Below are positions 1 to 64,000 of a DNA stretch of 64,000 nucleotides, piece by piece. This DNA comes from Dictyostelium discoideum. Lineage: Eukaryota. Position numbers and translations under genes: made by a program. Every line of letters starts with the position of its first letter. Positions within the stretch are counted from its first letter, which is position 1. The DNA is taken from positions 4,960,001-5,024,000 of the forward strand of contig CM000154.2 of assembly GCA_000004695.1 (NCBI GenBank). Direction: 5' to 3'. The notes under the pieces were generated by a model. That model ran no database searches, had not been told where the DNA came from, and saw only the letters and a program-made list of their open reading frames with translations.

Positions 1-2
1 AA

Positions 3-3000
3 CAAAAACCAATTAGATTTCAAGATTATCAATTCACAGCAACCAAAGATGAAGCATATGGTAGATCGGATAGATATGTAAAACAATTTTTAAATAAAAA
101 TTTATTAAAGAAAAAGGATGGAACATTGGGAACTGCTGAAGAGCTATTAACATTGATTCAACAATCCAATATAAATGTTGTGACAGCATCAACGGGTGGA
201 GCAGCAATGGGTGCAATGTTAAATCATACCGTATCAACCATTAATCTAACTGGTAGTGGTAGTGTACCAACCTATAATCCATCAGATAATAGAAATAGTG
301 GATCACATGTAATAACAAGTACAAATAGTGTAATTAGTAATTCAAGTATAAGTAGTACTGGTGTAATAAATAATAATATAAATAATAATAGTAATATAAA
401 TAGTAATACAGGAACGACGACAACAACAATATCATTACCAAATAATACAGAAATAAAAACAGCATTAGTTTCAACTGGTAGTCAAAATGCATCCGATACA
501 GCACAGATTGATATAGAATTTCATTTATCGTATACACAATTGGTGACATTACCACCAAGTATATTTAGTTTAATTTGGATTCAAAAGTTGGTATTGACTC
601 ATCATAATATAAAAACATTGAGTGAAGATATTGGAAAGTTACAACAACTTCAAGTGTTGGTATTGGAGAATAATAGATTGATCAATTTACCTCAATCAAT
701 TGGTGACTTGGTAAATTTGAAGAGATTAGAAGTCGATAACAATCATTTGGTATCACTATGTTCATTGGAGCGATTGTCAAAACTTGAAGTCCTCTCTGTA
801 AATAATAATAAATTAACCCTATTGCCAACTTCTATCGCTTCCCTCTCTAGTTTGAAAACTTTAAATATTAAATCAAATCCAATCATTACACCACCATCAA
901 CTGTTGTCTCTAAAGGTTTAAAAGATATTGTATCATTTCTTCGTGAATTAGAAACTGGTGCTAGACCATGTTTAAGATCAAAATTGGTAGTTTTAGGTGA
1001 TCGTAAGTGTTTTTTCGTAAAAATAAATATTAATTTAAATCAAATGATAATTGATAATATATTAATATATGTATTTTTTAATAAAAAAAGCTGGAGTTGG
1101 TAAAACATCAGTTGTACAATGTATGAAAGGTAAAAAGAAAAAAACAAATGTAACAAGTAGTAGTATAAATATTGGTGGATCAAGTGGATCAGAAGTTGGA
1201 ATTGAAATTGATCAATATGATTTTGATGTTGTATTTGATGAAGATGATAAAAAGAGAAGAGTGATAACCTTATCAACATGGGATATCGCTAATCAAGATG
1301 TTTACTTTGCAAGTAGTCAATTGTTTGATTCAGAGAGATCAGTGTATATAGTGGTATTCAATTTGAACAATGATGATTTCTCTGCCATAGAATATTGGTT
1401 ACATTGTATCATGAGTACATCACCAAATTCACCGATTGTATTGGTGGGTACACATATTGATGCATTTGAAAATTTAAATGTTGTCAATGCGGTATTGGAG
1501 AGTGTTGCCTCGAGATTTCAAAAGAGATTCACAAATATTCAAGCCATCATCTCGGTTTCATGTACCACCGGTTACGATGTCGACAAGTTACGTCAACTCA
1601 TTGAGGACATCATAAAGACTCAACCTTATCTCAAAGAGAAAGTCCCAAGTAGTTTCTTTACACTCGAGGAGGCATTGATCGAGGTGAAAAAGAAAAGAAT
1701 TCCACCAGTGATGATGTGGCAAGAATATATCAACCTAGCAAACATTTGTAATCTTAAAGACTCTGTTCAAATTCAACGTGCCACGGAATTCCTTCACAAT
1801 ATTGGCTCCATCGTTTATTTCAATGATTTAAATTCATCAACTGTTGGTAAAATGGTGATTTTGGATCAACAATGGATCATCAATTGTATGTCCTCTTTAA
1901 TCACCTCAAAGTTACTCATAAACAATTGTAATGGTATCGTTAGACAATCCGATTTGGAATTGGTTTGGAAAGCTCCAACTTATCCTGAACATCTTCATCC
2001 AGCTTTACTCTCTATCATGCAAGCATTTGAAATTTGTCGTTCATTATCACCATCGGATCTTGTACGTCCAGAGGAGGTCAATGAAAAAGAGGTCATGGGT
2101 GATCGTAATTTAGTACCAAATCTATTATCTGACAATACAAACATTGTAGCTCAATGGGATGATTTCATCGATCCTGATACAATCTTATTGAATAGACAAT
2201 ATCATTTACCATTTTTACCAGAGAAATTCTTTGGAAAGTTAATCATTCATCTTATGAATTTTACTAAAGTTGAAAGTTGTCAAAAACGTGCCGTTATCTT
2301 AAGAAATCAAGATAATCATGAAGCTTTAATTGAATTGAAAACAATTAAAGATAATAAAGATGGTACTTTTAAAAAGATTCTAACTGTTGATGTTCGTGGT
2401 CTAGTTTCACCAGTTAGTTTATTACGTATTGTAACTGATACAATTGAATCTTTATTTTCACAATGGTACAAATTAGATATTAAAAGGTAAAAATTTAATT
2501 AATTAAAAATAATAATTTTTTTTATTTAATTATTAACATTTTTTTTTTTTTATTTTTTTAATATAGATATATAAGTTGTTATGAATGTGCAATTTTATAT
2601 GATAGAAATCCAACATTATTTACAATTGAAGAATGTGAACTTGCAGTAATTGATGGTAAAACAGTTTTAACATGTAATCAAAAGAGTGATTCAGATAGAG
2701 TTTCAACATCACATAGATTGAAATTGGATATATTGGCACCAGATATTTCAATGGTAGATATACCAATACCAAGATTTAATTTAAGCGAAGTAAAGATCAA
2801 TAAAGAGGTTGGTCGTGGTGCATTTGGTATTGTTTATGAAGCGGAATGGATGAGTGAATGGATAGCATTGAAAAAGTTATTATTACCTTCATCAACCGAT
2901 ACAACCAATCTCAATGGTAATGGCGAAGTTATGGTCTACGATGATCCAGATCAATTGATTGAAGATCGTTTACGTGTATTTAGAGAGTTTAGACATGAGG

Positions 3001-6000
3001 TTTACTATATGAGTGGACTCAATCATCCAAATGTTATGAAAATCAGCGGTTTTTGTATTCAACCTTTATGTATGGCATTAGAGTATGTTCGTTATGGTTC
3101 ATTGTATAGTTTACTCTCAAATTCAAGTATAGAAATTAGTTGGGGACTACGTTTACAAATTGCTAGTGAAATCGCCAAAGGTATGCAACATCTTCATTCT
3201 CATAATCCACCCGTCATTCATAGAGATCTAAAGAGTCCAAATATACTCTTGAATGGTATTACCGAGGGTCAAAACTCAGTGGCCACAATCATTGATTTCG
3301 GTACAAGTACTGCTTTGTATGGTGGTGCCGCTTTAATTCGTTGTGTTGATCAACCACTTTGGTTGGGTCCAGAGGTTTTGGCAGGCACTGCCTATAGTGA
3401 ACCATCAGATGTTTACTCTTTTGGTATCATACTTTGGGAATTGTATACACGTGCTCATCCATTTGATGAGTTTCAATTTGGTCAATGGATGAGTAAATTG
3501 GAAGATGAAATCATTAGAGGTTTACGTCCAACTATTCCACCAACTTGTCCACCAGAATATGTAGAATTAATTCAATCATGTTGGACTCATGAACCAAATA
3601 GTCGTCCAACTTTTACAAGTATTGTCGAAATTTTAGGTCAAATTAAAAAGAAATTTGCTCCTTTACCATTTACTCATCCACCACATATTAGAAATATGAT
3701 GAGAAAATCAAGATCTTCTTCAATTTCTGAAGCAATGTTACCTTCAAATTTATTACATTTAAATTTAAATGGTATTAATAATAATAATAATAATAGCAAT
3801 AATAATAATAATAGCATACCAGTTACAACTATAAGTTTAACATCAAGTGGTACATCACCAACAAATTCACCAGTTGGTGGATTATTATCACAAAGTTTAA
3901 CTCAACCAATAACTTCAGGTGGTAGTACAAGTGGAATTTTATCAACATCAGTTAATAGAGATAATTCATCATTGGTATCAGCATCATCATTAGGTAATAA
4001 TACATCAACATCATCATTGGCTTCATTGGTATCAAATAATAGTGGTTTACATCATTCACCATCAGCTTCAGATGGATTAAATGATTATTATGGTGCGGAT
4101 AATAATAACAATAATAATGATAGTACAATGGATTTCTTCCAAGATATTTTCACAGAGGAAGAGAATGAACAACCTTATCCATTTGCAGATGATGATCAAC
4201 AAAAAGGTATACTCTTTGGTTTCGATGAAGAACAAACCAATCCAAGTGCATCATCCGTTAGTATTATCATTGCTGCAACGATGGCAAAAATGATTGAAAT
4301 GATGACTAAAGGTGAAAGTTCAGCTACATTAAAGAGTGAACATATCTCCACAAGAAGAAGATCAGATACAGCGGGTAAAAATGGTGTACCACCACATTGG
4401 AGAAATTCAGTTCCATTATCAACAAACTCCTCCACCACTTTGGATGAAACTTTTATCGATGATTTCATCTATGTTTATCGTTCATTCACAACACCAAGAA
4501 ATATTTTCAAATTATTGGTTCGTAGATTCTTTGGACCAAGACATACAGATAAAGTTGATACATTTACAATTAAGAAATTTGAACAAAAGAAAGCTGCAAT
4601 TCGTCAAGGTATTGCAGTTTTCTTAAGAAAATGGGTGGCCGATATTACAGAGTTGGAATTTAGACAAGAGGAGTTTTGGTTATATCATAATACCGTGGCT
4701 TTCACTAAACAATTCATTGCATCTGAATTCCCAACTATTGCAACTCAAATCTATGGTACATTAACAACCCATGAGGATGAAGTAAATTTAACCAATCAAA
4801 GATTCCTTCAAATTGCTTTTAGCGAAAGTGAAATTCAAATTGATCGTGCAATGTCTTCAATGCAATTAACAACACCAAAACCATTTAGAAGTCAAAAGAA
4901 TTTAGCGAATAGTTATAACTCTCAAAGTGGTGGCGGTGATTCTTCATTCTATTATCAACCATCATCAAATGATGTATCAAGAGTATTTTTAAATCTTGCA
5001 ACTGGTATGAGAGATCCATTATTAGGTATAACGGTTAAAGAAAAAAAATTCAAAAAAGATAAAGTTTCAACACTTTGTTGTAGTGGTTCAGAGATTATAG
5101 ATTGGATTACCAAATGTATGCCAATTAAAAGAGAAGAAGCATCCATTTTAGTTTTGGATATGTTGATGAAACAATTCTTTATTCAAATTTCAGATGATGG
5201 TATACCCATTTCAAATCAAAAAGGTACCAATCCAACCTTTTCAGATTCACCAACCTCATTCTATATGTTTTTAGAGGACGATCCAGAATTGATTGCTCGT
5301 CAATACACTTTCCTTGAATTGAAATATCTTCAAAATATTCATCCAAGAGAATTGTTGGGTTTCTCTGTTGGTTTGGTAATGCCAAATGAAAATGAAAAGG
5401 ATCCTGAGAAATGGAGACAATCAAATTTCCCACATATCTATGATTATTTTAGATGGTTCAATAAGATGACAATGTTAGTTAGTACAGAAATTTTAAGACA
5501 AAGAGATATTAAACAACGTGCTTCAATCATTGAAAAGTATATCTCTATCGCATTGGAGTATCTTAGTCTTTGGAATTTCAATGGTATCATGCAAGTATTA
5601 AGTTCACTCCATAGTGAACCAATTTCAAGACTCTCTGCAACTTGGGCAAAAGTTTCTCAGAGATCAATGGATTGTTTCTATGAACTCTCACGTCTTATGT
5701 TACCCGAATCCAATTATTTACCACTTCGTACGGCTTTAGCCTCACAAAAACCAAACACTATCATTCAAGCCTCACCACTCTATCCAAATATCTCCGCCTA
5801 TATGGTACATACCGTTTGTCCTACCATTCCATTCCTTGGGGCTTTAATAGCTGATCTCTCTCAAACTTGTACAGAGAATCCAACATTCATTAGTAGTGGC
5901 GGTGAAAAGATGATCAATATTCTTCGTGTTAAACGTCTCTCTAAAAAGATGAAAATGTTCAAAGAATACAAAGAGATGCCAACTCAATACCTTCCTGCAT

Positions 6001-8049
6001 TGACAACCATTCCACTCCAATACTATGAACATTATGTAAATGATTTGAAAGCATTGGATAGTTTACAAATTGATCGTCTATCTGATATCGAAAGAAAACT
6101 TGAAATCATCTGTGAAAAGAATGGCACAACCAATGATGACAAAGAGAAAGGTGATGAGAATGGTGGTGGTTTGACTAGTAGTAATTTCTTTGGTAATGGT
6201 TCCGATGAATTAACTGAACGTGATTGGACTATCCTCTTAACAAATGCTTCTGTCATCGCCTATAATCGTGGTGATGTCGTCATGGAAGAGAATGCTATAA
6301 ACACTCATCTCTATCGTATAAAGAGTGGTGCTATCTCTGTTGAAAAGAAAGATAAAGAAGGTATCAATTGTAAGGTCGCTACGATGTTTGCTCCAAAGAT
6401 GTTTGGTGAAATGTCTTTCCTTGGTAATAAAACAACTGCTCGTTTAACCGTTGATGAAGAATCTGATCTCTACGTTATGGATATTCCTTTCTTAAATAAT
6501 CTATTCAATGGTCATCCACGTTTAGGTGCTAAATTCTATAAGATTATGGCAAATCAATTGGCAATTAGATTAAAGAATTTACCATGGTCAAAACCAAAAA
6601 ATACAACTGGTGGTAGTAGTAGTAGTAATCAATCTGCTGGTCCAGATAATATTTTAGGTACAACTCCAACTGGTATTAGTAGTAGTGGCGGTGGTTTAAC
6701 TTCATTATTAAATCAAAACCTTTCATCCATTATGTCATTATCAAATAGTAATACACCACCAGCATCACCAAGAGTAATGACTACACCAACATTACCATCT
6801 CCACCAGCTCCATTACAATCTCCACCAACCAGTGGTATTAGTTCACCAACAACAACAACATCAACAACAACTGATCAACAAAAAATTAATAATACAATTT
6901 TCCAAAATGTACATCCAACAATTAATGTTCATCGTACATCTTCATCAGCAAATTTAGTTTCTCCACATGGACGTCCATCAAATTCAGGTTTCGGTCATTC
7001 AAGTGGTGGTGAAAGAACCATTAATAAAGATCCACATCAAAGAGATAGTGGTAGTATGGATAAACCAATTCTATCACTTGGAAGTGGTGGTACACCTCGT
7101 GGTGATGGTGCTCGTAGTGGATCCATTAGTTATTTAGGTCGTACTCAAACCTCAACTTCACCATTGAATGAAGGTTTAAGCGGAGGTCAACAACCAGTTA
7201 TGAAAAAGAATGATCAAGAGTTTTGTCAAAGATTTGCATTGGTCGATGAAATTGTCATTAAAGATTATCCATGTTCATTAAACCGTTCCGGTAGATTGTA
7301 TATCTCTCAACAACATGTTTGTTTCTACAGTAAATTCTTTGGTTATAAAACTAAAAAGGTAATTCCATTCAAAAATATTGACAAACTAATTTGTATCAAT
7401 GTCAATCAAATAGAACTCACTCGTCTTAAAAACACCGTACCAAGTAATTATCGTTTAACTTTCCAAACTGGCAAAGATCGTGAAGATGCTTTCAGTATGA
7501 TTCATATCCTTTGGGATTCATCAAAAGTCTCCAATTCCTCCTCTGATGAAATCAAAAATAAATTGGCTGCCGAAAGAAAGAAAGTCAATAATCTTACACT
7601 CAAAACTCGTTCCAATAAAAACAAAGGCGATGAACTCACCAAAGAGGATTGGGAATTAATCGGTTGTGAAGGTTCACGTTCCTCCACTTTCAAAAAGGAT
7701 GAAGTAATCATTCGTGAAGGTGAACGTATGCAAAAGATTTTCCAAATTGGTAAAGGTGTTTGTCGTATTGAAAAATCAGTACCTGTTGCTCCTGGCTCTT
7801 CTGAAATGAAAAAAGTTGTACTTGGAACAATGAAACAAGATGATACCTTTGGTGAAATCACTTACCTCTTAAATGGTGAAACCACTGCTGATGTCATTGC
7901 TGACACTGATCAAACCGAGGTTTATACAATCGAAGGTCAATTTGTAAATATTTTATTCGATTTAAATCCTGCTTTAGCTTCAAAATGGTTTAAATATTTA
8001 GCCACTGCTTTAAACAAAACTTTAATTGAAAGAGAATCACAACTTTATG

Positions 8050-8054
<5 letters not shown>
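3..8054 (+). CDS. gbpC: Roco-family cGMP-binding protein GbpC (LRR–Roc GTPase–COR–TKL kinase–RasGEF-N–DEP–RasGEF–cNB-A–GRAM–cNB-B), 5'-partial, 3 exons
   Basis: The frame is open from base 3 with no stop, so the first few codons lie upstream of the window. LRR repeats (LxxLxLxxNxL) occupy 540-900. Exon 1 ends at 1002 with donor GTAAGTG at 1003. Exon 2 runs 1091..2486; the splice restores the Roc P-loop GDPGVGKTS (c|ct codon). Donor GTAAAAA sits at 2487 and the acceptor is atatag at 2566. Exon 3 is 2567..8054: a protein-kinase domain (GRGAFGIVYEAEW...HRDLKSPNIL...DFG...PEV), a DEP-like segment, a RasGEF catalytic region, two cyclic-nucleotide-binding motifs (FGEMSFL...RLT and FGEITYL...ADTD) flanking a GRAM domain, then stop TAA at 8052-8054. 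The summed coding length of about 2627 aa matches the roughly 2631-aa GbpC known from the literature. Confidence 0.9.
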
Positions 8055-8087
<33 letters not shown>

Positions 8088-8618
8088 ATTAGTTTATAGT
8101 AAATAATAATTAATTACATTAATTAAAACTGTATATATAAATATAAAATTTAATATATTCATTTAAAGAAAATAAATAAATAAATAAAATAAATAAAAAA
8201 AAAAAAATTAGTAAAATTACAAATCAATTTAATAAAATCCATAAATTTTAATTCTTAGGAATCAATTTTATTAATATTTTCTTTATTTTATTTTATTTTT
8301 TTTTTTTAAAAGAATCTTTTTAATAATAATTAAAAGTGATGTTTAACTTTAATGATTTACTATTCTTGTAACTTTTAGTATTTCTAGAAAGGAGTTTATC
8401 TATAATTCATAGGTTTACAAAAATTTAAAATAAACTTTAATGATTTACTTTTAAATTTTTGTAATCTTGATAAACCAAATACAATACCAGCAACAAAAAA
8501 ATATTGAAAACCTATGAATCTATTGATGTATTTTATTTTATTTATTGATGTTGTTGCTCATCTTTAGAATAATTTAATATAATCTTATTGAGAATAACAA
8601 TAATAACAATAATAATAT

Positions 8619-10068
8619 TTAAACATATGTTGATAAATCTGTTAAAGTAATAAAAGGGTCTCTAAAAATATTAACTTTTCCAGAAACTTCCAGTGATGCT
8701 TCAGATGTTACAACTCGAACAAATGCTAAAGAATCTAAAGAAAAACCTAAAATTTTTTTAAAATTATTACCTAAAATTTCCATTATTTGATTTGCTTTTA
8801 AACTTTTTTCAAGCGAATTAAATTTTGGATTGACATTATTGCAATGTGAAATTATTCTATACATTGTTTTTGAAGGAACTTTTAAAGTAAGAAGTTGTAA
8901 TGATTGATCATTTTCTTCTTTTTTTTTAATTCTGCCCATAGTAGGACCAAAAGAATATATAAATTCGAATTGTTTCATTGAGATTTTTGATGTATTTTCT
9001 CTCTTTCTTTTTTGATCGTTTTTATTATTTAGTTCTTTATCTTCTTCATCTTCCTCATCATCTGAACACTTATCTTCAGAAACTTCAATGTTTGATAAAT
9101 TCTCTTCCTTATCAATTTCTTCTTCTTTATCAGTTTCTTCTTCTTCTTCCTCCTCTCCTTTTTCTTCTTTTTCTTCATCATCTTCATCATCTTCTTGATT
9201 AGCATAATGCTCATAATCATCAATATCATACTCTTGATCGATATATCGAATTTTTTTATGTTTTTCATCATTAATTATTTTCTTTGGTGTTGTATTTTTT
9301 GTTTCTGTTGATGTTGTTAATCTATTAAAAAATTTATCAGAATTTCTAGTCATCCAAAGTAACATTAATGAATAAATATATGAAGGTTGAATTATAACAT
9401 CGGAAATGGAGCAATCATATTTAAAATGCAACCATTTTGTGGCTTCCTTTATTATTTCTTTATCACCATTTGAAAGTACCATATTATATGAAAGAAGTTG
9501 CGGCTCACTAGAATTATTTTTACATGAAGTTCCTTTTTCTGTATCAATATTTCTACATGAAACCAATACTATTTTTGAAAATTTATTTACATTTGCTTTA
9601 TTTTAAAAATTTGTTTTTAATAATTCTTTTAATATATATGCATGTATATTTTATATGTATGTATTTATTGACCCATTTTTTTTTTTTAAAAAAAAAAAAT
9701 AAATAAATAATCTTACCTTCTATATTTTTTGAAGAAATATAAATACCAATACTTGGAAATAATTCATTTTCTTTGATTATATTTGGATCAAGTTCTATTA
9801 TTAAAATTTTACATTCATAGGCAAAATGACGATTTCTTTTTATTGATGCTAAATTATGACTTAAAAATTGATTTAAATCACTTGTTAATTTATTTAAATA
9901 ATTTCTTTGTAACATTATATCATTACCATATTTTTGAATTTTAAAATTAAAAAGTGGAGTTACTCTATGAATATTCCAAGGAACATTTTTAAATGAATCA
10001 AATGATTTAAATTTTTCACATTCTTTTTGAAGATATATATCTAAATCTTTTAAAATATCATTTTCCAT
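8619..10068 (-). CDS. hypothetical protein with central acidic (D/E-rich) low-complexity region, 433 aa, 2 exons
   Basis: ATG at 10068. Exon 1 is 10068..9717, ending GAAG|GTAAGATT (phase 1). The intron contains the poly-T/A tract at 9690-9716. The acceptor is aaaatag and exon 2 is 9568..8619 (G+TA gives Val), with stop at 8619-8621. Exon 2 is 950 nt, which is consistent with the frame. The product has no recognisable family and carries a long acidic stretch, EDDEDDEEKEEKGEEEEEEETDKEEE. Confidence 0.6.
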
Positions 10069-11151
10069 ATTCGGTTTCAATTTTCATAAAAAAAAAAAAA
10101 AAAAAAAAAACAATTTTCAAAAATAAAAAAAAAAATTATTTCATAAAAACAAAAAATAAAAAATATCTTTTGGATTAAAATGAAGGATAGTAAATAAATC
10201 CAAAGTTCCTTCCAAAAGGCAAAAAATTGTATTATTTTTTTTTTTTTTAGAAAATAATTACCCTAACAATTATTTTACACAAAAAAAAAAATAAAAAAAA
10301 TAATAAAAAACAATTTTAATCCATTATATTTCCTATTTAAAAAATAACCTTATTTATCCCAACTTTTAACACCAAACTTAAATTAAAATTAGAAATTTCT
10401 TACTTTGAAAAAATTATGATCAATATATTTATTTCTTTATTTGAAACAGAGAAAATTTTTTATTATTTATTAATTTTTTTTTTTTTGTTTTTTTTTAATT
10501 TTTTTTCAATAATTTAAAAAACAAATCTATTATTATTTTCCCATTTTTAATTTCATAGTTTTTATTTTATTTAATGGGGAGATTTTCCTAGCAATTATAA
10601 TTCAATGAAAAATTTTATAATTTTTTAAAAAATAAAAAAAATTAAATAATGAAATTGTTAAAATAGGGTAAACACAACTAAATTGGAAGTAATCTTATTT
10701 TTTAATTAATAACCCCCATACCACTTGTGTTAAATTTTTTACCAGGATCCATGTTTTAATTTAATTAATTTATCAAAATTCGATAACTTTTTAATAAAAA
10801 GTAATTGATTAAAATTGTAATAAATTAAATAAAAAATTAAAAAATAAAATAAAAAAAAAGAAATAAAAAAAAAATATAAAAGGGTTGTGTTTTTAATTAA
10901 TTTATTAAATCAAAAAACTAAGTTTAATTAATTAATTAAAAAAAGAAAAACAAAACAAAACAAAACAAAGAAATGGCTTTATTTAGTAATATTAAATTTT
11001 TTTTTTTTTATAAAAAATAATAACTACAAAAATTAATTAAATTATTAACCATAAACCTATATTTTTTATTTTTTGTATTTTTATTTCTATAGACTCAATC
11101 TCTAAAATTGGTTCAATCAACTCCAAATCAAACACTTTAATTAATTCTACA

Positions 11152-11328
11152 ATGAATGGTAATGCATTTGGATCAAATGAAATCTCTGTACTTGCAAATA
11201 CCAATGTAAATGCAGCAACAAATACAAATCTTAGTGTTGCTGGTATCACATTAGTTAATGCCAAGACAAACACCAATGCGTTAAAGTTTAAATCTATTAC
11301 CAAATGTAACAGTTGTTGTAATTACTAA
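11152..11328 (+). CDS. possible small ORF (58 aa, N/T-rich, C-terminal CNSCCNY); coding strand ambiguous because an 88-aa hydrophobic ORF lies antisense at 11037..11303
   Basis: An island of GC content higher than the flanking intergenic DNA sits between two minus-strand genes. The plus frame uses Dictyostelium-preferred codons (GGT, GCA, ACA, TCA, AAT) with few G-ending codons. The minus frame encodes two putative TM helices but uses more GTG/TTG/GAG codons. No homology is recognisable on either strand. Confidence 0.2.
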   Translation: MNGNAFGSNEISVLANTNVNAATNTNLSVAGITLVNAKTNTNALKFKSITKCNSCCNY

Positions 11329-11500
11329 AGATAACAATGATATATTGTATCCCATAAATACTATTACCTTATTATTATTATGATTTTATCCACACATACA
11401 TACACACCATCATAACTACATTGATTAATTTTTTTTTTTATATAATTTTTTTTTTTATTTTATTTTATTTTTTTTTTACACTATATTACTATATATAATT

Positions 11501-12203
11501 TATTGTACGTGTTCTACTTTACTAAGTGGTTCTTCTAAATATTCACGTAATTTTTGTGTCTATAGTAATAATAATAAAAATTAGTAAAGAATAAAATAAT
11601 TAATGAAATCTGAAACTAAGTTTATATAGAGATATACCTTTAATTTTAATAAACCAAATTCAGTATTGATATCGCTATATACACATAATAAAAGAGATGC
11701 AAACTCTTGTAATTACAAATCTTCCCTCCTTTTATATAATAATAAAAATAAAACTATTAGTATGCATGTTTTAAACCAAAGTGCGTAAAAATGTTTTATA
11801 TGTTTATAATGCATTTAATATTGTATATTATTAATACGAACTTCACAATCAATTAATTGATATTGTAAATCTGAATTTCTATTATAAGCAGTCCAAATAT
11901 TTGAAGTAATGGCTGCAACAATTTTTGAGGTATTGTGTGATGATGTTGTAGCATCTGAACATGCAATTAATGAGCCATCATCTTTCATTAATCTGTTTAA
12001 ATAGCAACAATTAATTAATAAACAAATAATAATGTTCATAAAGAAATAGTTAGTATTATGGTTTTTTTTTTTTTTTTTTTTCATTTTTTTTCGGTCGGGG
12101 AAAAAAGATTTTGTATTATAAAATATACACACAATACACCTTTAGTATCTGTATTGTTTATGGCTTGATTTAAAATTTGTGGTAAAATCTTTGATCTTAA
12201 CAT
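11501..12203 (-). CDS. lamtor2: Ragulator complex protein LAMTOR2 (p14/roadblock-fold) homologue, about 4 exons
   Basis: Exon 1 (12203..~12140) gives MLRSKILPQILNQAINNTDTK(GV), aligning with human LAMTOR2 MLRPKALTQVLSQANTGGVQS. The next exon (acceptor cag at 11993) gives LMKDDGSLIACSDATTSSHNTSKIVAAITSNIWTAYNRNSDLQYQLIDCEV, aligning with NNEGSLLAYSG...RVTAAIASNIWAAYDRNGNQAF...LMDCMEG. A middle exon (~11648..11720) gives QEFASLLLCVYSDINTEFGLLKLK, aligning with ANLLLCMYAKETVGFGMLKAK. The last exon (acceptor ctatag, ~11556..11501) gives TQKLREYLEEPLSKVEHVQ*, aligning with AQALVQYLEEPLTQV. Exact splice junctions around 11720-11850 are uncertain. Confidence 0.75.
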
Positions 12204-12809
12204 TCTAGTATACGTCTATTTTTATTTTAATTTTAGTTCTTGAAACAAATATAAAAAAAAAAAAAAAAAAATATTTTGAAAAAAAAAGAAAAAAAAAAAT
12301 AAAAAATAAAAAAAAATAAAAATAAAATAAAAAAAATTAAAAAAAAAAAAAATTTTAAAATAAAACTCATTTTAAATTTCCATCCCTAAACAAAACAAAT
12401 AAAATGAATAATCAACAATATTGTTTTTTACAAAATGTGGCAAATTAAAGAAACAATTGTTACCTTTGTTGTTTTTTTAATTTGTCGCATTTGGTAAAAA
12501 AAAAAAAAAAAAAAAAAAAAAATGAAAATTTGATTATTGAATAAATCAAATTTTCATTTTTTTTATTTTATTTTATTTTATTTTTTTTTGGTTCAATGAT
12601 TTTCTTATAGTTGTGTTCTTCCTTTTTCATTTCATTAAATATATTTAAAAAATTTTTCAAAAAAAAGATTTCCAGAAAAAAAAAAAAAAAAATTATGATA
12701 ATATCAATTTTCAAGAAAAATATTTCAAGAAAAAAAAATTAAAAAAAAGGGATAAAAATAGATCAATTTTTTTTTTTTTTTTAGGATCATGGTTTAAATA
12801 GATACCAAA

Positions 12810-12811
12810 AA

Positions 12812-12862
<51 letters not shown>
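12810..12862. repeat. (AAAT)n microsatellite, about 12 units, intergenic
   Basis: Direct reading: aaataaataaataaat…. Confidence 0.9.
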
Positions 12863-12863
<1 letters not shown>

Positions 12864-12960
12864 AATAAACTTAATAAAAAATAATAACTAAGAAAAAAAA
12901 AAAAAAAAAAATAAAAAAATGGTCTCATTGCATTATAAACCCATAAAAAATAATAATTAA

Positions 12961-13052
12961 GAAAAAATTAAAAAAAAAAAAAAAAATTAAAAAAAATTAA
13001 AAAAAATTAAAAAAAATTAAAAAAAATTAAAAAAAACTAAAAAAAATTAAAA
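12961..13052. repeat. tandem 9-10-mer repeat (AAAAAAATT)n, about 9 units, intergenic
   Basis: Direct reading: ttaaaaaaaattaaaaaaaattaaaaaaaattaaaaaaaa…, with one unit variant (aactaaaaaaa). Confidence 0.85.
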
Positions 13053-13538
13053 AAAAAATTTAATTATTTGAAAAATGGTTGTGTGTGAACTAAATCACTT
13101 TTTTTTTTTTTTAAATTTTTTTTTTTTTGATATTTTTTTTTTTAAAAAATTTTTTTTTTTTTCTTTTTTATAATTTTTTATAAAGTCAATTTGTTGTAAT
13201 ATATTTGTTGTATCTATATCTCTTTTTTAAATTAATATGTAAGTTTCTTTAATTTTTTTTATTTTATTTTTATTTTTATTTTTTTATTCAATTTGAATTT
13301 AGTTTATCAAATTTGATTATATATATTATTTTTTACAAATAAAATTAATATAAAAAGATTATTCAAAGAATTGAGTCTAACCAATTTTTTTTTTTTTTTC
13401 TTTTTTTTTCTTTTTTTTTTTTTTTTTAAATTAAAATTAAAAAAATTAATTAAATTATCAATTTTTTTATTTTATTTTTTTTATTTTTTTATTTTTTTTT
13501 TTTATATTTAACAAATTAATAAATATAATTTTTAAAGA

Positions 13539-14132
13539 ATGTCAGATAATCACGAAGAAGAATCAAACGTACCAGCCTACGTCCCAGGTAAACACGTTTC
13601 AGTCGATCAATTAAAACAACAAGATGCTGAAGATGAAGCATTAAAACGTTATAAAGAATCACTTTTGGGTACTGGTGTTCATGCCCCAAAGGATGACCCA
13701 AGAAAATTGGTTATCAAAGAAATGAAAATCCAAATCGAAGGTAGACCAGATACTATTTATCCACTCGACACAAAAGAATTAATTAAAGAAATGAAAACCA
13801 AGCCATTCGTTCTCAAGGAATCATGTCACTACAAGATCACCTTAACTTTTAACATTCAACACGATATCGTTTCTGGTCTCAAACAAACCAACACTGTCTA
13901 CAGAAAAGGTATCAAAGTTTCAACTGAAAAACACATGCTTGGTTCATTTGCCCCACAAGCTCTTGCTCACTCTGTCACCAACCCAAGACATGGTTGGGAA
14001 GAAGCTCCATCAGGTATGTTAGCTCGTGGTAGTTACACCGCCAAAGTCGTTTTCACTGATGATGATAACGAAGAACATTTATCAGTTGAATATGCTTTCT
14101 CAATTAAATCTGACTGGAAGAGTGATGATTAA
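13539..14132 (+). CDS. rdiA: Rho GDP-dissociation inhibitor (RhoGDI), 197 aa, single exon
   Basis: A continuous ORF from ATG to TAA. Strong similarity to RhoGDI along the whole length, including ALKRYKESLLG, KPFVLKE(S/G), ITLTFNIQHDIVSGLK, TVYRKGIKV, EEAPSGMLARGSY and FTDDD...EYAFSIK.DWK. The length matches Dictyostelium RdiA. Confidence 0.85.
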   Translation: MSDNHEEESNVPAYVPGKHVSVDQLKQQDAEDEALKRYKESLLGTGVHAPKDDPRKLVIKEMKIQIEGRPDTIYPLDTKELIKEMKTKPFVLKESCHYKITLTFNIQHDIVSGLKQTNTVYRKGIKVSTEKHMLGSFAPQALAHSVTNPRHGWEEAPSGMLARGSYTAKVVFTDDDNEEHLSVEYAFSIKSDWKSDD

Positions 14133-14209
14133 ATTATTAGTGTTAATATACTTTTAAAAATTTAAATAATAACCAGGAAAATTTTCTAAATCAAAAAAAA
14201 AAAAATATT

Positions 14210-14253
<44 letters not shown>

Positions 14254-14991
14254 CGGTTTTTTTTTTTTTATAATATAAAACCAATAATAAAATAAATATC
14301 TAGATTTGTATCCTTATTGATGAAATTTTAATTTTTTTTTTTTCCTAATCAATTTTCTAATTAGTATTTGGAAATTTCAATTTTATTTTTTAAATTTAAT
14401 TTCCAAAAATTAAAGAGAAATTGTAAATTGGAGTTCAGACAATTATTAGCAGTTGGTATTAATTTATTATTAATATCATTGACTATTATTTAATTATTTT
14501 TATTTTCACCTATTTTTATTTTCACCAAAGCCAAAAAAAAATAAAAAAAAATAAAATAAAATAATTTAAATAAAAAAAAAGAAAAAAAAAAAAAATATGG
14601 AAAATTATTTTTTTTAAATTGGAAGGTTTAAAATTATATTATATTTTGGTCATTGGGATTTGTTTTGTTTCAAAACCATATTAAAAATATTTTTCTTTTT
14701 GTTTAATTTTTATTTTGTATCTCCTGTGTAAAAAAATGGGGTGTTTATTTTTTTTTTTTTGCAAATATTTTTGGATTGTTTCTTAAAACAACAAAATTTT
14801 TATTTTTATTTTTTTCACATTAAAAATAAATAAAATTAAATTGTTGTTATTTTTACAAAAATATTGATAATAATGTCCTAATACTTTTTTTTTTTTTTTT
14901 TTTTAATTTATGGTTTACAATACAAATTAATATTTGTTTAATTTTTATTTTTAATAGAGAAATTATCAAATACAATTATAAAAAGTTTAAT

Positions 14992-16066
<1,075 letters not shown>

Positions 16067-16243
16067 TTTTGAAATAGTTTTACAATTAAATAAATAAATA
16101 AACAATTAAATAAAGTTTGAGTTGATTTGATAATAAAATTAAAAAAAATTGGAAATTTGTCAAATTTATACTCTGATTAATATTTTTTTTTTTTTTTTAT
16201 TTTTTAAATTTGGATTAAATTAGATATCTACTACGCCCGAAAA

Positions 16244-16290
<47 letters not shown>

Positions 16291-17010
16291 AAAAAATACT
16301 TTTTCTGAAATCATAAAGTGTGAATTCCTGAGGCTTGATTATTTCACACCATGTTTAGATAATAATTTTGTTTAAAATGGTTGTTTATTTTAAAATTTTT
16401 TAAAAAAGTCTTATTATTTGGTTAAACATAAAAAAAATTATTTGAAAATGTATTAATTCTAACCCTAAAAATTTAAATAAATTTCAGGAGTGTTCACCAG
16501 GTGGAGTGAATTTGTAGAAAAGTGATTAAAAAAATAAATAAAAAAAAAAAAAATAAAAAAAAAAAATCAATGATGATTAATAACAACACTAAGAACAATT
16601 TTAAAATCATATCAATGTCAAACTTTCAAAGGATTTATAATTATATTAATAGCTTTTTATTATATTTTTAAACAGTTGAACATTATCATAAATTTAAGTT
16701 GGTTTTTTTTTTTTTTTTTAAATAATAATTATTAATTATCCGTTTCGGTTTTTTAAAATTAAAATTAATAAATAAAAAATTAAAAACAATTAATTCAAAA
16801 ATTCAGAGGTTTGGAAATATTCTTTGGTAAAAACTTTCATAAAAAAAAAAAAAAAAAAAAAAAGGTATTATTAATTGATTTAATTTATTATATTTAATTT
16901 ATAATTTATTATATTTAATTTATAATTTATTTAAATAATAAATAATAGTTTAATTTTTTAATTTTTTAATTTTTTAATTTTTTAATATTTTTTTAATTTA
17001 TTATGTGTTT

Positions 17011-18032
17011 TTAAGAAGTACCAGTTTTTGATAATTTTGATAAAACCTCGGCATCAGTTAATAAATTTTCTAATTGCATAAAGTAATGAGGTATAATATT
17101 ATTATTTGATTCTAACATGTGAATTAATAATTTTTCATTCTTCCAATTTGGATGATCAGCTTGTAATGCTCTAACATCATTTTTAATATCTCTATACATT
17201 TTATAAGGATAATGATGAAGTTGATGAAATAATTGAGCACGTTTAAAACAAAATGAACCCAATTCATATTGAATTTCATCAGGTTCATCTTTTGATGTAC
17301 CTTTTAAACGTTTTGGATTTTCAAAATAACCATTCCAAAAATCATCGACTGAATAAGAACGACCTGATAAAAATATGATAATTGTAGCAGCATGTTTAAA
17401 TTTATTACAAGATTCACATGGACCACCAGCGACATAATTGATTTCAATCGATCTAAAGAATGGTCTATGAGTAATATCATGTAAAAATCTATCGTGCCAA
17501 AAACTACTCAATACCAATGCTTCCTTTCTTGATGCTATTAAAGTTTGAATTCTTTTTAAAGAATCTAAAAAGTATTCATCCTTTTCTTGAATTGTTTCTT
17601 TTAGAAATTCCTTATCAAGTATACAACTTATAATATATTGAACGAAAATATCAAATGAATCTCTAATTGTTTTTTTTATAGAAAATTGTTTTGATACCAT
17701 CTCTTTAACTTTATCAGGTTCTTGAGAACTAATATCTACAAATTTCTTTGGTGAAAATGGGGATGATCTCTTTGATGGCGAAAATGGTGAATGAGGCTTT
17801 TTTGATGGTGAATTTGTAGGAGAAGGAGTAGAAGGAATTTGAGAAAAAGGATATGCACTCTTTTTATTCAATTTACTTTTATTAAAATCATCATCGTAAT
17901 CATCATATGGTTCCTCATTACCATAATCTCTTTCATTGTCACTATTATAATTATTTAATATATTATTATTATTATTATTAATATCATATCTTTTATCATT
18001 ATCATTATTATTCTTATTCTTTCTTTGAGATG

Positions 18033-18123
<91 letters not shown>

Positions 18124-20576
18124 ATTATTTTCTTCTTCACTACTTGATTCACATAAATCAGAAGCATCACTATTTACAACGAAATCATTATATTCATATT
18201 CTTCTTGTTTGAAATCATCTTGATCACTTTCTTCATCATCAATGAAATAATTTGATTGATTACTAAATTGGTACAATCTTCTTGCTCTTTCTTTTCTTTC
18301 AAAATCGTTTCTAAATTTTTTACTTTCTTTTTCTTTATCTTTTATTTTTTCCATTCTTTTTTTTAGTTGATCTCTCCATCTTTTTTCCTGTTTTCTAATA
18401 TTTTTCATTGTTTCAGAAAAATCTTCATTTATTTCTTTCATCTCTTTTGGTTTGTTAGGAGTGGTTGAAGTGGTATTGGTATTAGTATTGGCATTGGTAT
18501 TGGAAGTAGTGGTGGTGGTAGTAGTTTCTCTAGGACGTGAATTGTAATCTATTCTAATCTTTTCTGATTTTTTCAATGCTTCATATAGATCATCACAATC
18601 TTTTTCTGTTATATTAATTGGTGTTGTGGGGGTGGAGGTAGTGGTTGAATATTTAGGAAGTGGGTTATAATCTATTCTAATCTTTTCATCTTTTTTCTTT
18701 ACTTCAAATAGATCAGTATCACCAATATTACTTTTTTTAAGTTTCTCAAGTAAATTATTGTCTTTATCTTTTTGAGGTTTAATTTCCTCGAAATTAAAAT
18801 CTAGTTGATCATCATCAATAATACCATAAAAATTATTATCTTTAGTATGATTATTGTTGTTTTCTGTAATAATACTTTTTGTAATAATATTATCATCATC
18901 GTCAATAATACCATAAAAACTATTATCTTGTGTATCTTTTTTGTTGCTCTCTTTAATTCCTGTAATATTACTTTTTGTAATATTATCATCACCAATAATA
19001 CCATAAAAACTATTATCTTGAGTATCATTATCGTCACCACCTATATTTTCAAATCCACTACCATCATCTTCAGGAATTGATGAACTTGGAATTGGTTCTT
19101 TCCAACCCAATACAATAATATTATTGTTATTATCATCATTATCGATATCATCATCATCATTATCATTATCATTATCATTATCATCATCACTATTTTCAAT
19201 ATCTTTTAATTTTTTTAATCTTGATTTAGTTGGTAATTTTTCTTGTTTACTTTGTTTTTCTTTTAATAGTTTTTGTATTGCTTTATTTGTAACGATTTGA
19301 GGATTATGGGTACTTATTAAATCATTTTCAATTGCTTGAGTACTGCTTTCACTTAACATTTTTAATCTTTTTAAAATTTTAAGTTTCTCTTCTTGAGTTT
19401 CTGTATCAACTTGATCATTATCATCTTTTTTATCATATTTATCATGAGGATGATGATGGTGATGCTCATTATCATCATCATCGTCATCAAAGGCATTATT
19501 GGTGTTTTTTCTTTTCTTTATTACTCTACAAGGTGAAATGAGGTCATTTATTTCTTGATATCTTTCATTATCTTTATCTTTATCTTTATCTTTATCTTTA
19601 TCAATATCTTTATCAATATCTTTATCTTTATCAATATCTTTATCAATATCTTTATCTTTATCAATATCAATATCACTATCAATACCATCATCTCTATCAT
19701 CATCTTCATCACCATACTTATTATATTTTGTTGTTGTTACTATTAATTTATTTGTTTTTGGTGATTCTTTAATTTTTACTTTATTTTTTTTATTATTATT
19801 ATTAAAATCACTATCATCATTGCTAATACTATAACCACCACTATCATCACTATCATTAACATTACCATTATCATTATCAATTTCATCTTTAATTTCATAT
19901 AATAATCTATTTTTTGCTTTAAAATTTAATAATAAATCTGAATAAGAATCTAAACAATAAAATAAATTACCATGATATATTGGTCTATCTAAATAACTTG
20001 AAAATGGTAAAACTGTACAATAAACCATTTTTTTAATTTCATTTAAATTCATTATCACTGAATCTACACTTGGAATTAACTCTTTTGAACCATGAATTTC
20101 TAATCTACCACCATCAACCTCTTCTGGTCTATAAATTTTAATTAATTCAATAAATAATCCACCATTAAATTTATCTTTAAAAAATGATGATATTTTATAA
20201 ATTGATGGTATTTTTATTCTTTTTTTTTTTTTTTTTTAAAATAAATAAATAAATAAATAATGAATTTTTTTTTAAAAAAAAAAAAGATTTAATAATTTGG
20301 TTATTTTATTTTATTTTATTTTATTTTATTTTATTTTATTTTATTTTATTTTATTTTATTTTATTTTATTTTATTTTAAAATTACTTTTTATTTTGACTT
20401 TTAAAATCAAATAATTTTATTGTTAAATCTAAAAATAAATCTATACCTTCAAATAATAAACCACCATAAAATTCATAATCTCCAACTACTTTAATAGGTT
20501 TTCCTAACCATTGAGTTTCATTTTTATAAGAATTTATTGGTTCACCATCAAAATCATACTCTATTTTACTACCCAT
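17011..20576 (-). CDS. large low-complexity protein (about 1132 aa) with a conserved Cys-containing C-terminal domain, 2 exons
   Basis: Exon 1 is 20576..20386 (MGSKIEYDFDGEPINSYKNETQWLGKPIKVVGDYEFYGG…SQNK+AA) with donor GTAATT. The intron contains (TTTTA)x19. The acceptor is aaaag and exon 2 is 20218..17011 (3208 nt, frame-consistent). The body holds DKDI/DKDK repeats, poly-Asn (about 30 residues) and acidic runs. The globular C-terminus (…VAGGPCESCNKFKHAATIIIFLSGRSYSVDDFWNGYFENPKRL…) resembles the DUF4211/CCDC82-type domain; this is unverified. The start is uncertain: the alternative is ATG at 20052. Confidence 0.55.
20283..20376. repeat. (TTTTA)n about 19 units inside the intron of the 17011..20576 gene
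   Basis: Direct reading: ttattttattttattttatt…. Confidence 0.9.
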
Positions 20577-20831
20577 TTATTTTATTTTTTTTTATTTCTA
20601 TTTTTATTTTATTACAAATAATTTAAAAGTAATTTTTTTTTTTTTTACTAAAAATTTAATTTAAAATAATAAAATTTAAAAAAAAAAAAAAAAAAGTAAT
20701 TTGATGTTCGTGGTGTTTTTTTTTTTTATTTTTTTCATTTTTTATTATTTTTTTTTAAGATTTATTAATAATTTTTAAACATTGTGTGGGTATTTGGGGC
20801 ATGTGTTTGTATGAGTTAATGTATATATATT

Positions 20832-26090
<5,259 letters not shown>

Positions 26091-26944
26091 TTCATTTGGT
26101 TTGTTTAATGTAGTTTGTTTTAGTAGATTTCCAATTGATAAAACTTTTGTCCAACCTACTGATTTAATAATTTGACTACTATCGTTCTCTGATAAACTTA
26201 ATAAAAAGTTATTTCCTATACTATTATCTGTTACTAAAATTTGATTTTTTAATTGTTGAATAGTGGTATCATTCTTTATATTTAATGATATCGTTTTTTC
26301 ACTATTCGGATATTTTATCTTTTTTTTTTATTTTTATTTTATTTTTTTATTTTTTTTTTGTAATAATAAATAAAATAAATATTAGTAAAAATTTGTAAAA
26401 TTGGCGTTTTTAAAAATTGATGAAAAATTTTTAATTTTTAATACACATACAATACATGTATAATTATCCATTATGGATAATATGTGTTGAAGGTTGCTTT
26501 GGCAATGGTTTAAAAAAAAAAAACAAAAAAAAAAATTTCAAAAGGAGATTTTTTTTTTTTATTTTTTTTTTTAAATTAAATTTTTTTTTTTTTTTTTTTT
26601 TTTTTAAAATTAATTTAATTAAAAAACTAAAAATATTTTTAAATTTTCAAGTCCACATGTAACCTTTTTTATTTAATTTGAAAAAAAAAAAAAAAAAAAA
26701 ATATCATAACTCTGCCAGCAGTGAGATTTAAGTAATTAAACAATTAAAATAAAAAATAAAAAATAAAAATAAAATGAAATTTAAAAAAAAAAACAGTTTG
26801 GTGGTAAAATGAAATTAAAATAAAAAAAAATAAAAAAAATATATTTTAAAAAAAAGGTGGTAAAAAAAAAAAAAAAAAAAAAAAATAATAATAATAAAAT
26901 ATAAAAATAAATTCATCTCTACTCGAATGTAGGATATAGATTTA

Positions 26945-29900
26945 ATGATGATAAAACTTAAAACTATAATTCTCATTTTATTTTTATTTTTTTCTATTTT
27001 TATTAAAACATCTTTTACCCAGAGCCCTTTCGAAAGTAATTATTAAATAATAAATAAATAAATCAAAAAAATAAAAAAAAAAGTAAATAATAATCAAAGT
27101 ACACCTCTAACCATTGATATTATTATGTATTGTTTATTTTAAAATAATATCTTTTTTTTTTTTTTTTATAGTATATTGGGTAAGTCCTACTAAAGGTGTT
27201 GAAAGTATGGGATGTGGATTGGTTAAAGAATTTCCATGTAAAGATATTGGTTCTATAATTGATAAAATAACACCAAATGTATCAACGATTATTAATTTAA
27301 TGGAAGGTGTTTATAGAGGTAATTTTAGTTATTTAATGACAAATTTCGTTATATTATTTAAAGGTGAGGGTAGAGATAAAACAATAATAGATTTAGAAGG
27401 TAGACAAAGATTTACACTTTGTACAATTAGTGATATTCATTTCAAAGATCTTACAATTAAAAATGGTTTTGGTAATGCAATATCTGGAATTTTTGATGGT
27501 GGTGCTATCTATGCATACGATAGTCAAATTCATTTTGTAAACGTTGCATTAATCGATAACACTTGTAGTGCATCAGGTGGTGGTATATTTCTATACAATT
27601 GTATGTATTTTTAAAAAATATTATCATTATTAAATAGTTTATTAATTATAATGTATTAATAATTTGTTTGTTTGTTTTAAAAAAAAAGGTTATTTTAATG
27701 TTGAGCATAGTTTATTTCAAAATAATACAGCAAATAGTGGAGGTGGATTTATATTATTATTATCAGCTTCAAATATTACAAATTCAAGTTTTTTACATAA
27801 TAGAGTATTTCAAGAAGGTAAAGGTGGTGCAATTCAAGTTTTCATTTCATTTATGAGTATTGAACTTTCACTATTTGCTTATAATATTGCACCATATAGT
27901 GGTGCTATTGATATGGGTATGCTATAGGGATTATTATTATATTTAATATAAACATGTTTATTAATATGTATCTTTCTCTTTTTTTATTATTATTATTGTT
28001 AGTTGGTGGAAATTTAACATCAAAATATTCAAAATTTATAGAAAATCATTCAAATATTGGTGGTGGATTTGGACTTTATTTTATATCAAATGTAATATTT
28101 GAAAGTTGTGAATTCATTGGAAATAGAGCAAATAGTACAGGTGGATTATCATTTTTAACAGCTCAATCAATGTTAAGATTTTCATTATGTATTTTTAAAG
28201 ATAACTTTGCACCAAATTGTGGAATCGTTGAATCACATTCAATATCACCACTATTATTTGAATCATGTTCATTCACTGGTGATGTTCCAACAGCTGTTCA
28301 AATTGCACTATATGATAATTATTGTTTTTTAAAAGTTCAAAATTGTCATTTCTCTGAAATTCAAGGTGTTTTAATGTATGCTGATTCAATTTCAAATATT
28401 ATAATTGATTCTTCTTCATTTACAAGTAAATATTATTTTTATTATTAAAATTAATTATAAAAAACAATATATATATACATGTACTAATAATAATAATAAT
28501 AATAAATAAAAAGATGTTTCAAATAGAATTATTGATGTTGGTAATGAAGCAGATATATTAATTATATCAAGTACATTTTATAATATAACAATTGATGAAT
28601 ATTTAGTATCATTATCAAATGGTAATTTTTTAGCATATAATATGGATTTTAATAATAATATTGTATTGGCATTAATTAAATCAAGTGTTGGTGGATCGGT
28701 AACCATCGTTTCAAGTAGTATGTCAAATAATTATGTTTCAACAAGTTTAATTTCATTAAGTAATGGATATAGTGTTTATATTGAAAATTGTGAAGTTAAA
28801 AATAATACTGGCCTATTTAAAGGTTGTTTCATTGATACAGATCATACAGGTTCAGAAACGATAGTACAATCATTGTTTGAGAATAATAGATCACCATTTG
28901 GTCCAATTTTATATTTTTCAAATCCTGAAACCATGCTATCAACAAATTATTCATCAAATTTTAGAGATATTTTATTTTCAAATAATTTCGCAGCCTATTC
29001 TGGTGCATTGGTTTATTTTAGTCAAAATGTGTCATTACCAAATATAAGTTGTACAAATTGTATTTATGATAATAATACTGCAGTATTTGGTGAGTTGGTT
29101 AATAGTGCTTTCTACTCATTCAATGTTTCGATTACACCAGTGATTTACCCATTTCAAGATTTAATAATTGAAATATTTGCATTGGATTTCTTTGGTAATT
29201 TAGTTAGAGGTACTTCTGATTTAGGTTTTTTTGCAATTCCTTGTTCCGATGCTTATGTTGAAGGTAATTTATTTGCTGTATTAAATGAAAATGGTTCTGC
29301 AATATTTTCAAATATTAAATTATCTTCAAATCCAAATTCAATTTGTAATTTAACTTTTCTATCTGTACCAATTGTTTCTGAAAGTAAGTTATTTTATTTA
29401 TATAAATTAAAAAATAATAATAATAATATATCAATAATAATATACTAATATATATATATATTATAGATGGACCAATAACAATACCAATTACATTTTCTTA
29501 TTGTTCACAAGATAGAGAATTAGTTATGATTAAATCAATTTATTATTGTTTAAAAACTATTAAAGTAACATCATTTGTAAAATTTTTAGTTGGAACATTA
29601 GCAGCGATTCTATTGATAATTTTAATAATTTCAGGATTTATATCATTAAAATATAGGAAAAAAAGAGTTATTAGATATTCAAATCCATTATTTTTATGTA
29701 TTATTTTAGTTGGTTGTATTATATTTTTAATTACTATTCCAGTATTATTTGGATCAACTTCTGCAACTTGTAAAATTAGATTTCCAATCATTGTTATTGG
29801 TAGTTGTTTAGTAACTTCATCAGTATTTATTAAACAATTTAGAATTTGGAGATTAATTAAAGATATACAATTATTAAGAGAAACTAATGTTGAAAATAAA

Positions 29901-31639
29901 TATTTATTAAAATTTATTTCAATATTAATGGTTATACCAATTGTAAGTTATTTTATTTAAAACAATATTTATAATATTAATAATATTAATAATAATTAAA
30001 ATTAGATTATTGTAATTTGTAGTTTCTTTATATTTCCTACACATGAAAAGTATACATTTAATCAAAGAGATATAACTATAACACACTATTGTTCAGATGG
30101 ATCTTATTTAGCTTATGTTATTATATTCTTAGTTTATCAAGTAAGTTCAATATATTTTTAAAAAAAAGAAATACATATCAAATATTAATTATTATTTTTT
30201 TTTTTTTGAAAATTTAATAGATGGCTATTTTACTTTTTGGTTGTTATTTAGTTATAGTTTGTAGAAAATTTAGATCAATTCCTGGTACTTTTAATGAAGC
30301 AACCTATATTGGTATTTTAGTAAGTAACAATAATAACCAAAAAAAAAAAAAAAAAAAAATTAATTATTTTATTTCTAATCAAATAAAAAAAAAAAAGATT
30401 TATAACTATACAGTTGTTTTAATTGTTGCTATACCATTGGCATATGTATTTAATAAGAATCCATTAGCAAATTTTTTAATATTTTCAATATCAATTATAG
30501 TATTTGTTTTAAGTACTATAATTTTATTATTTATACCGAAATTTCATTTCTTATTAAGAAAGAAAGTAATTATATCATCACTTGAAAAACTAATTAAAGA
30601 ACAAGAAGCAATTGTACAAAGAAATAAAGATATTCTTTATTTTTATGATATGTATTTAGCTGAAGAAAGAACTGGTATTCAACAACAACAACGACAAGGA
30701 AATTTATATAATAATAATAGCCTTGGTAGAAGTATTTCAAGTAACACTAGAAAAAGGTCAAATAATAATATTAATAATAATAATAATAATAACAGTTTCA
30801 ATATGACGGGTTTTTCAGATTCCAGTTCAACAATTTCTAATCCAAATTTAACATCATTTACTTCATCCCCCTCTTCATTGAATAGTAGTAGTGATTCAGA
30901 TTCAACACCTGATTTTAATGATCCAAATTTTTTGGAATATTATAATGAAAGAGTCAAAAATTATGGAAAAAGAAAATCAATTGAAAAAAATAAAATTAAT
31001 AATAGTATTCCAAATTCACCAAAATCAACAACATCATTGCCAACATCATTACCATCATCTTCTTCTTCTTCTTCTTCTTCTTCTTCTTCTTCTTCTTCTT
31101 CTTCTTCTTCTTCTTCTTCATCATCATCAATCACGCCAAAATCAAATACACCAATACTATCTCCATCTTCTCAATCATCAAAAACAATTAATAAAGGTGG
31201 TAGTGGTAGTGGTAATAGTAGTAGTATTCCAAATTATCAAAATATAAAATCACCAAATACTCCAAAGAGTAATAAATCTTCACCAAATTTATCAATTCCA
31301 GTAAATAAAAATAGTAAAGTTAGTAAATTATCAAGCAATCAAATATCATCACCAAAATCAATTAAATCTGATAAATCACCAATTACAATTAAAGATTTTG
31401 ATAATTCAAGTGATTTAAGTGATTCAAGTAATAGTTTAAAGAGTGATAGTAGCATAGGTTCAGAACAATTCAATGAAAAGGTCATAAATAGAATATTTAA
31501 TATACATCAAGATAAAAAAGTTAAAACAACAAAACAACAATCTGATAGTACTTTATCAAGTATTGGTAGTGATAGTTCTCCAAATTTTAATGAAAATATT
31601 AATAATCCAAATATTAATCCAAATAATAATAATAATCCA

Positions 31640-31697
<58 letters not shown>

Positions 31698-31939
31698 TTA
31701 ATAATAATAATAATAATGCAAATAATAATAATAGTGACACTGATGATTCATCACCAAATTTTAATGAAAATATTGAAAAAAAGAATGTTGTTAAAACAAA
31801 AACAAACTTTTTAAATCAATTTCATCAAAAGAAACAAAAAGATAGTGATAATAGAAAAAATTATAATATATCACCAATTAATATTTCTGATGAAAAGGTA
31901 CCACCATTATCTCCAATTAATTTATCAAAAAGAAAATAA
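26945..31939 (+). CDS. family C (GABAB/metabotropic-glutamate-like) 7TM receptor with N-terminal Pmp-type parallel beta-helix ectodomain and Ser/Asn-rich cytoplasmic tail, 9 exons
   Basis: The exon chain was built by phase: 26945..27035 (signal peptide MMIKLKTIILILFLFFSIFIKTSFTQSPFE), 27172..27600, 27689..27916, 28003..28425, 28514..29383, 29467..29942, 30006..30140, 30221..30319 and 30398..31939. All donors are GTAAGT/GTATGT/GTAAAT-type and all acceptors are AG after T-rich tracts; the phases are consistent. The ectodomain carries repeated GGA[IV]/GGGF and FxxN motifs (GGAIYAYDS…FVNV, GGGFILL…, GGAIQVF…FAYN, NIGGGFGLYFISNVIFESCEF). Seven TM helices follow, with family-C signatures (FNEATYIG in TM6, PKFHFLL in TM7). 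Confidence 0.8.
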
Positions 31940-32024
31940 AGAAATATTATTATTTATTTATTTATAATTTTATAATTTATTTACTTTTTTTTTTTTTTTT
32001 TTATTTTATTTTTTTTTTTTTTAT

Positions 32025-53420: not shown

Positions 53421-55014
53421 ATCTTTTATCATTAATATCAAAATGATATTAATTAAATAATGATATTGAAATTGAAAAAATAAATAAATTTAAATAAAAT
53501 TTAAATTAAAATAATAATAATAATAAATAAATAAAAGAATGTAAAAATTATGATATTTGATGATGATAAAAATAACAACAATAATAAATAAAATTTAAAT
53601 TCATTTTTGAACGAAGAAAGTGTTTTTTTTTTTTTTTTTTTTTTTAATGAGAGTTTTTTTTTTTTTTTAGAAATACTATGTGATATGTGGTTAGATACAT
53701 TGTCAAAAATTGAAGGAGTTATTATTATTATTATTATTTTTATTATTATTTTTTTTTTTATTTATTTTTATTTTTATTTTTATTTTTATTATTATTATTT
53801 TTATTTTTTTTATTTTTATTTTTTTTTTTTATTAATAATATAATTGATCGACATAAATGATAATAACAAACTCTTTTTTTAAATTATTGGATATTCATTC
53901 AAAAGTGTGATGTGGTGGTAAGTTGTGTTTTTTGGAATGTGTGAGAGAGAGATATAGAGTGGGTGTGGTTCTATCATAATTAATATTTGTATAAAAACAA
54001 AATAATTTGCAAAAAAATAATGCGGGCGAATAACTATTATATTATTAAAAAAATAATAAATAATTTTAATAAATAAATAAATAAATAAATTGATAATTGA
54101 TAAATAAACCCACCACACATAAGAAAGATATATTAACCTTTAATGAATGAGATATTAATTTTCACGCATGTTTATAATTAATTTTTTTTTTTTTTATTTT
54201 TTTATTTTTTTTTTTGGTGTTTAAAAAAAGAAAGAAATAAAAAATAAAAATAAAAAGAAAATACCAATTTAATTATTTAATACAATTATGTCGACACTAC
54301 ATGTTGATGCAAATTGAGTGTATAATTTGTAAAAAAAAAAAAAAAAATAATAAAAAAATATAAAAAAAGAAACAAAACCTCAATTGGTGATATCACTTGA
54401 AAATATATAGTTTATAAATAGATATATTATTATTACTATTATTATTATTATTATTATTTCTACTATTATTATTTTTTATTATTTTTTATATTAATATATT
54501 TATAGACAATATACATATTTTATTTTTTTTTTATTTTATTTTTTAATTTATTTATATAAAAATGAAAAAAAAAAAAAAATAAAAAAAAATAAAAAAAAAT
54601 ATTATTATAACAAATATTGTTAAAATTGTTAATAATTTATATAATTTTTGTTCTTATTGTCAATTTTTATCATCACCCAAAGTATTTTGAATAGATATAA
54701 TTATTTTATTTTATTATAATTTATTTATTTGTTTGTTTTTGTTTTTTTTTTTTTTTTTTACGAGGCGAAAATAAAATTTATCAAATCCCATATGATATAC
54801 AAAAAGTTTCTAAAAAAGGGTTTTTTTTATTTTTAGTTTTACCTTTTTAATACAAATTATTTCTTAAAATAAAAAATTGAAAAAAAAATTGAAAAAAAAA
54901 TTGCTATTATTACTATTATTATTTTATTATTATTTTCGCTATTATTATTTTTATTATTATTTTTATTTTTTTTTTAATTTTTTTAATTAATTAATTAATG
55001 TAAATGATTTTTGT

Positions 55015-55046
<32 letters not shown>

Positions 55047-55510
55047 TTTAATTTTAATTTTTTTTTTTTTTTTTATTTTAAAATAAAAATCACATGCTAT
55101 CATTTATCATTTTTGATTTTTTTTTTTTTTTAAATTTCCACTGAATTTCTAAAATTGAAAAAAAAAAAAATTAAAAATATTATTACCGAAACAAAACCAC
55201 ACACTTTAATATTAAAACTTAGTGGTTTAAATCCCAAAAGCAAATTTTTGATAGAAAATTCAATTATGAATCTAAAGAGAGTAATTTCATTTTAATTAGT
55301 GATCATTTTAAAATCAAAAACTATCTTGTAAAATTGTTTAGTTTTATATGAGAAAAATTTTAAAATTTTTTTTTTTTTCCAATTGATTTTGATATTTTTT
55401 TTTCGGTTTAAAAAAAAAAAAAAAATTAATTAATTTAAATTAATTAATTTTTAAAAAAAAAAAAAAAAAAAAACCCCAATTTAAACAAGTGTATTTTTAA
55501 AAATAGTTTA

Positions 55511-55541
<31 letters not shown>

Positions 55542-55622
55542 TTCAAAAAAAAAAAAAAAAAAAATGTGATTGTGTAATAGTACTACTGTTTAAATTAGTT
55601 AGATATAATTTTTTTTAATTAA

Positions 55623-55655
<33 letters not shown>

Positions 55656-55685
55656 TTTTTCTTTTTTTTTTTTTTTGGAGTGGAA

Positions 55686-57081
55686 ATGCCAGCAGATTCT
55701 ATTTCAAAGTATTTTCTATTTTTAATTTTTTTTTTTAAATTAATAAAAAATATCTCGACAGTTTCATGTTCGCACCACAGCAAAGAGCGACCAACTACCG
55801 ATTTAGCATGTTCATTAAAAATATGTTCAGAGTTGGGAGAGCCATGTGGTAATGATACTCATTATAGTGGATTTCAATGTTATGTTGAAGATAGATGCTT
55901 AAACAGTACTTGTGTACCTAGTCTTGGTATTGGAAATGATTGTAATTCAAGTTTTGATTGTATATTAGGTACAACATGTGTTATTGATCAAAATAATAAT
56001 GATAATAATAATAATGATAATAATGATAATAGTGATAATGATGATGATAATAATAATGATAATAATGATATTAATAATATAAATAATTTTAAAGGATATT
56101 ATCATAAAAATTTAACGACAAAAGTGAATTTAAAAATTAAAAAAACTTGTCAACATTCATTTTTTGCCGAATTTGGTGATAAATGTAAAAGAAATTCAGA
56201 TTGTTTAAATAGTTTAGAATGTATTAATGGTAAATGTTCAACACCATCACTTGGATGTTTGACTGATTTTAGTTGTAATAATGATTCAATATGTAATAGA
56301 GATACAAGACAATGTGTAGTTACAACCTTAAAAGAAGGTGAATGTTTTTTATTTAAACAATTCTCTTGTAATGATCAAAACTTATTATGTGCACCAAAAT
56401 CATTTATGATTTCTTCAATTGGAATTTGTAAAAAACAAATTGAAGGTTCACCTTGTTTAACTAGTAAACTTATAAATTGTGATTGGAATTTATATCAATG
56501 GGTTTGTAGTAAACTTTTAATTTATTAAAAAAAAAAAAAAAGAGGATTATAAATGTACTAATTATTTTTTTTTAAAAAAAAAAATAAAGTGTAAACCATT
56601 GAATCCAGGATCATTAATGGGTAATTGTACAATTCAACCAAGTAATACATCAAAATCATGTATAACACAAGCTGATTGTAATTATTATGAAATGTGTAAA
56701 TGTGATAGTTCCCATTCTGGTGTTGGATATTGTATACCAAAAGGGTCTTATAACTTTTTTGGTAGTTATTGTAAAGCTTCAATAAATAAATTTTTAGAAT
56801 GTTATTATAAAACCAATTGTACAGATTTATTTTCACAAAATCCATCATCATGTTCTTATAGAAATTGCCCAGAAGAAAGTGAATGTCTTGGAACATTTTG
56901 TATTGATAAAATGTTACCAGTTGGAGTTTGTACAAATAGAAAATGTAAACTCACATTATTCAATACTACAAATGGTCATTTTAAAGTTGCATCATCATCA
57001 TCTTTTTCAAATTTTAATTTTAATTCTTTATCATATTTAATAATAACATTAATATTAATAATAATTTTTATAATAATTTAA
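55686..57081 (+). CDS. secreted Cys-rich repeat protein with C-terminal hydrophobic (GPI-anchor-like) tail, 2 exons (55686..56501, 56590..57081)
   Basis: A signal peptide is followed by repeated CxxxxDCxxxxxCxxxxC modules and an Asp/Asn-rich linker. Donor GTTTGT is at 56502 and the acceptor is ataaag. The second exon continues the Cys-rich repeats and ends with the hydrophobic tail SYLIITLILIIIFIII*. The family is uncertain; Dickkopf-N-like or EGF-like Cys spacing is possible. Confidence 0.55.
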
Positions 57082-57188
57082 TATTTAATTATTTTTATAA
57101 AAATAAAATTTTAAATTTATTGTGTGTAAATAATTATTTATTTATTATTATCATTATTTTTTTTTTTAATGTTTTTTTTTTTTTTTTT

Positions 57189-58402
57189 TTAAAAGTTTTC
57201 TTTATGAAAATAAAATTTGGTACCACCAGTTTTTAAACAAGTATAATATCTACATTTTTCATAAAGTTCTTTTGATAATTGAGAAGGACCACAACAAAAT
57301 ACACTAATTGATTCACCGGAATACTTTTTAGAGTAATATTGGAAAATTGTATCCCAATTTGGTCTTCCCCAATGAGTTTTAAATGGTAAATTAGTGGTTG
57401 GATCTAAACCTTGTGCTTTGAATAGTTTATCTAAACCATTCCATAACATAAACACTCTAACATCATTCTTTGGAAAAACACGAGTGTTAAAGGTATTAAT
57501 GGATATTTTTGGTAAATTACTATTACCATTCGTTGAGATATCAATTAATAGGTCTTCAAACCATTGGAAACTATGTTGATCTCTATTGAGCCAAAAGAAA
57601 TGAACCTTTTCAAGATTACCTAAACCAAACTTTGTTGTAATCTCATTTTTACTTTGTTCCAATGCAATTTGATCACCTTGATTTAATAATTGTAATCTCT
57701 GTTTCTTTAATGAAATATCCTTTAATAATGATGCCATTGGTGAAACACCAATACCTGCACCCACTAATATAACTTGTTTTTGTTTTAATGCATATTGACT
57801 TGATGATCCAAATGGACCATCAATATTAATTCGAAATGGTTTTAAACCAATTTCTAAATCAATTTGATCAATATTATTATTATTATTAATAATAAAATTA
57901 GAACCATCAGGCAATACATTTTGTTGTTTAATATTATTATATAATTGTTGTTGTTGTTGTAATTGTTTTTTAATTGATAACCATCTAAATAATTTCTTTG
58001 TCCAATTACCTGTTACTCTAATATGAACATATATTTTATCCTCTAATGGTGATGAGGTCATTGTAAATGGATGCCATTGTAATTTTGAAATATGTGGTAC
58101 ATTGATCAATAAATATTGTCCAGGTTTATAATCGAATGATGGTGGTTTACTAAATGTTAAATTAATTACTCTTTCGTTCTTTAAACAATAATCTAAAACT
58201 TCAACTCTATGAGTTCTTTTAAACAATCTAAAACTTCTATCAACTGTATAAAAGAAACCTGGAACAATAAACCATTTCCAAAATGTTGGTGGTCTAATCC
58301 AACCCATTGTACCATGTAAAATTAATAAAACATAAAATCCAATAAATAAATGATGACTATAATAAAATAACTATAAAATTATATAATAAAAAATAATTAA
58401 TT

Positions 58403-58433
<31 letters not shown>

Positions 58434-59949
58434 CTTACTTCAAAATTAGATTTCCTAATAATTTTTAAAGATAAAATTGCCATAATTATTAAAAATGATA
58501 TCATAATGAAACCTGTTACACCTGGTAAACTATTAAAAATCATTTCCCAAACTGTTGGCCTAAATTTAAAATGAGGTGCTAAACAATCATAAAAAATATT
58601 ATCAGGTTTACCAGTTGCAACTGCCATACCAACAATCCAACCAATAGTATGTAAAAATGAAGCAATGATTAATGTATAACCAATTAATTTATGAAATGTC
58701 ATATATTTATCAACTGGAAATAAAAATTTAAATTTGGTATTTCTAATCATTGTAAATAATTGTTTACACATTGTCATTAAAATTATTGCTGCATTGAATT
58801 CAATTAATTGAGCTGCAATTCTTGTTATATATACACCCGGGCCAAATAATTCTATTGCTCTTTTATTATTTGCATGAACATTTAAAAAACTTGTTATTAC
58901 TAAAATTGAATTTATAATAAAAAATAAAGATATAAAAAATAATTTTGATCCTTCAATTTTTAAATATCTTTTTAAACTATGAAAACTTTCTTTTTCCGTA
59001 TATATTCCAATATTTTCTTCTTTAAAATTATAATTTGTATTTTCTTCTTTTTCTTTTACTTTATTTTCATTGTTAATTGTTAATTCACTTTTAAATTCTT
59101 CAAAATCTATATATCCATCCATATTTTTATCAAATTGTTGAAAAATGTGATCAATCAAACTTTCCATTGTAAAGTCTTGAAATTTTAACCCATTTTGTTT
59201 AGTTCTATAATTTAATACTTCTTTTAAATCATCTCTTGAAATAAAACCCTTATCATATATATCATATAATTTAAAAACACCTTTAAAATATTAAATTAGT
59301 TTCATATATTTTTACAACAATATATTAATCATTTGTTAATTTAATACATACTGGTTATTTTTTGTTCTTCACTACCAACTTTTGAAAGGTTTAAATATAT
59401 ATGATTAATTACATCAAATAAATTAATTTTTGATTCAATTTCAAATGATCTTGATTTTTTAATTTTTTTAATTTTACTATTACTATTGATACTACTAGAA
59501 AATGATTTTGATTTATAAATATGTGGTTGTTTTAAAATTGTTGGTAAAGAATGTGATTGTAACTGAACTTCACATTGGTTATTGGTTTGATTGAATGGAG
59601 GTATTGGGTTTGTTTCAATTGTATTTTCTATATTTGATTTTGATATTATTTTAAATTGGTCTGATTTAATATTCTTATCTTCAAAATCTATTGATTGTAT
59701 TGTTATAGGAATTGAAGCAACACTTGAATCAATTGAACTAGACGAAATCGAATTTCTACAAGAACTTAAAGAATCTGAAACCATTGAACCTGTATTATTT
59801 ATTGAATTATTTAAATTTGTTGGAAAACTTGATATTGAAGATTTTGGAGATATTGGTGATATATTACTTGATGGATATTCATTTTTATTAAAATTATTGC
59901 TATTATTTATAATATCATCATCATGATTATCAACAGTATTAATATTATT

Positions 59950-59984
<35 letters not shown>

Positions 59985-60075
59985 CATTATTAATATTATT
60001 ATTATTACAATTATTAATATTATTATTATTATTATTATTATTGTTATTATTGTTATTATCAATATTATTATTATA

Positions 60076-60128
<53 letters not shown>

Positions 60129-60840
60129 ACTCTACAGGGATTGGGAAAGAATTACCACCTATTGGAATTTTTAAAGTATTTTCAATTTCTTTTTTCTTTT
60201 TAAATATTTCTTCAATATCGCTATTAAAATTATTAATATCATTTATTTTATCTATATAATTATCATTTTTATCATCTATTTTACTATCATTATTATTTAA
60301 TTTTGAATTTCTGGAAAATGATTTTCTTGATTTTTTTGTTTTTTTTTTAATTTCTTTTTTTAAATCTATATTTAAACTACTATTACTTGATTTTCTAATT
60401 AAATTTGGCCTTGTAGATTGAACATATTGATTGAATATTAAATCCAAAGCCTGATTATCATTAATATTAAATAATTCTTTTAAAGAATTTTTATCAATCA
60501 TTAAAACTCTATTTCCACTTTCTTGGTTTTTAATGAACTCTCTTATTTTGAACTCATTTTCTAGAAAAAAAAATTATGATAATTTTAAAATTATTAGTAT
60601 TTTAAAATTTGTCGTTTTTTTTTAAATTTATGGTAAAATTTTACCTTTTAAACTCTCCATTAAAATTTTATCAGTGATTGAAAAATTATTTTCATTTTTA
60701 GTTTTATCAACACTTATATTTGGTAATTCTAATAAACTTGCGTCTAAAAATGTTGATTTATGTAAATTTGTCCTAAATTCATGAGGAAAAGACAATGGAT
60801 TTGCAAATTTTTTAATAGAAATATTTTTTTGTTTTTCCAT
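57189..60840 (-). CDS. noxC: EF-hand-containing NADPH oxidase (NOX5-like), 1142 aa, 4 exons
   Basis: Exons are 60840..60645 (donor GTAAAA), 60560..59352 (Asn-rich N-terminal extension; donor GTATGT), 59280..58439 (EF-hands [10 protein letters not shown] and [13 protein letters not shown] plus the first TM/heme helices; donor GTAAGT) and 58370..57189 (ferric-reductase TM helices with HHLF, FAD-binding HPFTMTS, NADPH-binding GAGIGVSP and a CGP…[10 protein letters not shown]-terminus). All phases are consistent. The summed length of 1142 aa, with N-terminal EF hands, matches NoxC. Confidence 0.85.
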
Positions 60841-61344
60841 TGTTGTTATCAAATAATTTTCATTTAGGTAATTATAAAATTTTTTTTTTTTTTTTTTTAA
60901 TGCAGTTGTAAAAAATAAATAATAATTAAACTATCGATAAAATTAATTTTTATTATTAGTAATTTAATCAAAATAAAAATATCAAATGAAATTTATGTAA
61001 CAAATTGTAAACAATGACTAATATAATGTTAAATTGATCTAAAAAAACAACAACAAAGTCCAAAAAAGGAAATTTTATTATTTTTTTTTATTTTTTTAAT
61101 ATTTTCCAAACTGGAATATAATAGCGATTATTATAACCAATAATTTATTTATATATAAACGGGATGGTATCTCCTTTTTAGAATTCCTTTCAAACTTTAT
61201 CTTACCTTCTTTTAAAATGAGAATTTTTTTTTTTACAGATTTTTTACAGATTTTTTTTTAGTTTTTTTTTTTTTTTACTAATAAAAACCAATAATTTACA
61301 ATAACCTAAATAATTTTTTTTATCTACTTTTTTTTTTAATTTCC

Positions 61345-61407
<63 letters not shown>

Positions 61408-61498
61408 AAATTAAATTCTTTTAGAGAGTATATTCTAAATCTTAAAACATTTTATTATTTTATTATAGTGGTATAGCTTCCATATAAAACTCCACCTA

Positions 61499-61529
<31 letters not shown>

Positions 61530-61634
61530 GATTATGAAATTTAAAATTGGTAATGTAATGGAAAGAGGAAAAAAAAAAAAAAAGAAATGAAAAATAAATA
61601 AAAATATTAATATTTAATAATATTAATATTATTT

Positions 61635-61656
61635 GGGGTGGGTGGTTGGGGGTTGG
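61635..61656. promoter_or_regulatory. G-rich motif GGGGTGGGTGGTTGGGGGTTGG (G-box-like / potential G-quadruplex) about 800 bp upstream of the noxC ATG
   Basis: A lone G-run island in AT-rich intergenic DNA. The four-or-more G-tract spacing is compatible with G4 formation. Confidence 0.3.
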
Positions 61657-62009
61657 AATATTTCAAGTGTGTTGTTTGGTTGTTGAAAATTATTTTTATT
61701 TTTATTTTTTTTAATAATTACTTTTCTCCATTTTAAGAAAGTTTTAAAAAAAGAATTCTGAGATTAAATAATAAAAAAAAATAAAATAAATTTATTTTTA
61801 AAAAAAAACACTATCTTTTTTTGGTAAATTTCCAAAAATTGTAATCCCAACCATTCTTTATCATAAAGTTTTTTTTTTTTTTTTTTTTAAATTTTTGATT
61901 GGTTATAAATAAAAAAAAAGGTAAAATTTCAGCATTATAGCGATGGCACTTGCCTTATTTCCACTTTTTGTTTTTTTTTTTTTTCCCCCAAGCAAACCCC
62001 ACAAAAAAG

Positions 62010-62040
<31 letters not shown>

Positions 62041-62197
62041 TTTTGTTGTTATTATTTTTTTTAATTTTTTTTATTTCTTTATTATTTTTTTTTTTTTCCT
62101 GGTTATATAAATAGATATTTTGAATTTTCATTTAAAATTACAACATTTAATGATAGTAATTACTATTTAGGTATTACGTATTATTATGTAAAAAAAT

Positions 62198-62345
<148 letters not shown>

Positions 62346-62394
62346 ATTATTAATTATTAATTATTTATTATTAAATTATTAAATTATTAAATAA

Positions 62395-63910
62395 TTAAGC
62401 GTGAGTGAGTGAACTACTTCTATTATGTTTTTTCTTATTCTTATTTTTATTTTTCTTTGATGGAGTATTATGAGTACTATTTGAATTAATTGAAGAGGAA
62501 GAGAAAGAAAGTGGTGATGAAGCGCCATCTAAAACCTCGACAGAGTTATTGTTATTGATGCTATTTAAATCAAATGATTGGTTATCGATATCTAAATTTA
62601 AAGATTTGTTTGGAATGATTGGAGAAGATAATGGAGATTGATCAACGCTATGGTTTTTTTTATGTTGTGGTTGATTTTTACCATGTGATTTCCTTCCACC
62701 TTTTCTACCTTGTTTGGGACTATTTGATGAATGAATTGGAGGGCCATGATATGGTTCATAGGCAAAGAGTAAGTCACCACTAGATGAGACTACACTTGGA
62801 GTTATAGGTTCATTTGATTTTCTCTTGTCTTTAACCGATACTGATCCTTCATTCTCTGGTGAAGATATTGTTGAAGAACTATTGGCTTCATCAACTTTTT
62901 CTGATGGTGGTGATACGATGATACCAACTTCATTTTCTTCATTTACTGTTTCATTTTCTTCATTTACTTTTTCATCCTCTTTATTATCATCTTCTTTAGT
63001 TTCTTCTTCCTTAGTTTCTTCTTTGATTTCTTCGTTAACCTCCTCTTCTTTATCTTGTTTAACTTCTTCTTTGACTTCCTCTTTGACTTCTTTAACCTCC
63101 TCCTTAACCTCTTCTTCTTTAACTTCCTCCTCTTTAACCTCTTCTTCTTTGGCCTCCCCCTTAACCTCTTCCTCTTTGACCTCCACCTTGACCTCTTCTT
63201 TAACTTCCTCCTCTTTAACTTCCTCTTCAACTTGGTTAACTTCTTTTACCTCGGTGGCTTCGTCATTGACCTCTTCTTTAATTTCCTCTTTAGTTTCTTC
63301 TTTGGCTACTTCTTTAACCTCCTCTTCTTTAACCTCCTCTTCTTTAACCTCCTCTTCTTTAACTTCTTCTTTAACATCCTCTTCTTTAACCTCCTCTTTA
63401 ACTTCTTCAACAATTTTATTATTTTCTTTTTGTTGTTGTTCTTGTTCTTGTTCTTGTTGTTGTTTTAATTTTTCTAAATCTTCCTTTTCTTTTTGTAATC
63501 TTTCAGCCAATTTTTGTTTATAAGAAATGATTGGATCAATGAAAACTTTTGGAGGGGTAACTTTCCAAGAATGGAAATAAGATTTAAAGAGTGGTGATTC
63601 ATTGTATTGTTCAACCAACTCAACTGAACAATCAGAGGGTCTTTGATCATTTGCAGTCTCAATGTATTGTTTAGCCAAGTCTTGAGTATCATTTAATTTT
63701 TGATCAGTACTCTTTGAACCTTTCCAAAGGAAAACTTTATGGTAAACATCTAACAATACACACTCTTGAGAATTTAAATCAACTTGAGAGAATGGATTAA
63801 TTTGATCTGCTTTAAAGATACCAGAATTATCTGTGCATAAAAATAATTTAATTTTCTTTGGTCTTAAATGTTTAATTATTGTTGTTGTTTTATTATTATC
63901 TTTTTCTTCT

Positions 63911-63949
<39 letters not shown>

Positions 63950-64000
63950 TCTTCTTTTTCTTCTTCTTCTTTTTCTTTTTCTTCTTTATTTTCATTTATA
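62395..64000 (-). CDS. gelsolin-repeat-containing protein with (EEVK)n acidic repeat and basic C-terminal tail; 5' part beyond window end
   Basis: The frame is open through the window end at 64000. A gelsolin-type domain is present (…LFLCTDNSGIFKADQINPFSQVDLNSQECVLLDVYHKVFLWKGSKS…LFKSYFHSW), preceded by a poly-Glu linker. It is followed by a coiled/acidic (EEVKEEEVK)n tract of about 150 aa and a Lys/Asn-rich end, with stop at 62395. Confidence 0.6.
62900..63420. repeat. imperfect coding tandem repeat (12–18 nt units; GAA GAG GTT AAA…) encoding (EEVK)n
   Basis: Periodic ttcttctttaacctcctc… on the plus strand. It produces shadow ORFs on both strands (62825..63523 + and 62964..63230 -). Confidence 0.8.

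Follow-up and report, generated by a model that had tools for sequence, protein, structure and literature searches.

Where does translation of a large minus-strand PI3-kinase gene begin, if its long open reading frame contains no ATG before codon 340? The window analysed here is a stretch of 64,000 nucleotides, which is very AT-rich and carries long AAT (poly-Asn) tracts, a composition that is typical of a Dictyostelium-type genome; a tandem-repeat scan returned AAT and poly-A/T tracts only. In the ORF listing, the kinase appears as a minus-strand ORF at 20832..26090, which encodes 1752 amino acids and is given GTG as its start. An initial annotation had proposed that a short, ATG-bearing first exon is spliced to this frame, a proposal that is borne out by orthologues, a paralogue and profile scoring, with splice junctions different from those first suggested.

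Very probably, the gene consists of a 21-nt exon 1 starting at ATG 26471, a phase-0 intron at 26450..26319 and a long exon 2, and is likely to be pikH (Table 1). Under this model, translation would begin at ATG 26471 on the minus strand, with the seven codons MDNYTCI preceding the intron; the 132-nt AT-rich GT-AG intron would be removed in phase 0; and exon 1, joined to exon 2 at 26318, would yield MDNYTCI/IKYPNSEKTISLNI…, a protein of 1835 amino acids.

Table 1. Features of the kinase gene and its preferred two-exon model (window coordinates)
Feature	Position	Strand	Description
Exon 1 (predicted micro-exon), 21 nt	26451..26471	-	ATGGATAATTATACATGTATT; ATG GAT AAT TAT ACA TGT ATT = MDNYTCI
Intron 1 (predicted), 132 nt, phase 0, GT-AG	26319..26450	-	donor GTATGT 26450..26445; acceptor AG 26320..26319
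Exon 2 (predicted)	20832..26318	-	begins ATAAAATATCCGAAT (IKYPN…); residues 8-1835; TAA stop 20834..20832
45-nt segment (15 codons)	26274..26318	-	IKYPNSEKTISLNIK; coding in the preferred model, intronic if acceptor 26275..26274 is used
Exon-2 part of predicted N-terminal ubiquitin-like (β-grasp) domain	26064..26318	-	with exon 1, residues 1 to ~92
GTG (Val)	26088..26090	-	codon 80 of the open frame; internal codon, not initiation site
First in-frame ATG of exon 2	25308..25310	-	Met344 of the 1835-aa model; not initiation codon
PH domain PF00169	24408..24704	-	Pfam, E 4.6e-13, 50 bits (cut-off 25.1)
PI3K helical/accessory domain PF00613 (PI3Ka)	21921..22427	-	Pfam, E 4.2e-31, 108 bits (cut-off 31)
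PI3/PI4-kinase catalytic domain PF00454	20991..21551	-	Pfam, 152 bits (cut-off 27.1)

The open frame and its missing start codon

The GTG at 26090, correctly reported by the initial annotation as the start in the ORF track, is a start by the convention of the ORF tool only: it is listed because bacterial rules take the first ATG, GTG or TTG after a stop, and the homologue alignment shows conserved coding sequence upstream of it. The frame stays open 5' of the GTG to a TAA at 26330..26328, which had been placed near 26331, and a further TAA lies at 26336..26334. The peptide encoded by this upstream part is present as originally quoted, and it contains no Met. The complete open frame has 1831 codons; its first in-frame ATG, at 25310, corresponds to residue 340 (or to residue 337 if counting starts at 26318), so that the description of the PI3-kinase frame as lacking an ATG for about 300 codons is accurate.

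At the Met frequency of the remaining protein (20/1492, 1.3%), the probability of 336 consecutive residues without Met is ~0.01, which rises to ~0.08 once Asn runs are discounted. The Met-free stretch is unusual, and alone it is not decisive as proof of a missing exon. A start at ATG 25310 would lose the conserved N-terminal domain described below. The absence of an ATG from so long an ORF is very probably explained by the location of the start codon on the other side of the intron 26450..26319. A scan for bacterial-type promoters and terminators, which is irrelevant to a eukaryote, gave matches equal to the shuffled expectation.

The predicted first exon and first intron

The start codon of the preferred model (26471..26469), which is the ATG picked in the initial annotation, has an A at position -3 (ATAATGG) and lies in the string ATGGATAATTATACATGTATTGTATGTGTAT, exactly as the initial annotation had quoted it. 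Unspliced, the frame from this ATG reads MDNYTCIVC…, and read-through of intron 1 is ruled out by the two in-frame TAA codons at 26336..26334 and 26330..26328. Removal of intron 1 restores a continuous frame, in which translation from 26318 reads …IKYPNSEKTISLNIKNDTTIQQLKNQIL… and the 1835-aa product has the N-terminus MDNYTCIIKYPNS… / MDNYTCIIKYPNSEK….

The intron runs GTATGT…AAAAAG, and AG 26320-26319 is the first AG downstream of donor 26450. Its GC content is 0.098, compared to 0.19-0.23 for exon 1, the initial 45 nt of exon 2 and the 180 nt that follow them, and a branch-like TACTAAT is found inside it at ~26387..26381. It thus combines a near-consensus donor (GTAAGT/GTATGT), an AG acceptor, short length, AT-rich composition and a conserved position, as expected of a GT-AG intron. 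Counting against the preferred model, AG 26320-26319 is preceded by an A-run, whereas the acceptors of the orthologues are T-rich (TTTAG/AATAG).

Dictyostelium introns are reportedly short, with a mean of ~146 nt, very AT-rich and often located near the 5' end of the gene. Intron 1 is similar to typical Dictyostelium introns in its GT-AG borders, GTATGT donor, length of 132 nt, A+T content of ~90% and position at the extreme 5' end; it differs in the presence of an A-run, rather than a T-run, before the acceptor, and there is otherwise nothing notable about it. Splicing of 26451 to 26318 in vivo is what the comparative evidence, presented in the next section, would predict.

Orthologous and paralogous genes

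The protein search listed no D. discoideum protein, whether orthologue or paralogue; its best relatives are dictyostelid proteins of full length that share all three domains, i.e., DICPUDRAFT_96754 of D. purpureum (P0001; 58% identity) and, at lower identity, the proteins of Polysphondylium violaceum (P0002) and Acytostelium subglobosum (P0004). At the three orthologue loci, we tested every combination of exon 1, GT…AG intron and exon 2 for a match to the deposited protein; it should be noted that these orthologue models, too, are predicted. Each of the three loci yielded a single solution, in which the first exon measures 18, 30 or 12 nt and is followed by a phase-0 intron. In D. purpureum, the 18-nt exon 1 (ATGGATTATATTTGTATT) and a 70-nt intron give MDYICI/GTAAAT…AATAG/ITLPNG, with exon 2 beginning ATTACTCTTCCCAAT; in P. 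violaceum, a 30-nt exon 1 and a 60-nt intron give …INCN/GTACGT…CATAG/IYFLLD; and in Acytostelium, a 12-nt exon 1 (ATGAACTGCATT) and a 71-nt intron give MNCI/GTAAGT…AATAG/VYIYNL. At the nucleotide level, the first exons end …TGT ATT/GTAAAT, …TGT AAT/GTACGT and …TGC ATT/GTAAGT, respectively. In all three orthologues, the position of the intron and its phase 0 correspond to the alignment position of 26451/26318 in the window.

The product of exon 1 and exon 2 in the window (MDNYTCIIKYPNSEKTISLNIKNDTTIQQLKNQIL) is colinear with the N-terminus of the D. purpureum protein (MDYICIITLPNGRTININITNETSVQQLKNQIL), and comparison of the N-terminal peptide with PI3K homologues, the check that the initial annotation had put forward, aligns the orthologue N-termini with exon 1 plus exon 2. 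The dictyostelid orthologues share with the window gene a first exon of 12-30 nt that ends after Cys-Ile or Cys-Asn codons, the phase-0 GT-AG intron, an exon 2 that is predicted to begin within strand β1 of an N-terminal ubiquitin-like (UBL) domain, and the same downstream domain order. They differ from it in intron length (60-71 nt vs 132 nt), in the acceptor (T-rich TAG vs AAAAAG) and in their low-complexity tracts, with an overall identity of 58% (D. purpureum) or lower.

With the N-terminal domain as query, an exhaustive HMM search also identified stand-alone proteins of ~100 aa (P0018, P0019 and P0020; E 2e-9 to 2.5e-5), which begin MTDYNCIFVLPNG… or MADYNCIIKLPNGG… and carry the motif M-x-D-Y-N-C-I-I/F-K/V-L-P-N-G; no Pfam family was above threshold in these three proteins. 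The gene for P0019 (L004 2001..2466, plus strand) has the structure ATGGCCGATTACAATTGTATT/GTATGT…TTTAG/ATAAAATTACCAAAT, that is, a 21-nt exon 1 encoding MADYNCI, a GTATGT donor and a phase-0 intron, as in the window gene, and its exon 2 begins with the same seven bases (ATAAAAT) as the window sequence at 26318. Because the micro-exon and the intron are shared by the P0019 gene and the window gene, they predate the separation of the paralogues, and the same 21-nt exon, GTATGT donor and phase-0 intron indicate a common origin of the kinase N-terminal domain and the small UBL genes. Together with P0017, these proteins make up a set of ~100-aa stand-alone dictyostelid UBL proteins homologous to the kinase N-terminal domain; unlike the window protein, they consist of a single domain and have no kinase fusion.

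Two further gene models, P0003 (eukprot) and P0021, begin within the UBL domain or downstream of it, with MVKIPKPQLRKSKSDL… and MGQFKQQVIVAANTAG…, respectively. Most likely, their micro-exons were missed by the gene callers.

The predicted N-terminal ubiquitin-like domain

The fold of the N-terminal domain was predicted for the D. purpureum orthologue rather than for the window protein, using AF2 with an alignment of four sequences. The model has a mean pLDDT of 72, with 80-87 over the first 50 residues, and contains β1 (3-8), β2 (14-19), α1 (25-35), β3 (43-46), α2 (69-79) and β5 (86-93). In a Foldseek comparison to the PDB, the top matches were ubiquitin, ubiquitin variants, ISG15 and Hub1 (E ~3e-4, TM 0.7-0.79 per target), and the predicted orthologue N-terminus accordingly displays a ubiquitin-like β-grasp topology. 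In Pfam, the ubiquitin family PF00240 stayed below its gathering threshold (16.4 bits vs a cut-off of 25.4), as did OTU1_UBXL (17.3 bits vs 22.7). The predicted domain is thus ubiquitin-like by fold only, and not a member of the PF00240 sequence family.

Mapped onto the gene, the model assigns most of strand β1 to exon 1; the remainder of β1, the turn and β2 (TISLNI) fall within codons 1-15 of exon 2. Because β1 spans the exon junction in the model of the orthologue, the micro-exon would be structurally necessary for the UBL domain.

Comparison of possible splice junctions

We enumerated all upstream combinations of ATG, GT and AG that give a full-length in-frame product (n=50) and scored the plausible models against a profile built from seven homologues, with the window sequence left out. 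The preferred model, with donor 26450 and acceptor 26319, scored 87.3 bits and exon 2 alone 77.0 bits, so that exon 1 adds ~10 bits to the family-profile score. That the gene has no micro-exon, and that translation starts inside the long ORF, whether at ATG 25310 or at a codon other than ATG (e.g., GTG 26090), is next to inconceivable. The GTG is the nominal start of the ORF tool, and the orthologue models P0003 and P0021 also begin downstream of the N-terminal domain; however, these short models look like cases of missed micro-exons, and ~90 residues upstream are conserved across Dictyostelia as a folded UBL domain. Initiation at non-ATG codons is not known as a routine mechanism in this group. 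The junctions of the initial annotation, i.e., donor GTGTAT (26446, phase 1) and acceptor TTTTAG, which had been located at about 26215 and actually lies at 26239..26234, are a little less improbable, and still very hard to credit. The resulting product, MDNYTCIV-L-TDNS… (1808 aa), is in frame, and TTTTAG is a good-looking acceptor. Nevertheless, this model scored only 53.0 bits with donor 26446 and acceptor 26234, its intron position is unlike that of every homologue, and the 84 nt that it deletes are open frame of exon-like composition. Lost with them would be 29 residues (IKYPNSEKTISLNIKNDTTIQQLKNQILV), which all orthologues conserve and which correspond to the last part of β1, to β2 and to helix α1 in the predicted fold. 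Homologues and profile scores alike favour the phase-0 donor GTATGT 26450 and the acceptor AG 26320-26319 in place of these two sites. The closest competitor by score (83.6 bits, 3.7 bits below the preferred model) retains acceptor 26319 and uses donor GTATTA 26444, which gives a phase-0 intron of 126 nt and an in-frame product of 1837 aa, MDNYTCIVC/IKYPN…. We consider its use improbable: as a donor, GTATTA is weaker than GTATGT, exon 1 ends directly after Cys-Ile or Cys-Asn in all orthologues and in the paralogue, and no homologue has an equivalent of the additional Val-Cys.

More serious, although still unlikely, is the possibility that the micro-exon and the GTATGT donor are joined, in the sole transcript form or in an isoform, to a downstream acceptor, AG 26275-26274, through a phase-0 intron of 177 nt. 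The product, MDNYTCI/NDTTIQQLK…, has 1820 aa and begins MDNYTCINDTTIQQ…. The sequence ATATAAAG/AAT is acceptable as an acceptor, and this is the only one of the 50 models that places the catalytic Lys of the IIFK motif at residue 1586, the position used in the literature (see below). Conversely, this AG is the third one downstream of the donor, a phase-0 AG is absent from the corresponding position in D. purpureum, and the model (71.7 bits) is 15.6 bits below the preferred one. The 45-nt segment that would be skipped has an exon-like GC content of 0.20 and no stop codon, and adds ~15 bits to the profile score. Its 15 codons, which would encode β2 of the UBL fold, are aligned in all orthologues and paralogues, among them D. 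purpureum (ITLPNGRTININIT) and P0019 (IKLPNGGIVKVFF); the tblastn match with P0018 reaches 26309. The 15-residue offset in numbering could equally stem from a difference in repeat length between the reference and the window.

An ATG farther upstream, at 26976 (MRII…), was rejected: it comes into frame only if a weak donor and an intron of 600-690 nt are assumed, and no homologue supports it.

Kinase architecture and probable identity of the gene

The catalytic domain PF00454 and the helical domain PF00613 both exceed their gathering scores, which places the window protein in the PI3K family. Pfam found neither a Ras-binding domain (PF00794) nor a PI3K C2 domain (PF00792) in it. Between the PH and helical domains, the region 22818..23759 (minus strand) has an AF2 pLDDT of 49, reaching ~70-84 over a β-rich part. 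The PDB matches of this low-confidence model were all class I p110 chains, including the isolated C2 domain of p110α, suggesting a divergent PI3K-type C2 domain that was missed by Pfam. Possibly, an RBD-like segment is located ahead of this putative C2-like region.

PikH of D. discoideum (DDB_G0291093) has been described as a type-1-like PI3K without a Ras-binding domain (PMC3255550), and a kinase-dead allele, K1586A, was built from the DDB_G0291093 coding sequence (2026 preprint, 10.64898/2026.05.11.724005). The window protein is similar to the pikH product in having PH, helical and kinase domains, no Ras-binding domain detectable by Pfam, and a catalytic Lys near 1590-1600; the IIFK Lys has position 1601 in the 1835-aa product, and 1586-1601 depending on the model. 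Exon 1 with donor 26450 and one in-frame acceptor, 26275-26274, gives K1586 exactly, and the composition and poly-Asn tracts of the window gene are Dictyostelium-like. Given the description of a type-1-like kinase without a Ras-binding domain and the catalytic Lys at 1586-1601, D. discoideum pikH is the most likely identity of the gene, an identification made from domain content and the K1586 numbering. Exact look-ups of the 1835-, 1837- and 1820-aa products found no match in a protein collection that seemingly contains no D. discoideum proteins. Word-index protein searches with the N-terminal domain and with the C-terminal 539 aa gave nothing useful, and these searches also missed the orthologues that were already known.

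The published numbering and the existing annotation

Since K1586 is consistent with exon 1 and its donor, the existing annotation very probably contains the micro-exon, and the feature described here is already known: the intron is a conserved and ordinary one at the 5' end of a gene that has been annotated and studied. Compared with the published pikH numbering, the model supported by the orthologues has 15 more residues ahead of the catalytic Lys, and since that numbering fits only the model with acceptor 26275/26274, this acceptor may be used by the reference annotation or by a real isoform. There is an appreciable chance, somewhat short of even, that the reference pikH coding sequence (with an implied length of 1820 aa) carries a mis-set acceptor at 26275/26274, or that both acceptors are used, which would toggle the integrity of the UBL domain. 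If so, the reference coding sequence would lack 15 codons of the β1-β2 hairpin, and synthetic rescue constructs would carry a broken UBL domain. The removal of part of the UBL domain by the acceptor implied by the published numbering could affect the reading of PikH rescue experiments.

Two AAT-repeat tracts (poly-Asn, ~40-50 codons each) lie within the part of exon 2 that links the UBL and PH domains, at 25310..25622 and 25905..26030 (minus strand). Because the length of poly-Asn tracts varies between strains, residue numbers may differ between assemblies.

Beyond correct annotation, the model matters little, a tiny first exon and a short AT-rich intron being routine in Dictyostelium, and a full-length pikH coding sequence is already in experimental use. 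Its practical value is in the exact junction coordinates, and in the conservation of the micro-exon and intron, both among Dictyostelia and in a small paralogous gene for a UBL protein. The one finding that deserves wider notice is that the coding sequence used in published work may differ from the preferred model by 15 codons.

Downstream of the kinase gene, the neighbouring ORF (17011..20058, minus strand) encodes at least 1015 aa and contains a DUF4211 domain (E 5e-30). In the ORF listing, it is also without an obvious ATG start and, like pikH, it may have upstream exons.

Follow-up and report, generated by a model that had tools for sequence, protein, structure and literature searches.

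A gene at positions 26945..31939 on the plus strand of the window, the whole 64-kb stretch of DNA analysed here, raises the question of whether a parallel beta-helix and a family C seven-transmembrane (7TM) core belong to one protein and, if so, what such a receptor would sense. The architecture itself is not a discovery. The fusion of a beta-helix to a class C core was already published for GrlP, GrlQ and GrlR in the literature of 2006-2007, which describes the absence of a BMP domain and homology to Chlamydia Pmps at their N-termini (Prabhu et al. 2007, PMC1885808), and it also appears in database annotations of several social amoebae. The present analysis adds a validated gene model and, in a conserved gene order, an orthologue without introns, from which the two halves can be seen to be one protein. 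It further adds confident fold assignments, among them that of a beta-sandwich stalk absent from the descriptions in the cited papers, and evidence of the fusion outside named dictyostelid genomes.

A single nine-exon gene encodes both halves of the receptor

Checking the exon coordinates of the initial annotation, we found that all eight introns have GT..AG ends and that the nine exons join into one ORF of 4293 nt, encoding 1430 amino acids and a stop codon with no internal stop. Exon 1 (26945..27035) begins with an ATG at 26945, is followed by a GT donor, and encodes the signal peptide (aa 1-30), visible as a hydropathy peak of 2.42 at aa 2-20; orthologues start with an equivalent hydrophobic leader. 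The N-terminal cap and the earliest beta-helix rungs lie in exon 2 (27172..27600), defined by its AG/GT boundaries and phase 1, and further rungs in exons 3 (27689..27916, aa 174-249) and 4 (28003..28425, aa 250-390), both placed by GT..AG boundaries and orthologue alignment. According to an AlphaFold2 model, exon 5 (28514..29383) holds the final rungs, to aa ~588, and the initial part of the stalk (aa 590-680). Alignment places the rest: the stalk end and TM1-TM4 in exon 6 (29467..29942), the four helices coinciding with hydropathy peaks at aa 721-739, 755-773, 784-802 and 830-848; the hairpin of extracellular loop 2 (ECL2) with Cys868, together with TM5, in exon 7 (30006..30140), as hydropathy and an orthologue model also indicate; intracellular loop 3 and the beginning of TM6, where FNEATYIG lies, in exon 8 (30221..30319); and the remainder of TM6, TM7 with PKFHF, a post-TM7 helix, the tail and the stop codon in exon 9 (30398..31939). 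No tRNA or Rfam elements were found within the 64-kb window.

Two orthologues align without gaps across every exon junction: P0001 from Polysphondylium violaceum (57% identity) and P0002 from Tieghemostelium lacteum (49% identity over 97% of the query). The alignment is gapless at aa 173, at the exon 2 junction, and the string AIDMVGGNL, which spans the junction of exons 3 and 4, is identical in P0001. In T. lacteum both halves are encoded by one uninterrupted, intronless ORF of 3555 nt. The gene is flanked in both genomes by a GbpC-like gene upstream (plus strand) and a Wariai-like gene with homeodomain and ankyrin domains downstream (minus strand); the other neighbours differ between the two loci. 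Because this syntenic orthologue is a single intronless ORF, the fusion is independent of any splicing call. In addition, some 20 independently annotated proteins align over both halves in one stretch.

These alignments bear directly on the reading in which two adjacent genes, one for a secreted beta-helix protein and one for a separate 7TM protein, have been wrongly merged. Intron 5 (29384..29466) separates the two halves, and reading through it leads to a stop at 29448, such that the ORF at 28642..29448 would yield a secreted helix protein. The gap is only 83 nt, however, with GT..AG ends and the frame kept, and it splits the beta-sandwich stalk described below, so that neither half alone would make a complete fold. 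With the T. lacteum ORF and the collinear homologues, the split domain effectively refutes the two-gene reading, which we regard as scarcely credible, and the nine-exon gene of the initial annotation stands.

The ectodomain is predicted to be a beta-helix carried on a beta-sandwich stalk

Beyond an N-terminal cap (aa 31-67) whose Cys45 and Cys53 are invariant in three orthologues, the ectodomain is, by sequence profile and structural model, a predicted right-handed parallel beta-helix of ~20 rungs (aa ~68-588; 27282..29106 on the plus strand, introns included). Its length is thus ~520 aa and not the 750 aa first claimed, whereas the fold assignment itself is supported by both sequence and structural model. 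The Pfam Beta_helix family (PF13229) matched in three stretches, one of them aa 251-352, with E=2.4e-10 and 40.7 bits against a gathering cutoff of 25.9. No Pfam match at E<=10 to a Venus-flytrap or periplasmic-binding-protein domain (ANF_receptor, BMP) was obtained on the ectodomain.

The rungs had been described as GGA[IV] or GGGF followed by FxxN, and this coupling is far above chance: GGx followed by FxxN occurs as 10 pairs, compared with 0.36 expected, a number reached in 0 of 2000 shuffles. FxxN itself occurs 14 times (5.6+-2.2 in shuffles, of which 2 in 2000 reach 14). The motifs are nevertheless degenerate, with canonical GGAI present only 2 times and relaxed GGx 10 times. Exon 2 carries GGAI at aa 140 and GGGI at aa 166, and exon 3 carries GGGF at aa 191, GGAI at aa 219 and SGAI at aa 244, each of these three with FxxN after it. 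Such GGA/FxxN motifs point into the helix interior and have a structural role (PMC11166332).

The AlphaFold2 model of exon 5 (window:28516-29382; mean pLDDT 93.3, pTM 0.87) contains three-strand rungs and then sandwich strands; it is the only part of the window protein modelled, the full-length model being that of the 49%-identical orthologue P0002, in which pLDDT is >90 over residues ~100-650 and rungs run from 92 to 612. Foldseek comparison of the exon 5 model with solved structures returned weak matches (best E=7.5e-4, TM <=0.33). The structural matches nevertheless include solved beta-helix proteins, phage tailspikes and capsule depolymerases among them.

The initial annotation had joined the helix directly to the 7TM core. 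Instead, the orthologue and exon 5 models both place a beta-sandwich of ~120 aa between them (aa ~590-712; 29110..29561 on the plus strand, across intron 5), with strands at 614-736 in the former and 199-284 in the latter. At its end, just before TM1, lie Cys693 and Cys708, a pair that is near-invariant in a 28-member family of homologues (C717 and C732 in P0002 numbering).

Conservation across dictyostelid genera extends along the entire ectodomain, with long identical stretches and a maximum in exon 4. Four ectodomain residues are invariant family-wide (Asn488, Gly520, Asn548 and Asp615, window numbering), each of them either a ladder or turn residue or part of the stalk; being Asn, Gly and Asp of a structural type, they single out no binding site. 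Nor do they make a catalytic constellation, which weighs against a membrane-tethered carbohydrate-active enzyme, that is, a lyase, hydrolase or epimerase anchored and perhaps regulated by the 7TM. No enzyme family was significant by sequence, with pectinesterase at only E=0.13 on the N-terminal cap, and the sequence relatives belong to the Pmp-type repeat proteins and not to the carbohydrate-active enzymes. We rejected the enzyme reading as lacking sequence support and consider it very improbable.

The relationship to chlamydial Pmps is one of repeat type. Both have alternating GGx and FxxN rungs, degenerate in the window protein, spaced at ~25-27 aa in a three-sided parallel beta-helix, and to this extent the original label "Chlamydia-Pmp-like" is apt. 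Membership of the chlamydial Pmp family proper, in contrast, was rejected: the window protein has no Chlam_PMP (PF02415) match at E<=10, falls short of the TIGR01376 (POMP_repeat) cutoff of 15 with 12.9 bits, and has no Pfam match to the PMP_M domain or the autotransporter barrel. Chlamydial Pmps carry PMP_M and a C-terminal barrel, whereas the window protein has a eukaryotic 7TM as its anchor. PF02415 is in any case not specific to Chlamydia (PMC11166332), and nearly all distant homologues carry it.

The membrane core is a class C 7TM domain

Residues 714-965 (29565..30541 on the plus strand, introns included) form a class C (family 3) 7TM domain, matching Pfam 7tm_3 over profile positions 3-251 of 251 with E=3.9e-39 and 135.3 bits (gathering cutoff, 33.5). 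Seven hydropathy peaks fall within aa 721-963, and the orthologue model likewise has seven helices, with a beta-hairpin in ECL2 (E877-892) and a fold that matches solved class C receptors in structure comparison. Human GABA-B2 is the closest class C 7TM (E=1.6e-17). FIKQFRIW, FNEATYIG and IPKFHF align to its FAKTWRV, LNDSKYIG and VPKLIT, leaving the TM3 lysine of the FxKxxR motif and the TM6 and TM7 motifs intact; the family C assignment, for which FNEATYIG in TM6 and PKFHFLL in TM7 had been cited, was thereby confirmed. Cys782 and Cys868, the TM3-ECL2 cysteines, correspond to near-invariant family columns (C806 and C892, P0002 numbering).

The comparison extends to metazoan GABA-B receptors generally (GB1/GB2), in which the TM3 Lys, xNExxYIG at TM6 and PKx at TM7 align with the window protein and which similarly lack a cysteine-rich (NCD3G) domain. 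A conserved helix directly after TM7 (aa 966-1005; 30542..30661, plus strand), which in the orthologue model runs from TM7 to residue 1027, occupies the position of the GABA-B coiled coil and could be one itself; it is the only hint of dimeric assembly or G-protein coupling in the sequence and models. The Ser/Asn-rich, low-complexity tail that follows (aa 1006-1430, plus strand) is predicted to be disordered, with a pLDDT of ~30 in the orthologue model. A regex scan of the tail located three copies of a short motif in acidic/Ser context, TPDFN at 30905..30919 and SPNFN at 31577..31591 and 31751..31765 (plus strand); P0001 has 4 copies and P0002 has 1, and the other 26 family members have none.

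The ligand domain is where the window protein departs from GABA-B, which has a Venus flytrap in place of the rigid beta-helix and beta-sandwich. Activation by clamshell closure therefore cannot apply. Other class C 7TM proteins likewise have non-flytrap extracellular regions, including GPR158/GPR179, with a Cache ectodomain, and GPR156/GPRC5, with none; all of them came up as structural matches for the 7TM, but the beta-helix of the window protein is much larger and rod-like.

The window gene most likely corresponds to grlP

On the basis of architecture, orthologue names, synteny and similar length, we identify the window gene as most likely grlP or the direct grlP orthologue of a close relative. 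The orthologues, P0002 among them, are annotated "G-protein-coupled receptor family 3 protein 15", a name that corresponds to GrlP, P being letter 15 in a naming scheme that runs A-H, J-R. D. discoideum GrlP shares with the window protein a signal peptide, a long N-terminus with Pmp-type repeats, the lack of a BMP domain and a class C 7TM. Its published length is 1407 aa, compared with 1430 aa here, and the 23-aa difference may reflect repeat-tract lengths, a gene-model revision or a different strain or species. Only three Grls, GrlP among them, have single orthologues conserved throughout Dictyostelia (PMC10445921).

The family of homologues comprises sequences from five other dictyostelid genera and from environmental contigs, with none from the genus Dictyostelium among the matches. 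All 28 cluster representatives match 7tm_3, while Beta_helix is matched by 11 and Chlam_PMP by 10. A profile search with the 28 sequences yielded no new receptor among its matches, which were dominated by Pmp-type repeat proteins of bacteria and archaea, and the neighbours of the environmental homologue P0158 had no Pfam or PHROG match.

A ligand-independent receptor is another reading, with a 7TM in constitutive activity as in GPR156, a class C receptor that lacks an ectodomain, and a helix that serves only as a spacer, a glycocalyx element or a module for trafficking or stability. In its favour, it is not obvious how a rigid helix would close and so pass a motion on to a 7TM. The ectodomain is, however, conserved along its length at 49-57% identity in orthologues, and its fusion to 7tm_3 persists in at least 25 divergent clusters, which argues for a selected, specific function, and we judge ligand independence to be improbable.

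Candidate ligands and a proposed mode of activation

The searchable literature yielded no test of ligand, localisation, G-protein coupling or dimerisation for GrlP, GrlQ or GrlR, and no phenotype or mechanism for GrlP. The developmental expression of GrlP comes from one report, in which its transcripts increase from the tight-aggregate stage onward and those of all Grls are detectable at all stages (PMC1885808). We lean, by a modest degree, towards the window protein being a GrlP-type family 3 GPCR in which the BMP sensor has been replaced by a long, rigid, glycosylated beta-helix that responds to a developmental ligand of polymer type.

The 19 N-glycosylation sequons (N-X-S/T) in aa 1-712 suggest that the receptor would sit in the plasma membrane with the helix outside. 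By analogy with solved beta-helix proteins, a flank of the helix would bind an extended or polymeric ligand, either a polysaccharide or a protein surface. Because a beta-helix cannot close as a Venus flytrap does, binding would most likely re-orient or cross-link the two protomers of a class C dimer, and the signal would then reach heterotrimeric G proteins by way of the stalk and the ECL2 hairpin. Since GrlP expression rises from the tight-aggregate stage, the ligand is more likely to come from the multicellular stage than from prey; it could be a polysaccharide of the sheath or matrix, or a component of the cell surface.

The initial annotation had raised a bacterial prey component as a possible ligand. 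A helix that recognises a bacterial surface glycan could drive chemotaxis or phagocytosis in feeding amoebae; the phage tailspikes and capsule depolymerases among the structural matches bind bacterial polysaccharides, another Grl (GrlL/Far1) mediates folate chemotaxis (PMC10445921), and every Grl has detectable transcripts at each stage (PMC1885808). GrlP nevertheless belongs to the group that rises only from the tight-aggregate stage, after feeding ends (PMC1885808), and a microarray of growth on bacteria highlighted grlB and grlJ and made no mention of GrlP (PMC2443395). The late rise leaves the prey proposal unsupported, and we think it unlikely.

An adhesion-type receptor is a somewhat stronger contender, if still a minority view. 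In this case the beta-helix would act like chlamydial Pmps or the pneumococcal adhesin PfbA in self-association or in adhesion between cells or to a substrate, and the 7TM would report adhesion or tension instead of the binding of a diffusible or polymeric ligand. By sequence, the ectodomain is closest to Pmp-repeat surface proteins, many of which are named adhesin-like; two reports describe Pmps as binding host cells and forming homo- and hetero-oligomers (PMC2997323, PMC8326573); and the rise in expression coincides with the formation of adherent aggregates. Against this, Pfam searches of the window protein detected no GPS/GAIN autoproteolysis site or other adhesion-GPCR hallmark, and the GGA/FxxN motifs, being buried, are not themselves adhesive (PMC11166332). 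Adhesion also overlaps with the polymeric-ligand explanation.

Returning to the polymeric ligand, a more specific and only tentative proposal is that GrlP-type receptors may be glycan or matrix sensors, in which a multivalent ligand (Dictyostelium sheath, a cellulose-associated polymer or a microbial glycan) would cross-link or re-orient two rods and so activate the 7TM. If true, glycan or matrix sensing would be a mode of class C activation that needs no Venus flytrap and, because the same fusion occurs on environmental contigs, one that may be widespread in uncultured protists. Signalling by a rigid-helix class C receptor would show how separable 7TM activation is from the Venus flytrap, and the mechanism of GrlP would show which polymeric cues amoebae sense via G proteins.

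Structure and integrity of the receptor gene

At 15-35% GC the window is strongly AT-rich, with short AT-rich introns and homopolymer tracts, as is typical of dictyostelids. Splicing the nine + strand exons of the initial annotation (26945..27035, 27172..27600, 27689..27916, 28003..28425, 28514..29383, 29467..29942, 30006..30140, 30221..30319 and 30398..31939), generated a single ORF of 4293 nt encoding 1430 aa, with no internal stop. All eight introns are bounded by GT..AG, and full-length orthologues from Polysphondylium violaceum (P0001, 57% identity) and Tieghemostelium lacteum (P0002, 49% identity) align without a gap at any junction; the residues AIDM|VGGNL, which span the exon 3/4 junction, are the same in P0001. 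The exon coordinates and splice sites of the initial annotation are thus right.

A fusion of this kind could also arise if two adjacent genes, one for each half, had been wrongly merged. Three independent observations place helix and 7TM in one protein. The T. lacteum orthologue, which has no introns versus eight in the window gene, is one unbroken ORF of 3555 nt that carries signal peptide, helix and 7TM (L003, the orthologue's locus, 10001..13555, LODT01000022.1). Gene order is the second: in both genomes the receptor gene has a + strand GbpC-like LRR-Roc-COR-kinase-RasGEF gene on its upstream side and a - strand homeodomain-plus-ankyrin (Wariai-like) gene on its downstream side, although the remaining neighbours, including genes between these conserved flanks, differ. 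Third, intron 5 cuts a beta-sandwich domain (aa ~590-712) at aa 680, and therefore neither half of the gene alone encodes a complete fold. About 20 separately annotated proteins also match the model in one stretch covering helix and 7TM. A merger of two genes is effectively excluded by the intronless ORF carrying both halves and by the sandwich straddling intron 5.

Retention of intron 5 would lead to a stop at 29448 (ORF 28642..29448); the predicted product is secreted and consists of beta-helix and partial stalk without the 7TM.

The ectodomain is predicted to be a beta-helix on a sandwich stalk

Hydropathy places a signal peptide at aa 1-23, followed by an N-terminal cap with two cysteines conserved in the orthologue alignment (aa 31-67). 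Pfam and the orthologue model then define a right-handed parallel beta-helix of roughly 20 rungs (aa ~68-588), and family conservation and the models define a beta-sandwich stalk (aa ~590-712) ending in Cys693 and Cys708. Motifs of the GGx and FxxN type recur every ~25-27 aa, most clearly at aa 140-320. There are 14 FxxN motifs, versus 5.6+-2.2 in shuffled sequences, and 10 coupled GGx...FxxN pairs where shuffling gives 0.36, a count equalled in 0 of 2000 shuffles. The 19 N-glycosylation sequons within aa 1-712 fit an extracellular location.

An AlphaFold2 model of the 49%-identical T. lacteum orthologue, built on a 28-sequence family alignment, had a mean pLDDT of 79, exceeding 90 over the helix, with regular three-strand rungs at residues 92-612, the sandwich at 614-736, a hairpin in ECL2 and seven helices. 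Modelled alone, the translation of window exon 5 (289 aa) gave pLDDT 93.3 and pTM 0.87, with helix rungs followed by sandwich strands. Foldseek matched only the 7TM of the full orthologue model; for the exon 5 model its matches were weak (E at least 7.5e-4, TM at most 0.33), and all top matches were beta-helices.

The ectodomain had been called Chlamydia-Pmp-like, which holds for the type of repeat but not for membership of the Pmp family. Chlam_PMP (PF02415) is absent from the window protein even at E<=10, TIGR01376 scores 12.9 bits against a cutoff of 15, and neither a PMP_M domain nor an autotransporter barrel was found in it. Its distant sequence relatives are overwhelmingly PF02415 repeat proteins from bacteria, methanogens and some eukaryotes, and 10 of 28 receptors of the same architecture pass PF02415. 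Since PF02415 is not restricted to Chlamydia and the residues of the GGA/FxxN motifs face the helix core (PMC11166332), we classify the ectodomain, from its sequence, as a Pmp-type repeat beta-helix outside the Pmp family.

A class C 7TM followed by a conserved helix

The 7TM (aa 714-965) matches Pfam 7tm_3 at E=3.9e-39, with seven hydropathy peaks, and Beta_helix is also over its cutoff on the assembled protein (E=2.4e-10). Human GABA-B2 is the best sequence relative among solved structures (E=1.6e-17); in that alignment a TM3 Lys, FNEATYIG and PKFHF each pair with their class C counterparts, and the cysteines of TM3 and ECL2 are kept across the family. Both the motifs and the domain calls of the initial annotation were correct.

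Beyond TM7 lies a conserved helix (aa 966-1005; 30542..30661), SSLEKLIKEQEAIVQRNKDILYFYDMYL, near-identical in the three orthologues and partly conserved family-wide, which the orthologue model shows as one continuous helix with TM7. Its heptad-spaced hydrophobics (Leu982, Ile989, Ile996, Tyr1003) recall the C-terminal coiled coil of GABA-B subunits, and by analogy it may help the receptor to dimerise. The remaining residues (aa 1006-1430) form a Ser/Asn-rich low-complexity tail, judged from sequence and the orthologue model. Within it the motif [ST]P[DN][FL]N recurs after acidic and Ser residues, once as TPDFN and twice as SPNFN (+ strand, 30905..30919, 31577..31591 and 31751..31765). P0001 has four copies, P0002 one, and the 26 other family members none; it may serve, in the GrlP lineage specifically, as a conserved signal for docking or sorting.

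Distribution of the fusion

An exhaustive profile-free search with the T. lacteum orthologue returned 14,680 relatives at E<=1e-3, mostly helix-only, with ~25 cluster representatives spanning both helix and 7TM. Named members come from Acytostelium, Polysphondylium, Tieghemostelium, Heterostelium and Cavenderia, and several further Chlam_PMP plus 7tm_3 proteins from metagenome or read-archive assemblies; matches in Capsaspora and Pigoraptor are limited to the 7TM and the region directly before it. One environmental homologue, P0158, is an intronless Chlam_PMP plus 7tm_3 protein of 819 aa (locus L001, 10001..12460; JGI metagenome 3300073660). Its 61.9-kb contig, Ga0633744_000616, has ~49% GC and densely packed short ORFs, and nine neighbouring ORFs had no Pfam or PHROG match; candidate hosts include a protist with few introns and a giant virus.

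Pmp-type beta-helix repeats are also joined to protein kinase domains, in P0123 (Planoprotostelium fungivorum), which has a GPS motif as well, and in P0010. Within Amoebozoa, then, this ectodomain appears to serve receptor kinases in addition to GPCRs.

Identity with GrlP

Orthologues in T. lacteum and Heterostelium album are annotated as G-protein-coupled receptor family 3 protein 15; in Cavenderia, a less closely related protein carries the name protein 17. Under the A-H, J-R naming, 15 and 17 become P and R. The window gene is very likely grlP. Signalling and trafficking genes surround it: a GbpC-like kinase-RasGEF-DEP-GRAM-cNMP protein (126..8054, +), a PI3-kinase with a PH domain, oriented divergently from the receptor gene (20832..26090, -), a Sec1-family protein directly downstream and convergent (32025..33587, -), a RasGAP+VPS9 protein (40155..45896, -) and the homeodomain+ankyrin (Wariai-like) protein (50016..51854, -). 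In D. discoideum, gbpC and warA are located close together, an arrangement that would agree with these neighbours. The window also holds genes for a saposin, a Tubulin_3-domain protein, a P450 and a DUF4211 protein, and, at 52-55 kb, a stretch of 12-17% GC without an ORF of at least 150 aa; inside that stretch, the 1-kb bin 53001..54000 (~17% GC) has the window's strongest GC skew (+0.586).

Prabhu et al. (2007, PMC1885808) listed 17 D. discoideum Grl receptors, most with a BMP domain, the exceptions being GrlE, N, P, Q and R, and found GrlP transcripts increasing from the tight-aggregate stage on. A 2023 survey (PMC10445921) counted GrlP among only three Grls with single orthologues conserved across Dictyostelia, and described the ectodomains of non-BMP clades as without recognised domains. 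The searchable literature yielded no study addressing the function of GrlP, GrlQ or GrlR. The architecture itself is already published and annotated for the Grl family, and the present work is a careful rediscovery.

A model for signalling

Solved beta-helix proteins hold extended ligands along the flank of the helix, mostly polysaccharides and sometimes protein surfaces, and do not close over them by large movements. Class C receptors, by contrast with single-chain sensors, act in pairs: their ectodomains re-orient both 7TM bundles by way of a stalk touching ECL2. The architecture and topology of the window protein are established, and from these analogies we infer how it might signal. In the most economical model, a polymeric or surface-bound ligand would cross-link or re-orient two helix-stalk rods, and the Cys-bearing sandwich and ECL2 hairpin would relay rod movement to a GABA-B-like 7TM with intact switch residues.

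By our estimate, first among the alternatives is an adhesion-type receptor. A prey sensor ranks second; the initial annotation had named a bacterial prey component or a surface glycan as a possible ligand. The late rise of GrlP expression in development speaks for a multicellular-stage ligand and against bacterial prey. A receptor acting independently of ligand and a tethered enzyme rank third and fourth. The remaining interest lies in the ligand of the receptor and in the way a class C receptor lacking a flytrap becomes activated.
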